From: Dehalococcoidia bacterium
GTDB lineage: Bacteria > Chloroflexota > Dehalococcoidia > UBA2979
Length of the DNA: 64,000 nucleotides
Direction: 5' to 3'
Assembly (NCBI GenBank): GCA_965219085.1
Contig: OZ244720.1
Span: 2,400,001-2,464,000 of the forward strand
In this document: piece after piece, positions 1 through 64,000 of the stretch
Layout: each line of letters opens with the position of its first letter
Numbering within the stretch: the stretch's first letter is position 1
The notes under the pieces: generated by a model
Seen by the model: only the letters and a program-made list of their open reading frames with translations
Told to the model about the DNA's origin: nothing
The model's database searches: none
Made by a program: the position numbers and the translations under genes

Positions 1-880
1 TGCCGGGGTGCGGGTCGGCGTGGAACACGCCGTACCGCAGGATCGTCACGTTGTAGATGTCGATCAGCGCTGCGGCGATGGCCGCGGTGTCGATGCCCAG
101 CTCGCGCAGCTCCTCGACGTTCGTGATCTTGATGCCGTCGAGGTAGTCCATCGTCAGCACGCGGAGGCTCGAGCGCTCCCAGTAGATGCGCGGCACGAGC
201 ACGTCGTCGCGGTCGGCGAGCAGCGCCGCGATCTCCTCGGCGGCCCGTCCCTCGTGCTCGAAGTCGATCTCATCGGGCGCGTTGCGCTCGAGCTCCTGGG
301 CGAGCGGGCGGAAGTCGATCACGGTCTCGATGCGCGCCCAGATCGACGTCAGCCAGCGGATCGTCTCGATGTCCCACGCGACGATGCGGTCGATGCCGGG
401 GTACTGGACCTTCACGGCCACGTCGGTGCCGTCGTGCAGCCGCGCGCGGTAGACCTGCGCGAGCGAGGCGGCGGCGACCGGCTCGCGGTCGAACTCCGCG
501 TACAGCTCGTCGACGGGTCCGCCCAGTTCGCGCTCGATGAGCGGCTGCATCTCCTCCCACGGCCGCGGCGGGACGCCGTCGTGGACCAGCGACATCGTCT
601 CCACGTACTCCTCGCGGAGGATGTCGGCGCGGCTGCCGAGGAACTGCACGGCCTTGATGATCAGCCCCTGTTGCTTCACCGAGCGGCGCACGACGGCGCG
701 CGCGGCGCCGAGGTGGAAGCGCGCGGTCTGCTCGGGCAGGTCGGAGCGGCGCAGCCGCCGCATGATGCGCAGCCAGCGCCAGCGCAGCCACAGCAGCACC
801 ACCGTGACGGCCATCAGCACGAAGCGCCGCCATCGGCCCGAGGGCGGCCGGGGCGGATCGGCGATTGGTGCGTGCGTCAT
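1..880 (-). CDS. ABC1/AarF/UbiB-family atypical protein kinase, 3' end outside the window
   Basis: Manual minus-strand translation from ATG at 880 gives AAASLAQVYRARLHDGTDVAVKVQYPGI and GVFHADPHPG motifs; absent from the ORF track because it runs off the window. Confidence 0.9.
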   Translation of the reverse strand, partial: MTHAPIADPPRPPSGRWRRFVLMAVTVVLLWLRWRWLRIMRRLRRSDLPEQTARFHLGAARAVVRRSVKQQGLIIKAVQFLGSRADILREEYVETMSLVHDGVPPRPWEEMQPLIERELGGPVDELYAEFDREPVAAASLAQVYRARLHDGTDVAVKVQYPGIDRIVAWDIETIRWLTSIWARIETVIDFRPLAQELERNAPDEIDFEHEGRAAEEIAALLADRDDVLVPRIYWERSSLRVLTMDYLDGIKITNVEELRELGIDTAAIAAALIDIYNVTILRYGVFHADPHPG

Positions 881-942
881 CACGCTATCCCCTCGACGCG
901 CCCCTCGACGCGTGGGCGGGGCGTTGCGTTACGATCGTAGCG

Positions 943-2145
943 ATGGCGATCTTCAATCCGTTCCTGCCCTCGTACCAGGCCAACCCGTATCCGGCCTACG
1001 CGGCGCTGCGCGCCGAGGACCCGGTGCACTTTAGCGCCGCCATCCAGGCCTGGGTGCTCACGGCCTACGAGGACTGCGAGCGCGTGCTCCGCGACGTGGA
1101 GACGTTCTCGTCGAGCTCGTACACCGCCTCGGGCCAGCTCGCGACGGCGCTGCAACAGCAGCGGCGCGAGTTCCCGCTGGGCGAGGCGCCGACCGTGCTC
1201 AACTCGGACCCGCCCGTGCACACTCGCCTCCGCACGCTGCTCAACCGCGCGTTCACCCCGCGCGCCATCGAGGGCCTGCGCGCGCACATCGAGGAGATCG
1301 CCGCCTCGCTGCTCGCCGGCGCGGACCGCGCGGGCGGGCGCTTCGACGCCGTGACAGGCTTCGCGCAACCCCTCCCAATCATCGTAATCGCGGAGCTCCT
1401 CGGAGTCCCACCGGGTGATCGCGATCAACTCAAGGAGTGGTCGACGGCCATCGCGAACACGACGAACGTGCTCAACACCGAGGGGGCGCTCGAAGCCGCG
1501 CGTCAGGCCACCGTCGAGCTCATCGCCTACATGGACGAGGTGGTCGCCCAGCGCCGCACCGCTCCGGGCGCCGACATCATGACCGCGCTCGTGCAGGCCG
1601 AGGAGGGCGGCGACCGCCTCTCACACGACGAGCTGCTGGCGTTCTCGATCCTGCTCCTCCTCGCTGGCCACGAGACGACGACGAACCTCATCGGCAACGG
1701 CCTGCTCGCCCTGACCGAGCACCCGGAGCAGGCTGCGCGCCTCCGTGCGGACCCAGACCTGCTGCCCTCGGCCGTCGAGGAGTTCCTGCGCTACGACAGC
1801 AGTGTGCAGGGCGCGGTGCGCTTCGCGCGCCAGACCGCCGAGGTCGGCGGCCGCACCATCGAGCAGGGCTCCACGCTGCTGCTGCTCGTGGGCGCCGCAA
1901 ACCGCGACCCGGCGCAGTTCCCCGATCCCGACGCGCTCGATGTCGCGCGTTCGCCGAACCGCCACCTCGCGTTCGGTCGAGGCATCCACTTCTGCCTCGG
2001 CGCGCCGCTCGCCCGGCTCGAGGGCGATGTCGCGTTCAGGGCGCTCCTCGAACGCTTCCCGGAGCTGCGGGTCGCCGAGGGAGGCGCGGAGCGCAGCGGC
2101 ACGCTGGTGTTGCGGGGCATAGGCAAGCTCGAACTCGAGGTCTGA
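943..2145 (+). CDS. Cytochrome P450
   Basis: I-helix AGHETT, EEFLR (ExxR) and heme motif FGRGIHFCLGA; TACGAT 7 nt before the ATG. Confidence 0.95.
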   Translation: MAIFNPFLPSYQANPYPAYAALRAEDPVHFSAAIQAWVLTAYEDCERVLRDVETFSSSSYTASGQLATALQQQRREFPLGEAPTVLNSDPPVHTRLRTLLNRAFTPRAIEGLRAHIEEIAASLLAGADRAGGRFDAVTGFAQPLPIIVIAELLGVPPGDRDQLKEWSTAIANTTNVLNTEGALEAARQATVELIAYMDEVVAQRRTAPGADIMTALVQAEEGGDRLSHDELLAFSILLLLAGHETTTNLIGNGLLALTEHPEQAARLRADPDLLPSAVEEFLRYDSSVQGAVRFARQTAEVGGRTIEQGSTLLLLVGAANRDPAQFPDPDALDVARSPNRHLAFGRGIHFCLGAPLARLEGDVAFRALLERFPELRVAEGGAERSGTLVLRGIGKLELEV

Positions 2146-2190
2146 GGTCCCGCCTCGGTCCCGGCGAAGCGCGACAGGGGGCAGTCCATC

Positions 2191-2559
2191 GTGAGCGACG
2201 AGGCGACCGGCTACGACCGCGACAACGTGTTCGCACGCATCCTGCGCGACGAGATCCCGAGCGACCGCGTCCATGAGGACGATGAGTTTGTCGCGTTCCG
2301 CGACATCAACCCCGCCGCCCCGACGCACATCGTGCTGATCCCGCGCGGCGAGCCCCCCGCAGGCCCGGCGGACCTCGTGGACGGCGACGCGGGCTGGGTG
2401 GGTCGCATGCTCGTGGTCGCGTCACGCATCGCCGCGCAGGAAGGGCTCGCCGAGGGCGGCTACCGGCTGGTCGTGAACAACGGCCCGGACGCCGGCCAGG
2501 AGGTGCAACACCTCCACATGCACATCCTCGGCGGCGGCGAGCTCGGGCCGATCGCCTGA
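2191..2559 (+). CDS. HIT-family (HinT-like) nucleotide hydrolase
   Basis: AFRDINPAAPTH and GQEVQHLHMHILGG histidine triad. Confidence 0.93.
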   Translation: MSDEATGYDRDNVFARILRDEIPSDRVHEDDEFVAFRDINPAAPTHIVLIPRGEPPAGPADLVDGDAGWVGRMLVVASRIAAQEGLAEGGYRLVVNNGPDAGQEVQHLHMHILGGGELGPIA

Positions 2560-2641
2560 CCTCGGCTCGACATCGGGACGCCCTCGAGGTTGGGTGGCGC
2601 GTCGCGGCGTGGGCGCGTTGTACCCTACGGTCGCCGCGAGG

Positions 2642-2718
2642 GGGCCCGTAGCTCAGCGGCCTAGAGCAGTCGGCTCATAACCGATCGGTCCCAGGTTCGA
2701 ATCCTGGCGGGCCTACCA
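2642..2718 (+). tRNA. tRNA with CAT anticodon, most likely tRNA-Ile2 (lysidine-modified)
   Basis: Cloverleaf with acceptor GGGCCCG/CGGGCCT, anticodon arm GTCGG-CTCATAA-CCGAT, T-loop GTTCGAAT and encoded CCA. The paired first base pair excludes fMet; Ile2 versus elongator Met is inferred from resemblance. Confidence 0.9.
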
Positions 2719-2866
2719 CAGTCCACTCGACACAGGGAGTCGGCATTCCGGCCCGTTGGGGTCGCGAGGATTCCGTTCTTCAAACCCTGCACACCCCCAC
2801 GGCCTCCACGCTATGCTTGGTTTGCTCAGCTACCGGCTGCGCGAGGAGGTAGGGCTGCACTCTGCC

Positions 2867-3514
2867 ATGGCCGACAACAGATTCGTCGGGATTGCTCTCA
2901 TCCTCCTGGGGTTGTGGTTCCTGTTGCCACTGGTGAGCGGCGTCGAACTCCCGCTGGCGCAGTGGTGGCCGGTATTCCTTGTGGGCGCCGGACTCGCCGC
3001 CGCCTTCAGCGGAAATTGGAGGGGCGGCGTTACGGTGATTGCGGTAGGGGCCGCATTTCTCCTGTCTCACCTGGGCATTCTCAGCTTCGACGCCTCATCT
3101 CTCTGGCCAGTAGCGCTCATCGTTATCGGTGCGGCCATCATCGTCAGTTACCGGCGCCCCGGCGCCGGCACAGTTCCTGGGGCAGGCGATGCGCTCAACG
3201 TGGCCAGCCTCTTCTCCAGTAGCAACCAGGTCCGTGGCGGCGAGCACTTCCGCGGCGGCAACGTCTCCGCCACGTTCGGGAGTGCGGAGATAGATCTCCG
3301 CGCTGCTACTGTGGTTGACGGCGTGGCCGCAGTCAACGCGAGCGTGCTCTTCGGCCGCATCGACCTCCGGGTTCCAGCCGACTGGGCGGTCGATGTGCGC
3401 TCATCCGCCACCTTCGGAAGTATTGAATCACGGCGGGCGGAACCCTCCGAACCACGAGCCAGGCTCACTGTCACAGGCTCCTGTCTGTTCGGCGCGATAC
3501 TCATCACGTCCTGA
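2867..3514 (+). CDS. LiaF-like cell-wall-stress membrane protein (4 TM plus DUF2154-like C-terminal domain)
   Basis: Hydrophobic N-terminus with WWPVFLV/LWPVALI; C-terminal FRGGNVSATFGSAEIDLR and LFGRIDLRVP. Confidence 0.75.
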   Translation: MADNRFVGIALILLGLWFLLPLVSGVELPLAQWWPVFLVGAGLAAAFSGNWRGGVTVIAVGAAFLLSHLGILSFDASSLWPVALIVIGAAIIVSYRRPGAGTVPGAGDALNVASLFSSSNQVRGGEHFRGGNVSATFGSAEIDLRAATVVDGVAAVNASVLFGRIDLRVPADWAVDVRSSATFGSIESRRAEPSEPRARLTVTGSCLFGAILITS

Positions 3515-3543
3515 ACGGCAGCCAGTCCACCGGCTGCACGAGC

Positions 3544-3606
3544 GAGGAGCAGTTGGCGACGTGGATCCGTCAGGCGGCCGCCCTGCCCGGCTGGCGAGGC
3601 TTCTGA
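3544..3606 (+). pseudogene. Orphan 3' fragment resembling the C-terminus of a DUF1801-type protein
   Basis: Reads EEQLATWIRQAAALPGWRGF-stop with no upstream gene body; family recognised from memory only. Confidence 0.45.
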
Positions 3607-3673
3607 CAACGCAGGGCCCGCCAGCTCGGACGGGAGGTTCGCTGGGCCTGCTTCGCTCGAGCGGCGGTACAGC

Positions 3674-4072
3674 CTACCCACCTGCCCGGGCCCGGACCTC
3701 GCACTCCAGGCATTCGTCCATGACCACCATCAGGCCGGCGTCCCGCGCCGCCGATGCACCCTCGTGGTTCACCACACCCCGCTGCATCCAGACCGCGCGT
3801 GCCCCGACTCGTATGGCTTCGGCGACGATCGCCGGAACCTCCTCGGAGCGTCTGAAGATGTCGACGGCGTCCACGGGCTCCGGAATCGAGGCAAGGTCGG
3901 GGTAGCACTGCTCGCCGAGGATCTCCGTTGCCGCGGGGTTCACCGGAATGATGCGGAGGCCCTGTTCCTGGAGGTATTGCGCTACTCCGTAGCTGTCCCG
4001 CTCGGGGCGGGGTGACAGGCCGACGACCGCAACGGTCCTGCATGATTCGAGCACCCGGTCGATATCATTCAT
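3674..4072 (-). CDS. CoA-binding protein (YccU-like)
   Basis: TVAVVGLSPRPERDS, IIPVNP, VDAVDIFRRS, VWMQRG. Confidence 0.9.
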   Translation of the reverse strand: MNDIDRVLESCRTVAVVGLSPRPERDSYGVAQYLQEQGLRIIPVNPAATEILGEQCYPDLASIPEPVDAVDIFRRSEEVPAIVAEAIRVGARAVWMQRGVVNHEGASAARDAGLMVVMDECLECEVRARAGG

Positions 4073-4148
4073 GCCACGCCTCCGTAGTCGAACTCCACCC
4101 TCCAGCGCACGACTATACGCGCGCAGGACACGGCCACCCGGGCAGGCG

Positions 4149-7100
4149 CTACCGACGCGCCCCGGCGAGTTGCCTCCGCACCAGCCGCGCGTACAGCCCG
4201 TCCCGCGCGGCGAGCTCCTCGTGCTGCCCGATCTCGACCACTCGCCCCTCGTCCAGCACGACGATCTGGTCGGCGTCGCGGACCGTCGACAGGCGATGCG
4301 CGATCACCAGCGTCGTGCGGTCCGACATCAGTTCGTCCAGCGCATCGCGGACCAGTCGCTCGTTCAGTCCGTCGAGGTGTGACGTGGCCTCGTCCAGGAT
4401 CAGGACGGGGGCGTCCTTCAGCAGCGCGCGCCCGATGGCGACCCGCTGTCGCTGCCCGCCGGAGAGCTGCGCCCCGCGCTCGCCCACCGGCGTGCCGAGC
4501 CCGTCCGGCAGCGACTCGATGAAGTCGGCGAGGCCGGCGCGCTCGATCGCGAGCATGAGCTCGTCCTCGCCCGCGTCGGGTTTGGCGACGCGGAGGTTGT
4601 CGCGGATCGAGGCGTTGAACAGGTACGTGTCCTGCGCTACGAGCGCCACCTGGCCGCGCAGCTCGTCGAGGCGGTAGCTGCGCAAGTCCGCGTCCTCGAG
4701 CGTGATCGTGCCGTCCTGCGGGTCCCAGAAGCGCAGCATGAGATGCGCCGCCGTCGTCTTGCCCGCGCCCGAGGGGCCGACGAGCGCCACCGTGCCGCCC
4801 GGCTTGAGGTCGAACGACACCGCATCGAGCGCCGCGCGCGGTGTGTCCTCGTAGGCGAAACCGACGCGAGCAAACGCGCCTTCCGAGACCCCGCCACCGA
4901 CACCGCCATCGCCGCGCACCGCTGCTCCGGGCCCGTCGAGGACGGCCACGTGCTCGCTGTGTACCGCGGTGAGGCGTCGCGTCGCGCCGAGGGTGTCGCC
5001 GAGGCGACGCCCCACCTGCGCCAGCTCCGCGACGGGCATGAACGCGCCCATCGCGAGCAGCGTCAGCATCGGGGCGAGCGACGAGTCGACCTCGCCGCGT
5101 ACGGCGAGCGCCCCGCCGATCGTGAGCACGGCCAGGCCGCCGAACCCGGTGAGGCCCTCGAGCAGCGTCCGCTGCGTGGAGATCTGGCGGTTGAACCCGG
5201 CCCGCACCGGCCGGTAGGCGCGCATCAACCCCTCGAACTCGGTCTTGCGCTCGGGCTCGCGCTGGAACGCGGTGACCTCGCGCAGTCCCTGCAGCGTGTC
5301 GACCATGTGCGCGTTCAGTGCGCCGAGGTGGTCCCTCGAACGCGAGCCGAGCCGGTCCACGATGCGGCGCGTGAACAGCGGGCTCAGTCCCGCCACCACC
5401 AGCAGCGGCGCGAGACCCAGCCCGAGCCGCCAGTCGACGACGAACAGGGTGATCAGCGCCGCGCCGGGCACGACGAGGCTCACGAACGCGTTGGCGATGG
5501 TGTGCGCGAAGAAGTACTCGACCGTCTCCACGTCCTGCGTCGCCATCGACACCAGGTCGCCTGTGCGCCGTCGCAGCAGGTAGGCCGGCGCAAGTTGGTC
5601 GAGCTTGCGGTAGAGGTCGATGCGCATGTCGGCGAGCAGGCGGAACGCCATGTCGTGCGAGACCCAGTTCTCGAGGAACCGGAATACGCCGGTCAGCGCC
5701 GCGACGAGCATCAGCAGCACGGCGAGCAGGCCGATCGATTCTCCGTCGCGCACGTTCGCGACCATGAGCGCACCGATCACGCCCACGGCGATCGACCCCA
5801 GGAAGTACGCCACGCCCGTCACGAAGGTGAGGGTCGTCTTCAGCCAGTAGGGGGCGGCGAGGCCGAGCAGTCGCGCCAAGGTCTCGCGCCATCCCATGCC
5901 CTCGGCGCGGATGATCGCCTCCGTCGGCCCGCCGGCGTCCTCGCGCGTGGTCAGCGCGCTCGTCTCGCCGATGGCCGCGGCAGGCTCCGGCGCGGGAGCG
6001 CCCGCGGCCCACTCGTCTAGGCTGGAGTCGGTCATCTGGCCCGCCATCAGCCAGTCGTAGACCCCGCCCTGCTGCAGCAACGTGTCGTGATCGCCGCGCT
6101 CCACGAGCCGGCCGTCGTCCAGCACGAGGATCTCGTCGCAGGCGCGCACGCTGGACAGGCGATGCGCCATGATCAGCGTCGTCCGCCCCTGCATGAGCGC
6201 GTCGAGCGCCGTCTGGATCGTCGCCTCGTTCTCCGCGTCCACGCTCGACAGCGCCTCGTCCAGGATCAGGATCGGCGCGTCCCGCAGCAGCGCGCGGGCG
6301 ATCGCGATACGCTGCCGCTCGCCGCCCGACAGGCGGTGGCCGCGTTCGCCGATCACCGTCGAGTAGCCCTCGGGCAGGTTGGTGATGAACTCGTGCGCGT
6401 TCGCCGCGCGCGCCGCCCCGCGGATCTCGTCGTCCGCCGCGTCGGGCTTCGCGAAGCGCAGGTTCGCGAGCACCGAGCCGTGGAACAGGTACGTGTCCTG
6501 CAGCACGACCGCCATCTGCGCGCGGATATCCTCGAACCGCAGGTCGTTGAGGTCGTGGCCGCCGAGGCGGATCGTACCCTCCTGCGGCGTGTAGAGCCGC
6601 TGCAACAGCCACACCAGCGTCGACTTGCCGGAGCCGGAGCGCCCGACCACGCCGATGCGGCGGCCGGGCTCGACGGTGAACGAGACCCCGCTCAGCGCCG
6701 GACGCCGCCCGGTCGGGTAGCTGAACGTGACGTTGTCGAACTCGATGCCCGGCTCGAGGTCGGGGACCGGTGGGGCGTCGGTGTCCGGCGTCAGCGGCTT
6801 CGCCCGGTCGATGTCGAGCACGCTCTCGGCCGCGGCCACGCCGAGCAGTCCCTGGTGGAATAGCTGGCTCAGCTCGCGCAGCGGACGGAACACCTCGACG
6901 CCGAGCATGAGCACGACGAGCAGCTCGGCCAGCTCCATCGCGCCGCTCTCGACCCGCAGCGCCCCCACGAGCAGCGCCACGGCCGCTCCCACGGTGATGG
7001 CGAGGATGGTGAGGCCCTGCGCGATGGCGTTGTTCACCAGCACGCCCATCGTCGAGCGGAACACCTCGTGCGCCCGCTGCGCCAGCGCCTCCCCGCGTCG

Positions 7101-7745
7101 GCCGCTCTGGCCGAACGCCTTGAGCGTGGCCAGCCCCTGCACGGAGTCGAGGAAGTCCGCCGCGAAGGAGCCGTAGGCGTCGCGCCGCCGCAGTGACGCC
7201 TCGGCGTTGCGCTGCTTCAGCAGCGACGGGACGAACAGCGTGGCGAGTGCGAAGGCGAGGTAGACCGCCGCCACCGGCAGGTCGAGCCAGCCCATGAAGA
7301 CGAAGATCCCCAGCGGCGCGACCGTCGCGACGATCAGCTGCGGCAGGTACTGCCCGAAGAATGTCTCGAGTAGCTCGACACCCTCGATGACCCCGACGGT
7401 CACGTCGCCGGTGCGCTGACGGTCGAAGTGCGCCGGTCCCAGTCGCGCCACCTGGTCGAAGAGCCGCTGGCGCAGCGCGAACTGCACCTCGAGCGCGGTG
7501 CCGTTGGCGATCTCCTCTTTGACGTAGTGCGCCACAGACGTCGCCACGACGGCCGCCGCCGCGGCGACGATCAGCGGCGTCAGCTCGGCGAGACCGTCGC
7601 CCTCGAAGATGCGTGCGCCGATCCAGCCCAGCAGGGCCAGCCGCGCGACCCCCGCGGCAACCGCGAAGAGCCCCACCGCAACCGCGAGGGCGATCCGCCC
7701 GCGCACACCCTGCGTGAAGCGCCACAGCTCCCGGGAGAAGGTCAT
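4149..7745 (-). CDS. Fused heterodimeric ABC exporter (TMD-NBD-TMD-NBD), CydD/CydC-like
   Basis: Two Walker A motifs (GRSGSGKS, GPSGAGKT), two signatures (LSGGE, LSGGQ), two ILDEA motifs; FFGQYLPQL and RTGDLVS TMD motifs typical of CydD/CydC. Confidence 0.85.
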   Translation of the reverse strand: MTFSRELWRFTQGVRGRIALAVAVGLFAVAAGVARLALLGWIGARIFEGDGLAELTPLIVAAAAAVVATSVAHYVKEEIANGTALEVQFALRQRLFDQVARLGPAHFDRQRTGDVTVGVIEGVELLETFFGQYLPQLIVATVAPLGIFVFMGWLDLPVAAVYLAFALATLFVPSLLKQRNAEASLRRRDAYGSFAADFLDSVQGLATLKAFGQSGRRGEALAQRAHEVFRSTMGVLVNNAIAQGLTILAITVGAAVALLVGALRVESGAMELAELLVVLMLGVEVFRPLRELSQLFHQGLLGVAAAESVLDIDRAKPLTPDTDAPPVPDLEPGIEFDNVTFSYPTGRRPALSGVSFTVEPGRRIGVVGRSGSGKSTLVWLLQRLYTPQEGTIRLGGHDLNDLRFEDIRAQMAVVLQDTYLFHGSVLANLRFAKPDAADDEIRGAARAANAHEFITNLPEGYSTVIGERGHRLSGGERQRIAIARALLRDAPILILDEALSSVDAENEATIQTALDALMQGRTTLIMAHRLSSVRACDEILVLDDGRLVERGDHDTLLQQGGVYDWLMAGQMTDSSLDEWAAGAPAPEPAAAIGETSALTTREDAGGPTEAIIRAEGMGWRETLARLLGLAAPYWLKTTLTFVTGVAYFLGSIAVGVIGALMVANVRDGESIGLLAVLLMLVAALTGVFRFLENWVSHDMAFRLLADMRIDLYRKLDQLAPAYLLRRRTGDLVSMATQDVETVEYFFAHTIANAFVSLVVPGAALITLFVVDWRLGLGLAPLLVVAGLSPLFTRRIVDRLGSRSRDHLGALNAHMVDTLQGLREVTAFQREPERKTEFEGLMRAYRPVRAGFNRQISTQRTLLEGLTGFGGLAVLTIGGALAVRGEVDSSLAPMLTLLAMGAFMPVAELAQVGRRLGDTLGATRRLTAVHSEHVAVLDGPGAAVRGDGGVGGGVSEGAFARVGFAYEDTPRAALDAVSFDLKPGGTVALVGPSGAGKTTAAHLMLRFWDPQDGTITLEDADLRSYRLDELRGQVALVAQDTYLFNASIRDNLRVAKPDAGEDELMLAIERAGLADFIESLPDGLGTPVGERGAQLSGGQRQRVAIGRALLKDAPVLILDEATSHLDGLNERLVRDALDELMSDRTTLVIAHRLSTVRDADQIVVLDEGRVVEIGQHEELAARDGLYARLVRRQLAGARR

Positions 7746-7997
7746 CGAATCATCCTTGTCGCCACCGAGGGCGTCTCGGCGCAGGTGCCATGCGGGGGGT
7801 GCCCACGCGAACGGGTGCACTGTGTCACAGACGTTTCAGTCGTCCCAGAGCCCCGCGCCGCGATGCCGACCCGGATGAGCGTCAGGGGCGCGCTTCCCGA
7901 GCCTGATCGGAGCGTGGCGTCGCGCTATCGTGTGCGCGCGGTCGCACGGGCCGCGGCGACCCGGCTCCAGCACGCGACCACCAGACGGGATGGCCCC

Positions 7998-8414
7998 ATG
8001 GCGCTCAGCATCTACCTGAACTTCAACGGCAACTGCCACGAGGCGTTCGACTTCTACCGCTCCGTGTTCGGCGGGGAGTTCGACAACATCCGGACCTTTG
8101 GCGACGGGCCTGACGACTTCCTCGTCCCGGAGGACGAGCGCGACCATGTCATGCACGTCTCGCTGCCCGTCGGCGGGAGCGTGTTGATGGGGAGCGACAC
8201 CCCGTCGTGGTCTCCGGAGCCCACGGAGGCCGGGAACAACTTCGCGATCTCCTACGCCCCGAGCACCCGCGACGAGGCGGACCGCCTGTTCGCCCGCATC
8301 TCGGAGGGCGGGACGGTGACGATGCCGCTCGAGGACATGTTCTGGGGCGCGTACTTCGGCAGCTGCACCGATCGCTTCGGCATCAACTGGCAGCTCAACT
8401 GCGAGCCCGAGTAG
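7998..8414 (+). CDS. VOC/PhnB-family glyoxalase-like protein
   Basis: YLNFNGNCHEAFDFY, VMHVSL, FWGAYFGSCTDRFGINW. Confidence 0.9.
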   Translation: MALSIYLNFNGNCHEAFDFYRSVFGGEFDNIRTFGDGPDDFLVPEDERDHVMHVSLPVGGSVLMGSDTPSWSPEPTEAGNNFAISYAPSTRDEADRLFARISEGGTVTMPLEDMFWGAYFGSCTDRFGINWQLNCEPE

Positions 8415-8568
8415 CCCGCCGGTGCCCACGCCCGGACGAGTTGCGACCGGGTCCGTGGCGTCGCCGCGAACAGCCCGGCGTGGAGGATCTGGCGTCGCTT
8501 CCACGTATTCTACACGTGGTAGCCGACGGATTTAGCGAGACCCGAACTCGCTGAGCGGGTAGACTGCC

Positions 8569-9264
8569 GTGACAGACGCGCAACGCGCGCGATCGGGAGA
8601 GGGCAAGCGCATGCTGCGGTTCGCGGAAGAGATCATCCTGCTCTTGCTCGGTGACGAAGACGGCAGGTTCGCGCACACGCGCAGCTGGACGCTGGACTAC
8701 GCCCTGGCCGGCGCGGTCCTGATGGATCTCGCGATGGAGGATCGTATCGACACGGACCTCGAGAACCTGATCATGCTCGACGCCACCCCCCTCGGCGACG
8801 ATCTGCTCGACCCGACGCTACGGGTTATCTCGGCGGGCGGACAGCAGGACATCCGCTACTGGGTGGAGCAGACCGCGCAGCGCTCGGCCGACATCCGCGA
8901 GGTCTCGCTGGCGCGGCTGGTTGAGCGCGGCATCCTGGAGGCCCGCGACGACCGCCACCTCTGGGTGTTCCGCTCGCGGCGCTACCCGGCCGTCGACGGT
9001 ACGGCGGAGCGCGAGGTGAAGCTGCGCATCATGGGCGTGCTGTTCAGCGACGAGATCCCGAGCCCGCGCGACGTGATGATCATCGCCCTTGCCGAGGCGT
9101 GCGGCATCTTCAGCGACCTGCTCTCCCGGCAGGAGCTGGAGCGCGCGGCCCCGCGCATCGAGCAGGTTCGCAAGCTGGATCTCATCGGGCAGGCCATGAC
9201 GCGGGCGATCCTGGACATCGAGCTGTCCGTGGCGGCCTCCGTCCAGGCCCGGATGTACTACTAG
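8569..9264 (+). CDS. GPP34/GOLPH3-family protein
   Basis: AEEIILLLL, LAGAVLMDLA, GDDLLD, LVERGIL, SRRYP; start may be ATG 8611. Confidence 0.8.
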   Translation: MTDAQRARSGEGKRMLRFAEEIILLLLGDEDGRFAHTRSWTLDYALAGAVLMDLAMEDRIDTDLENLIMLDATPLGDDLLDPTLRVISAGGQQDIRYWVEQTAQRSADIREVSLARLVERGILEARDDRHLWVFRSRRYPAVDGTAEREVKLRIMGVLFSDEIPSPRDVMIIALAEACGIFSDLLSRQELERAAPRIEQVRKLDLIGQAMTRAILDIELSVAASVQARMYY

Positions 9265-9372
9265 GCGCCCCTACCACTAGGCACCACGCTCGCTCCACGC
9301 CGCCACAGCTCGGAGGCACCGACGGCTACCGTCGACGCCCCTCTTGTTGGCACGACTGTCTGTGCACGACGT

Positions 9373-9404
9373 ACGGCGGCAGCGCCGAAGCGTGCTGCCG
9401 CCGT
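9373..9404 (-). terminator. GC-rich hairpin downstream of HU
   Basis: ACGGCGGCAGC...GCTGCCGCCGT inverted repeat. Confidence 0.55.
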
Positions 9405-9427
9405 CGAGCCGTGCAGTCGGCGCGTGA

Positions 9428-9721
9428 CTAGGCCGGTGCAGGCTCCTTGCCGGCCACGATCGCCTTGAGCTTCGAACTCGCCGTGAACTTCGGCGCGCTC
9501 GACGGCGGTACGACCACCGACTCGCCGGTGCGCGGGTTGCGCGCCATGCGCTCGCCACGCTCCACGCGGCTGAACTTACCGAGGCCCGGGTAGGACACTT
9601 CGGTACCCTCGCTCACGGATGCGGCGACGACATCGCGAAACCCGTTGAGGACGCGCTCGGTCTCAGCGTTGCTCGCCCCTGACTTCGCGGCGACCTCCGC
9701 GATCAAGTCTGCTTTGTTCAC
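9428..9721 (-). CDS. hup: HU-family DNA-binding protein
   Basis: MNKADLI, GLGKF, ARNPRTGE, PKFTAS. Confidence 0.93.
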   Translation of the reverse strand: MNKADLIAEVAAKSGASNAETERVLNGFRDVVAASVSEGTEVSYPGLGKFSRVERGERMARNPRTGESVVVPPSSAPKFTASSKLKAIVAGKEPAPA

Positions 9722-9893
9722 TGGTCATCCCTTCTAGCCACGCCGGGCTACCCCGGACAGGAAAAGATTACGCGCATATGCGCATTGATGGCTAGTCCCC
9801 CCAACGAAAAAAGTAGTGGCGCCCCACCGGCGATCCCCGGGGACGTCGCTGGCCGGCTCGCGGACCGGCCCGGCTCGGCGGCCGGGTACAGCA

Positions 9894-9921
9894 AACGGCC
9901 CCGGCATGGGCCGGGGCCGTT
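9894..9921 (-). terminator. Hairpin downstream of acyl-CoA dehydrogenase
   Basis: AACGGCCCCGGC-ATGG-GCCGGGGCCGTT perfect 12-bp stem. Confidence 0.6.
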
Positions 9922-9952
9922 GTGCGTGCTGCGAGCGCCGTGCGGCGTCGGG

Positions 9953-11179
9953 CTAGCTGCGAGGCAGCCCGAGGCCGCGCGTGGCGATGATGTTGCGCTG
10001 GATCTCGCTGCTGCCGCCGGCGATCGTCATCGGGATCGCGTCGACGTAGCCGTGCGTGAAGCGCGCCCGCATCGGCGCCAGCTCGGCCTCCGGGTCCCAG
10101 AGGTTGGCGTAGAGCCCGAAGACGCGGGTGCCGGTACGCTGCAGCTTCTGCATCGTCTCGGTGCCGAACATCTTCACCATCGAGGACTCGTAGTTCGGGA
10201 TCAGGCCCGCGCCCTGCATCGAGGCGACGCGCAGCGAGAGGTTCGCCGCGACCTCGGTGGCGACCCACGCGTCAGCCAGGTCGCCGCGCACGGTCGGGAT
10301 CTCGAGCCGGTGGCGGCCCGCGCCCTCGTCGGTCTTGACGTACGCCATCAGCCGCTCCATCGACTCGCGGTCGTTGACCGCGCTGTCGACCGAGGAGCGC
10401 TCGTAGTCGAGCAGGGTCATGCCGACGTACCAGCCGCGGTTTTCCTCGCCCACGACGTTCTGGGCGGGGACGCGCACGTCCTCGAAGAAGGTCTCGTTGA
10501 AGATGTGCTTCCACGACATGCTGATCAGCGGCCGCACCGTCAGGCCCGGCGAGTGGATGTCGTCGAACAGCAGGAACGAGATGCCGCGGTGCTTCGGTGC
10601 GTCCGGGTCGGTGCGCACGAGCGCGAACAGCTTGTCCGCGAACTGCGCGCCGGAGGTCCAGATCTTCTGGCCGTTGACGACGAACTCGTCGCCGTCGCGC
10701 ATGGCGCGGGTCTGCAGGCCGGCGAGGTCGGAGCCGGCGCCCGGCTCGGAGTAGCCCTGCGCCCACGACACCTCACCGGAGAGGATGCCCGGCAGGTACG
10801 ACGCCTTCTGCTCATCGGTGCCATGCACGATCAGCGTCGGGCCGAGCAGCGAGACGCCACCGCCACCGACGGACGGGGCCGCGGCCTTCGCCAGCTCCTC
10901 CTTGAAGATGTACTGCTCCCACGTGCTCAGGCCCGCGCCGCCGTACTCCTTGGGCCAGTGCGGAGCGACCCAGCCGCGGTCGGCGAGGGCGCGCGACCAG
11001 TCCTGGGCGGCGTTGCGGCGCGTGGGGTCGTCCGACTTGCGGTCGGCCGACCAGCCCTCCTCGAACATCGCGCCGCCCTTGGCGGCGACTTCCTGGTAGT
11101 GGGGCGGGAGGCCGTCACGGATGACTGCCTGCACCTCGGCGCGGAAGGCGGCTTGCTCTGTGCTGTCTGCCCAGTCCAT
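9953..11179 (-). CDS. Acyl-CoA dehydrogenase
   Basis: GYSEPGAGSDL, NGQKIWTS, IAGGSSEIQRNII. Confidence 0.93.
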   Translation of the reverse strand: MDWADSTEQAAFRAEVQAVIRDGLPPHYQEVAAKGGAMFEEGWSADRKSDDPTRRNAAQDWSRALADRGWVAPHWPKEYGGAGLSTWEQYIFKEELAKAAAPSVGGGGVSLLGPTLIVHGTDEQKASYLPGILSGEVSWAQGYSEPGAGSDLAGLQTRAMRDGDEFVVNGQKIWTSGAQFADKLFALVRTDPDAPKHRGISFLLFDDIHSPGLTVRPLISMSWKHIFNETFFEDVRVPAQNVVGEENRGWYVGMTLLDYERSSVDSAVNDRESMERLMAYVKTDEGAGRHRLEIPTVRGDLADAWVATEVAANLSLRVASMQGAGLIPNYESSMVKMFGTETMQKLQRTGTRVFGLYANLWDPEAELAPMRARFTHGYVDAIPMTIAGGSSEIQRNIIATRGLGLPRS

Positions 11180-11246
11180 CGTTCTTCCTCGGTTTCTCAT
11201 CAGCGTCCCGGCGATCCGGCCGGGACGCGCCCTATTCTACGTGTTA

Positions 11247-11402
11247 CGTCGCGCCTCGTGGGCGCGGCCTAGTCGGTGCCGCCCGCGGCGCGCAACTCCG
11301 CGATCTCCTCGTCGTTGTATGCGGTCCGCCGTCGCGCCTCGTGGGCGCGGCCTAGTCGGTGCCGCCCGCGGCGCGCAACTCCGCGATCTCCTCGTCGTTG
11401 TA
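11247..11402. repeat. 73-bp perfect direct repeat (11247-11319 and 11330-11402) duplicating the CoA-transferase 3' end
   Basis: CGTCGCGCCTC...CTCGTCGTTGTA occurs twice with a 10-bp spacer TGCGGTCCGC. Confidence 0.95.
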
Positions 11403-12628
11403 GCCGTGCTCGCGCAGGATCTCGTCCGTGTGCCGAGGGTCGGCGAGGGCATGTTGGAGCCCGTCGGCGTCTTCGACATCTGGACGATCGGCCCGACCAT
11501 GCGCTCCGGCCCCGTCAGCTCGTGGTCCAGGTCCACCATGTAGCCCATGGCCTCGACCTGCGGGTCGTCCGCCATCTCCTCGGGGTGGTTGACCTTCGAG
11601 GCCGGCGCGCCGACGGTGTCGAACGCCGCGATCCACTCGTCCATCGTCTTCGTGAGCATGACGTTGCGGACGCGCTCCAGCATCTCCTCGGCGACGGCGT
11701 TGTTCGCGGGGTCGAGCGCGTTGAACTCGGGGTCGGCGGTCGGGTCGTCCTCGACGCCGAGCGCGCGCCGGAACTGGTCGCGGTTGGCCGGCGTCAGCGC
11801 GCCGAGGATGACGGCGCCGTCCTTGACGCTGTAGCCGCCGTAGTAGAGCCGGAAGGCCTTGCCCAGCATGTCGAATATGCTGCCCTTGGCGGCGAGCTGC
11901 TCCTGGTAGCTGGCGCCGGCCTCACGCGCGTCGCTCAGGCGCGCCATGGCGGGGTCGGTCACCATCGCGTCGAACACCGGCAGCTGGCTCACGGAGCCGC
12001 TGGCGAGGTTGAGCCCCGCCGCGAGCAACGAGCTCGCGATGTGCTGCCCCTCGCCGGTGCGCTCCCGGTGGAAGAGCGCCGCCACCACGCCGAGCGCCGC
12101 TCCCAGCCCGGCGTGGTAGTCGCCCGGCGCCGTCGCGGTGATCATCTCCGGCGCGCCGTACTCGTCGACCTTGCCGTCGGCCGCCATCAACCCGCTGTAC
12201 GCCTGCGCGATGATGTCCGAACCGGAGCGCGCCGCGCCCGGCCCCCGGTCGCCGTAGCCGCTGTTCTCGATGTAGACGAGGTCCGGACGGTATTGCGTGA
12301 GCGTGTCGTAGTCGACGTTTAGCCGCTGCGGCACGCCCGGCCGCGAGTTGATCAGGAACACGTCGAAGTCCGCGATGAGGCGGTGGACGGCGGCCTGGCC
12401 GGCCGCGTTGCCGAGGTCCAGCACCAGGCTGCGCTTGCCGCGGTTGAGCGTGTGGTAGGCCTTGCTCTCGCCTGGCACGAACTCGCCCAGCACCCGTAGG
12501 CCCTCGCCCCCCGGCGGCTCGCACTTCACCACGTCGGCGCCGAGGTCCGCGAGCGTCTGGCCGGCGTACGGCCCGGCCACGATCTGCGATACCTCGAACA
12601 CCTTGACCCCCGCGAGCGGTCCCGGCAT
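11352..12628 (-). CDS. Family III (CaiB/BaiF) CoA-transferase with an apparent frameshift about 20 codons before the stop
   Basis: AGPYAGQTLADLGADVVK, LNRGKRSL, catalytic-Asp motif GDYHAG; the expected tail PTLG-x-HTDEIL is split across two frames near 11432. Confidence 0.85.
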
Positions 12629-12823
12629 GCCACACCTCGATTCTTCGGGCGTTCGTTGTCCCGAAGGATGTATAGCCCGGATTGATCCGCGCGTGAAGGG
12701 CTGCGGGTCGTTCCCGGGGCCGGGTGACCCTGGTTTCTCTCGACGGGATGCGCCGATGCGCTATGTCGTTCGCTATATTGCAGGTGGCAGGACGGATACG
12801 CCTGCCGCACAGAGGGGGAAGCG

Positions 12824-14077
12824 ATGACGAAGGCGGTAAACAACCTCCGGGGCAAGTACGCGGTCGTCGGCGTCGGCGAGACCGAGTTCTCGCGCAACTC
12901 GGGACGCACGACGCGGCGCATGGGCGTCGAGGCGATCCGCAACGCGGTCCACGACTCGGGGCTGGACTGGGACTCCACCAGCTGGGGGATGATGGCGTAC
13001 GGCAGTAACGACCGCGCCTTCTCGGACCAGATCGCGCAGGACCTCGGCATCCAGCTCGACTACCACGTCGACATCTTCGGCGGCGGCAACTCCACCGAGA
13101 CGATGATCGGTGCGGCGATTGGCGCGCTCGAGGGGGGCCTCGCTGACGCGTTCATCCTCTACCGCACCATGAATGGCTACACCGAGGCGCGCATCGGCGG
13201 CACGCCCGTCGGCGAGGCGCCTCCGCCGATGTTCCCGACGGTGCACGCCAACAGCATGATCCACCAGGGCATCTACGGCGTGGGCAGTGCGCTGCAGATG
13301 TTCGGGCTCTCGTTCGTGCGCCACATGTGGGAGTACGGCACGACGCTCGAGCAGCTCGCGCACGTCAAGGTGGCGCACAGCATCGGCGCGTCGAACAACC
13401 CGAAGGCCTACTACAAGACCCGCTACACGGTGGACGACGTGCTCAACAGCCGCCTCATCGTGTGGCCGTTCGGGCTGCTGCACTGCTGCGTCGAGACCGA
13501 CAACGCCACGGCGATCGTCATCACCGACATCGAGCGGGCGCGATCGCTGCAACATGCGCCGGCGACGATCCTCGGCACGGCCGGACGCACTCACAAGTAC
13601 GGGCCGGAGTACCACTGGGGCTACGGGCCGATCAACCGCCACGCGGGCATCTTCGGCCGCGAGATCCTGTGGCCGAACTCCGGGGTGCAGCCGCAAGAGG
13701 TCGACATCACCGGGTCGTACGACGCGTTCACGTTCACCGCGCTCTTCCAGCTGGAGGCCTACGGCTTCTGCGACTTCGGGGAGGGTGGCGACTACGTCTC
13801 GAACGGCACGATCGAGCTCGGCGGCGCAAGACCCAACAACCCGTCGGGCGGCCACCTCTGCGAGGGCTATACGCACGGCATGAACATGGTCGTCGAGAAC
13901 GTGCGCCAGCTGCGCGGCACCGTCGACGACTACTGCCCGAACTGGGCGGACGGCGAGCACTCTCACGACTACAGCGAGGGGCATTGCCGCCAGGTCGAGA
14001 ACGCGCAGATCACGGCCAACCTCGGCTGGGGCATGCCGTCGCAGGGCTCCGCGCTCGTGATGACCAACCAGGTCTAG
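12824..14077 (+). CDS. SCP2-type thiolase-fold protein (Ltp2-like aldolase / lipid-transfer protein)
   Basis: AVVGVGETEF, CCVETDNA, YDAFT, GGHLCEGYTHG; no canonical thiolase nucleophile Cys evident. Confidence 0.85.
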   Translation: MTKAVNNLRGKYAVVGVGETEFSRNSGRTTRRMGVEAIRNAVHDSGLDWDSTSWGMMAYGSNDRAFSDQIAQDLGIQLDYHVDIFGGGNSTETMIGAAIGALEGGLADAFILYRTMNGYTEARIGGTPVGEAPPPMFPTVHANSMIHQGIYGVGSALQMFGLSFVRHMWEYGTTLEQLAHVKVAHSIGASNNPKAYYKTRYTVDDVLNSRLIVWPFGLLHCCVETDNATAIVITDIERARSLQHAPATILGTAGRTHKYGPEYHWGYGPINRHAGIFGREILWPNSGVQPQEVDITGSYDAFTFTALFQLEAYGFCDFGEGGDYVSNGTIELGGARPNNPSGGHLCEGYTHGMNMVVENVRQLRGTVDDYCPNWADGEHSHDYSEGHCRQVENAQITANLGWGMPSQGSALVMTNQV

Positions 14078-14123
14078 CGAGCCTCGAAGCGAACACCGCG
14101 CGAAGGAGAGACGGAGACCAACG

Positions 14124-14633
14124 ATGGCTTCATACCTGGGCGCCGGCGTATTCGTGCCGGAGAACGACCAGCCACACCGCGAGTACCTGGAGATGCAGGC
14201 GACGGGCCAGCTCCACGTGCAGAAGTGCTCGGATTGCGGGCACCTGCGCTACCCGGTGATGACCGCCTGCCCCGACTGCCGCTCGCTCGACTCGGAGTGG
14301 GAGGCGCTGTCGGGCAAGGGCGCGATCTACTCGTACTACATGGTGCCGCACCCGATTAACCCGGCATTCCGCGAGTTCGTGCCGTATATCGTCGCGCTCA
14401 TCGAGCTCGACGAGGCGCGCGAGGAGTACGGCGCGGGGCGAGCGCTGCGGCTGATCGGCAACGTGGTCACGGCGGACGGTAGCTCCGAGGACCTCAACAA
14501 CATCGCGATCGGCAAGCGCGTGCAGGTCACGATGGTGGACCTCGGCGACGGCTGGGCGCTGCCGCAGTGGCAGCTCTCGGACGAGCCGCCGGAGCACGAG
14601 CCCTGGCAAGCGCCGGGGCCGGCGTTCCCGTAG
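14124..14633 (+). CDS. DUF35 Zn-ribbon/OB-fold protein, partner of the thiolase-fold protein
   Basis: CSDC...CPDC, SGKGAIYSY, PYIVALIELDE. Confidence 0.9.
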   Translation: MASYLGAGVFVPENDQPHREYLEMQATGQLHVQKCSDCGHLRYPVMTACPDCRSLDSEWEALSGKGAIYSYYMVPHPINPAFREFVPYIVALIELDEAREEYGAGRALRLIGNVVTADGSSEDLNNIAIGKRVQVTMVDLGDGWALPQWQLSDEPPEHEPWQAPGPAFP

Positions 14634-14645
14634 GCCGGGGCATCG

Positions 14646-14694
14646 GCAACACAGCAACGGCCCACCGTCACGGTGGGCCGTTTGCCTGTGTTGC
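14646..14694. terminator. Long hairpin between convergent genes, probable bidirectional terminator
   Basis: GCAACACAGCAACGGCCCACCG-TCA-CGGTGGGCCGTTTGCCTGTGTTGC. Confidence 0.6.
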
Positions 14695-14703
14695 GCCGGG
14701 GGC

Positions 14704-15867
14704 CTACTTGTCGGCCGACGGGAGCGTTGCAATCTGTCGCACAATACCTTCAACGCGACCGGTGAGGGCCTCGATATTCTGCGCGACGTCATCGGGCGCC
14801 ACCCACCGTGCGATAACGCCCTTGCTGGGCGCGTCGTGCGACCACGAGTCACCCTCGAACAACCCCGCGTACCGAAGCAGAGCATCCCGGAGTGCCCGCG
14901 GGGGCGGCGGGTCGTCGTAGCCTTCAAAGATGTTGCCGCCGAAGGAGAAGTCGCGTCTGCCCCCAAAGCCGGTTGCGCCTGGAGCGTATATCCATGCGAC
15001 GGTCACACGGTATTTCCAGGCCGGGCAGGGTACCCGGACGCTCACACGATTCGGACCCCAGTTGAACACTGCTCCGGCCGCAGTGGCGCGGTCGAGGAGT
15101 TGTCGCGTCGCTTCGCGGATCCGACCCTCCGGGAACTCAGCAAGCAGCGTCTCTCTCGTGTGCCGCGAGCGGGCGGCCGCCGAGCGCGACCGATCTGAAC
15201 GTCCGGCGACGCGCGGGACGAGAGTCCTGACCCCTTCCCCACGAAACTGTTTGAGCTCCACAGCGAGCACCTCGACGCGGGGGCCCATGTGGCGATTCAG
15301 GAACTCGACGACATGCTCCAGGTCCGGCGGGATGCGGTCGGCCACGAAGAGCAACCGGATGCGCTCGTCTGCGAGGTTCCGGTCGACACGCTCCCAGAAC
15401 TCCTCGTAGGCACCATCGCCCGACTCGCCGCTGCTTTGAAGCCGCGCAATGCGGTCGCGGGCGGCGTCCTCGCCGCCTGACTCGGCTTCGAGGCGCTCGC
15501 GGATGGTGTCGGCGGTCCAGTACAGCGTCGCGTGCGCGGCGTAGTCGAGCATCTGGCCCACGACGCGGCGCCTGATCTCCGAGTTGTCGCCGCGTTTCAC
15601 CTCGACCAGCGTCGGGCGCGCGTCCTGATCCAGCAGCAGGTGGTCGACAGCCCAGCGGTCGCCGGAATCCGGGCTGTCGGGGATGCCCATCTCGCGGCTG
15701 ATCAGCAACCACCGTCGAGGCTCCTCGGGCGTCATGCGCTCGCCGGCGAGCACCTCGGGGTGCTCCGCGATCAGCTCCTGGAGCGCTGCCTCGTCGTCGT
15801 AATCGGCTTCGGTCAGGGGTGTCGGGTCGCCCCCTGCGTCGAGCCGCCAGATGCGCTCCTTCGTCAT
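14704..15867 (-). CDS. PD-(D/E)XK nuclease-like protein (NucS/EndoMS-related N-terminal domain)
   Basis: E..LQELI, VDHLLLD...LVEVKR, VVGQMLDYAA; C-terminal half has atypical codon usage. Confidence 0.7.
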   Translation of the reverse strand: MTKERIWRLDAGGDPTPLTEADYDDEAALQELIAEHPEVLAGERMTPEEPRRWLLISREMGIPDSPDSGDRWAVDHLLLDQDARPTLVEVKRGDNSEIRRRVVGQMLDYAAHATLYWTADTIRERLEAESGGEDAARDRIARLQSSGESGDGAYEEFWERVDRNLADERIRLLFVADRIPPDLEHVVEFLNRHMGPRVEVLAVELKQFRGEGVRTLVPRVAGRSDRSRSAAARSRHTRETLLAEFPEGRIREATRQLLDRATAAGAVFNWGPNRVSVRVPCPAWKYRVTVAWIYAPGATGFGGRRDFSFGGNIFEGYDDPPPPRALRDALLRYAGLFEGDSWSHDAPSKGVIARWVAPDDVAQNIEALTGRVEGIVRQIATLPSADK

Positions 15868-15886
15868 GACGCCCCGCCGCTGACGG

Positions 15887-17032
15887 CTACAGCCGCCCGG
15901 CGTCGAACTCGAGGATGCCGCGCGCGACGTTGATGCGGAGCAGGTCCGAGGCGCCCTCGCCCAGTCGCATCGCGCGCACGCGCCGGTAGAGCTGCTCCAG
16001 CGGGTGCCCCACGATCAGCGCCTGCCCGCCGGCGAGTTGGACCGCCGTGTCCACGTGGCGGCCGACGGCCTCCGCGGCGAACATCTTCGTGGCCGCGATC
16101 TCGTTGATCGCGTCGTCGCCAGACTCGCGCAGCCGCGCGCTGCGGTACAGCATGCTGCGCGCCGCGTACGTCTCGATGCGCATGTCGGCGTAGCGCAGCC
16201 GCACGCCCTCGCGCTCGCCGAGCGGCGTGCCGCTGCGGTGGGGCGCCTTGAGGTGGTTCGTCGTGAACTCCGTGGTCCACATCGACAGGCCCGTGCACTC
16301 GGCGGCCACGCCGAGGCGCATGTCGTTGATGTTCCCGAGCGCGCGAGGCATCCCCTCGCCGATCGCGCCGATCACGTTCGCCACGGGCACGCGTGCCTGG
16401 TCGAACGACAGCGAGACGTGCCCGCCTCCGTCCATCGAGACGAAGGAGTGGTCGATCGAGACACCCGGCGTGCCGGCCTCAATGACGAGCATCGCGGTGC
16501 CGCCGGGGCCCGCGTCGCCGTCCTCGACGTTGATGAGCGCCGAGTAGAAGTTGGCCGTCGCGCCGCCGCTGACGTAGGCCTTGCGGCCGGTGACGAGCAG
16601 GTCGTCGCCGTCGCGGATGGCCCACGTCGGCTTGAGCGCGTCGCCGGGCTCCGTGAAGGCGAACGAGCCCTGCGCGGCGCCGCGGAGCAGCGGCTCGAGG
16701 AAGCGCGCGCGCGCCTCACCCTCGGCGGTGCGCAGCACGCCCGGGCCCGGCCCGAAGATGGCGCGTCCGAGGCGCAGGTTGCCGGACGCGACGGTCTCGC
16801 GCGCGACGGTCAATTCGAGCGGCCCGGCGTTCGTGCCGCCGAACTCGGCGGGCTGGGTCATGCCGAACAGGCCCGCGGCCTGCGACCGCTCGCGCGCCTG
16901 CGCGGCGATCTCCGGAGGGATGGGCGCTTCGAGGTCGCCGGGCAGGTCGGCTTCGAGCGCGCTCAGGTCGTCGACGACCGCCTGCGTGCGGTCGCGGAGC
17001 TCGATCAGTTCGGGGGTCAGGGATTCGGGCAT
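15887..17032 (-). CDS. Acyl-CoA dehydrogenase
   Basis: FAFTEPG, TGRKAYVS, VQLAGG, YRRVRAMRLGEGAS. Confidence 0.9.
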   Translation of the reverse strand: MPESLTPELIELRDRTQAVVDDLSALEADLPGDLEAPIPPEIAAQARERSQAAGLFGMTQPAEFGGTNAGPLELTVARETVASGNLRLGRAIFGPGPGVLRTAEGEARARFLEPLLRGAAQGSFAFTEPGDALKPTWAIRDGDDLLVTGRKAYVSGGATANFYSALINVEDGDAGPGGTAMLVIEAGTPGVSIDHSFVSMDGGGHVSLSFDQARVPVANVIGAIGEGMPRALGNINDMRLGVAAECTGLSMWTTEFTTNHLKAPHRSGTPLGEREGVRLRYADMRIETYAARSMLYRSARLRESGDDAINEIAATKMFAAEAVGRHVDTAVQLAGGQALIVGHPLEQLYRRVRAMRLGEGASDLLRINVARGILEFDAGRL

Positions 17033-17185
17033 TGCGGGCACCTCCGTGCGTACGGCGCGCAGGCTATCAGTCGCGGGCCGCCGGGGCAGCCCATCGCCAC
17101 GATTCGGGGCGGCCGAGGGTTTGCCTCGGCGCGCCGTGAGGCGCATCATCGGCCCACTACACCGCATCGAAGCGAGGAGCTCTCC

Positions 17186-18412
17186 ATGAACTGGAACGAC
17201 GACGCCGAACAGGCGGCCTTCCGCAACCGGGTTACCACCTTCATCGAGGAGCGGCTGCCGGATCTCTACCGACGCCGCATCGAGACCGGCGAGGACGCCG
17301 CCCTCGAGGGCTTCTTCGCGTGGTACGCCGACCGGCAGAACCCGGACGAGGACGTACAGGCCGCCGCGCAGGAGTGGGCGGGCGCGCTCGCCGAGAACGG
17401 CTGGGTCGCCCCGCACTGGCCCGAGGAGTATGGGGGCGCCGGGCTCACGGCGATGGAGCAGGTGATCTTCAACGAGGAGATGGCCCGCGCCCAGGCGCCT
17501 GCGGTCGGCGGCTCCGGTGTCATGCTGCTCGGGCCCACCGTGCTGGTACACGGCACCCAGGAGCAGAAACAGAAGTACGTCGGCGACATCCTCTCCGGCA
17601 AGGTCGCGTGGGCGCAGGGCTACTCCGAGCCGGGCGCAGGCTCCGACCTCGGCGGGCTACAGACCCGCGCCATGCGCGACGGCGACGAGTACGTCGTGAA
17701 CGGCCAGAAGATCTGGACCTCGGCGGCCCACATGGCGGATGCGATCTTCGCGCTCGTCCGCACCAACCCGGACGCGCCGAAGCACCGCGGCATCTCGTTC
17801 ATCATGATCGACAACATCCGCCAGCCCGGCATCAACGTCCGGCCACTGATCGACGCGGCCTGGGGCCACGTCATCAACGAGGTCTTCTTCGAGGATGTCC
17901 GGGTCCCGGTCGCTAACGTGCTGGGCGAGGAGAACCGCGGCTGGTACGTCGGCATGACGCTGCTCGACTTCGAGCGCTCCGGCATCGCCGGCCCCGTTGA
18001 CCAGCAGCTACAGCTGACCGAACTCCTCGACGCCGTCGTGAACGACGAGCGCTCGCTGCTGAGCCGCAGCGACTCGCTCCGCGACCGCATCGTGGACCGC
18101 TACATCTCGACCGAGATCTCGTACAACCTCTCGCTCCGTGTTGCCTCGATGCAGGCGGCGGGCCTCGTCCCGAACTACGAGGCCTCGATGGGCAAGATGT
18201 TCGCGAGCGAGCAGGGCCAGGAGCTGCACCGCGTGGGCGTGCGCGCCTTCGGCCTGCACTCGCAGATCTGGCCCGGCGACGGCCGCGAGGTCCTCAAGGG
18301 CGATCACATCCGCGGCTACATCCGCTCGATCCCGTCGACGATCGCCGGCGGTAGCTCCGAGGTGCAGCGCAACATCATCGCCACGCGCGGGCTGGGGCTG
18401 CCTCGCGGTTAG
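17186..18412 (+). CDS. Acyl-CoA dehydrogenase, close paralog of 9953-11179
   Basis: GYSEPGAGSDL, NGQKIWTS, IAGGSSEVQRNIIATRGLGLPR; GAGGAG RBS. Confidence 0.93.
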   Translation: MNWNDDAEQAAFRNRVTTFIEERLPDLYRRRIETGEDAALEGFFAWYADRQNPDEDVQAAAQEWAGALAENGWVAPHWPEEYGGAGLTAMEQVIFNEEMARAQAPAVGGSGVMLLGPTVLVHGTQEQKQKYVGDILSGKVAWAQGYSEPGAGSDLGGLQTRAMRDGDEYVVNGQKIWTSAAHMADAIFALVRTNPDAPKHRGISFIMIDNIRQPGINVRPLIDAAWGHVINEVFFEDVRVPVANVLGEENRGWYVGMTLLDFERSGIAGPVDQQLQLTELLDAVVNDERSLLSRSDSLRDRIVDRYISTEISYNLSLRVASMQAAGLVPNYEASMGKMFASEQGQELHRVGVRAFGLHSQIWPGDGREVLKGDHIRGYIRSIPSTIAGGSSEVQRNIIATRGLGLPRG

Positions 18413-18438
18413 TCCCGACCCGTCTGGCAACGCACACA

Positions 18439-18465
18439 CGCCGGCCCGCTCCAAGCGGGCCGGCG
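18439..18465 (+). terminator. Hairpin after acyl-CoA dehydrogenase
   Basis: CGCCGGCCCGCT-CCA-AGCGGGCCGGCG followed by CCTTT. Confidence 0.6.
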
Positions 18466-18485
18466 CCTTTCCCGGAGGCGTATGC

Positions 18486-18947
18486 ATGGCCCCCGCCGAT
18501 CACATGCGCGAGCTCGCGCTCTCGCGGCTGCGCGCCGCGACGTCGTACTGGCTCGCCACGACTCGCCCGGATGGCCGGCCGCACTCGATGCCCGTGTGGG
18601 GCGTGCTCGTGGGCGACGAGTTCTGGTTCGGCACCGCCGGGCAGAAGGTCCACAACCTCCGCCACCAGCCGTACGCGATCGTGCACCACGAGAGCGCCGA
18701 CGACGTCGCCATCATCGAGGGCGTCGTCGAGCGGCGGCCGCTCGCGGACGCCCCGGACGCGGTCGTGGCCGCCTTTCGCGACAAGTACATCAACCCGGAG
18801 ACCGGCGCGCCGTTCGACCTGTCGGACGGGGACCCGTCGGAGGGCGAGGCGTGGCTCTACGCCCTGCGCATCGAGGTGGGTCACGCCTGGCTCGAGGGCG
18901 CATTCATCGAGACGCAGACGCGCTGGGAGGCGGAGCCGCGGCGGTAG
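18486..18947 (+). CDS. Pyridoxamine 5'-phosphate oxidase-like (split-barrel flavin/F420) protein
   Basis: YWLATTRPDGRPHSMPVWGV, KVHNLRHQP. Confidence 0.85.
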   Translation: MAPADHMRELALSRLRAATSYWLATTRPDGRPHSMPVWGVLVGDEFWFGTAGQKVHNLRHQPYAIVHHESADDVAIIEGVVERRPLADAPDAVVAAFRDKYINPETGAPFDLSDGDPSEGEAWLYALRIEVGHAWLEGAFIETQTRWEAEPRR

Positions 18948-18989
18948 GCCGCCGCGCATGGCCGCGCACGAGACGCCGTGCTACGGTGA

Positions 18990-19105
18990 CGCTCGCGCAG
19001 CAGCTGGGGAAGCCGGTGTAAGTCCGGCGCTGTCCCGCAACTGTGAGCCTCGCGGCGCGGCACAAGCCGACGCCGGGGCAAGCCAGAACACCGGCCTGCG
19101 CGCTG
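18990..19105 (+). promoter_or_regulatory. Cobalamin riboswitch
   Basis: GGGAAGCCGGTGTAAGTCCGGCGCTGTCCCGCAACTGTGA...AGCCAGAACACCGGCC directly upstream of B12 uptake/salvage genes; boundaries approximate. Confidence 0.92.
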
Positions 19106-19202
19106 TCGCGAACCTGCGAGGACAGGCGACGGCATGCCGCGCTCGGCCTCCGCCGGACTGGCATCGCTTCCACCCTGCCCCTCGCACCGGAGGGGCGTTT
19201 CT

Positions 19203-20312
19203 GTGGCCCGTGAATCCCTCGGCGCACGCGTCGGCGAGGCGGTCGCTGCGCCGCCCGCGGCTCGCGCCGCGTGGCTCCCTCGAGTCGTCCCTCGCGCGCC
19301 CGGCCCAGCGTTCGCGGCCGCCGCGCTGCTCATCGTCGTCGCGCTGGTCGCGCTCACGCAGGGGGCGGCCGACATCCCGCCGGCGACCGTGCTCCGCATC
19401 CTGCTCGACCGCCTGCCGATGGTGAGCGTCGACGTCGCCGTGCCGGCCACGCAGGAGACGATCGTGCTCGACATCCGGCTGCCGAGGGTGATCGCGGCGG
19501 GCGCCGTCGGTGCGGCGCTCGCGTTGTCCGGGGCCTCGTACCAGGGGGTGTTCCGCAACCCGCTCGCCGGGCCGTTCCTGCTCGGCGTCGCCTCGGGCGC
19601 TGCGCTCGGGGCGGCGATCGCGATCATCTCGCCGCTGTCGACCGACGCCTACGGCTTTGGCTGGGTCCCCGTCTTCGCCTTCGCGGGCGCGCTCGCCACG
19701 GTCGTGCTCGTCTACCTGCTCGCGACGGGCGGAGGCGGTGTCGACGGCACGACGCTCATCCTCGCGGGGGTGGCGCTCTCTGCCGTGTTCGGCGCCGCGA
19801 CGGCGTTCATCCTGCTCACCGGCGGCGAGCAGGCGCGGCCGATCTTTTCGTTCCTCTTCGGCGGCTTCAACACCTCGAACTGGGAGCGCGTCGCGTGGGC
19901 GGCGCCCTACCTCGTGGTTGGCACGGTCATCGTCGCCATGCACGCGCGGGTGCTGAACGTGCTCCAACTCGACGAGGAACAGGCAGCGCAGCTCGGCGTC
20001 CCGGTGACGCGCACGAAGCTCATCGTGCTCGCGGCGGCCTCGCTGACCGCCGCGACAGCGGTCGCGATGGCTGGCGTGATCGGGTTCGTCGGGCTGATCG
20101 TGCCGCACGCCGTGCGGCTCGCGTTTGGCGGCGACCACCGGCGGCTGCTGCCGCTGGCCGCGCTGTTCGGCGCGTCGTTCCTCATCCTCGTCGACCTGCT
20201 GGCGAGGACCATGCTGTCGCCGCAGGAGGTGCCGGTTGGGGTGCTCACGGCGCTGCTCGGCGGGCCGTTCTTCCTCTGGCTGCTCCGCACGCGACGGGCA
20301 GTGGCCCTGTGA
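19203..20312 (+). CDS. btuC: Cobalamin ABC transporter permease (FecCD/BtuC)
   Basis: IRLPRVI, QGVFRNPLAGP..LGVASGA, GVIGFVGLIVPH; follows the B12 riboswitch. Confidence 0.88.
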   Translation: MARESLGARVGEAVAAPPAARAAWLPRVVPRAPGPAFAAAALLIVVALVALTQGAADIPPATVLRILLDRLPMVSVDVAVPATQETIVLDIRLPRVIAAGAVGAALALSGASYQGVFRNPLAGPFLLGVASGAALGAAIAIISPLSTDAYGFGWVPVFAFAGALATVVLVYLLATGGGGVDGTTLILAGVALSAVFGAATAFILLTGGEQARPIFSFLFGGFNTSNWERVAWAAPYLVVGTVIVAMHARVLNVLQLDEEQAAQLGVPVTRTKLIVLAAASLTAATAVAMAGVIGFVGLIVPHAVRLAFGGDHRRLLPLAALFGASFLILVDLLARTMLSPQEVPVGVLTALLGGPFFLWLLRTRRAVAL

Positions 20313-21151
20313 CCGCGCTGACGACACGCTCCCCCGCCGACGCGACGGCCGCCGCGGCACCCTCGACGGCCCCGCTCCTCGAAGCGTCCGGCATCCACGT
20401 CGAGCTGGGCGGGCAGGCGATCCTACGTGACGTCGAGGTCACCGTCCGACGCGGCGAGGTGGTCGGCCTCGTCGGCCCGAACGGAGCCGGCAAGAGCACG
20501 CTGCTCCGCGTCGTCACCGGCATGCTCCGGCCGTCGGCGGGCACGGTCGCGATCGAGGGGGACGCGCTCGGCGCGCTCTCGCGTCGCGATCTCGCGATGC
20601 GGGTGGCCGTCGTGCAACAGTTGCCCGAGGCGCCGGCGACGATGCGTGTGCGCGACCTCGTCGTGTTGGGGCGGCACCCGCACCTCGGGCTGCTCGCCCG
20701 GGAGTCGCGGCACGACTTCGAGATCGTGGCGGAAGCGATGCGACGCGCGGGCTGCGACCGCTTCGCCGACCGTGAGCTGGGATCGCTGTCCGGCGGGGAG
20801 CGGCGGCGCGCGTTCATCGCGCGCGCGCTCGCGCAGGAGGCGCCGCTGCTGCTGCTCGACGAGCCGACCTCGAACCTCGACGCGCACGCGCAGGTCGAGA
20901 TCCTCGAGTTGGTCGCGGAGCTGGCGGCGAGCGGGTCGGGCGTGCTGCTGATCGTCCACGACCTCACGCTGGCCGCCGCGTACTGCAACCGCGTCGTGCT
21001 GCTCGACCGCGGCGAGGTCGTCGCCGACGGCCCGCCGTCCGAAGTGGTCACGCCGGAGCACGTGCGGCGCGTCTACGGCGGCGGCGTGACGGTGCTGCGG
21101 CATCCCGCGTCGGGCGCGCCGCTGGTCATCCCCTCGCGCCTGGAGGTCTGA
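20309..21151 (+). CDS. btuD: Cobalamin ABC transporter ATPase
   Basis: GPNGAGKS, LSGGERRR, LLDEPT, HDL; GTGA overlap with the permease stop. Confidence 0.88.
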   Translation: MTALTTRSPADATAAAAPSTAPLLEASGIHVELGGQAILRDVEVTVRRGEVVGLVGPNGAGKSTLLRVVTGMLRPSAGTVAIEGDALGALSRRDLAMRVAVVQQLPEAPATMRVRDLVVLGRHPHLGLLARESRHDFEIVAEAMRRAGCDRFADRELGSLSGGERRRAFIARALAQEAPLLLLDEPTSNLDAHAQVEILELVAELAASGSGVLLIVHDLTLAAAYCNRVVLLDRGEVVADGPPSEVVTPEHVRRVYGGGVTVLRHPASGAPLVIPSRLEV

Positions 21152-21152
21152 G

Positions 21153-21746
21153 ATGACGCAGAAGTGGAGCGAGCCCTCGGACGAGGCCGTGACGAACGCC
21201 GAGGACGGCGAGGACGCCCTGTTCCGCAAGTCGCATCCGCTGGTGCTGCTCTACACGGGCGACGGCAAGGGCAAGACCTCCTCGGCGCTCGGCGTCACGA
21301 TGCGCGCGTGGGGGCGGGGCTGGAAGATCTGCTGGCTGCAGTTCATCAAGTCGAAGACCGCGAACTACGGCGAGACGCGCGCCGCCCGCCAGATGGGCAT
21401 CGAGATGATCCCGCTGGGCGACGGCTTCACATGGCTCTCGAAGGACATCAACAAGGACATCGCCCTCGCCCGCGAGTGCTGGGCGCTGGCGCGCGAGAAG
21501 ATCGAGTCGGCCGCGTACGACCTCGTCGTGCTCGACGAGATCACGTACCCCATCACGTACGGCTGGCTCGACGCCGACGAGGTGATCCCGGTGTTGCGTG
21601 ACCGGCCCGCCGACATGCACATCATCATGACCGGACGCAACGCCGCGCCCGAGCTGGTCGAGTTCGCCGACCTCGTGTCGGAGATGACCGAGGTGAAGCA
21701 CCCGTACCAGCAGGGCATCAAGGCGCAGCGCGGCATCGACTTCTGA
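21153..21746 (+). CDS. cobO: Cob(I)alamin adenosyltransferase (CobO/BtuR)
   Basis: YTGDGKGKTSSA, QFIK, VLDEI, TGRNA, KHPY...GIDF. Confidence 0.95.
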   Translation: MTQKWSEPSDEAVTNAEDGEDALFRKSHPLVLLYTGDGKGKTSSALGVTMRAWGRGWKICWLQFIKSKTANYGETRAARQMGIEMIPLGDGFTWLSKDINKDIALARECWALAREKIESAAYDLVVLDEITYPITYGWLDADEVIPVLRDRPADMHIIMTGRNAAPELVEFADLVSEMTEVKHPYQQGIKAQRGIDF

Positions 21747-21747
21747 G

Positions 21748-22676
21748 ATGCGGCGCGCGCTGACCCTCGCACTCGCCGTGGCCATCGACGGCGTCACCGG
21801 TGACCCGCCGACGCGGCTCCATCCCGTCGGCGCGCTGGGCACGCTCGCCCGGACCTTCGAGGCGTTCGCGCCGGACGGCGCTGCGGAGCGTCGCCGCTAC
21901 GGCCGAGGTGTGGCGGCTGCGATGCCCCTCATCGCGGCGCTCGCCGCGTGGCAGCTCTCCGCACGCCTCGGCGGCTCCGGGCCGCGTCGCGTCGTCGTCG
22001 ACGCGGTCGCGCTCTCGCTCGGCTTCGCGCTGCGCACGCTCCTCGGCCGTGCGGGGGGAACCCGAGGCCGCGGCTCCGCGACGGCGACCTCGACGGCGCG
22101 CGGACGCTGCTCGGCACACACCTCGTGAGCCGCGACGTGCGTGAGCTCGACGCGTCCGAGGTGGCTGCGGCGACGATCGAGTCGGTGGCGGAGAACCTCA
22201 GCGACGGGGTGATCGCGCCGTGGCTGTGGTACGCCGTCGGCGGCCTCCCCGCCGCGTGGGCGTACCGCGCCGCGAATACCCTCGACGCGATGTGGGGCTA
22301 CCGCGACGAGCGGTGGATCGACCTCGGCGCGGCCGCTGCCCGCACCGACGACGTGCTCAACCTCGCGCCCGCGCGCCTGACCGCGCTCGCGCTCTGCGCC
22401 GCCGCCGCGAGCCGCGGCGACGGGGCGCGCGCCGTGCGGCAGTGGCGCCTCGACGCCGGGCGCACGGCGAGCCCGAACGCCGGCCATTCGATGGCCGCGA
22501 TGGCCGGCGCGCTCGGCGTCCGGCTCGGCAAGCGCGGCGAGTACACCCTCGGCGCGAGTCTGCGCGAACCGACGCACCAGGACATCGGGCGGGCCTGCGT
22601 CCTCGCGACCGAGGCGGCGCTGATCGCCAGCGCAGCCCTCGGAGCCGTGCTCGTGGGCGTGGGGAGCCGATCGTGA
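21748..22676 (+). pseudogene. cbiB: Adenosylcobinamide-phosphate synthase CbiB, frameshifted
   Basis: [10 protein letters not shown] in one frame; [28 protein letters not shown] and SPNAG in another; frame change at about 22050-22075 in G/C runs (may be a sequencing error). Confidence 0.85.
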
Positions 22677-23662
22677 GCAGCGAGCAGCCGCGCGTCCTCG
22701 ACCTCACCTCGAACCTGCACCCGCACGGGCCGCACCCGGCGGTGGTCGAGGCGGCGCGGAGCGCTGCGCTCGACCGCTACCCGGAGCCCGAGCCCGCGGT
22801 GCTCCGCGGGGAGGTCGCGCTATCGATCGGGGTGTCGAGGGACCAGGTGCTGATCACCGCGGGCGCAACCGAGGTGATCCACCTCGCGCTGCGCGCCGTC
22901 CTCGGGCCCGGCGACGCCTGCACGGTCTTCACCCCTGCGTTCGGCGAGTACGAGTCGGCGGCCCTCGCAGGCGGCTTCCACGTCGAGCGCCACGAGGCGT
23001 TCCCGCCCGACTTCGCGCCGCCCAACGACCCGCCGCGCGCGCTGCTCACGGTCGTCGCGAACCCGAGCAGTCCGGCGGGCGTGTACCTCGAGGAAGCCAC
23101 GTTCCGGCGGGTGCTGCGCGTCGCGCGCGGCGTGCTGCTGATCGATGCGGTCTACGAGCCATTCGTCGAGGACGCGTGGGACGCGAACAAGCTGGTGCGC
23201 GACGGGCTGCCGGTGCTCGTCGTCCACTCGTTCACCAAGCTCCACGCGATCCCCGGCCTGCGCGTCGGCTACGTCGCCGGCCCCGCGCCGCTGATCGCGC
23301 GGCTGGCGGCGCTGCAGCCCACGTGGGCCGTGAGCGCGCCAGCCATCGAGGCCGCGCACGCCGCGCTGCCCCTCGATGCCGAGCGCCGCGAAGTGGCGCG
23401 CGAGGTGGCCGAAACGCGCGCGGCGATGCACGACTTCTTCGCGGCGCGCGGCATCACCGTGAGCCCTGCGCGGGCGAACTTCGTGCTCGCGCGCACCGGC
23501 GACGCGCACGAGATGCGCGCCGCCCTGCTGCAGCGCGGCGTCGAGGTCCGCGACTGCACCTCGTTCGGCCTGCCGGAGTGGGTGCGCATCGCGACGCCGC
23601 CCGCGGCCGAGCTGTCGCGCCTCCTCGACGCCCTCACGGCGGCGCTGGGCGAGCTCGCGTGA
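22673..23662 (+). CDS. cobD: L-threonine-O-3-phosphate decarboxylase (PLP class I/II, CobD/CobC-like)
   Basis: [44 protein letters not shown]; operon context. Confidence 0.8.
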
Positions 23663-24902
23663 CGCACGAGGCGGGCCTCGCGCCGGTGCTGATGGTCGTC
23701 GGGACGGCGTCCTCGGTCGGCAAGTCGGTGGTCGTGGCGGCGCTGTGCCGCATCTTCCGGCAGGACGGCGTGCGCGTCGCGCCGTTCAAGGCGCAGAACA
23801 TGTCCAACAACGCCGCCGTCACCGCCGATGGCCTCGAGATCGGTCGCGTGCACGCCGAGCAGGCGGCGGCTGCCGGCCTCGAACCGCACGTCGACATGAA
23901 CCCGGTGCTCAAGCCGCAGGGCGACCGCACCTCGCAGCTCGTGCTGCGCGGCCGCCCCGCGGGGCTGCTGCACAGCCGCGACTTCGTCGACCGCAAGCGC
24001 GACCTCTGGCCCGACGCCGCCGAGGCCCTCGACCCGCTGCGCGCGCGCTTCGACCTCGTCGTCGCCGAGGGGGCGGGGAGCCCCGCCGAGTCGAACCTGC
24101 GCGCGGGCGACATCACCAACATGCGCGTCGCGACGCCACGGACGGGACCGGCGAGGCAGCCGAGGTTGACGTGGCGGTGGTGCGGCTGCCGCGGATCGCG
24201 AACTTCGACGACTTCGGTCCACTGGCGCGAGAGCCCGGCGTGCACGTTCGCTGGGTGCGGGACACCGCCGAGTTCGGCCGCCCCGACCTCGCCGTGCTGC
24301 CGGGCACGAAATCGACCGCTGCCGACCTCGAATGGCTGCGCGGGCAGGGCCTCGACGGGGCGATCGGGGCGCACGCTGCGGCCGGTGGCGCGGTGCTCGG
24401 CATCTGCGGCGGCTCCCAGATGCTCGGTGCGCGGCTCGTCGACGGGGAGGGCGTCGAGGCGGCGCCAGGCACGTCGATGCCCGGGCTCGGACTGCTGCCC
24501 GTCGAGACGCGCTTCGTCGCGACCAAGACGACACGGCAAGCATCAGGCGATGTGCGGGCGGCTGCCGGGCCGTGGGCCGGTGCGACGGGTCTGCCCGTGA
24601 CCGGGTACGAGATCCACATGGGCCAGCACGCCGGGGAAGGCGAGGCGCGCCCGCTGCTCAGCCTCGACGGCCGGCCGGACGGCGCCGTGTCACCCGACGG
24701 CCGCATCGCCGGCACGTACCTCCACGGGCTGCTGCACAACGACGGTGTGCGCGCCGCGCTGCTGCGCGCCCTCGGCCGTCGCGAGGGGGCCACCGAGGCC
24801 GTCGCGTTCGCCGAGCGGCGCGGGGCGGCGTTCGACCGGCTCGCAGCGGTCGTGCGGGAGCACCTCGACATAGCGTGCGTCGAGGCGCTGGCCGGAGGCT
24901 AG
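23659..24902 (+). pseudogene. cobQ: Cobyric acid synthase CobQ/CbiP with internal deletion and frameshift
   Basis: [27 protein letters not shown] then a frame change near 24132 straight into [27 protein letters not shown]; the middle of the synthetase domain is missing. Confidence 0.88.
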
Positions 24903-25046
24903 GTCGTGTTTACATTCGCCGGAGGAACACGGCCACAACCGGGTTATGGGTTCGTAGCCGAGATGGGTCTCGGCCCTTGTCCCCTCAATGCCACCGGCAT
25001 CCTGATTGGGATCCTGCTGACGGTGGTGCTCCGTCGCGGAGCGCTT

Positions 25047-25400
25047 CTACCCGAAGATCCTTGTCCACAGGTCCGGCAGTAGGTCGATGCGGGCTGCCCA
25101 CGATCCCGCTATGAGCCCGAAGACGAACCCGGTCAGGTGGTCTCCAAGGTCTCGACCGGGGGTATCACCGCGGCGAATGAACTCCACTGTCTGGCGGAGT
25201 CCAACCATCGCGGACAGTCCCGCGAATGGGATGACGAGCACGGCCTCTCCGGTCGCAAGGGGAGCCACGATCATCCCGAAGGCCGCGACGAATCCCGTCC
25301 CGCCGTGCAGTAGGTAGGCCCACCACCACTCCCTGAGACTTCGACCCGGTAGGTCGGTCGAAGTCCCGAACGTGAGAACTACTCGCTGCTCATCGGACAT
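25047..25400 (-). CDS. Hypothetical small membrane protein
   Basis: Three hydrophobic segments, AAAGGGGA RBS, atypical composition. Confidence 0.6.
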   Translation of the reverse strand: MSDEQRVVLTFGTSTDLPGRSLREWWWAYLLHGGTGFVAAFGMIVAPLATGEAVLVIPFAGLSAMVGLRQTVEFIRRGDTPGRDLGDHLTGFVFGLIAGSWAARIDLLPDLWTRIFG

Positions 25401-25780
25401 GCGTCTATCCCCTTTATCAGCACCAGCTGTCAGCGTAGCACAAGTGTCCGGAAGCTTCTGGTGCCGGGGGTTGTGTTGAACCCCCGACCTGTGCCCGCCT
25501 ATGTTCCATCCAGTCACAGATGGGAAGGCATGCGAGGCACAGGTAGAGGGCCGTGGGATGATCTAGTACAACTCGCCCGCAGTGTCTCGGCTACCGCCCG
25601 GGAGGGCCGCTACGACCGCCCTGCCACCCACCACGGAGTTCTCGCTCGCGCTGGGTGAGTCACTACCTGAGGGAGTGGAACGCGTCGCGGCGATGCACGA
25701 GGGACTAGGCGTCCTTGTCCTGCGCTCCCGGTCGGGGAGTTGCTCAGGCTGACGTCCCGAGGTCAGGCACGTCGAGGCCG

Positions 25781-28309
25781 TTACGGGATGTCCGGGTCGT
25801 ACTCCGTGCCGATGTGGCCGCGCTCCTCGAAGCCCCGGTACTCGGCGTCCGAGTAGCCCATGACTTCCTTGTAGACGTACTCGTTGTCCTGTCCGAGGTG
25901 CGGCGCGTGCCGCGTGACGCGCTGCGGCGACTTGCTCGCCTGCCACGCGCGCCCGACCTGGCGCTGGATGCCGGTCTCCGAGTTCTCGATGGTCTGGAAG
26001 AAGTCGCGCGCCGAGTGCTGGCGGTCGGCGTACGCATCGGCCTCGGTCATCACCACGCCCGCCGGAATCCCGACGCCCTGCAGGCGGTGCATGATCCAGT
26101 ACGGGTCGAGGGGTCGCGTCCACGCCGCGATGATCGCGTCGAGCTCCGCGCGGTTGGCGTGGCGGTCCGCCATCGTCGCGAAGCGCGGGTCGTCGGCGAG
26201 CTCCGGCATGCGCATCGAGTCGCACAGCGCGCGCCACTCACGCTCGTCGCGGACGGCGATGGTGACCCAGCGGTCCTCGCCGTGGACCGGGTAGACGTTG
26301 TGCGGGGCGAGGAAGAAGTGGCTGTTCGCCATGTACTCCCACTGCCGGCCGTTCATCGAGTAGTCCATGATGAACTCGCCGATGTAGCCGACGAAGTTCT
26401 CGGCGGTGGCGAGTTCGATCATCAGCCCCTTGCCCGTCTGCTCGCGGTAGCGCAGCCCGTTCATGAACGCGAACGCGGAGCCGACGCCCGAGGCGGCATC
26501 GGACGGCACGCCGCTCGGCGCGCGCTCGATGCTGTAGCCGGGGTAGGCGCGAATCACGGGGTGCCCGCAGAGCGCCTCCATGTGGTTGCCGAAGGTGCGG
26601 TAGCGCTGGTACGGACCCGTGATGCCGAAGCCCGGCGCGCGCACCATGATGATCCGCGGGTTCACGCTCGATAGGCGCTCCCACGTGATGTTGTTGCGCG
26701 CGACGTTCGGGGGCAGGTTGTTCTCGATCAGCCCGTCGGAGACCGCGATCAGGCGGTCGAGGATCTCCTGGCCCTCGGGTGAGGCGTAGTCGAAGGTGAC
26801 CGACTTCTTGTTGCGGGCGTGGTGGGTGAAGCCGCCCCAGCGGTTCCATGGCCGCTCGCCCGGCTCGTTGTTGGGGTAGGTAATGTTGGTCGCGCTCATG
26901 GCCTGCACCATCTCCAGCGGCGGCCGCACGAGGAACCCTCGGGACGTCGAGGGCGCGAACTGGGTCGACTCGACGCGGATCACCTCGGCGCCCCACTCGG
27001 CGAGGTGCATCGTCGAGTACGGACCCGCCCACACCACCGTGAAGTCGATGACGCGCAGGCCCTCGAGGGGCAGCCGCCCGGTGGTCGGCGTGAGCGTCGG
27101 CGTGGGCTCCGAGTTCGAGCGGACGACCGGCGCACGTCGGGCAGGCGCCGCGTCGAGCACCTCCTGCGTGTGCGCGCCGAGGAGCGGGGCGTGCCGCCGC
27201 TCCGGCATCGGGCCTTCTTCGCGGTGCAGCGTGAAGTGGTAGCCGGGGTAGGTGAGCGGGCCGGTCTCCGGGTGGTCGATGGTGTGGAAGAACTCCCGCT
27301 CGACGAAGCTCGGATCCTTGAGCAGGTCCTCGATCGTGTTGATGGGGCCGGCGAGGACCCCGAAGTCCTCGCACGCCTGGCGCAGCTCCGCCTTGGTGCG
27401 CTCCAGCGTCCACGGCAGGAGGTGGACGGTGAACTCCTCGACGCGCTCGGGCGCGGAGCGCGCGGCGACGGTGGACCAGTCAGGGTGCTCGAGGAGGTCC
27501 TCGCGGCCGATCATGCGCATCACGCCGGGCAGGCGTGAGGGGCCCGAGCTGATGATGAAGAACCCGTCGACGCACGGGAACACGCCGGAGCCCACCTGCG
27601 AGACCACGCCCGCCCGTCCGGCGATGTGCCCCGTGTACTGGTGCCCCATGAGCTGCGCGAGCCGCGCGTCAATCGAGTGCGTCGCCGTCTCGAAGAGCGC
27701 GAGGTCGACGTGCTCGCCCTCGCCGCGCTCCTTCGAGCCGTGCAGCGCGACCATCGTCGCGAGCGCGCCGACGAAGCCGCCGTGGTAGCCGGTCATGCGG
27801 CCAGCGGTCTTCACCGGCTCCAGCTCGGCGTCCCCGGCAGTCTGGAGGTTGCCGCCCATGCCGAAGATCGTGAGGTCCGTCGCCTCGTAGTCGCGGTACG
27901 GGCCGTCCTGCCCGAAGTTCGTCAGTGAGGTCAGCACCACCATCGGGTTGACCTCGCTCAGCACGTCGTAGCCGATGCCGAGCCGTTCGAGGGTGCCCGG
28001 CTTAAAGTTCTCGATGACCGAGTCGGCGTCCTGCACGAGCCGCAGCAGGTCCTCGCGGCCCCCGTCGGTCTTGAGGTCGAGCACGACGCTGCGCTTGTTG
28101 GTGTTGAGGAACAGGAACAGGCCGGACCGCTCCGGGCCGGGCTCGTCCTGGTAGAACGGCGGGATGTGGCGTGACGGGTCGCCGTCCGGCGGCTCGATCT
28201 TGACCACGTCGGCGCCGTAGTCGCCGAGCAGCCGCGTGCAGAACGGTCCGACCGTTCCCCGCGTCAGGTCAATCACGCGCATCCCGTCGAGCGGCATCGT
28301 TCCGGTCAT
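25781..28309 (-). CDS. Tandem-fused family III CoA-transferase (two CaiB/BaiF domains)
   Basis: Domain 1 GPFCTRLLGDYGADVVKIE/LNTNKRS; domain 2 AGPYSTMHLAEWGAEVIRVE/ARNKKS. Confidence 0.92.
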   Translation of the reverse strand: MTGTMPLDGMRVIDLTRGTVGPFCTRLLGDYGADVVKIEPPDGDPSRHIPPFYQDEPGPERSGLFLFLNTNKRSVVLDLKTDGGREDLLRLVQDADSVIENFKPGTLERLGIGYDVLSEVNPMVVLTSLTNFGQDGPYRDYEATDLTIFGMGGNLQTAGDAELEPVKTAGRMTGYHGGFVGALATMVALHGSKERGEGEHVDLALFETATHSIDARLAQLMGHQYTGHIAGRAGVVSQVGSGVFPCVDGFFIISSGPSRLPGVMRMIGREDLLEHPDWSTVAARSAPERVEEFTVHLLPWTLERTKAELRQACEDFGVLAGPINTIEDLLKDPSFVEREFFHTIDHPETGPLTYPGYHFTLHREEGPMPERRHAPLLGAHTQEVLDAAPARRAPVVRSNSEPTPTLTPTTGRLPLEGLRVIDFTVVWAGPYSTMHLAEWGAEVIRVESTQFAPSTSRGFLVRPPLEMVQAMSATNITYPNNEPGERPWNRWGGFTHHARNKKSVTFDYASPEGQEILDRLIAVSDGLIENNLPPNVARNNITWERLSSVNPRIIMVRAPGFGITGPYQRYRTFGNHMEALCGHPVIRAYPGYSIERAPSGVPSDAASGVGSAFAFMNGLRYREQTGKGLMIELATAENFVGYIGEFIMDYSMNGRQWEYMANSHFFLAPHNVYPVHGEDRWVTIAVRDEREWRALCDSMRMPELADDPRFATMADRHANRAELDAIIAAWTRPLDPYWIMHRLQGVGIPAGVVMTEADAYADRQHSARDFFQTIENSETGIQRQVGRAWQASKSPQRVTRHAPHLGQDNEYVYKEVMGYSDAEYRGFEERGHIGTEYDPDIP

Positions 28310-28400
28310 CGCTGTACCTCGTCCTGTGTTCGCGCCCCGCACTGCCGTGCGGCGCGATGATACAGGCGAAGCCACCGCGCGCGGCGCGTAGAATCGGTTG

Positions 28401-29915
28401 ATGGCATCCAGCGCGTCCGCAGCGCAGCCCCGCGTCTTCTACGGCTGGTACATGGTCGGCGGCGGAGTCATCGGCTCCTTCGTCGCCGTGGGCGCCGGCT
28501 TCGCCTCGATGAGCGTCTTCCTGACCCCGGTCACCGAGGACCTCGGGTGGACCGTCGCGGCGTTCACGATTGCGACGGCGGGGGCGAACGCCGTCAACGG
28601 GATGTCCGGCATCATCGTCGGACCGCTCGTCGACCGCCACGGCCCCAGGGTGCTCATGGTGTTCGGGGCGTGCGCCCTCTCCGCGGCCATGTACATGACC
28701 TCGCACGTCACGGAGCTGTGGCAGTTCATCCTGTTACAGGCGTTCGGCGCCGGCCTCGGGCTCTCGCTGGTCGGGCCGCTCGTGGTCAACATCGCGCTCT
28801 CGAAGTGGTTCGTGATCGGGCGCGGGTGGGCGATCGCACTCGGCTCCACCGGCATCTCGTTCGCCGGGATGTTCGTGCCGTTCGCGATGACCCGCGTCGT
28901 CGACTCGCTCGGTTGGCGCGACGGCTACGTGATCCTCTCGATCGTCGTGCTCGCGCTCGCGCTGCCGACTGCCTTCATCATGCGCCGCCAGCCGGAGGAC
29001 TACGGCCTGCTGCCGGACGGGCACCGCGAGGACGGCGTCGGCGTCTCGCTGGCCGACACCGAGACGCTGCACCTCGACCGCCTCAACTCGTACACGCGCC
29101 GCGAGGCGCTGCGCACCAAGCCGATCTACTTGCTGACGCTGTCGTTCGCGTGCTTCGGAGCGGCGGCTACCGCACTGCTCATCCACGGCATCCCGTTCGT
29201 GACCGAGGCCGGATTCACGCGCACCGAGGCCGCCCTGGCGGTCGGCGTCGCGGGCGTCGGGAACCTCGCCGCGAAGATCCTGTGGGGGTGGGCGCTCGGC
29301 CGCTGGCACCCGCGCTACCTGTGGGCCACGTGCTTCGGGCTGCTGTGCATCGGCACGGCGCTGCAGCTCACCGCCGATGCGATGAACACGCTGCCGCTGA
29401 TGCACGTCGCGTTCTTCCTGTGGGGGCTCGGCTTCGGCGGCGGGGTGCCCCTCGGCGAGTTCATCTGGGCGAAGTACTACGGCCGGGTACACATCGGCGC
29501 GGTGCGCAGCGTGGGAATGCCGGCCGGCATCCTGTTCGGCGCGCTCGGGCCGATCAGCGCCTCGCTGCTGTTCGACGCGAGCGGCACGTACGTCTCGGCG
29601 TGGATCCTGATGATCGCCGTCTACTGCGTCGGGGCGGCCTCGGTGCTGATCTCGCGCGAGCCGGCGCAGAAGGTCACCGCCGCCCAACTCGCCGCGATGC
29701 CCTCGACCCCGCCCGCGCGGGCGGCCGCAGCCGTACCAGCGTCGCCCATCGCAACTGCTGTCCCTGCGGCCGCCACGATGCCGGTCGCGATCCTCACCCA
29801 CGACGGCCTCGGCTTGCTGGACGGGAACCTCGACGGCGTCGACGGCGTCGACGGCGTCGATGGAGCGTCAGCCGTCAGCGCGGCTGCGGCGCCGGTCCAG
29901 AGCGCTGCGCGGTGA
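28401..29915 (+). CDS. MFS transporter (OFA/MCT-like)
   Basis: FYGWYMV, GPLVDRHGPR motif A, about 12 TM segments; low-complexity C-terminal tail. Confidence 0.9.
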   Translation: MASSASAAQPRVFYGWYMVGGGVIGSFVAVGAGFASMSVFLTPVTEDLGWTVAAFTIATAGANAVNGMSGIIVGPLVDRHGPRVLMVFGACALSAAMYMTSHVTELWQFILLQAFGAGLGLSLVGPLVVNIALSKWFVIGRGWAIALGSTGISFAGMFVPFAMTRVVDSLGWRDGYVILSIVVLALALPTAFIMRRQPEDYGLLPDGHREDGVGVSLADTETLHLDRLNSYTRREALRTKPIYLLTLSFACFGAAATALLIHGIPFVTEAGFTRTEAALAVGVAGVGNLAAKILWGWALGRWHPRYLWATCFGLLCIGTALQLTADAMNTLPLMHVAFFLWGLGFGGGVPLGEFIWAKYYGRVHIGAVRSVGMPAGILFGALGPISASLLFDASGTYVSAWILMIAVYCVGAASVLISREPAQKVTAAQLAAMPSTPPARAAAAVPASPIATAVPAAATMPVAILTHDGLGLLDGNLDGVDGVDGVDGASAVSAAAAPVQSAAR

Positions 29916-31045
29916 CTGCGCGGAAGGCGCCGTGTCCGGGCGACTCCTTGTAGCACTGACGCTGGCCGTGGCCGCCCTCGCAGCCGCGGCGTGCGAGCGC
30001 GGCGGCGAGCCGCCGGCGCCCACGCCTACGGCGACAACGCAGTTCGACGTGACGGCTACAGCCGAGCCGACGGCAACACCTACCGCGACCGCCGAGCCGA
30101 CGCCGACCGTGACGCCTTCGCCGACACCAACTGTCGCGCCTTCGCCTGCAGCCACGCCGACCGCTTCACGTAAACCAACGGCCACACCCACGCCGGTGCC
30201 GACGCCTGCCGCGACGCCCACACCGAAGCCGACTCCCGCGCCCAAGCCGACACCGCCTGCCTCGCAGTGCCCCGAGCCGTCGACGCCGGTGGCCGTGGAG
30301 CCCGTGGCGACCGGGGCGCGCGAGGTGGCAACGCCGTCCGGTCGCTGGCAGCCCGCGATCCGCGAGATCGTGACCGACCACGAGGCCCTCGGCCGCGTGT
30401 ACTTCGAGCGCGACGACGCGATGGAACTGGAGCTCTGCGACGCGTTCGGCCTGTTCTTCCTGGATGTCGAGACAGGCGGCGTCGAGGGGTGGACGTGGGA
30501 CGCTCCCATCCTCCCTTCGCCCGGCAACCGGTTCGTGTACTTCTCGTCCGACGTGACCCCCGTGTTGTACGACCGGATGACCGAACGGTCGTACACGTGG
30601 GACGCGGGAGAGGTTTCGCTGGTTCCCGAGCGCCCCGAGCTACAGGCGGGGCACTGGCGCTCGCGTACCTTCACCGATGGCCTGCTGGGATGGAATACAG
30701 GTCAAGACGAGCGCCTCGTGTTCCGCAGCGGCACTCGCTACGCAGTCGTCAATGCCTCGCTCGGGGCGGACGCGTGGTTCGAGCTCGACGATGCTGCAGC
30801 GCCACTCAGGTGGTGGGTTCACCCGGACGGCACACACCTCCTGATGCGTTCCGTGACTGATGAGGAGTCCGAAGCGCGGCTCCACGCGATCGACCTGTCA
30901 GACGGGAGTCGAGCGACGGTTCGGGTTCCCGTGCCGTACGCCTACGCTCTGTATTCGCAGGTCCGCGTTTCCCGGTCAAGGGTCACGACGCTTTCCTTCC
31001 GCGAGGGCGGTACCTCTGACCGGACCCCCTTCGCGAGTCCACCGC

Positions 31046-31903
31046 TTATGAGAGTCCAGCGTGTAGCTGAGTCTCCCAGCGCTCGGCGTAGGCAGCCGGG
31101 GCGAGCCAGCCCAGGCTGCTATGCGGGCGCTTCGTGTTGTACTCGATCCGCCAGTCCTCGAGCAGCATCTGCGCCTCGAGCAGGCTGTCGAACTGCTCGA
31201 CCGCCAGGAACTCGTCGCGCAGCCGGCCGTTGAACGACTCGGCGTACGGGTTCTCCCACGGCGCGCCGGGCTCGATGTAGCTGCTGCCCGTGCCGGAGAA
31301 CCGGCACCAGTCGCGCAGCGCGTTGGCCGTGAGCTCGGGCCCATTGTCGCAACGGATGTACCCAGGCGCCGTCCCGCGCCGGGCGACGATCCCCTCGAGC
31401 GTTGAGGCCGTGGCGTCGGCGTTGATGCGCCTGGCGGCCACGATCGCCAGCGCCTCCCGTGTGTGCTCGTCGACGATGTTGAGCAGCTTCAGGACCCGCC
31501 CGTCCGCGGTCTGGTCGAACTGGAAGTCCAGCGCCCAGACGTGGTTCGGCCGCTCAGCGCGCAGCCTGGCGGCGGGCACCGCCGAGTCCCCCAGGCGCTG
31601 ACGCTTGCGCCGTTTCACCGGGACGCGCAGCCCTTCTTCACGCCAGAGCCGTTGCACCCGCTTGCGATTCACGCCCCATCCCTCCTCGCGTAAGGTCGCC
31701 CAGGCCCGGCGGTACCCCCAGCGGGGGTGGCCACGCGAGAAGGCGTGGAGTTCCGCGCGCAGCGCGTCGTCGCCGCGGCCGCGCGTCGGGAGGCGGCGCT
31801 GTGTGGAGCGGTGCTGGCCGGTGACCCGGCATGCCCGCCGTTCCGACAACTCGAGGCGGTCCTGCAACATGCAGACTGCCTCGCGCCGGCGCGACGGGCT
31901 TAC
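31046..31903 (-). CDS. IS3 OrfB (DDE integrase-like domain), expressed by -1 frameshift
   Basis: WGYRR, VNRKRVQRL, WALDF, CDNGPE, PWENPYAESFNGRL; slippery GGGGAAAC at 31906-31913 (minus strand). Confidence 0.93.
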   Translation of the reverse strand, partial: VSPSRRREAVCMLQDRLELSERRACRVTGQHRSTQRRLPTRGRGDDALRAELHAFSRGHPRWGYRRAWATLREEGWGVNRKRVQRLWREEGLRVPVKRRKRQRLGDSAVPAARLRAERPNHVWALDFQFDQTADGRVLKLLNIVDEHTREALAIVAARRINADATASTLEGIVARRGTAPGYIRCDNGPELTANALRDWCRFSGTGSSYIEPGAPWENPYAESFNGRLRDEFLAVEQFDSLLEAQMLLEDWRIEYNTKRPHSSLGWLAPAAYAERWETQLHAGLS

Positions 31904-32178
31904 CAGTTTCCCCGGGCGATCTCCTTGAGCGCGTCGATCTCGAGTTCCTTGTCGGCGACGATCCGCTTCAGCCGGACGTTCTCGCGCTCCAGCTCGCGCA
32001 GCCGTTTGGCGTCGTCGGCCTTCATCGCGCCGTACTGGTTGCGCCAGCGGTGGTAGGTCTGCTCCGAGATCTCGACCTGCTTCGCCGCCTCGGCGATCGT
32101 CTGCCCTTCGCCGAGCAGCCGCTCCACCTCGCGCAGCTTCCGCACGATCTGCTCGGGCGTGTGCCTGCGTCGTTTCAC
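31900..32178 (-). CDS. IS3 OrfA (HTH)
   Basis: HTPEQIVRKLRE, ISEQTYHRWRNQYG, RLRELERENVRLK. Confidence 0.93.
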   Translation of the reverse strand: MKRRRHTPEQIVRKLREVERLLGEGQTIAEAAKQVEISEQTYHRWRNQYGAMKADDAKRLRELERENVRLKRIVADKELEIDALKEIARGNW

Positions 32179-33231
32179 CGTGATGTCCTCCTCTGCCCAC
32201 TTTCATGGGCCAAAGGACTCTCATCAACGGTGGTCCCGTTTCAAGGGGTCAGGTCACCTCTGTCACGCACTATGACTGGGCACTCACGGCTCTGTCATCG
32301 ATCACGTTCCCTTTTGGTGAACTCTCGCAAGACGGGTCGCTGCTGGTAGGCGCGCTGTTTACCCCGGGCTTTGAACTTGGGGTGACCTTCGGATTGAGTG
32401 TCACGTCGATCTTCGACACGGTCACTGGCGTCGAACTGCTTCGCGTTAAGGGTGCCCTTCCGTCAAGGAGTCTCTATGGCGTCCACGAAGGGCGAAGCGT
32501 CTGGCTCCCAGGCGGCTCGGGGCTGGTCCTCGGCACACGCGACGGTTCGAGCATCGTGAGAATGGATGACCCACGGGTCAGCGTGTTTCCAGCAGAAACG
32601 CGCTCGTGGGAGGGCCTGCTGATCCCGAGCCCGGACCGCGTCGACCGCCTAGATCGGCCGTTCCAGTACTCCCTCCCGTACTGCGACGGGGCCGACAGCG
32701 AGGATGGCCGGGGTGAACAGTGCCGCGCGCTGAGCGCCAGAGTTGTGCGCGACACCGGACTGGAACTGATGTCGGCCCGGGTGACGCTCCGAATCTTGCC
32801 CGGAAGCTTCTGGGACCTTCTGCGATGGTCTGGCCTTGCCGGGGCGTACAACCGGACCTCGTGGGGTCTCACGAGTGATGAGCTTCGCATGCACCTCAGC
32901 CTGGGTGGGCAGTACGAGGATGGCTGGGCCCGTCCTGTGCTGCCGCTCGCTGTCGACCGTCCGCCATTCGCCCCGCTGATGGCGCTAGAGGTTTCGGGTG
33001 GTGATACGTGCACACACCTGCGCGTAGCCCCGGAATTCGAGGCTGAGAGTCTCGCGTGCCTCCCGGACAGGGTGTCTGTGGCGGCGGCCACCGACCGGTT
33101 CAGCTACATGCTGGACCTTACCTCGAGCGATTCCGGCGATTGGGTGCACGTCCGCACCGAGGACGGCATCGCGGGCTGGCTGCCCCTCGGAAACGTGCGC
33201 TGGGCGGAGTAGCGTCTCGATCCGGCCTCGG

Positions 33232-33705
33232 TCAGCGCGGCTGTGGCACCGGCCCGAAGCGCTGCTCGATAACCCCTCGGCGGAAGTCGAAGATCGCTTG
33301 CACGCGCGGGGCGATCACGCGCTCGTTCAAGAGGCCGCCGAGGGGGCCGAACGGCAGCGCGTAGTGCACGATGTCCCGCATCTCCGTGCCGCCCGCCACC
33401 TCGCGGAAGTGGTGCTGGTGGTGCCAGAAGCGGTACGGCCCGATGCGCTGGTCGTCGACGAACAACTCCTCCTCGACGACCGCGGTGATCTCCGTCACCC
33501 ACGTCACCGGGATCCCGAGCAGCGGTCGCACGCGGTAGACCACGATCAGGCCCGGGTGCGCGCGCTCCGGGATGTCCCCGGTGATCTCGAAGCCCATGTC
33601 GGGCGGCGTGATCACCGAGAGGTTGCGGGGATTCGAGAAGAACGCCCACGCCTCCGCGCGGTCGACCGGCAGTACCTGCACCGCTTCGAATCGGTGGAGG
33701 CTCAT
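33232..33705 (-). CDS. SRPBCC/START-like protein
   Basis: WAFFSNPRNLSVITPP, FVDDQRIGPYRFWHHQH. Confidence 0.88.
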   Translation of the reverse strand: MSLHRFEAVQVLPVDRAEAWAFFSNPRNLSVITPPDMGFEITGDIPERAHPGLIVVYRVRPLLGIPVTWVTEITAVVEEELFVDDQRIGPYRFWHHQHHFREVAGGTEMRDIVHYALPFGPLGGLLNERVIAPRVQAIFDFRRGVIEQRFGPVPQPR

Positions 33706-33739
33706 CGGGGACTCCCTTCCGTCGGTGAGAGGTGGTTCG

Positions 33740-34906
33740 CTACTCGGGGTCGTCGAGGGCAGCGCTCGCGATGGTCTCCAGCGCGCGCGCCTCGATCGGT
33801 GGGTTGATGAGCCCGCTGCGCACGTCGCGGAAGTAGCGTTCGAGGGGCTCCGAGCGGTGCATCGCGACGCCGCCGACAATCCGCATCGCGATCTCGACGA
33901 CCTCGACCGCGGTGTTCGTCGCGAGGCGCTTCGAGGCCGCGACCTGAGGGCCGAGACGCGGACGCTCCTCCGGCGTGCGCTCCCACGCTTCCGAGGTCTG
34001 CATCAGCAGGGCGGACGCGGCCATGAGCGCGGCGTCCATGCGCCCGACCTGCTCGCGCACGTGCGGCACGGCGGCGACGGGGCCGGGCGCGCCAATGGGC
34101 CGGCGCTCGCGCGCGAAGCGCACGGCGTAGTCGCGTGCAGCCTCGGCCACACCGAGGCTCGTCGCGCCAACGAGGATGGCGAACCACGCGGCGGGCCGCT
34201 CGCGCTGGCGGGCGGGGTCGGAGCGCGTGACGAAGTCCTCGTCCGTCACGAGCACGTCGTCGAAGCAGACGTCGTCGGAGCCGCTGGCGCGCATGCCGAG
34301 CGCGTCCCACGTCCCCTCGATGCGCACACCGGGCAGGTCGCGGCCGATGGCGATGCGGCCGACCTCGCCGCTGCCGTCCTCGACGGCGACGTAGGTGACG
34401 AAGTGGGTGAGGACGGGCGCGGCGGTGGTGTAGGTCTTGCGCCCGCTCACGCGCCAGCGGCCGGGGCCGTCAGGCGTGGCTGTGGTCTCGGGGCGGCCGC
34501 CGCCTTGCGGTGAGCCGAGGTTGCGCTCGGCGGCGGCGTTGTTGATCAGCGCGCCCTCGTGCACGACGGCGCGGAAGATGCGCTCGCGTGCTGCCTCGGG
34601 CCACTGGCGCGCCTGCCCCTCGGCGCCGCACAGCATGAGATGCATCGCAAGCCCGAGTGCGGTCGAGCCGTCGCCCTTCGCGAGCTCGATCTGCGCGCGC
34701 GCGACGTCGTCGAGGCCGTACCCGCCGCCGCTGTACTCGGTCGGGACCGAGGCGGCGGTGTAGCCGGAGCGGCGGGCTGCCTCGAAGTGCTCGTGGGGGA
34801 AGGAGCCCGCGCGGTCGTGCTCGGCGGCGCGCACCGCGAACCGGGCCGCGAGGCGCCGCGCCTGGGCTACCAGTTCGGCCTGTCGTTCAGTCTTCGGCTC
34901 CACCAT
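33740..34906 (-). CDS. Acyl-CoA dehydrogenase-fold flavoprotein (possibly a flavin-dependent monooxygenase)
   Basis: STALGLAMH, GRKTYTT, WDALGMRASGS, LERYFRDVR; start may be GTG 34903. Confidence 0.85.
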   Translation of the reverse strand: MVEPKTERQAELVAQARRLAARFAVRAAEHDRAGSFPHEHFEAARRSGYTAASVPTEYSGGGYGLDDVARAQIELAKGDGSTALGLAMHLMLCGAEGQARQWPEAARERIFRAVVHEGALINNAAAERNLGSPQGGGRPETTATPDGPGRWRVSGRKTYTTAAPVLTHFVTYVAVEDGSGEVGRIAIGRDLPGVRIEGTWDALGMRASGSDDVCFDDVLVTDEDFVTRSDPARQRERPAAWFAILVGATSLGVAEAARDYAVRFARERRPIGAPGPVAAVPHVREQVGRMDAALMAASALLMQTSEAWERTPEERPRLGPQVAASKRLATNTAVEVVEIAMRIVGGVAMHRSEPLERYFRDVRSGLINPPIEARALETIASAALDDPE

Positions 34907-34942
34907 TCGAGCGTAGCACCGGCACACCGCAAGCGGACGTGA

Positions 34943-34970
34943 CGAGGGGCCGGCGGAAGCCGGCCCCTCG
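34943..34970 (-). terminator. groEL terminator hairpin
   Basis: CGAGGGGCCGGC-GGAA-GCCGGCCCCTCG perfect stem. Confidence 0.7.
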
Positions 34971-34994
34971 GTGTGGTCGCGACTGCGTCGGGGC

Positions 34995-36620
<1,626 letters not shown>

Positions 36621-36725
36621 GCGCTTCAACTCCTTCTCAGTCGCTGCATCGAGGGCCGTACAAGAACGCCGCGGACCGCCCTCTCAGTCCCGCGACGCCG
36701 GTTTGCTTCCGTCAGTACGCACTCG

Positions 36726-36752
36726 TTAGCACTCTCACTTGCCGAGTGCTAA
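36726..36752. promoter_or_regulatory. CIRCE element (HrcA operator)
   Basis: Exact TTAGCACTC-N9-GAGTGCTAA upstream of groEL. Confidence 0.97.
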
Positions 36753-36784
36753 ACGTTTGTACCCAATCGAGCCCCACTGCGCAA

Positions 36785-36809
36785 GTACCCGCGCCGGAAG
36801 CGCGGGTAC
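36785..36809 (-). terminator. Hairpin just beyond the distal copy of the nuoB 3' end
   Basis: GTACCCGCGC-CGGAA-GCGCGGGTAC. Confidence 0.6.
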
Positions 36810-36811
36810 AT

Positions 36812-36888
36812 CGAACGCAACGCGGAGCGGCTGTTAGCGCTGGAGCAGCGGCACGCCGCCGCTGCGCCGCATCGGGTCGTCGAGGCCC
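36812..36888. repeat. 77-bp direct repeat, copy 1 (duplicate of the nuoB 3' end)
   Basis: Matches 38620-38696 at 76/77 positions. Confidence 0.95.
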
Positions 36889-36898
36889 CGGTGAGGTG

Positions 36899-38539
36899 TC
36901 AGCGGTCAGCATGACGCCCCGAAAGGGCTTCGGTCGCGCGCGCCATAGCGGGCGTGCACGCCGAGCACCAGCCACTGCCTGACTCGCGCCTCCCACACCC
37001 GAGGCACACGCCGCATTCAGGGCATTGCCGGGTGCCGATCGCGGGGCCGTTGCGTTCCAGGTGCGTCCAGCCCGCAGAGCCGCAGCTTGGGCAGGGGATA
37101 TGCACAAGATCTGCGTCCACCACGACTCGGACCTCACGCAGAGCGTCGTCGAATCCCGCCATCTGGAACATCAGCCCTTGCATCATCGTGGCCAACGTGG
37201 CCTGAGCCAGCTTGTTAATGGGCTCCGGGTCGGTGACCACGGTTTCGGCTGGGGTGCTGGTGTGGCGAGCCATTGCGGCCGTGCATGTCGAGCACCACGC
37301 GTCGGTCACGGATCCACTACAACCAAGACATACTCCGCAGCCATCGCAAGGCTCTACGCCGATCACTCGACCGTGACCGTCGACATGAGCCCAACCGACA
37401 GATCCGCACGCAGGACACGGGACACGTCTGTAGTCGACGTCAAGTAGTGTCCGCAACTCTCGGGCCACTTCGGCAAGACCGGCCTGGCTGAGGAGGTCTT
37501 CATGGCGAATTGTGGCTCCAATGGGTATCGGTTCTGTTCTGGCCCCGGTTCGTCCTGCCCCCTCGTCCTCGCGGACAAGTTCCAAGTCGGCGAAGTCGGG
37601 CAGTCCGATGTCTGGGTGCTCGCCGAGGATCCGCTCCGCAATGGATATGGCGGGCGTGCAGATAGTGCACCAACCGGCAACCTGTTCGTCGTCCCCGCAA
37701 GAAGGGCACGAGTGGCAGCTAAAGCAGACCCGGGCGCCAAGCAATCCGGGGTGGGGCCCGACGAGTGTGTAGCGCTGGAATCCGAAGAGCGGCTGGGAGT
37801 GCTCGCGCACTCCCGCTTCGGGACTGTCGCTCTCCACGTGGAGGTATCCGTCCACAGAACAGTGCCAGCAGCGTACTCGCTTGAGATTCGCGTTCTCCAA
37901 AGTTCGCAGATCCGCAACCGCGCGTTCGAAACCGGCATGATGGAGAGCGGTCGCCCTCAGAAGGAGCGCCTCCGAGGCCTCTCGAAACACAACTGCGGGA
38001 TTCGGGCCGCCGACCCCATGGTCGCAAAGAATCGCGAGACGACCTGCATAGACCGCCTCGCCTGCGAGCAGTCCGGCCACGCTGTAGTGCCGCTCCCCAG
38101 TCGCGATGGTGGCGCGGGACGCGGCAGCGGCTGCGTACGAGTGGCGACGTAGTATGTGGCCGAGAGATCCGCGGGCCCCATTGCCTGCAGACGCGAGTAC
38201 GGGGCTTAGCACTTCCTCGACGTACGCCGCTTTGGGACGCCCATGGAGCACAGTTTCGGCGCAGGTTCGCAGCCTGCCGGCGACCGTAGAGGCGAGCGCT
38301 CGGGCCTCGCTCAGATCGGAGCGCATCGCCTGACGTTGACGGGATATGCGTGACCGCGCAGGTTCGGCAGTGCGCTCCGGCGAATCCTCGGCCGCGCGCC
38401 AATCAGCAGCGACGTCGTCCAGAGCGTCAGCGAGGGCGCGGAAGATCGTCGCCGTGCCCGCCGAGGCGTGTGCAGCTTCAGAACGACGCGAAGCTCTGTC
38501 GCCCCCTCCGCCCACCCAGCGCCTGATTCTGTTCAGCAT
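36899..38539 (-). CDS. Hypothetical Cys-rich protein with three repeated putative multi-zinc modules
   Basis: 546-aa ORF filling the interval between the 77-bp repeats; three CxxC..GxxH..CxxCxxCxxC..WCxxC modules; TAGATT 7 nt before the ATG. Confidence 0.8.
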   Translation of the reverse strand: MLNRIRRWVGGGGDRASRRSEAAHASAGTATIFRALADALDDVAADWRAAEDSPERTAEPARSRISRQRQAMRSDLSEARALASTVAGRLRTCAETVLHGRPKAAYVEEVLSPVLASAGNGARGSLGHILRRHSYAAAAASRATIATGERHYSVAGLLAGEAVYAGRLAILCDHGVGGPNPAVVFREASEALLLRATALHHAGFERAVADLRTLENANLKRVRCWHCSVDGYLHVESDSPEAGVREHSQPLFGFQRYTLVGPHPGLLGARVCFSCHSCPSCGDDEQVAGWCTICTPAISIAERILGEHPDIGLPDFADLELVREDEGAGRTGARTEPIPIGATIRHEDLLSQAGLAEVARELRTLLDVDYRRVPCPACGSVGWAHVDGHGRVIGVEPCDGCGVCLGCSGSVTDAWCSTCTAAMARHTSTPAETVVTDPEPINKLAQATLATMMQGLMFQMAGFDDALREVRVVVDADLVHIPCPSCGSAGWTHLERNGPAIGTRQCPECGVCLGCGRRESGSGWCSACTPAMARATEALSGRHADR

Positions 38540-38619
38540 GACGAAGAATCTACAGCGAGGTGGCGAGCCTAGCTACTGACCCTCAAGGTCACTACGCCCT
38601 CTGTGGAAGCGTCTCAGGC

Positions 38620-38696
38620 CGAACGCAACGCGGAGCGGCTGTTAGCGCTGGAGCAGCGGGACGCCGCCGCTGCGCCGCATCGGGTCGTCGAGGCCC
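38620..38696. repeat. 77-bp direct repeat, copy 2 (nuoB 3' end, stop and 22 nt)
   Basis: Matches 36812-36888. Confidence 0.95.
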
Positions 38697-39346
38697 GCGT
38701 ACGGTGGGAACAGCGACTCCAGCTCGGCGCGGATCGGGTCGCCCTCGGGCAGGTACGGCGAGAAGTCGCCGTCGGGCTCGAGGCGCTCCCGGACGCCGTG
38801 GGTGCCGAACTCGCGGATCTTGTCCTGCAGCATCATCAGGCCCTGCAGCAGCGACTCGGGCCGCGGCGGGCAGCCGGGCACGTAGACATCGACGGGCGAG
38901 ACGAGGTTCACGCCGGGCAGGACGGAGTAACCGTAGGCGAAGGGGCCGCCCATGATCGCGCAGCCACCCATGGAGATGACCCACTTCGGCTCGGCCATCT
39001 GCACGTACACGCGCCGCACGGCCGGGGCCATCTTCCAGGTCACGGTGCCTGCGACGATCATCAGGTCCGCCTGGCGCGGCGAGGCGCGGAACACCTCGGA
39101 GCCGAAGCGCGCGATGTCATACCGCGAGGTCGCGCTGGCGATCATCTCGATGGCGCAACAGGCGAGGCCGAACATCGCCGGCCACAGCGAGGAGGAGCGC
39201 GCCCAGTTCATCACCTGGTCGACGGAGGTGAGGAGGACGTTCTTGCGCAGTTCTTCTTCGAGGTCGGCCGGAGCGACATCCGTCGACGAGTCGAAGAGTT
39301 GCAGACGTTGCCGGGTCTCAGGGCTCATGCCCCCGCTGCTCACCAC
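38642..39346 (-). CDS. nuoB: NADH-quinone oxidoreductase subunit B, standalone
   Basis: [37 protein letters not shown]. Confidence 0.95.
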
Positions 39347-39526
39347 GGCGTCACTCCTCGCTCCCCGGCTACCTTCGATCGGGCTAACGCCCCCGGGTGC
39401 CGGATCGCGGCGATCGTAGCCGAACGCGCCGAGGGCGTCGAGGCGCGGGCAGCGCGCGCACCTCGGGCTTCGCCGTCGCGTGCTGATGCCGACGCAGTCG
39501 TGGCGCGGCCAGGCGGCCCATGAGCA

Positions 39527-39736
39527 TCAGCTTGGCGACTTTCGGCGCACGTATACGAGGTAGATCGCAATTGCGACCACGACCTGGTACGCAACGACAG
39601 CCGCGATCGTGGCTTCGGAGGGGCCGGGCGCAAGCTTGGCGATAAACATGCCACCGCCCATGCCGATGGCAGCATGGAGCGTGCTGAGCCTGGCAGCAGT
39701 CAGCATCTGGCGCCCGCTCTTCGGTGGGGGGTACAT
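39527..39736 (-). CDS. Small hypothetical membrane protein
   Basis: GGAG RBS, hydrophobic segments followed by a basic C-terminus. Confidence 0.45.
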   Translation of the reverse strand: MYPPPKSGRQMLTAARLSTLHAAIGMGGGMFIAKLAPGPSEATIAAVVAYQVVVAIAIYLVYVRRKSPS

Positions 39737-39770
39737 CGCTCTCCGGGCTCCCGGCGTTCCCGAAGGACTC

Positions 39771-40991
39771 CTAGGCCCCGTTCGCCAGCCACGGCTCCCA
39801 CTCCGCCGGCGCCTCGCTCACCGGGATCGGCGACAGCGCGCGCATGCGCTCGACGATGCCGGGCAGCACCTCGAGCAGGCGGTCCACGTCGGCGTCGGTG
39901 TTGTCGCGGCCGAGCGTGAAGCGCAGCGATCCGCGCGCCAGGTCGTCCGGCACGCCCATCGCCACCAGCACGTGGCTCGGCTCGACGGCTCCCGTCGTGC
40001 ATGCCGACCCCGAGGACGCTGCGACGCCCGCGAGGTCGAGCGCGAGCAGGATCGACTCGCCCTCGACGTAGCCGACGACGGCCGAGACGTTGCCGGGGAG
40101 CCGCTGGTCGAGGTCCGCGGGGCCGGTGATGCCGAGCATCGGTACGCGCTTCGGCAGCTCCTCGATGAGCCGCTGCTGGAGGGCGCGCTCGTGCGAGAGG
40201 TCGGCCTCGCGGCGTTCCTGCGCGACCTGCACCGCGCACGCGAGCCCGACGATGGCCGGCGTGTTCTCGGTGCCGGCGCGCAGGTTGGACTCCTGCCCGC
40301 CGCCGAGGATCAGCGGGGCGAGCGGCGTGCCGGAGCGCTGGTAGAGCACCCCCGCGCCCCTCGGCCCGTAGAACTTGTGCGCCGTCAGCGTCAGCAGGTC
40401 CACGCCCAGGCGGTCGACATTGACGCTCATGTGCGCTGCCGACTGCACGGCGTCGGTGTGGACCACGGTGCGCGGGTTGCGCTCGTGCACCGCGCGGCTG
40501 ATGGCCGCGATGTCGTTGAGCGCGCCGACCTCGTTGTTGGCGTGCATGATCGAGACGAGCACCGTGTCGTCGCGCACGGCGTCGGCGACGGCCGCCGGGT
40601 CGACGCGCCCGTCGGGCCCGACGTCGACGAGCGTGACGTTGGCGCCCTCGCGCTCAAGCTGCTCGGCGGTGTCGAGGACGGCGTGGTGCTCGGCGCCGTT
40701 CGTGATCATGTGCTGGCCGCGAGCGCGGCTGGCGGCGAGCACGCCGCGCAGCGCGAGGTTGTCGGACTCCGAGCCGCCCGAGGTGAAGATGATCTCCTCG
40801 GGCTGCGCGCCGATCCACGCCGCGACGGTGGCGCGCGCCTCGTCGATGGCCTGGGCGGCGCGCTGCGCCTCCACGTAGATCGACGAGGGGTTGTGCCACA
40901 CCTCGCCGAGGTAGGGCAGCATCGCCTCGACGACCTCCGGTGCGGGAGGCGTCGTGGCGGCGTGGTCGAGGTAGACACGCGGTTCGGTCAT
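39771..40991 (-). CDS. iscS: Cysteine desulfurase (IscS/NifS group)
   Basis: YLDHAATT, TSGGSESDN, HTDAVQ, AHKFYGPRG, SSGSAC. Confidence 0.95.
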   Translation of the reverse strand: MTEPRVYLDHAATTPPAPEVVEAMLPYLGEVWHNPSSIYVEAQRAAQAIDEARATVAAWIGAQPEEIIFTSGGSESDNLALRGVLAASRARGQHMITNGAEHHAVLDTAEQLEREGANVTLVDVGPDGRVDPAAVADAVRDDTVLVSIMHANNEVGALNDIAAISRAVHERNPRTVVHTDAVQSAAHMSVNVDRLGVDLLTLTAHKFYGPRGAGVLYQRSGTPLAPLILGGGQESNLRAGTENTPAIVGLACAVQVAQERREADLSHERALQQRLIEELPKRVPMLGITGPADLDQRLPGNVSAVVGYVEGESILLALDLAGVAASSGSACTTGAVEPSHVLVAMGVPDDLARGSLRFTLGRDNTDADVDRLLEVLPGIVERMRALSPIPVSEAPAEWEPWLANGA

Positions 40992-41089
40992 CGCTCCCAG
41001 CATACCGCGTGCGCGCGCGGCCCTGTGCGCGAGGCGCATGGCGAGCTCCAAGTAAGTGGGAACCCTCCCCGCGTCTGTAGGATGGCCCC

Positions 41090-42382
41090 ATGCGGAGCCG
41101 CCTCGCCTTACTACTCGCCGTGGTGACCGCGTTGCTGGCGTTGTCGTGCGAGCACGGCGGGCACGAAGGTCCTGCCGCAACGTCGACGCCGACGACATCG
41201 GCGCGTGCCCCGACCACCGTTTCCATCGCGGGCCCTGTGCTCGTCTTCTCCAGCCCGCCCGGGAACCTCGACATCACCCCGTTCACTGAACAGGCGCGGT
41301 GGCATTGGGTGCGCGCTCTCGATACGGCCACCGGGGCGCGGTGGACCATCCTGGAACACCCGGTCAGGGCGAGAGTGGCCGACACGAGTCTCGTCGCCTA
41401 CGACGGCAAACGGGTTCGCAGGGTGTCCATCGATGGGTCGACGGAGGCGATCCTCTGGGAGAAACCGACCCAGGATCTGTCGGTCTCAGCAGACGGGACG
41501 AAGGTAGCGATTATGCTCGGCCACAGGCGGCAGGGCGTGGTCGTGCTCGATGCGGTGACGGGCGACGAGATCCGGTCGTTCACACGCGATGATCTCCGGC
41601 TCGATCGGCTCCATGCGCCGCTTGCGATCCTGGGCGAGTGGAGTACCGGCAACGACGCCTTCTCAATAGACCTCGATTGGCAGAGGCTCAACCGCAGTAT
41701 TCGAGAACTCTGGCACATTAGCTCGCCAATCCCGCCCTCGCGGAACACCATCCTCACGCTCGACGGCGATATCCGCGAGCCCGAATCGTGGCTCCTGTCG
41801 CCAGACTTCCGCCACGCGCTCGAACCCAGATTCGGAATGGGCTCTGACCCTGCTACCGCCTTCTGGTACCGCTTCGAGGTGATCCATGCGGAGACGGGCG
41901 AGATCGTCGCGACGGTAAGGCCGGAAGGTGATGCGGACATCACCCCCTATGACTGGCTGACCTGGGATGCGGGGCTGCGAGAGCGTCAGCACGTCGTGTG
42001 GCCCTCGAATGCTAACAGTTATGTGTACTTCGAATATCACCCGCCTTACGATGTACGGCGATCCAAGTCGCGCGCGCTCGATGACTGGTTGGCATGGGTT
42101 GAGGGGCGAGAACCACCGGACCTGAGAGCTCGGGTCTTGGACCTTGAAACAGGCGAGAGCAGGCCGCTCTCCTACGCTGAGTGGATTGGCGACCTCGACC
42201 AGCGCGTGGAGGAGGTGTGCCGTTTTGGCGAGCTGCCTCGATCGACGTGCGTGCTCCTGCTCAAGGGGGGCACTGTTTCCGAGAGCGCCACGAACTTTGT
42301 CGCGCTTGTCGAGCTCGACGAGCCGCTGACACTGTCCGCCGCGCTGTTTCGCGAGCCGTGCAGGTTCCCGGGAGACTGCTAG
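41090..42382 (+). CDS. Hypothetical lipoprotein, possible beta-propeller
   Basis: Signal peptide with lipobox LALSC, Thr/Pro linker, SADGTKVA and SPDFRH repeats; atypical codon usage. Confidence 0.7.
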   Translation: MRSRLALLLAVVTALLALSCEHGGHEGPAATSTPTTSARAPTTVSIAGPVLVFSSPPGNLDITPFTEQARWHWVRALDTATGARWTILEHPVRARVADTSLVAYDGKRVRRVSIDGSTEAILWEKPTQDLSVSADGTKVAIMLGHRRQGVVVLDAVTGDEIRSFTRDDLRLDRLHAPLAILGEWSTGNDAFSIDLDWQRLNRSIRELWHISSPIPPSRNTILTLDGDIREPESWLLSPDFRHALEPRFGMGSDPATAFWYRFEVIHAETGEIVATVRPEGDADITPYDWLTWDAGLRERQHVVWPSNANSYVYFEYHPPYDVRRSKSRALDDWLAWVEGREPPDLRARVLDLETGESRPLSYAEWIGDLDQRVEEVCRFGELPRSTCVLLLKGGTVSESATNFVALVELDEPLTLSAALFREPCRFPGDC

Positions 42383-43558
42383 GGATGGTCTGAACAACTC
42401 GCCTGAGCGGGTGAGCAGATGCGATCATGGGGCGACCCGGAGAGGGGCGCCCCATGCAGCAGCGTTCGTTCGGCAGCGTCGAGTACGAGCACAAGAAGGT
42501 CAAGACGAGGCGGCAGGCGTTCCTCGAGCGCATGGACAGGCTCGTCCCCTGGGCTGAGCTCGAGCAGCGCATCGCGCCCGTCTACCCGAAGCGCGGCCGC
42601 GGACGCCGCCCCTACGCGCTGCGCGTGATGCTGCGCATCCACTGCCTGCAGCTCTGGTTCAACCTCAGCGACCCCGGCATGGAGCAGGAACTCTATGACT
42701 CCCGTTCGATGCTCGAGTTCGCCGGTCTCAGCCTCTCCGAGCCGATTCCCGATGAGACGACGATCCTCAACTTCCGCCATCTGCTGGAGCGTCATCAGCT
42801 GGGAACGGCGCTGTTCGCGACGATCAACGCGCACCTGGCACGGCAGGGTCTGCAGGTGCGCGAGGGCACGATCGTGGACTCCACGATCATCAGCGCGCCG
42901 TCATCGACGAAGAACCGCGAGCGTGCGCGCGACCCCGAGATGCATCAGACCAGCAAGGGCCGGCAGTGGTACTTCGGGATGAAGCTGCACACCGGCACGG
43001 ACGCGCGGACGGGGCTGGTCCACAGCGTGAGCACGACGGCGGCGAACGTCTCCGACGTGACCGAGGCGCATCGCCTCTTGCACGGGGGTGAGACGGAGGC
43101 GTGGGGCGACGCCGGCTACCAGGGAGTGGAGAAGCGCCCGGAGCACGCGGGGTCGGAGGTGAGCTGGCAGGTGGCGCTGCGCCCGGGTCTCAGGCGGCAG
43201 CTGGCGCCGGGGGGCGAGGAGGCGCAGGCGGAGCGGCGCAAGGCCTCGGTGCGCGCCAAGGCTGAGCATCCGTTTCTCTACGTGAAGCGGCACTTCGGGT
43301 ACGCGACGGTCCGCTACCGGGGTCTTGAGAAGAACCGCCAGCGTCTCATGCTGCTGCTCGGTTTCACGAACCTGTTGCGAGCCGAGCCTCAGCTCGCCTG
43401 ATCGCGGGAGCCGTGCGTCCCGAATCGCCCGCCGGAGCGCTTCCGGAGCGACATGGAGGCGAGACCACCCATGGACCGCGGTATCGGGCCCCCACAGCGC
43501 GGCTCGGCACGCTGATCGATACGCACCGCGCCCGACACGCCACCTGATCAGACCATCC
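42383..43558 (+). mobile_element. IS5-family insertion sequence, 1176 bp
   Basis: Terminal IRs GGATGGTCTGA/TCAGACCATCC; CTAG target duplication at 42379-42382 and 43559-43562. Confidence 0.96.
42454..43401 (+). CDS. IS5-family transposase
   Basis: PDETTILNFRHLLE, IVDSTII, QWYFGMKLH, GDAGYQG, RAKAEHPF, RYRGLEKN. Confidence 0.96.
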   Translation: MQQRSFGSVEYEHKKVKTRRQAFLERMDRLVPWAELEQRIAPVYPKRGRGRRPYALRVMLRIHCLQLWFNLSDPGMEQELYDSRSMLEFAGLSLSEPIPDETTILNFRHLLERHQLGTALFATINAHLARQGLQVREGTIVDSTIISAPSSTKNRERARDPEMHQTSKGRQWYFGMKLHTGTDARTGLVHSVSTTAANVSDVTEAHRLLHGGETEAWGDAGYQGVEKRPEHAGSEVSWQVALRPGLRRQLAPGGEEAQAERRKASVRAKAEHPFLYVKRHFGYATVRYRGLEKNRQRLMLLLGFTNLLRAEPQLA

Positions 43559-43622
43559 CTAGCCGCGCCGAGGTGTCAGCGTGCATGGCCGGGACGTTGC
43601 CGCGTGCGTTAACGTGGGAGTG

Positions 43623-44306
43623 ATGACGCTGCAGCGCCGGACCGGCAATACGCGCGAGGCGATCCTCGAGATCCTGCGGCATTACGACGCGCGCTCCGTC
43701 GAGGAGCTTGCGGGCGAGCTGGAGCTCGCGGGCGCGACCGTGCGCCGCCATCTCGACGTGCTCATCCGCGATGGCTACGTCTCCGTGTCGCAGGTGCGGG
43801 GCCGCACCGGGCGGCCGCGCTACGCGTTCTCGCTCACCGAGGCCGGCGCGGACTTCTTCGGCCATCACTACGTGCGCATCACGCGGCGGTTGCTGCACGA
43901 GATCGCCTCGATGACCGCCGATGACACGGCCGGCCTCGACGGCGCCGGGCTCGCCGACCTCGTCTTCGACCGCATCAGCGACCGCCTCGCGGGCGAGTAC
44001 GCACCGCTCGTCGACGGCGCCACCGCGGCCGAGCGCGCGCGCGACACCGCGCGTCTGCTCGAGGAGGAGGGGTTCGACCTCGAGGTGGTCGAAGAGGACG
44101 GTGACGTGCGCGTGTTCTGTCGCGACTGTCCGTGCAAGCGGCTGCGGCTGACCGCGAACAGCCTCCCGTTCGATCGCGCGCACGCGGATGGCTGCGACCA
44201 TGATCGACGCCTCCTCGAGACGTTGATCGGCGCCAGCATGGAGCCGTACGAGGGCGGCGAAGTGCCGGCCGAGTTTGCGTGCGCGTACGTGGTGCAGGGC
44301 GCGTGA
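43623..44306 (+). CDS. SufR-like winged-helix regulator with C-terminal Cys ligands
   Basis: TVRRHLDVL, GRPRYAFSLT, CRDCPC...C...C; upstream of iscA. Confidence 0.8.
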   Translation: MTLQRRTGNTREAILEILRHYDARSVEELAGELELAGATVRRHLDVLIRDGYVSVSQVRGRTGRPRYAFSLTEAGADFFGHHYVRITRRLLHEIASMTADDTAGLDGAGLADLVFDRISDRLAGEYAPLVDGATAAERARDTARLLEEEGFDLEVVEEDGDVRVFCRDCPCKRLRLTANSLPFDRAHADGCDHDRRLLETLIGASMEPYEGGEVPAEFACAYVVQGA

Positions 44307-44406
44307 GCGCCGCCCGGCGTTAGACGCGCCGGGCGCGACCCACTATCATGAGAGCCGGAGCGGCGCTGCCTCGCCTCAAATGCGCGCGCCGTCTGAGGGG
44401 ATTGCG

Positions 44407-44802
44407 ATGACCACCACATTTGAGCCGCTCACCGGGCTCGTTACCATCACCGACCGCGCAGCCGAGAAGGCTCGCGAGCTACTCGTCGAGAAGGAGCTGC
44501 CCGAGGGCGCGCTGCGCGTCTTCGTCGTCGGCGGCGGCTGCTCGGGCTACCAGTACGGCATGGCGCTCGCGCGCAAGCCCGAGGTCGACGACACGCAGAT
44601 CGAGGCCGCCTCAGGCGTGCGCATCCTCGTGGACCCGGAGTCGGTCCCGCTGCTGCGCGGCGCCGAGGTCGACTACGTCGACGAACTGATGAAGTCGGGC
44701 TTCACGATCTACAACCCGAACGCGGCCGCCTCGTGCGCGTGCGGCTCCTCGTTCCAGGCGTCCCACGAGCAGCCGCAGGGCACGCCGAGGGCTTGCACCT
44801 AG
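44407..44802 (+). CDS. iscA: A-type Fe-S carrier (IscA/ErpA/HesB)
   Basis: GGGCSGYQY, NPNAAASCACGSSF. Confidence 0.92.
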   Translation: MTTTFEPLTGLVTITDRAAEKARELLVEKELPEGALRVFVVGGGCSGYQYGMALARKPEVDDTQIEAASGVRILVDPESVPLLRGAEVDYVDELMKSGFTIYNPNAAASCACGSSFQASHEQPQGTPRACT

Positions 44803-44903
44803 GCGGCGCGAGTCTGGCACACACCGCCGGGGCCCCGCTTGCGGGGCCTCTTGGCTTCCCGCACCATCGATAGCAGCCTCGGCGCCCGCGGAAGGAGCAC
44901 GCG

Positions 44904-45356
44904 ATGCAGGCATGGATCGTCGTCGGCTCGGCCGACAACTTCGAGTTGCTGCGCGAGCGCGGCTTCGACGTCGCTGCCTTCAAGGCGTCGCGCACGAAGC
45001 AGGCCTCCGAGATGCAGCCCGGCGACCGCATCGTCTTCTACCTGACGAAGGTGGTGGAGTTCGGCGGCGTGGTCGAGGTCACCTCCGAGGCGTTCGAGGA
45101 CGACTCGGACATCGGCCTGCGCTCCGACTCGAAGGAGAACGAGGCCTTCCCGAACCGCATCCACACCCGCCCGCACGTGATCGCCGAAGAGGGCGACTAC
45201 GTCGATGTGCGCGAGATCACGGACCTGCTCGACAAGACGCGCCGGTTCGGGCCGAAGAAGCTCGGCATGGCGTTCCGCGGCAACCTCCACAAGATCTCGC
45301 AGGACGACTACGAGACCATCGAGGGGCTGCTGAGCGAGCGGGCGCCCGTCGCCTGA
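44904..45356 (+). CDS. EVE-domain (PUA-like) protein
   Basis: WIVVGSADNF, MQPGDRIVFY, ISQDDY. Confidence 0.8.
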   Translation: MQAWIVVGSADNFELLRERGFDVAAFKASRTKQASEMQPGDRIVFYLTKVVEFGGVVEVTSEAFEDDSDIGLRSDSKENEAFPNRIHTRPHVIAEEGDYVDVREITDLLDKTRRFGPKKLGMAFRGNLHKISQDDYETIEGLLSERAPVA

Positions 45357-45408
45357 CGGCCATGCTGACGCGGCCGCGGATCTCGCCTCGCGTTCCACCG
45401 GAGCAGCC

Positions 45409-47319
45409 ATGACACGGCCGCGCCACCCCTTCCTCGACGCGCTCGACCGCGGCGTCATCCTCGCCGACGGCGCGACGGGCACCGAGCTGCTCGCGCGCGG
45501 CTGGACCGGTCAGCCCGCCGCGGCAGTGCTGGAGGCGCGCGACCTCGTACGCCAACTCCACGAGGACTACATCAAGGCGGGCGTGGACCTCATCCTCACC
45601 AACAGCTTCGCCGCCAACCCGGTCCACCTCGAAGCGGTCGGCCTCGCCGACCGCACGCGCGACGTCAACTTCAACGCCGCGCGGGTCGCGCGCGACGCCC
45701 GCGAGATCCACGGCGTCGACGTGCTCGTCGGCGGCTCGGTCGGGCCGATCGGCCGCGACTTCGCCGTCGGCACGGTCACGCCGGAGCAGGCGCACGACGC
45801 CTTCGCGGAGCAGATCGGCGCGCTGATCGAGGGCGGCGTCGATGTCCTCGTGTTCGAGACGTTCCTGTCGCTGGCGGAGGCGCGGGTGGCGCTCTCCGCG
45901 GCGCGCGAGCTGACCGACATGCCGGTGGTCGCCGCGCTCAACTTCGTCTCCGCGCTCACCACCTCGGCCGGCGAACCGTTCGCCGAGGTGCTCGCGACGC
46001 TCGCCGATGAGGGCGCCGACGTCGTCGGCGTGAACTGCGGGGTGGGGCCTCGAGCCGCGCTCGACATCCTCGAGCAGGTCGCGGCCGCCGACCCGGCGGC
46101 GCGGCTCTTCGTGACGCCTAACGCGGGGCTGCCGCGGATCTCGGGTGGTCGGCCCTTCTACCCCTCGTCGCCCGAGTACTTCGCGGACTTCGCGCTGCGG
46201 GCAAAGGACCTGAGCGCCGCGATCGTGGGCGGTTGCTGCGGGACGGGGCCTGAGCACATCCGCGCCATGCGGGCCGCGCTCGACTCCGCCGAACAGGCCC
46301 CCGCCGCCGCGGGCGCGTCGGCCGGCGCATACGAGTTGGCAGTCAGCGACACGCGCGGCGGCGTGGATGGCACCGCGCCGCCGCCGGCCGACGAGCCGCC
46401 CGAGCCGGGCGCCCCCTCGCGGCTGCGCGACAAGCTTGCTGCCGGCCAGTACGTCGTTTCGGTGGAGATCGACCCGCCGCGTGGGCATAACCCGCGCAAA
46501 GCCGTCGAGGGCGCGCGGACGCTTCGTGACGCGGGCGCCGACGCCATCAACATCGGCGATTCGCCGATGGCGCGCGTGCGCATGAGCGCCCTCGCGCTCG
46601 CGCTCCGCATCGAGCGCGACGTGGGCATCGAGACGATCATTCACCAGACCACGCGCGACCGGAACCTGATGGCGCTGCAGGCCGACCTGCTCGGCGCGCA
46701 CTCGCTCGGAGTGCGCAACATCATCGCGCTCACCGGCGACCCGCTGCCGGAGGCGTCGCAGTCCTCGGCCGTGTGGGACGTCGACTCGATCGGGTTCGTG
46801 CGCATCCTCAAGCGACTCAACGAGGGCGTCGACTTCGCCGGCAACTCGCTCGGGCGGCCCACGGACTTCTTCGTCGCCTGCGCGGCCAACCCCACAGCCG
46901 ACGACATCGACATCGAGCTGCGACGCGTGCGCGCCAAGCTCGACGAGGGCGGCGACATGCTGATGACGCAGCCCGTCTATGACCTCGCGACGCTCACCGG
47001 GTTCTTCGAGCGCCTCGGGCCGGTCGACGTGCCGGTGCTGCTCGGCATCCTGCCGCTGATGTCCTCGCGCCACACGGAGTTCATCCACAACGAACTCGCC
47101 GGCGTGGTCATCCCGGACGACGTGCGCGAGCGCATGCGGGCGGCGGGCGACGCCGGCGCCGCGGCCGGCCTCGAGATTGCGTACGAGCAGATCGAGGAGA
47201 CGCGCGACTTCGAGTGGGTGTCCGGCATCTACGTCATGCCCTCGTTCGGCCGCTACGAGGTGGCGGCGGAGCTGATCGAGCGCGTGCGCGCGGCGGCGCC
47301 GCCGGTGCGGGCGGTGTAG
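45409..47319 (+). CDS. yitJ: Bifunctional homocysteine S-methyltransferase / 5,10-methylene-THF reductase
   Basis: DGATGTEL, GVNCG, GGCCGT; C-terminal SVEIDPP, RDRNLMALQ, TQPVYD. Confidence 0.9.
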   Translation: MTRPRHPFLDALDRGVILADGATGTELLARGWTGQPAAAVLEARDLVRQLHEDYIKAGVDLILTNSFAANPVHLEAVGLADRTRDVNFNAARVARDAREIHGVDVLVGGSVGPIGRDFAVGTVTPEQAHDAFAEQIGALIEGGVDVLVFETFLSLAEARVALSAARELTDMPVVAALNFVSALTTSAGEPFAEVLATLADEGADVVGVNCGVGPRAALDILEQVAAADPAARLFVTPNAGLPRISGGRPFYPSSPEYFADFALRAKDLSAAIVGGCCGTGPEHIRAMRAALDSAEQAPAAAGASAGAYELAVSDTRGGVDGTAPPPADEPPEPGAPSRLRDKLAAGQYVVSVEIDPPRGHNPRKAVEGARTLRDAGADAINIGDSPMARVRMSALALALRIERDVGIETIIHQTTRDRNLMALQADLLGAHSLGVRNIIALTGDPLPEASQSSAVWDVDSIGFVRILKRLNEGVDFAGNSLGRPTDFFVACAANPTADDIDIELRRVRAKLDEGGDMLMTQPVYDLATLTGFFERLGPVDVPVLLGILPLMSSRHTEFIHNELAGVVIPDDVRERMRAAGDAGAAAGLEIAYEQIEETRDFEWVSGIYVMPSFGRYEVAAELIERVRAAAPPVRAV

Positions 47320-47329
47320 GGCCCGACGC

Positions 47330-47806
47330 GTGACGGCGATCCTGACGGTGGGCCACGGCAACCTGCCGCAGGACACGCTCATTCGCCACCTGCTCGACGC
47401 GGGCGTCGAACGCCTCGTCGACGTGCGGTCGACGCCGTACAGCCGCTGGCACCCGCACTTCAACCGGCGTCGCATCGCCGAGGCGGCAGCCGCGGCTGGC
47501 ATCGCCTACGAGTGGGAGCCGGCGCTGGGCGGGCGCCCCGACGACCCGGCGCTGCTGACCGCCGACGGCGCGCCCGACTACACGCTCATGGCGCAGCACC
47601 CGCCGTTCCTCGACGCCATCGACCGCCTCGTCGCCACGTCGGCGGAGGCGAGCACGGCGATCATGTGCTCCGAGGGCGACCCGGCGCGCTGCCACCGCAC
47701 GCTGCTCATCGCGCCGCTGCTGGTCGAGCGAGGCGTGCGGGTGCGGCGCCTGCTCAAGGACGGGTCGGTGATCGAGGATGCACCGGCGACCGGGCGTCTG
47801 CTGTAA
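47330..47806 (+). CDS. DUF488-family protein
   Basis: TVGHG, LVDVRSTPYSR, LGGRP, MCSEGDPARCHR. Confidence 0.88.
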   Translation: MTAILTVGHGNLPQDTLIRHLLDAGVERLVDVRSTPYSRWHPHFNRRRIAEAAAAAGIAYEWEPALGGRPDDPALLTADGAPDYTLMAQHPPFLDAIDRLVATSAEASTAIMCSEGDPARCHRTLLIAPLLVERGVRVRRLLKDGSVIEDAPATGRLL

Positions 47807-47886
47807 CCTCGCGCGTGCGACGGCTCCTTCACGCCGGGCGTCATGTTTGCCGCGCGGATCAGTGGAAGCAGACACTTGTGGCCACG

Positions 47887-48402
47887 ATGAGCGGCGGCGA
47901 AGCGCTGGTGCAGTCCCTCGTGCGCGAGGGCGTCGAGGTGGTCTTCGGGATACCCGGCATCCAGCTGTACGGGATCGTCGCCGCGCTGCGCGACGAGCCC
48001 GGGATCCGCATGATCTCGACCCGCCACGAGCAGGCGACCACGTACATGGCAGACGGCTACGCACGCACCTCGAGCAAGCCGGGGGTAGCGCTCGTGGTGC
48101 CGGGGGTAGGGCTCTACGACGCCGCCTCCGGCCTCGCCACGGCCTACGCGCGCTCCTCGCCCGTGCTGGTCATCGCAGGCCAGGTGCCGCGTCCACAGAT
48201 CGGTAAGAACATCGGCGCGGTCGGCATGCGCACGGGCGATCCGATGGAACTCGAGACGCTGATCCCGGAGGCGCTGGCGCTCGACTCGCCCGTGGTCATC
48301 GACGTGCCGTTTGGAGACCTGCCGATCCTGCGCGCCCCGCAGATCGCGGCGGTCTACAACCAGCCGTGGACGCAGCCGCAGGACGGCCTGATCGAGGGCT
48401 GA
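47887..48402 (+). pseudogene. Thiamine-diphosphate enzyme (acetolactate synthase-like) with a large in-frame internal deletion
   Basis: N-terminal PYR domain (VFGIPG, RHEQ..YMADGYAR, IAGQ) joined directly to the C-terminal tail (PVVIDV); no GDG...N motif; 171 aa. Confidence 0.85.
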
Positions 48403-48416
48403 TCGGCCCTTCAGGG

Positions 48417-49493
48417 TTAGGTTTGACTGGGCAAGCGATAGGTGTACGCGAGCGGCGTCAAGTCGTCGTCGTCTGGCTGCCACGCGTCACCGTAGACGAC
48501 GCAGTCACCGCCCGACGCAGCGGGAGTGCCGTCCTTCTCGCTGGACACCGTGATGTTGGATACGACGAAGAGTTCAGTCCGGTGATTGCGGTCACGGGCG
48601 TGCTCGACCTCGTTGTGCGTGAGTATGACCGTGGCGGCTTCTGTCGAGCGGCCCTTCACCTCCACGTGCAGCTCTTCGCCGCCGCGAGTGCATAGGAGGT
48701 CGAACGACTCGGTCGCCGATACGTCGTCGACGTTCCAACCTGCGTCTCTGTACCAGCTCATGGCCACATCCATGGCGTTCTCTTCCACGGCCCGTCGGCG
48801 CGCGGTATCTGTCCCTCGGCGGATAGCTTCTTCTACTTCCTTGACTTCCTGTGCTTCAATTTCCGAAGCCCGCGCAGAGTGCGGAGGGCCGTCACCGTTG
48901 TCTGATTTCGGCGACTCGGCCGGAAGCGCCGCAAGAAGTTCGATGATCTGCTCGATGCTCGGAGTCGCGTCGATATCGGCGTCGCTGTAGCCCGCCTTGA
49001 GCAGATCCAGTCTCACCGCTCCCAGCCGCGCCTTCGCGGAACTGGGAATATCACAGTCTTCAATCTCTTGGACGCCGTCGTGTCGCCAACAGCAGGAGTC
49101 GTCGCCCAAGCTGATGGTGGTGGCCCCACAATAAGAGCCTCCACCGTTGTGGCCTCCGAAGCAGCGAATCTGGTTTCCGGCCGGACCAGTGTGCTCGAAT
49201 CTATGAACACCCCGCTTGCGTCTCACATGCTCAAAGTCGTCCCGCACCAGCTTCAGTTCTTTGTGAGTGCAGCCGCGGGGAGGCACGCCGAGAGCCCAAC
49301 ACCGTAGGACGAGCTGGTCTAACGTGTAGCCGGGGTGAGCATTGCGCACGGACTCAGACCCGATCGGCGCAGCAGCAAGCGCGCATGCCTCGGACAGATC
49401 CCTGCGGCCGGGGGAGATCGCATGGCCGGGGAGCCCCGCTCTGCCAGGGATCGGAGTACCGATAGGACGGTCCAGATCGTGAGAGACTGTCAT
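48417..49493 (-). CDS. DUF3883-like (PD-(D/E)XK) nuclease-domain protein with an unknown N-terminal domain
   Basis: AVEENAM, WNVDDVS...FDLL...HVEVKG, LTHNE; AGGAG RBS; atypical composition. Confidence 0.75.
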   Translation of the reverse strand: MTVSHDLDRPIGTPIPGRAGLPGHAISPGRRDLSEACALAAAPIGSESVRNAHPGYTLDQLVLRCWALGVPPRGCTHKELKLVRDDFEHVRRKRGVHRFEHTGPAGNQIRCFGGHNGGGSYCGATTISLGDDSCCWRHDGVQEIEDCDIPSSAKARLGAVRLDLLKAGYSDADIDATPSIEQIIELLAALPAESPKSDNGDGPPHSARASEIEAQEVKEVEEAIRRGTDTARRRAVEENAMDVAMSWYRDAGWNVDDVSATESFDLLCTRGGEELHVEVKGRSTEAATVILTHNEVEHARDRNHRTELFVVSNITVSSEKDGTPAASGGDCVVYGDAWQPDDDDLTPLAYTYRLPSQT

Positions 49494-49512
49494 CCTTGGC
49501 TCCTAAAGTTCG

Positions 49513-50439
49513 CTAGCCCTGCCCCCTGAACCACCCCACGGTCGCCGCCAACCCCGCCTCGAGGCTCGTCGTCGCCTCCCACCCCCACCGCTGACGTGCG
49601 CGCGAGGGGTCGAGGTAGATGGCCTGGGGGTCGCCGGGGCGCTCCGGGGCGAAGATCGGTTCGTGGCCGTAGCCGGTGAGGCGGGCGAGCTCGCGGAAGA
49701 TCTCGAGGGTCGACGTGCCGCGGCCTGAGCCGACCTCGCATGTCGCGGGCTCGGCGCTGGCGGCGAGGAGCGCCGCGTCGACGATGTCAGCGACGTAGAC
49801 GTAGTCACGCTGCTGGCTGCCGTTGCCGAAGATCGTCGCCTCAATGCCGGCGAGCATGCGGGTCGCGAAGATGGCGACGACGCCCGATTCGCCGGCGGCG
49901 TCCTGGCCGGGGCCGTAGATGTTGCCGGGCCGCAGCACCGACAGCTCGAGGCCGAGGTGGCGGCAGAGCGCGCCCAGCTCGTGCTCCGCGGCGATCTTCG
50001 AGGCGCCGTAGACAGACTGTGGCTCCACCGGCGTGTGCTCGCCCGCGGGCAGCACGTCGGGCTGGCCGAAGAGCGCGCCGCCCGTCGAGAAGAACACGAG
50101 GCGTCTTGCGCCCGCGGCGGCTGCGGCCTGGGCCACGTGCACGCTACCGATCACGTTCGTCTCGATGTCCGCGACCGGGTTGCGCATCGAGACCGGCACC
50201 GAGGCCTGCGCGGCGAGGTGGAAGACCACCTCGGGCTGCGCCCCGGCGACCACGCGGGCGACCGCCTCGGCGTCGCGGATGTCGGCGAGGTGCTCCGTGA
50301 CGCCCTCGGGTGACGGTTGCCGGGGCGGCGTGTTCGACAGGCCGGTGACCGCGCAGCCGTCCGCGGCGAGCCGCGCGGCGAGGTGGCTGCCGACGAAGCC
50401 CGATGAACCCGTGACCACCGCTCGCGCGATGGCGCTCAC
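49513..50439 (-). CDS. NAD-dependent epimerase/dehydratase (UDP-glucose 4-epimerase-like)
   Basis: VTGSSGFVGSHL, HLAAQASV, YGASK, NIYGPGQ, RDYVYV. Confidence 0.9.
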   Translation of the reverse strand: MSAIARAVVTGSSGFVGSHLAARLAADGCAVTGLSNTPPRQPSPEGVTEHLADIRDAEAVARVVAGAQPEVVFHLAAQASVPVSMRNPVADIETNVIGSVHVAQAAAAAGARRLVFFSTGGALFGQPDVLPAGEHTPVEPQSVYGASKIAAEHELGALCRHLGLELSVLRPGNIYGPGQDAAGESGVVAIFATRMLAGIEATIFGNGSQQRDYVYVADIVDAALLAASAEPATCEVGSGRGTSTLEIFRELARLTGYGHEPIFAPERPGDPQAIYLDPSRARQRWGWEATTSLEAGLAATVGWFRGQG

Positions 50440-51767
50440 GCGCGTGACCGGTCCTCGGCGCCCGCCGCGTACGAGCGGTCGAGCAGCTCGATGAGGTGCA
50501 GCACCTCGCCGTCGCGGTGAGCGCGCCGCAGTCCCGTCTCGATCTGCATCGTGCAGCCAGGGTTCGAGGTGACGACGACCGACGCGCCGGTGCTCGCGAT
50601 GTCGGCGAGCTTCGCATCGAGCACCTCCCGCGACATGGCGCGCTGCACGGTGGCGTAGAGCCCGGCCGCGCCGCAGCAGCGGTCGGGTGTCGCCTGCTCG
50701 CGCAGGCTGACCCCCGGGATGGCCTCGAGGATCGTGCGTGGCGCGTCGCGGATGCCCTGCGCGTGCGCCAGGTGGCAGGCGTCCTGCAGCGTCACGTTGG
50801 CCTCGACCTGCCCGAGGCCCCGCTCGAAGTCCTGCGAGGCGACGAACTCGAGCACGTCGCGCACCGTCGACGCGAAGTGTTCGGCGCGCTTGGCCCATGC
50901 CTCGTCGTTGCGGAGCAGTCGGCCGTACTCCTTCATCGCCGCGCCGCAGCCGGCGGCGTTCACGATCACGGCGTCGACCCCGGCGTCCTCGAATGCCGCG
51001 ATGTTGCGGCGCGCGAGGGAGCGTGCAGCCTCGACGTCGCCGGCGTGTGCGTGCAGCGCGCCGCAGCATCCCTGCGCGGGCGGCGCGACGACCTCGCAGC
51101 CGAGCCACGCGAGCACGCGCAGGGTGGCCTCGTGCGTCTGCGGGTAGAGCTCGCCGTGGATGCAGCCGGTGAGGAGCGCGACGCGCGGGCCGTAGCGACG
51201 GTTGACGAGGTGGCCGGAGCGCCGGAACGGCCTGCGGTTGAGAACGGGCGCCTGCGCCTCGAGGGCGGCGAGCGGCTCGGGCAGCAGCCGCGCGAGGGGG
51301 CCTCGCAGCAGGCGTTGCAGACCTGAGCGCGTGTAGAGCCGGCCCAGCGAGAGCGCCGCCCGCAGTACCTTCGGCCGCGCGACGACGTGCCGCAACACAC
51401 GCGCACGCATCGACCACGCGCGCGGGCGTGTCTCGGGGTCAGCCATGATCGAGGCGCGGGCGTCCTCCATGATGCGGCCGTACGGCACCGACGACGGGCA
51501 CGCCGTCTCGCAGGCGCGGCACTGCAGGCACAGGTCGAGGTGCGAGAGCAGCCGCTCGGTCGGCTCGACCTTGCCCTCGACCACGCCGCGGATCAGGTGC
51601 AGCCGTCCGCGCGGCGACTCGAGTTCCTGGCCCGTCGCGATATACGTAGGGCAGGCGGGCAGGCAGAAGCCGCAGTGGATGCAGTTCTGGAGGTCGCTGA
51701 GCGCGGGCGCGTCGGGGCCGACGAACCCCCTCGCGCGCGGCACCTCGGGCGACGCCGCGGCGCTCAC
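50436..51767 (-). CDS. glcF: Glycolate oxidase Fe-S subunit
   Basis: CIHCGFCLPACPTY, CLQCRACETACPS, two CCG domains. Confidence 0.92.
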   Translation of the reverse strand: MSAAASPEVPRARGFVGPDAPALSDLQNCIHCGFCLPACPTYIATGQELESPRGRLHLIRGVVEGKVEPTERLLSHLDLCLQCRACETACPSSVPYGRIMEDARASIMADPETRPRAWSMRARVLRHVVARPKVLRAALSLGRLYTRSGLQRLLRGPLARLLPEPLAALEAQAPVLNRRPFRRSGHLVNRRYGPRVALLTGCIHGELYPQTHEATLRVLAWLGCEVVAPPAQGCCGALHAHAGDVEAARSLARRNIAAFEDAGVDAVIVNAAGCGAAMKEYGRLLRNDEAWAKRAEHFASTVRDVLEFVASQDFERGLGQVEANVTLQDACHLAHAQGIRDAPRTILEAIPGVSLREQATPDRCCGAAGLYATVQRAMSREVLDAKLADIASTGASVVVTSNPGCTMQIETGLRRAHRDGEVLHLIELLDRSYAAGAEDRSRA

Positions 51768-53008
51768 AGCCCCGGCTCCCAGCGCCCCGGACTGAGCGTG
51801 CCCGTCGGGTCGAACTGCCGCTTGAGCGCACCCACGAGGTCGCGTGTGGCGGCGCCGAGCGGGTCGATGACCGCGCGCAGCGCGGGCGGCCCCGACTCGA
51901 CGATGAGGAAGCCGCCCTCGGCCTCGACGTTGCGGCGCAGCACGCGCACCGACATCACGTCGATCGCCGGCGCCTGGACCACCACGCTGCCCGCGGCGAC
52001 GTGTCCCCACGCCGTGGCGCCGAGCCCTCGCGCCGCCTCGATCGTCGCGGCGATGCGCGTGGCGGGGACACCGGCCCGCAGCACGACGCCGTCCCGCGCG
52101 CCTCCGAGGGCGCGCAGCCGCTCCCACGCGCCCGGCGGGGCGTCGTCCAGCCTGCCGCCCGACCCCTCGGCGAGCTCCCTGATACGCAGCGTCGCAGCAT
52201 CGATCGCGGACTCGTAGCCGGCCAGTTCGAGCAGCACGTAGGGGTGCTCGGGCAGGCCGAGTCGCGTCGCGGCCTCGGGTGCGAGGACGGAGAGCGCGCG
52301 CGCCGGCAGCACCGCGTCGCGCAGCTCGGTCGCGAGCCGGGCGGCGTCGCGCACGCTCGCGCGACGCACCACGAACGAGCGGGTGGCGGGTGGGAGCGGG
52401 ACGAGCTTGAACGAGGCGTCGACGATCACACCGAGGGTGCCGAGCGCGCCCGTGTGCAGGCGGTGCAGGTCGTAGCCACTCACGTTCTTGACCACGCGCC
52501 CGCCGGAGCGCACGAGGGAGCCGTCGGCAAGCGCGACCTCCATGCCGATCACGAGGTCGCGCGCCGCCGGCATGTGCCCGCGCCACGCGCCGGGCCGCGC
52601 CGTCGCGAGCAGGCCGCCGATGGTCACGTCGTCGCCGGGCGGGGGGTCGGCGGGCAGGTACTGCCCATGCTCGGCGAGGTGCGTCCGCAACGCCCGCAGC
52701 GTCATCCCCGCCTCGACCTGCACCGTCATATCCGCCGGCTCGTAGTCCACGATGCCGTCCAGCCCGCGCATGTCGAGCGCGATGTCATAACGATCGATGG
52801 GCCGGCCCAGGTCCAGCGCGGTGCGGCTGCCCTGCGGCACGACGGCGAGCCCGGCATCGCTGGCCGAGGCGAGGAGCTTCGCGACCTCCTCGCGCGTGCG
52901 GGGCTGCTGCGCGAGCTGGGGGGCGGCGCCGTCGATGGCGTAGTCGGGGGCCGCGCGTTCGCCCTCGGCGGGCAGCGCCTCGCGCAGGTCGGCGGTCGCG
53001 GAGGTCAT
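51764..53008 (-). CDS. glcE: Glycolate oxidase FAD-binding subunit
   Basis: DYEPADMT, GGRVVKNVSGYDL, FDPTGTLSPGR. Confidence 0.88.
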   Translation of the reverse strand: MTSATADLREALPAEGERAAPDYAIDGAAPQLAQQPRTREEVAKLLASASDAGLAVVPQGSRTALDLGRPIDRYDIALDMRGLDGIVDYEPADMTVQVEAGMTLRALRTHLAEHGQYLPADPPPGDDVTIGGLLATARPGAWRGHMPAARDLVIGMEVALADGSLVRSGGRVVKNVSGYDLHRLHTGALGTLGVIVDASFKLVPLPPATRSFVVRRASVRDAARLATELRDAVLPARALSVLAPEAATRLGLPEHPYVLLELAGYESAIDAATLRIRELAEGSGGRLDDAPPGAWERLRALGGARDGVVLRAGVPATRIAATIEAARGLGATAWGHVAAGSVVVQAPAIDVMSVRVLRRNVEAEGGFLIVESGPPALRAVIDPLGAATRDLVGALKRQFDPTGTLSPGRWEPGL

Positions 53009-53013
53009 GGCGG

Positions 53014-54459
53014 CTAGATGTACACGCCGGGCGCGGCGAGGTGGTGGCGCATCTCGGCGGCGTGCCCGGAGGCGCAGCCGTGCCCGGTCGGCAGCACTTT
53101 GCACGGGTTGAAGAGCTCGTCGGCGCCGAAGGCGAGGCGGAGCCGCCCCATCGCGTCGAGGTCGGCGTCGCTGAAGATCCACTCCATGTAGGAGCGCTTC
53201 TCAAGGCCCACGCCGTGCTCGCCGGTGATCGAGCCGCCGGCCTCGACGCAGACGCGCATGATCTCGCCGCCGAGTTCGAGCACGCGCGCGGTCGCGCCGG
53301 GGTCGAGCTCGTTGAACATGATGTTGGGGTGCAGGTTGCCGTCGCCGGCGTGGAAGATGTTCGCGCAGCGGAACCCGTACTCGTCGGCGAGGGCGTTCAC
53401 CTTCGACATCACCTCGGGCAGCCGCGTGCGCGGCACCACGCCGTCGAGGATGTAGAAGTTCGGCGAGCTCGCGCCGATAGCGCCGATGCCGCCCTTGCGG
53501 CCCTCCCACAGACGCTCGCGCTCCTCCGCCGACTCGGCCACGCGCACCTCGCGCGCCGCGGCGCCCTCGCACGCCGCGACGACACGTTCCGCGTCGGCCG
53601 CGACGGTCTCGGGCAAGCCCTCGACCTCGATGAGCAGTACCGCACCCGCGTCGAGCGGGTAGCCGACGTGCATCTGCGGCTCGACGATCTGGATGATCTC
53701 CTGGTCCAGCATCTCGACCGCGACGGGCACGACGCCCCCGCTGATGATCGCGGAGACCGCCTCCGAGGCCACCTCGACGCTGTCGAAGATGGCGAGCATC
53801 GTGCGCACGTCGTGCGGCAGGGGCGTCAGCGAGACGCAGATCTGCGTGACGATGCCGAGCGTGCCCTCGGAGCCGCAGAAGACGCCGCGCAGGTCGGGCC
53901 CCGGCACGTCCGGCTGGCGGCCCCCGAGCCACGTCGCCGTGCCGTCGGCGAGCACCACCTCGACGCCCAGCACGTGGTTGACGGTGCTGCCGTGGGCGAG
54001 GGTGTGCGGCCCGCCGGCGTTGGTGCCGATGTTGCCGCCGATGGTGCAGATGCGCTGCGACGACGGGTCGGGCGCGTAGCGCAGCCCGTGCGGCTCGCAC
54101 GCCGCCTGCAGGTCGAGGTTTATCACGCCCGGCTCGACGACGGCGATGCGGTTCGCCGCATTCAACTCGACGATGCGCCGCATGCGCGTCATGGCGACGA
54201 CGACGCCGCCCACCACCGGGATCGCGCCCCCGGCGAGCCCCGTCCCGGAGCCGCGCGGCACGACGGGCATGTCGTGCGCGTTCGCGATGCGCACCGCCGC
54301 CGACACGTCGGCGGTTGAGCCGGGGAAGACCACCGCATCGGGCCGCGCGCGGTCGATCGTCGCGTCGTACTCGTACGCGATCAGGTCCTCGGGGAGGTGC
54401 AGCACGTGCATGTCGCCGAGGGCGTCGCGAAGGTCGCGGATCAGCGCTTCGTTCGTCAT
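53014..54459 (-). CDS. glcD: Glycolate oxidase subunit D
   Basis: PRGSGTGLAGG, APDPSSQ, HAGDGNLHP, ITGEHGVG. Confidence 0.92.
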   Translation of the reverse strand: MTNEALIRDLRDALGDMHVLHLPEDLIAYEYDATIDRARPDAVVFPGSTADVSAAVRIANAHDMPVVPRGSGTGLAGGAIPVVGGVVVAMTRMRRIVELNAANRIAVVEPGVINLDLQAACEPHGLRYAPDPSSQRICTIGGNIGTNAGGPHTLAHGSTVNHVLGVEVVLADGTATWLGGRQPDVPGPDLRGVFCGSEGTLGIVTQICVSLTPLPHDVRTMLAIFDSVEVASEAVSAIISGGVVPVAVEMLDQEIIQIVEPQMHVGYPLDAGAVLLIEVEGLPETVAADAERVVAACEGAAAREVRVAESAEERERLWEGRKGGIGAIGASSPNFYILDGVVPRTRLPEVMSKVNALADEYGFRCANIFHAGDGNLHPNIMFNELDPGATARVLELGGEIMRVCVEAGGSITGEHGVGLEKRSYMEWIFSDADLDAMGRLRLAFGADELFNPCKVLPTGHGCASGHAAEMRHHLAAPGVYI

Positions 54460-54504
54460 GGCGTCGAGTGTAGCAGCGGGAGCGGCGGCCGGTTGTGGTG
54501 ACCG

Positions 54505-55476
54505 CTACGCCTCAGCACCCGGCCCGCAGACCTCGCCGGCGGGCGTGACGACGACGTCCGCGTAGTCGCCGGCGCTGAGCGTCGCGCCCGACGCGACGAG
54601 TGCTCGGCGGAGCGTCACACCCTCGAGCGTGGCGCCGTCGCCGACCACGACTTCGTCGAGGTTGCTCGCCTCGATGCGCGCACCCGCGCCAACGAGCGCC
54701 GGGCCGTGCAGCGTCGAGCCGGACAGGACGGCGTCGACGGCAAGCTCGACGTCCCCGATGCGCCGCAGCAGCCGCGATTGCGCGTGCAGCAGGCCTTCGA
54801 GCGTGCCCCCGTCGAGCCACTCGCCGTCGAGGAGCCAGCCGCGCACGTCGCTGCCCTCGGCGAGCATGGCGGAGACCGTCGCAGTCAGGTCGGACTCGCC
54901 TTTCGCGTTGATGAACGGGTTCGTGCGCACCCGTTCGACCGCGGCGGGGGCGAGCGCCCACAGCCCCACCAGCGCGAGGTCGGAGCGCGGGTGCTCCGGC
55001 TTCTCCTCGAGGTCCACGACGCGGTCGCCGTCGAGCACGGCCACGCCGAACGCGCGCGGGTCCTCGACTGCTTGCAAGAGCAGCCCGGCAGCGGCGCCGC
55101 TGGCTTCGAAGCCGTCGAGGAGTCGTGGGTCGACGCCGGTGAGCACCGTGTCGACGGCCAGCACGATGACCGTGCGGCCGTCGAGGGCGTCGCCGACGGC
55201 GGCAACGGCGTCGCCGGGGCCGCGCGGCTCTCGCTGCACGGCGATCGAGACGCGCAGGTCGGGCGGTGCGTGGCTCGCGACGTAACGGCGCGTCTGGTCG
55301 TCGGCGGGGCCGGTGACGACGGCGACCTCGTGCAGGCCGAGGTCGCGCATGAGGTCGAGCGCGTAGGCGACGAGCGGGCGGTTGAGCAGCGGCACGAGCG
55401 GCTTCGGCGTGGCGGGTGTGAGCGGCCGCAGCCGCGTACCGAGCCCCGCCGTCAGCACCACCCCGAGCGGTTCCAT
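54505..55476 (-). CDS. Sugar-phosphate nucleotidyltransferase (glucose-1-phosphate thymidylyltransferase-like)
   Basis: AGLGTRLRPLT..TPKPL, LEEKP, WLDGGT. Confidence 0.85.
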   Translation of the reverse strand: MEPLGVVLTAGLGTRLRPLTPATPKPLVPLLNRPLVAYALDLMRDLGLHEVAVVTGPADDQTRRYVASHAPPDLRVSIAVQREPRGPGDAVAAVGDALDGRTVIVLAVDTVLTGVDPRLLDGFEASGAAAGLLLQAVEDPRAFGVAVLDGDRVVDLEEKPEHPRSDLALVGLWALAPAAVERVRTNPFINAKGESDLTATVSAMLAEGSDVRGWLLDGEWLDGGTLEGLLHAQSRLLRRIGDVELAVDAVLSGSTLHGPALVGAGARIEASNLDEVVVGDGATLEGVTLRRALVASGATLSAGDYADVVVTPAGEVCGPGAEA

Positions 55477-55574
55477 CGAGGCTCCCTCGCGTCGCCGCGA
55501 CAGCATCGCACCGCCCATCCACCGGCGTCGACGCGCGACGGCCGGTCGCTCGCCCCGCTGGTATGCTGGCGACG

Positions 55575-56219
55575 ATGACGAATGTCGCGCAGCAGGTGAC
55601 CTCGGACCTCGAGAACCCGGCGCTCAAGGAGTGGGCGGCGGTCAACCGCGCCCTGCTCGAGGGCCGGCAGGTCATCGACCTGCGCAAGGGCGGCATCCGC
55701 GAGGAGGGCCACCGCTTCCGCATCCGCGCGCTGCGCTTCTGGCTCTACGACAGCTTCGAGCACCAGCGCCCCGAGCTGCTGCTCCCCGCCGCCTCGGACC
55801 TCCTCGACGCGGCCGTGGCCGCCTCGCCGCCGGCGGGCTCGCTGCGGTTCGACGGGTGGGCGGAGATCGTCGAGAGCGCCGCGCTGACCGAACCCGAGCA
55901 GGTCGAGGCGCTCGAGGGGCTGCATGTCTGGACGCCGGACTACGCGGTACAGCGTTTCCGCTGGCGTCCGAAGGCGCCGCTGCTCGTCCTCGTGCTGCGC
56001 GTGCACCGCCTGCACGACACGATCGAGGCACCCGTCCGCAAGGAGTACGCGAGCTGCACCTCGTGGGTGCCGATGCTCGACCTGCCGCGCGACCCGAGCA
56101 CGATCGCGTCCACGCCCGTGCTCGGTGACGAGGCGTTTGCGAGCCGCGTCGAGGCGCTACACGCGGCGCTCCCGAGTGTCGCGTTCGCGCCCCCGGCGGT
56201 CGCGGTCGAGGCTGGCTGA
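55575..56219 (+). CDS. DUF1802-family protein
   Basis: ALKEWA, LRKGGIRE, EHQ, CTSWV. Confidence 0.85.
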   Translation: MTNVAQQVTSDLENPALKEWAAVNRALLEGRQVIDLRKGGIREEGHRFRIRALRFWLYDSFEHQRPELLLPAASDLLDAAVAASPPAGSLRFDGWAEIVESAALTEPEQVEALEGLHVWTPDYAVQRFRWRPKAPLLVLVLRVHRLHDTIEAPVRKEYASCTSWVPMLDLPRDPSTIASTPVLGDEAFASRVEALHAALPSVAFAPPAVAVEAG

Positions 56220-56224
56220 GGCCG

Positions 56225-56644
56225 GTGACGGCCGACCCGGACGAGGCGGTCCTCGCGGCCAACGAGGCCTTCTATCGGGCCTTCGCCGAGCGCGACGTGA
56301 CGGCCATGCATGAGCTGTGGGCGAAGGACGCCCCGCTCGCCTGCACCCACCCCGGCTGGCCGGTGTTGCTCGGCCGCGACGAGGTACTCACGAGTTGGCG
56401 CGGCATCCTCGAGAACCCGGCCGCGCCCAACATCCGCGTCGGCGACGCCGTGGTGCACCGCCTGGGCGACACGGCGCTCGTGTTCGTCAGCGAGGTCGTC
56501 GACGGCACCCCGCTCGCGGCGACCAACGTGTTCGTGCTGGAGGACGGCGCGTGGCGTATGACCCACCACCACGCGGGCCCGGTGACCCTGCTGCGCACCC
56601 GCTTCGCCGGCAGCGTCGACCCGATGCCCGGCCGCCAGAACTAG
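56225..56644 (+). CDS. SnoaL/NTF2-like protein
   Basis: ANEAFYRAF, CTHPGW, ATNVF, WRMTHHHA. Confidence 0.85.
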   Translation: MTADPDEAVLAANEAFYRAFAERDVTAMHELWAKDAPLACTHPGWPVLLGRDEVLTSWRGILENPAAPNIRVGDAVVHRLGDTALVFVSEVVDGTPLAATNVFVLEDGAWRMTHHHAGPVTLLRTRFAGSVDPMPGRQN

Positions 56645-56666
56645 CGAGTCGTCCCGACGCTTGTCG

Positions 56667-57182
56667 CTAGCCGATCGGCTGGGCGAGGTCTGTGATGACC
56701 TCGGCGTTGGGGAGGCGCGCCAGCGCCTGCGGCGACACCTGCAGCTTCGTCGAGCGGTCGCCGCCCCCGACGATGACCGATTCGAGCTCCATCACGCGCT
56801 CGTCGATGTAGAGCGGGAGGCCGTCGGGGAGGCCGAACGGTGTGACACCGCCGATGAGCATGCCGGTCAGCTCCGCCGTCTCCTCGGCCGATGCGAACGA
56901 CGCCTTGCGCGTTTCCAGCAGTGGCCGCACGGCGTGGTTGACGTCGAGCCGTGTGTTCGCGAGCACCACGCACGCGCAGAACCGCCGCTCGCCGCGCTTC
57001 GTGACGACGACGATGGTGTTGCCGGAAACCTCGAGCGGGTAGCCGTAGTGCTCGGAGAAGGCAGCGGTGTCGGCGAGGTCGGGGTCCACCTCGATCACCT
57101 CGTACGGCTCGCCGGCGGCGTCGAGGGCGGCACGGGCGCGTGCGCCGGGGTCGGCAGACGTGAGGGAGGCGGCGTCGCTCAT
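56667..57182 (-). CDS. YbaK/EbsC aminoacyl-tRNA editing-domain protein
   Basis: KASFA, TGMLIGGVTPFGLP, GGGDRSTK. Confidence 0.88.
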   Translation of the reverse strand: MSDAASLTSADPGARARAALDAAGEPYEVIEVDPDLADTAAFSEHYGYPLEVSGNTIVVVTKRGERRFCACVVLANTRLDVNHAVRPLLETRKASFASAEETAELTGMLIGGVTPFGLPDGLPLYIDERVMELESVIVGGGDRSTKLQVSPQALARLPNAEVITDLAQPIG

Positions 57183-57328
57183 CCGGTGTAGTCCCTGTGC
57201 GGGAACTCGGTGTCGTGCCGCTCCTGGCAGTCGTGGCACACGGGGTGGGCGCAGCGCATGCACGCGCCGGGTGTCATCGTCCGGCAGTGGTAGCAGCGGT
57301 CCTCGCGTGGGGTGTCTCGGTACGGCAC
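57179..57328 (-). CDS. Small B-box-like zinc-finger protein (about 49 aa)
   Basis: CYHC-x7-CMRC-x4-CHDC-x3-H; its TGA overlaps the ybaK ATG (ATGA); TATCGT 7 nt before the GTG. Confidence 0.65.
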   Translation of the reverse strand: MPYRDTPREDRCYHCRTMTPGACMRCAHPVCHDCQERHDTEFPHRDYTG

Positions 57329-57445
57329 GCGCGTCACGATAGCAGAGCGCCCTCGCGCCACTCCAACACTCGATGCCGACCACCGGTCCCCACTCGATAC
57401 AGGGCGCGAGCGCGGATAAGATGTGCGGCGAGAGGAGGCGCCTCG

Positions 57446-57682
57446 ATGGTCATTCACGCAGGCAAGGCCGATTACCGCTCCGCATTCGGGGGTCTCGAGT
57501 TCCCCGCGTCGAAGATCGAGGTCGTTCGCCGCTCACGCATGCACGGTGGCATCGACCGCGAGGTCTTCGCAGTGCTCGACTCGATCCCGAACCGCTCGTA
57601 CCGCGGCATGGAGGAGCTCGAGGACGCCGTGCGCTCGGTCTACGTCGCCCGCGGCGAGTCGCCCGAGGAACTCCCTGTCTAG
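57446..57682 (+). CDS. DUF2795-like small protein
   Basis: GLEFPASK, LDSIPNRSY; GAGGAGG RBS. Confidence 0.7.
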   Translation: MVIHAGKADYRSAFGGLEFPASKIEVVRRSRMHGGIDREVFAVLDSIPNRSYRGMEELEDAVRSVYVARGESPEELPV

Positions 57683-57709
57683 CGCCGTCTCCGGCCGGCG
57701 GGTCGTCCC

Positions 57710-58105
57710 GTGAGTGAGCAAGCGCCACGCGACATCGGCGCCGTGATCGGCGTCATCCTCGGCGTCGACCCCGAGCGCTTCGACGCGATCCGCAGCTTCT
57801 ACGTCGAGACGCTCGGTCTGCCGCCTCGCACCGACCGGCCGGGCCACGTCAACTTCCAGTGGGGCGACATCCGCCTCACCATCAGCGCCCACAGCGAGGT
57901 GCACGGTCTCAGCGACGAGTCGCGTCGCACGATGCTCAACCTCGCCGTCGACGACATCGAGGCAGTCGCGTCGCGGCTCCGCGCCGCCGGGGTGACGTTC
58001 ATCCGCGAGCCGAGCGCCGAACCGTGGGGTGGCAGCATCGCAACGTTCGAGGATCCCGACGGCAACACGCTGCAACTCATGCAGCGCCCGCCCGGCATGG
58101 GGTAG
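57710..58105 (+). CDS. VOC/glyoxalase-family protein
   Basis: FYVETLGL, LAVDDIE, PWGG..ATFEDPDGN. Confidence 0.88.
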   Translation: MSEQAPRDIGAVIGVILGVDPERFDAIRSFYVETLGLPPRTDRPGHVNFQWGDIRLTISAHSEVHGLSDESRRTMLNLAVDDIEAVASRLRAAGVTFIREPSAEPWGGSIATFEDPDGNTLQLMQRPPGMG

Positions 58106-58131
58106 CACCCACCTTCGCAGTCCTTCGGCAC

Positions 58132-59034
58132 TCAGCGCACGAGGGTGATCAGCACCGTCAGGGTCAGCACGCTGATCAGCGTCGAGGTGACCACCGAGCG
58201 CGTCACGAACTGCGGTCGCGCCGCGAACTCCGTCGCGAGGATCGTCGCGAACACCGCGGTCGGCATCCCGCCCAGCACGATCAGGACGCGCTGTGTCAGT
58301 CCGTCGATGCCGAGCAGGTATGTCGCTCCGAGGGCGAGCGCCGGGCCGGCCGCGAGGCGGAGTGCCATCGCCGCGCCGGTGTCGACGAGGTCGCCTCGCC
58401 CGCCGAGGCCGCGCCCCAGCTGTAGCCCGAGCACGACGAGCATCACGGGCACCGCCGCCCCCGCGAGCGACTCGATCGGCGCGGCAAGGGTGACGGGCAA
58501 CTCGGTGTCGAAGCGGCTGACCGCGAGGCCCGCGGCCGCGGCGTACAGCACGGGGTAGCGGAACGGCGCGGTCAGCGCGTCGCGCGCGGACCCCCCGGCC
58601 ATAGAGGCCACCACGACACTGGCCGAGGCGGCGAGGGTGGCGACGCTGATGAAGTGCACCACGGCCACCTCGAGCCCGACGTCGCCGAAGGCGAGCAGTG
58701 TGACCGGCAGGCCCATGTTCCCGGCGTTGACCGAGGTCACCGAGAGCGCGAGGCCCGCTCGCAGCGATGGGTCGTGCCTGCGCGCGACGGACCAGGCGAC
58801 CGAGAGCGCGTAGCCCGCGAGGAACGCGATGATCGCGACGCCGACGATGCGGACCGAGAGCGCGGCCGGCAGCTCCGTGCCCGAGAGCGAGTGGAAGACG
58901 AGCGCGGGCGTGAACAGGAAGAAGACGATCGTGGAGATCGGCTCCACGGGGATGGGGCGGTAACGGTCGAGCGCCGCGGCTGCGACCGCCACCAGCACCA
59001 CTGGGAGGATCACGTCGAGGAATACTTCGACCAT
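58132..59034 (-). CDS. AEC (auxin efflux carrier) family transporter
   Basis: [23 protein letters not shown]. Confidence 0.88.
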
Positions 59035-59153
59035 CGTGCCGAGCGTCAACGCCTCGGGCGCTTCGGGCAAGCGGAGGGCGCGAGCGTGCGCCGGGTGGGT
59101 GCTATGGTGGCGTCCGAGGCGAGCGCGAACCCACTCTGGGGAAGGGGCCGACG

Positions 59154-59351
59154 ATGGAAGTCAGCGTGCGCGACAACGGGCCGTACGTGATCCGCGGCGA
59201 GGATGTGAAGATCCTCGACGCCGAGGGCAACGAGTTGCCGTGGGAGGGTCGCGGCGTTGCGCTGTGCCGCTGTGGCCAGTCCAGCACGAAGCCGTTCTGC
59301 GACGGCACACACAGCCAGGTCGGCTTCGAGAGCACCCCGCGACCCTCGTAG
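59154..59351 (+). CDS. CDGSH-type (NEET) 2Fe-2S protein
   Basis: [22 protein letters not shown]. Confidence 0.92.
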
Positions 59352-59375
59352 CGTTCGAGGGGCGGTGACCTCCCG

Positions 59376-59759
59376 GTGACCGACGACAGCGGGCCGATCG
59401 AGACGATCAGCGCCGTCACGCTCGCCGTGACCGACATGGCGCGTTCGTTCGCGTTCTACGAGTCGCTGGGCTTCCGCCTGCGCTACGGCGGCCCGGACGC
59501 CACGTTCACGAGCTTCGAGCTGCACGACGGCTACGTGAACCTCGGCGCCCGCGACGAGCCGGTCGAGAGCGGGTGGGGCCGCATCGTCCTCTACGTCGAC
59601 GATGTCGACGCCGTGTACGCGCGCGCCACGGAGTTGGGGTACGAGCCGGAGGCCGCGCCTCGCGATGCGCCGTGGGGCGAGCGGTTCTTCCACCTCCACG
59701 ACCCGGACGGCCACGAACTGAGCTTCGCGCGGCTGCTGGCCGCGGCGGACGAGGAGTAG
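59376..59759 (+). CDS. VOC/glyoxalase-family protein
   Basis: VTLAVTDM, FYESLGF, PWGERFFHLHDPDGHELS. Confidence 0.9.
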   Translation: MTDDSGPIETISAVTLAVTDMARSFAFYESLGFRLRYGGPDATFTSFELHDGYVNLGARDEPVESGWGRIVLYVDDVDAVYARATELGYEPEAAPRDAPWGERFFHLHDPDGHELSFARLLAAADEE

Positions 59760-59768
59760 CGAGCGGCG

Positions 59769-60551
59769 CTACGCCTCGTGCGCGACGACAAGGCGCGCGA
59801 GTTCGTCGGGGCGCTCCAGCTCCAGCCAGTGGCCCGCGCCGTCGACGACCTCGAGTCGTGCGCTCGGCAGGGCGTCCGCGTACATGCGGCCCGCCTCGAG
59901 CGGCACGATGCGGTCCTCGGAGCCCCAGACCAGTAGCGTGGGCGTCTCCACCGTCGGGAGCAGGTGCGGCAGCGCCGCGTTGTGCATGTATGGCTTCCAC
60001 GTCACGCGCGTCGTCATCTCGCGGTTGAGGTCCCAGGCCAGCAGCTGTTCCAGCTCCGGCTCCTCGCCGAAGTGCGCCTCGAACCCCTCGTCGCTGGCGA
60101 AACCCTGCCGCACGTAGTCCTGGTGGTTCACGAGGAACTGGTCCAGGATCTCGCCCTCGGCGGGCTTGACGCCCATCGCCCCGGCGAGCGTGAGTCGGTG
60201 GATGCGCGACTGCGCGACCGTGGCGAGCTCGGCGGCGACATAACCGCCGAACCCGAGCCCGAGGATGCTCGCGCGGTCCAGGTCCAGCGCGTCGAGCAGC
60301 GCGCCGGCGAGGACGGCGATGTCGCGGACGTTGCGCGCCCACTCGGGCCGCCCGGATGCGCCCCAGCCCGGCAGGTCGGGCACATGGACGGTGAAGCGCT
60401 CGGCGAGGCGGTCGTAGCACGGAGTCCACGCGTGGACGCCGATGTCATGGTGCAAGACGACGAGCGGGTCGCCGGAGCCTGCGCTGCGGACATGCACGTC
60501 GCCGCCGGCAACGGTCACGGTGCGTTCGTCGTGCGTGGTCGCGGTCGTCAT
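59769..60551 (-). CDS. Alpha/beta-hydrolase-fold protein lacking the nucleophile Ser
   Basis: PDLPGWGAS, elbow GLGFGG, WGSEDRIVP, GAGH. Confidence 0.85.
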   Translation of the reverse strand: MTTATTHDERTVTVAGGDVHVRSAGSGDPLVVLHHDIGVHAWTPCYDRLAERFTVHVPDLPGWGASGRPEWARNVRDIAVLAGALLDALDLDRASILGLGFGGYVAAELATVAQSRIHRLTLAGAMGVKPAEGEILDQFLVNHQDYVRQGFASDEGFEAHFGEEPELEQLLAWDLNREMTTRVTWKPYMHNAALPHLLPTVETPTLLVWGSEDRIVPLEAGRMYADALPSARLEVVDGAGHWLELERPDELARLVVAHEA

Positions 60552-60578
60552 GATCGTGCCTTCCGTCGGCAGCAACTT

Positions 60579-60760
60579 CTAGTTGGTGAGGGCACGAGCG
60601 GCTGCCCCGATGGCGGCGGCCATGACCATCCCGGCGAGCATGCTCGCGACCGTCCAGCGCGTCAGTCGAGTTTCCATGCGCGCGACCTGGTCGCCACCTG
60701 TCGGAGGGTGGACTCGATCCGCTCGAAGCGATCGCTCATGAGGTTGGTCTGGGCGGTCAC
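60579..60760 (-). pseudogene. Short coiled-coil plus C-terminal TM protein (DUF1640/XhlA-like architecture), frameshifted
   Basis: MSDRFERIESTLRQV then, after a frame change near 60692, DQVARMETRLTRWTVASMLAGMVMAAAIG. Confidence 0.5.
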
Positions 60761-60831
60761 GCGGCCATGCTACTCCAGGACGCGCGCCGGGTGCCCCCGT
60801 TCGCGTAGACTCGATTGGGCGGAGGCTCACC

Positions 60832-62061
60832 ATGACCACTGGCGACGTGACACGGCAGACGACGGCGGCGCACGCGAGCGAGGTGATGGCGGAGACCGGC
60901 GGCGCGGTCACCGCGGCCGTCGTGCATTCCGGACCGGACTGGGAGACGGCCACCAGGGCCGTCCTCGCGTCGCTCGCTGGAGCGGCGACGCCGGACCTCG
61001 GCCTCGTCTTCATCGACTCGCGGTTCGCCGACCACTACGGCGATGTGCTGACCCGCCTGCGCAAGGGCACAGGCGTCGCCAACCTGGTCGGCGCGAGCGG
61101 CGAGGCCGTGATCGGCCCCGGCGTGGAGGCGCAGATCGAGCCCGCGGTCTCGTTCCTCGGCGTCTCGCTGCCCGGCCTCCAGGCGACGACGATCGCGATG
61201 CCCGCCGACACGCCGCTGGAGCCCGCACTCGAGCGCGTTGCCGCCGCGGGCGCGCGGGCGTGGCTGCTCTTCGCCGACCCGTTCAGCGTCGACAGCGAGG
61301 CGCTCGTGCGCGCCATCGAGGCGCGCGCACCCGACCAGCCGATCCTCGGCGGGCTCGCCTCCTCGCACGACATGCGCGGTGGGGCGGCCGTGTTCGCCGG
61401 CGGCGCGGTGCAGGCCGGCGGCGCCGTGCTCGTGGGGCTGAAGGGCGACTTCAACCTCCACTCGATCGTCGCGCAGGGCGCCGAGCCGATCGGCCAGCCG
61501 TGGACGGTCACCGCCTGCGAGGGCAACATCGTGCGCGAGTTGGGGTCGAGGCGGGCGCTCGACGTGCTGCAGGACACCCTCGCCTCACTCGATCCCGATA
61601 CGCGCGCGCGGGCGCAGCGCAACCTCCTCGTCGGCCTCGCGATGGACGAGTACCGCTACCAGCACGGCCGCGGCGACTATCTGATCCGCAACATCATGGG
61701 GGGCGACCGCGAGACCGGGGCGATCTCCGTCAACGCCGTCCCCCGCGTCGGCCAGACGTTCCAGTTCCAGTTCCGCGACGCCGGCGCGGCCGACGAGGAC
61801 CTCCGTCAGCACCTCGCGATCCTGAAGCAGCGGCTGCTGCCCGGCGAGACGGTGGTAGGCGCCGTGCTGTGCTCCTGCAACGGCCGCGGGCAGGGCCTGT
61901 TCGGCCTGCCGAACCACGACGCGCAGGCCCTCGTGGACGCGCTCGGGCCGGTGCCGGTCGCAGGCATCTTCTGCAGCGGCGAGATCGGCCCCGTGGCGGG
62001 CACGACGTTCCTGCACGGCTTCACGGCGAGCATCGCGCTCCTGACCGCGCGCTCCCGCTAG
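60832..62061 (+). CDS. FIST-domain signal transduction protein (NosP-like)
   Basis: GGLAS, VAQGAEPIG, YLIRNIMG, SCNGRG, GIFCSGEIGP, LHGFTAS. Confidence 0.88.
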   Translation: MTTGDVTRQTTAAHASEVMAETGGAVTAAVVHSGPDWETATRAVLASLAGAATPDLGLVFIDSRFADHYGDVLTRLRKGTGVANLVGASGEAVIGPGVEAQIEPAVSFLGVSLPGLQATTIAMPADTPLEPALERVAAAGARAWLLFADPFSVDSEALVRAIEARAPDQPILGGLASSHDMRGGAAVFAGGAVQAGGAVLVGLKGDFNLHSIVAQGAEPIGQPWTVTACEGNIVRELGSRRALDVLQDTLASLDPDTRARAQRNLLVGLAMDEYRYQHGRGDYLIRNIMGGDRETGAISVNAVPRVGQTFQFQFRDAGAADEDLRQHLAILKQRLLPGETVVGAVLCSCNGRGQGLFGLPNHDAQALVDALGPVPVAGIFCSGEIGPVAGTTFLHGFTASIALLTARSR

Positions 62062-62091
62062 CCGCACGCGGCGAGGGCGTCGGGGCGCGCG

Positions 62092-63123
62092 ATGCCGCAG
62101 GTCACGGTCACGTTCGCCCTCGAACCGGAGCTCGCCGACCGCATCCGCGCCGTCGACCCCTCGGTCCGGGTGCGCGTGCTGAACCCGCGCGGGCTCGACG
62201 CGCTACAGGGGGCGGGCCGCTTCCCGAGCCAGCGCCAGGCCGTGACCCCACCCGCCGAGATCGAGGCCGCGCTCGCGGACTCCGAGGTGCTGTTCGCCTA
62301 CTGGGGCGACGCGCTGGAGCGACTCGTGCGGCCCGACGCGTTTCCCGCCTCGCTGCGCTGGGTGCAGCTCTTCACGGCCGGCGCCGAACGCGTCGATTCG
62401 GCGCTGGTCAACGACTGCGGCATGATGGTCACGACCGTGACGGGCATGCACGCCGTACCGATCTCGGAGTTCGTGCTGACCTACATGCTGATGTTCGCCA
62501 AGGGCTGGCCCGCGCTCTGGCGCAACCAGATGTCCGGCGCGTACGACCGCTCGGTCGTGCCCGAGGACCTCGAGGGCAAGACGGTCGGCATCATCGGCAT
62601 GGGCGCCATCGGCGCGGCCGTCGCCACGCGCTCCCGCGCGCTCGGTTGCCGCGTGCTTGGGATGCGGCGCTCGTTCACCGCGCGCGGCCCCGACGACGTG
62701 GCCGACGAGGCGGTCCCGCCGAGCGACCTCGACTACCTGCTGGCGGAGAGCGACTTCGTCGTGCTCGCCGCGCCGCTGACCGAGGAGACGCGCGGGATGA
62801 TCGGCGCGGAGCAGTTGCGGACCATGGGCCCGCGGTCGTACCTGCTGAACATCGCGCGCGGTGAACTCGTCGACGAGGCGGCCATGGTCGCCGCGTTGCG
62901 CGAGGGCGTCATCGGCGGCGCAGCCCTCGACGTGTTCCACCGCGAGCCGCTGCCGCCCGACAGCGCGCTGTGGCAGCTCGACAACGTGATCCTGACGCCC
63001 CACCTGACCGGTGGCCCCGCCGACTACGCCGCGCGCGCCACCTCGATGTTCTGCGACAACCTCGCGCGCTACCTGGCCGGCGAGCCGCTCCGCAACGTCT
63101 ACGACCCGTCGCGGGGGTATTAG
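62092..63123 (+). CDS. D-2-hydroxyacid dehydrogenase
   Basis: GIIGMGAIG, PLTEETRG, NIARG, ALDVF..EPLP, LTPH. Confidence 0.92.
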   Translation: MPQVTVTFALEPELADRIRAVDPSVRVRVLNPRGLDALQGAGRFPSQRQAVTPPAEIEAALADSEVLFAYWGDALERLVRPDAFPASLRWVQLFTAGAERVDSALVNDCGMMVTTVTGMHAVPISEFVLTYMLMFAKGWPALWRNQMSGAYDRSVVPEDLEGKTVGIIGMGAIGAAVATRSRALGCRVLGMRRSFTARGPDDVADEAVPPSDLDYLLAESDFVVLAAPLTEETRGMIGAEQLRTMGPRSYLLNIARGELVDEAAMVAALREGVIGGAALDVFHREPLPPDSALWQLDNVILTPHLTGGPADYAARATSMFCDNLARYLAGEPLRNVYDPSRGY

Positions 63124-63281
63124 CAGGGTGTTTGGGGCTGTATTCGATGCAGGTACCGGATTCGTAAGGAGCCGTGATTGAGGCGATACGCCAGACTGCT
63201 TGATCGCCTCGGGGTGGCCGTCGCTCAAGATCGGGCGCTCAAGATCGGGCGCTGTCAGCACTCTGCCGGTAGGATGCCGAG

Positions 63282-64000
63282 ATGCAGACCGACCAGTCGG
63301 GCGAGGGCCGATTCGGGAGGTGGTTGCGCGAGCACCTGACGATTCGCCTTGCCCTGACACCGCTGACCGCATCGGCGATTCTGATTCTGTTCTATCTCTA
63401 CTGGGACGTGTTGTGGATCGCGAGCGACTACAACGGGCGCTCCCACTCGTGGCAACTCTGGGCAGCTTCCATCGCGCCTGCGGTGTTCGCGACCGCATAC
63501 CTGCGCCATAATAAAGACCGTTTGAGGTCCGTACGGATAGGGCTCGCCTGGGCCCTCGTGGGAACCGTGCTTCTACTCGCGGCAGGAGCAGCCGTCTACA
63601 ACGAGTGGCAGTTGCACGTGTTCACACGTGAGGACGAAGGGTTCATTGGACTCCTGGGCTGGGGCGCCACGCTGGCGGCGTTTTCAGTGCCGGTCGCCGT
63701 TGGCGCCACATTTGTGCACCGGCGACTCATGATCACCCTGGCCGGGATCTTGCTGGCCCAGGCGCTGTTCATCGCCCTGACCCTCGGCTTCTCGGAGGAA
63801 CTTTTTGACTTCCCGCAGCCCTGCGAGGACGGGACGGAGGCAGTGGAAGAAGCCTCAGCGCCTGCCGCCAGGATCGAAATGCCGTACACAGCGATCGAGC
63901 CAAACGATGAGCAGGGCGACACCGACTCGGTACGCGTCACACACGGCGTCGACGTCCTTTGTGCCGTCCGCAGCGCGCCCCTTGACCACGGCTTCATCCC
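63282..64000 (+). CDS. Hypothetical multi-pass membrane protein, 3' end outside the window
   Basis: Manual translation MQTDQSGEGRFGRWLREHLTIRLAL... stays open to the window end with about 5 hydrophobic segments; TAGGAT 6 nt before the ATG. Confidence 0.7.
   Translation, partial: MQTDQSGEGRFGRWLREHLTIRLALTPLTASAILILFYLYWDVLWIASDYNGRSHSWQLWAASIAPAVFATAYLRHNKDRLRSVRIGLAWALVGTVLLLAAGAAVYNEWQLHVFTREDEGFIGLLGWGATLAAFSVPVAVGATFVHRRLMITLAGILLAQALFIALTLGFSEELFDFPQPCEDGTEAVEEASAPAARIEMPYTAIEPNDEQGDTDSVRVTHGVDVLCAVRSAPLDHGFI

Follow-up and report, generated by a model that had tools for sequence, protein, structure and literature searches.

An accessory gene has been inserted directly behind a gene of the NuoB family (nuoB), and the insertion is specific to the strain examined here. 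The inserted segment lies between two direct repeats of the nuoB 3' end, and the duplication leaves nuoB whole. This cassette matches the known footprint of insertion with long target duplication (ILTD), a term that is applied to restriction-modification units in the relevant passages of Furuta, Abe and Kobayashi (2010, NAR 38:2428; PMC2853133). Positions are numbered within the window, meaning the whole stretch of 64,000 nucleotides that was analysed (C1:2400001-2464000). The host is a sponge-associated Chloroflexota bacterium whose genome is represented by one 3.3-Mb contig.

There are two copies of the repeat, each 77 nucleotides long, and self-alignment reveals one mismatch between them. 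The alignment upholds the preliminary description, which had placed the copies at exactly 36812-36888 and 38620-38696 and had recognized a single synonymous difference. Each copy contains the last 52 coding bases of the NuoB-family gene, the stop codon and 22 downstream bases. The proximal copy (38620-38696, (-) strand) is the 3' end of the working nuoB gene plus these 22 nucleotides, and the displaced distal copy (36812-36888, also (-)) is contiguous with the original downstream flank of nuoB. The mismatch pairs C at 36852 with G at 38660, which reads in the nuoB frame as GTG in the distal copy versus GTC in the proximal copy, with valine encoded by both. Gap-free lengthening of the repeats to 87 nucleotides brings the identity down to 94%, and the 77-nucleotide sequence occurs only twice in the 3.3-Mb genome (E = 1.8e-34 and 5.8e-33).

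The preliminary description had also suggested that one copy may derive from the allele of a related strain. The mismatch does coincide with a natural synonymous polymorphism, wherein GTG is present in 9 and GTC in 2 of the 11 relatives examined at this codon. Its fit to an allelic origin is nevertheless weak, since roughly 1 in 10 substitutions would hit a known allele by chance, and one mismatch says little for the presence of two alleles. Relatives align to both copies from repeat positions 17-24 to position 77, and the first ~22 nucleotides of the repeat, the spacer that follows the stop codon, are divergent among species. This 22-nucleotide spacer is lineage-specific and is missing even from a relative that is 95% identical, whereas it is the same in both copies, which therefore come from this lineage. 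The shared spacer fits a de novo duplication of the target equally well.

Evidence for an insertion comes from the nuoB-groEL interval of related genomes, where the comparison proposed at the outset finds that this gene end is empty in some and carries different cargo in others. Among 18 genomes of the same genus, there are seven with a single repeat copy and an empty site (flank alignments overlapping by 51-61 nucleotides), three with other inserts, seven with small gaps of 63-287 nucleotides and one that is contig-limited at the site. A contig search with the nuoB protein yielded one same-genus record. The spacer is 217-238 nucleotides in the four empty-site genomes that were fetched versus 2022 nucleotides here. 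The gene is not fixed at this site, as the cargo is found in none of 60 relatives, and the occupied spacers of genomes G018, G014 and G016 include no recombinase. The nuoB site of G018 holds a pair of genes for a Gp49-like toxin and an HTH antitoxin, together with its own 19-nucleotide copy of the nuoB end, and the sites of G014 and G016 hold membrane-protein genes as their cargo. The boundaries of the repeat differ by event, extending from -52 to +22 relative to the nuoB end in the present genome (G000) and from -16 to 0 in G018. In both of these genomes the nuoB copies differ by one base, which falls on a natural synonymous polymorphism.

The inserted segment (36889..38619, (-) strand) is 1731 bp in length, and its only long open reading frame (ORF), at 36899-38539 on the same strand as nuoB, encodes a cysteine-rich ORFan of 546 amino acids. 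The interval has a GC content of 65.0% versus 69.8% for the genome, and the third-position GC content of the ORF is 0.69 versus 0.93 for nuoB, values that agree with the atypical composition remarked on previously. The protein has a helical N-terminal half and three zinc-ribbon-like Cys8-His modules, which align with one another. Its sole homologue (P0002) is encoded on a 3.1-kb contig, is 77% identical and retains 24 of the 24 module cysteines. An exhaustive search of 1.84 billion representatives returned only the cluster of the query itself, scans of genome and metagenome contigs found no relatives, and the gene is single-copy in its own genome. There is no Pfam family, no PADLOC match and no usable ESM Atlas match for the whole protein. 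When the modules are compared with Pfam separately, there are only sub-threshold zinc-ribbon matches (E = 0.2-1.5). The AlphaFold model of the whole protein is unusable (mean pLDDT 38.5). A model of a single module (pLDDT 72) has no match in the PDB at E <= 0.001, the best match (E = 0.15) being to generic zinc-ribbon regions.

The NuoB-family (Oxidored_q6) gene that served as the target of the duplication (38642-39346, (-) strand; Pfam PF01058, E = 1.2e-27) encodes 234 amino acids and is a stand-alone paralogue beside groEL, with a second homologue of 72% identity elsewhere in the genome. The groEL (Cpn60) gene is located downstream of the insertion site (34995..36629, (-) strand; Pfam Cpn60_TCP1, E = 3.7e-73), and the pairing of the two genes is syntenic across the genus. 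The groEL leader contains the inverted repeat TTAGCACTC-N9-GAGTGCTAA at 36726..36752, which is of the CIRCE type and which we take to be a CIRCE/HrcA operator. It is host sequence that lies outside the insert and is kept in every relative whose spacer was examined. An IS5-like transposase gene is present at 42427-43401, 3.7 kb away and outside the repeats.

A terminator-like hairpin that had been noted at 36785-36809 also withstands scrutiny. It folds on the (-) strand into a GC-rich stem of 10 bp and is located at the same place in G007, G014 and G016, with a compensatory change (GTA..TAC versus GTG..CAC). This hairpin formerly followed nuoB and now follows the displaced repeat, and the cargo does indeed reside between nuoB and its probable terminator, as first described. 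Given that the cargo is on the same strand as nuoB and ahead of its old terminator, it is probably transcribed by read-through from nuoB. The -10-like box that had been attributed to the cargo gene could not be confirmed, since a scan of 36500-39500 with the sigma-70 consensus, which is a weak tool for this phylum, gave 0 promoter-like sites.

The insertion is not a one-off event, as had seemed possible at first, because about 20 such insertions are present in the genome and the footprint is already in print. Comparison of the genome with itself yields 37 isolated repeat pairs. By our own reading of the ORF maps, ~20 of these have one copy on the end of a flanking gene and a small cargo in between, and the sequence and length of the repeat differ at each of these sites. 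The cargos include a SoFic-like Fic protein, VapBC, an ATPase, a PRiA4-like gene and a retropepsin-like protease. About 18 cargos are on the same strand as the target gene against 4 on the opposite strand (again our own reading of the ORF map); this agreement is not used as evidence because adjacent bacterial genes are mostly on the same strand anyway. The same architecture is found in independent assemblies, namely with VapBC in G016, as arrays in G012 and G004, and in G018.

There are four further sites at which relatives have a single-copy empty site. The Fic cassette has a repeat of 81 nucleotides and its site is empty in four of five genomes, the aspartic protease and ATPase cassettes have repeats of 68 and about 118 nucleotides, respectively, and the site at the 5' end of trpS is empty in four relatives and occupied in four. 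The site upstream of trpS is a multi-cassette array. The arrays of G012 and G004 share two cargos, arranged in reversed order. Each cargo retains a repeat copy of its own and the same junction, and a remnant with the same boundary is present in G000. The exchanged order and the retained copies indicate that the repeats are recombinationally active and that a gene end plus its cargo behaves as a unit. In the Fic cassette, 4 of the 5 variant bases between the repeat copies equal the allele of relatives, and 11 of 19 repeat mismatches, counted by hand, fall on third codon positions (p = 0.024). As judged from these sequences, the repeat copies seem to differ by allele and not through decay.

We lean towards the explanation that these cassettes are made, spread and reshuffled by host recombination in which a conserved gene end serves as the homology arm. 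Donor DNA from a related cell, comprising a gene end plus cargo, would recombine inside the resident gene end, either as a circularised fragment through a single crossover or as a linear fragment, with a homologous join on one side and an illegitimate one on the other. The second repeat would be the resident gene end left in place, and the two repeats could then permit deletion, duplication and reordering of the RecA type. We infer both this route and the excisability of the cassettes from the arrangement of their repeats. The genome includes genes for RecA and Ku and a ComEC-like gene, although the latter says little about competence because 10 of 14 control genomes match the ComEC profile as well. 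Against this route, the first join of the far end of the cargo to gene position -52 is left without account, as are cargo ends that hug their ORFs. The mosaic patterns in other cassettes could postdate insertion through recombination of the flanks or gene conversion, and the reordering at trpS can be explained by unequal crossing-over without a mobile intermediate.

The strongest of the competing explanations, which we nonetheless regard as unlikely, is that a staggered or two-chromatid break led to duplication of the target. Breakage of the chromosome would have occurred near the terminator hairpin and 74 nucleotides upstream, the ends would have been filled in, and a foreign linear fragment would have been captured by Ku/LigD end joining, such that both repeats are resident copies. 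It would suit this explanation that Ku is encoded, that the copies are identical in the fast-evolving spacer and differ by one base overall, that one junction is only 2 nucleotides from a strong hairpin, that the boundaries vary by event at the same gene end, and that no motif is common to the cassette ends. However, a random fragment would rarely consist of a single ORF that leaves just 10 and 80 nucleotides at its sides, and several cassettes are this tight. It also tells against breakage that copy differences elsewhere equal natural alleles and favour third codon positions, and that the same cargos are found at the same site with conserved junctions in several genomes, although shared inheritance could also explain this last pattern.

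We consider it quite improbable that the cassette is a remnant of the CIME type, or another non-autonomous integrative element, whose 77-nucleotide repeats are attL and attR and whose movement depends on a recombinase acting in trans from another locus. Targeting of a 3' end with restoration of the gene is typical of integrase-driven elements, and 8 large serine recombinases are encoded in the genome. However, only 2 tyrosine recombinases accompany them, and all 10 of these genes are outside the window, the nearest being 97 and 125 kb away. There is no integrase within the window or the cargo and no recombinase in the occupied spacers of the relatives. The cargo ends show no terminal inverted repeat above 6 nucleotides, and among seven cassettes compared there is no terminal inverted repeat above 7 nucleotides and no 8-mer that is common to at least three at either end. 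The window survey and the comparison of ends thus sustain the original statement that integrase and inverted repeats are absent, whereas its proposal of mobilisation in trans is unsupported. The roughly 20 sites, each with a repeat sequence and length of its own, and the boundaries that shift between events at one gene end also run counter to a shared recombinase.

An assembly artefact, in which the chromosome is empty and the assembler threaded in a 1.8-kb circle with one repeat copy, is very improbable. The read-derived data are contigs from four runs that belong to a single study, probably of the source sample. These contigs are based on 31-mers and break within the repeat, and in them the integrated form looks the same as a circle plus an empty site. 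Nevertheless, the depth of the cassette equals that of its flanks in all four runs (7.6-15.2 versus 7.4-15.6), a 1.8-kb circle without replication functions should not stay at a ratio of 1:1, the genome is a single contig, and the relatives repeat the architecture in assemblies of their own. The suggestion of an excised circle finds no counterpart in the contigs of the four runs, in which rare forms are invisible: no 1808-bp skip is listed, and there is neither a circle nor an empty-site variant. It is hardly credible that the cargo protein is a new transposase or recombinase responsible for long target duplications. Even though an ORFan with zinc-ribbon-like modules could bind nucleic acid and some insertion sequences make long, variable duplications, the gene is single-copy without terminal inverted repeats, matches no catalytic family or fold, and has sister cassettes of the same architecture with unrelated cargo (Fic, VapBC, ATPase).

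Host recombination at gene ends remains our preferred explanation, and it has a more far-reaching and more tentative form. It is possible, although we would not rely on it, that the repeats are the portable homology arms of a recombinase-free cassette system. Units that pair a copy of a conserved gene end with a single promoterless gene would pass from one related cell to another and shift within arrays through homologous recombination of the host alone, landing behind or before the matching gene, borrowing its transcription and leaving it intact. If true, such a system would amount to a functional counterpart of the integron, driven by RecA, in sponge Chloroflexota and would supply the missing mechanism for ILTD. 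Small accessory, defence and addiction genes turn over at hotspots beside core genes, and the entry of such genes without a mobility enzyme is poorly understood. The ILTD footprint was published in 2000, was tied to restriction enzymes and has had no mechanism since. Its recurrence some 20 times in a single genome, with unrelated cargos, removes restriction cleavage as its general cause. This genus offers clean empty sites, gene ends that are reused by different cargos, and arrays with a repeat copy for each cargo, and its several near-complete genomes form a natural data set for separating homology-anchored from end-joining models.

Among known systems, ILTD is the closest in footprint. ILTD of restriction-modification gene units was reportedly described by Nobusato et al. 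in 2000. In the passages of Furuta et al. (2010; PMC2853133) that define it, a small unit is recognized against an empty site in a related genome, is flanked by direct repeats of more than 30 bp that vary in length by case and lacks a transposase or integrase; two cases in H. influenzae overlap the 3' end of a gene, and the mechanism is given as unknown. IS1630 is mentioned there in the context of long duplications. Likewise, the nuoB cassette is absent from the collinear site in 7 of 18 same-genus genomes, its repeats exceed 30 bp and align to a single copy at the empty site, its 1731-bp insert is smaller than 20 kb and has no mobility gene (recombinases being at least 97 kb away), and its repeat is not a multi-copy sequence, with 2 genomic occurrences only. 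It differs in that the cargo has no restriction-modification match in Pfam or PADLOC, and it therefore has the footprint of ILTD without being a restriction-modification unit. The proposed driver of ILTD, DNA breakage by restriction enzymes, is inapplicable because the ORFan, Fic and VapBC cargos are not restriction-modification genes. Further differences are the sponge-type Chloroflexota host, the density of about 20 events per 3.3 Mb, the placement of the cassettes at gene ends, their bias towards the strand of the target gene and their formation of arrays.

CIMEs (cis-mobilizable elements) are integrase-less; their flanking att sites belong to a known integrase family, and a resident relative mobilises them. 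The cassettes likewise have cargo, free of recombination genes, between direct repeats that resemble attL and attR, but neither a cognate integrase nor a parent element was found here and the repeat sequence differs per site. The variable boundaries at the nuoB end (G000 versus G018) also set them apart from site-specific elements, which have fixed att boundaries. IS1549 and IS1634 make long, variable target duplications; elements of this kind differ from the cargo, which is single-copy and has neither terminal inverted repeats nor a match to a transposase family. The ssrA islands of Dehalococcoides, members of the same class as the host, are similar in that they stack at the 3' end of a gene and each leave a copy of the gene end. 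These islands are said, by McMurdie et al. in 2011, to carry a serine recombinase and to use one site with a repeat of ~20 bp, whereas the cassettes described here have no recombinase, occupy many sites and have longer and variable repeats.

Integron cassettes are similarly compact, mostly of a single gene and apparently promoterless, are co-oriented behind a promoter of the host, and also stack into arrays with changing order. The present cassettes differ from them in that they have no attC-like structure (the longest terminal inverted match of the nuoB cargo is 6 nucleotides) and no common recombination site, in that no integron integrase is located beside the arrays (and the two tyrosine recombinases are at least 97 kb from the nuoB cassette), and in that the repeats are copies of host gene ends rather than of a site belonging to the element. 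At rhs, cdiA and T6SS effector loci, C-terminal displacement builds arrays of displaced ends. The resemblance is that an incoming module brings along a copy of the conserved end, recombines and pushes the old end outward. There, however, the variable tip of the same protein is replaced, whereas the present cargo is a gene of its own and leaves the target protein unchanged.

The nuoB-site cassette is flanked by a 77-nucleotide direct repeat, and a search of the whole genome, a single contig of 3.3 Mb, recovers this sequence at these two places alone (E = 1.8e-34 and 5.8e-33). We conclude that the cassette represents an integrase-free case of insertion with long target duplication. The proximal copy (38620-38696, minus strand) completes a nuoB-family gene (Oxidored_q6, 234 aa; 38642-39346, minus strand), and the distal copy is located at 36812-36888 on the same strand. 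Read in the nuoB direction, the repeat takes in the final 52 nucleotides of coding sequence plus the stop codon, and then runs on for 22 more. Its sole mismatch (36852 C versus 38660 G) exchanges GTG for GTC and leaves valine in both copies, exactly as the preliminary description had reported. The intervening 1731 bp carry one ORF of 546 amino acids (36899-38539, minus strand), whose atypical composition is likewise borne out: the interval has 65.0% GC versus 69.8% for the genome, and third-position GC is 0.69 in the ORF versus 0.93 in nuoB.

Folding predicts a strong hairpin (36785-36809; GC stem of 10 bp) that begins 2 nucleotides past the distal copy and is preserved in relatives with compensatory change, which agrees with the earlier placement of the cargo between nuoB and its old terminator. 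The groEL leader beyond this hairpin includes a palindrome, TTAGCACTC-N9-GAGTGCTAA (36726-36752), that is conserved genus-wide ahead of groEL (34995-36629, minus strand) and that we take to be of CIRCE type. The presence of this element suggests that HrcA-type heat-shock control may operate in this Chloroflexota. A consensus scan found no promoter-like site around the cargo, and the -10-like box once ascribed to it was not recovered. The simplest route to cargo expression would be read-through from nuoB, because the cargo is on the same strand and ahead of the old terminator. The groEL-adjacent nuoB stands alone as a paralogue, and another homologue in the genome (72% DNA identity) is located at 1578747-1579129 of the same contig (C1). 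At 41090-43401, some 2.4 kb from nuoB, a 430-aa ORF in a low-GC stretch (~62%) abuts an IS5-like transposase, and this region looks like a further accessory patch.

There is only one homologue of the 546-aa cargo protein (77% identity) among 5.8 billion proteins, and no others emerged when 1.84 billion representatives were searched exhaustively. The protein combines a helical N-terminal half with three modules, which share the invariant pattern C-x2-C..G..H..C-x2-C-x2-C-x2-C..WC-x2-CT. The homologue retains every one of the 24 cysteines in these modules, and this argues for a real protein that probably binds zinc. Comparisons by protein family, defence system, language model and fold yielded no match from which a function could be assigned.

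The host is a sponge-type Chloroflexota, and most of the runs in which portions of its sequence recur are metagenomes of sponges. When the 3.1-kb region was used as a DNA query against 18 same-genus genomes, the groEL-side and nuoB-side alignments overlapped by 51-61 nucleotides in seven (G001, G006, G007, G008, G010, G011 and G012), indicating a single repeat copy and thus an empty site. Seven genomes have nuoB-groEL gaps of 63-287 nucleotides, three (G018, G014 and G016) have gaps of ~1.0-1.8 kb, and one is contig-limited at this site. The distance between the groEL start and the nuoB stop is 217-238 nucleotides in the fetched loci of G007, G008, G012 and G001, and is 2022 nucleotides (214 + 1808) in the genome under study. 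Spacers in G003, G009, G002 and G004 (loci L010, L011, L013 and L014) have lengthened from ~220 to ~300-450 nucleotides by gaining short hairpin-forming repeats of type CCCTCTCCC...GGGAGAGGG, apparently a REP- or MITE-like family within the genus. Among the fetched loci that have gained such repeats, the groEL-to-nuoB distance measures 302-450 nucleotides.

The nuoB-end site is reused by other cargos. In the G018 spacer, Pfam identifies a Gp49-like toxin alongside an HTH antitoxin, and the far side has a 19-nucleotide copy of the nuoB end (stop codon plus 16 nucleotides). This copy is one synonymous proline codon apart from the gene end of G018 itself and is identical to the G008 allele. The G014 spacer encodes a 274-aa membrane protein, that of G016 encodes two paralogues of it, and no recombinase genes are present in the occupied spacers of these three genomes. 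The preliminary description had named, as contrary findings, a gene fixed here in all relatives with no repeats around it, and a large integrase-bearing island in relatives from which the cassette would be left over. Neither is seen: the nuoB-groEL interval shows empty sites and alternative cargo among the relatives, no recombinase in the occupied spacers, and the cargo protein in none of 60 relatives searched.

A genome scan for isolated direct repeats, followed by a more sensitive version, yielded 37 filtered repeat pairs. By our reading of the ORF maps, in ~20 of these one of the copies coincides with the end of a flanking gene; the others represent paralogous genes or repeats inside proteins, or are unclear. 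The resulting cassettes are small, lower-GC segments between duplicated neighbour-gene ends, and further examples on C1 include 1073814-1075420, 1166925-1169413, 1470270-1470996, 2158469-2159377, 2769486-2770957 and 2794022-2795351, among others. Identified cargos are a Fic protein matching the SoFic defence model, a P-loop ATPase, a VapBC pair, a retropepsin-like protease, an endonuclease/exonuclease/phosphatase protein, a PRiA4_ORF3-like protein and unnamed proteins, including one of 446 aa; several others look like two-gene toxin-antitoxin pairs. Two larger segments on C1, of 27 kb between 127-nucleotide direct repeats (793889-794015 and 820920-821046) and of 17.8 kb between 51-nucleotide direct repeats (1893365-1893415 and 1911150-1911200), may be genuine integrative elements.

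Insertion with duplication is confirmed by relatives at several further sites. A single 81-nucleotide copy is found at the Fic site in four of five close relatives, a single 68-nucleotide copy at the protease site (behind a cysK-like gene) in G003, G007 and G008, and a single copy of ~118 nucleotides at the ATPase site in G007 and G008; the protease cargo occurs in none of 12 same-genus genomes. The VapBC cassette is common to the studied genome, G016 and G008, with a duplication of 158 nucleotides reaching the stop codon in G016 and an 84-nucleotide remnant in the studied genome. VapBC homologues (68-80% DNA identity) are located elsewhere in G014, G007 and G018 (loci L121, L122, L123 and L124), and homology stops within ~15-30 nucleotides of the two ORFs, indicating a toxin-antitoxin unit that is very tightly delimited wherever present.

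At the trpS 5' end, the PRiA4-like cargo is bracketed by copies of the leader plus the first 30-odd codons, and this site is empty in four relatives and occupied in four. Two relatives carry two-cassette arrays upstream of trpS, made up of a PRiA4-like gene and a 107-aa gene with duplicates of the trpS leader and first codons between them. With the two cargos denoted M and P, the order is repeat-M-repeat-P-repeat-trpS in G012 (L125, C1:2281500-2288500) and the opposite, repeat-P-repeat-M-repeat-trpS, in G004 (L126, C1:2582500-2588000). The copy upstream of P has identical decay mutations and an identical junction in both arrays, with a shorter remnant in the studied genome, and the copy upstream of M stops at the same codon in both. 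Each cargo thus keeps its own repeat copy and junction: repeat plus cargo behaves as a unit, and the repeats undergo recombination. A tail of M is also retained farther out in G004, so that unequal crossing-over at the repeats is enough to account for the reordering, with no need for a free intermediate.

The most likely agent of insertion, and one we favour with some reserve, would be the host's own recombination, with the conserved gene end as its anchor. In the Fic cassette, four of the five variant bases of the displaced copy match the allele of three relatives, and in both nuoB-site cassettes the copy differences sit on natural synonymous polymorphisms. By hand count, 11 of 19 repeat-copy mismatches are at third codon positions (p = 0.024). 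These differences look like natural alleles, and they are concentrated along the margins of a core without any mismatch, as expected if crossovers or conversion happen inside the repeat. An allelic difference between the two nuoB copies, as the preliminary description proposed, is plausible. However, the 22-nucleotide spacer after the stop codon is lineage-specific yet identical in both copies, which counts against a two-allele origin at nuoB; any donor must then have been conspecific, unless the duplication formed in situ. Duplication by break-and-fill or end joining is a lesser possibility, and the genome encodes RecA, Ku and a ComEC-like protein, so that homologous and end-joining routes are both available. 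None of the models accounts for the first illegitimate joint, that of the cargo end to nuoB -52.

A decayed or trans-mobilised site-specific element seems doubtful. There are two tyrosine recombinase genes (C1:56759 and C1:2339071) and eight serine recombinase genes (nearest C1:2563400) in the whole genome, none of either type within the window (C1:2400001-2464000), and no inverted repeat longer than 6 nucleotides at the cargo ends, in keeping with the earlier reading. The IS5-like transposase (DDE_Tnp_1, DUF772; 42427-43401) is 3.7 kb off and outside the repeats. The repeat sequence differs site by site, seven cassettes share no common end motif, and the two events at the nuoB end (in the studied genome and in G018) have unlike boundaries. 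These features argue against a site-specific enzyme and leave the suggested mobilisation in trans without support. Although contigs alone cannot exclude an assembly artefact, depth is equal in four runs and independent assemblies have the same architecture, making this highly improbable, and a transposase encoded by the cargo is just as hard to credit.

The original paper on insertion with long target duplication (ILTD) is said to be that of Nobusato et al. 2000. The value of the nuoB cassette lies less in itself than in the genus-wide set, with ~20 such events per genome; together with gene-end reuse and the arrays, these make an old mechanistic question testable. Furuta, Abe and Kobayashi 2010 (PMC2853133) recognize ILTD where a relative has an empty site, the repeats exceed 30 bp and mobility genes are lacking, and they report it for restriction-modification genes in several phyla, with two cases overlapping gene 3' ends. 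The proposed driver is DNA breakage by the restriction enzyme, plus an insertion-amplification-release cycle in which only the amplification step has experimental support (PMC2853133). Among the matches listed, the ILTD literature includes no Chloroflexota and no cargo other than restriction-modification genes, and no literature was found that joins 'target duplication' with 'homology-facilitated illegitimate recombination'. Compared with ILTD as described in the 2010 paper, the nuoB cassette shares three of four features and lacks the fourth, a restriction-modification cargo. It fits a footprint, still without explanation, that has already been published as ILTD.
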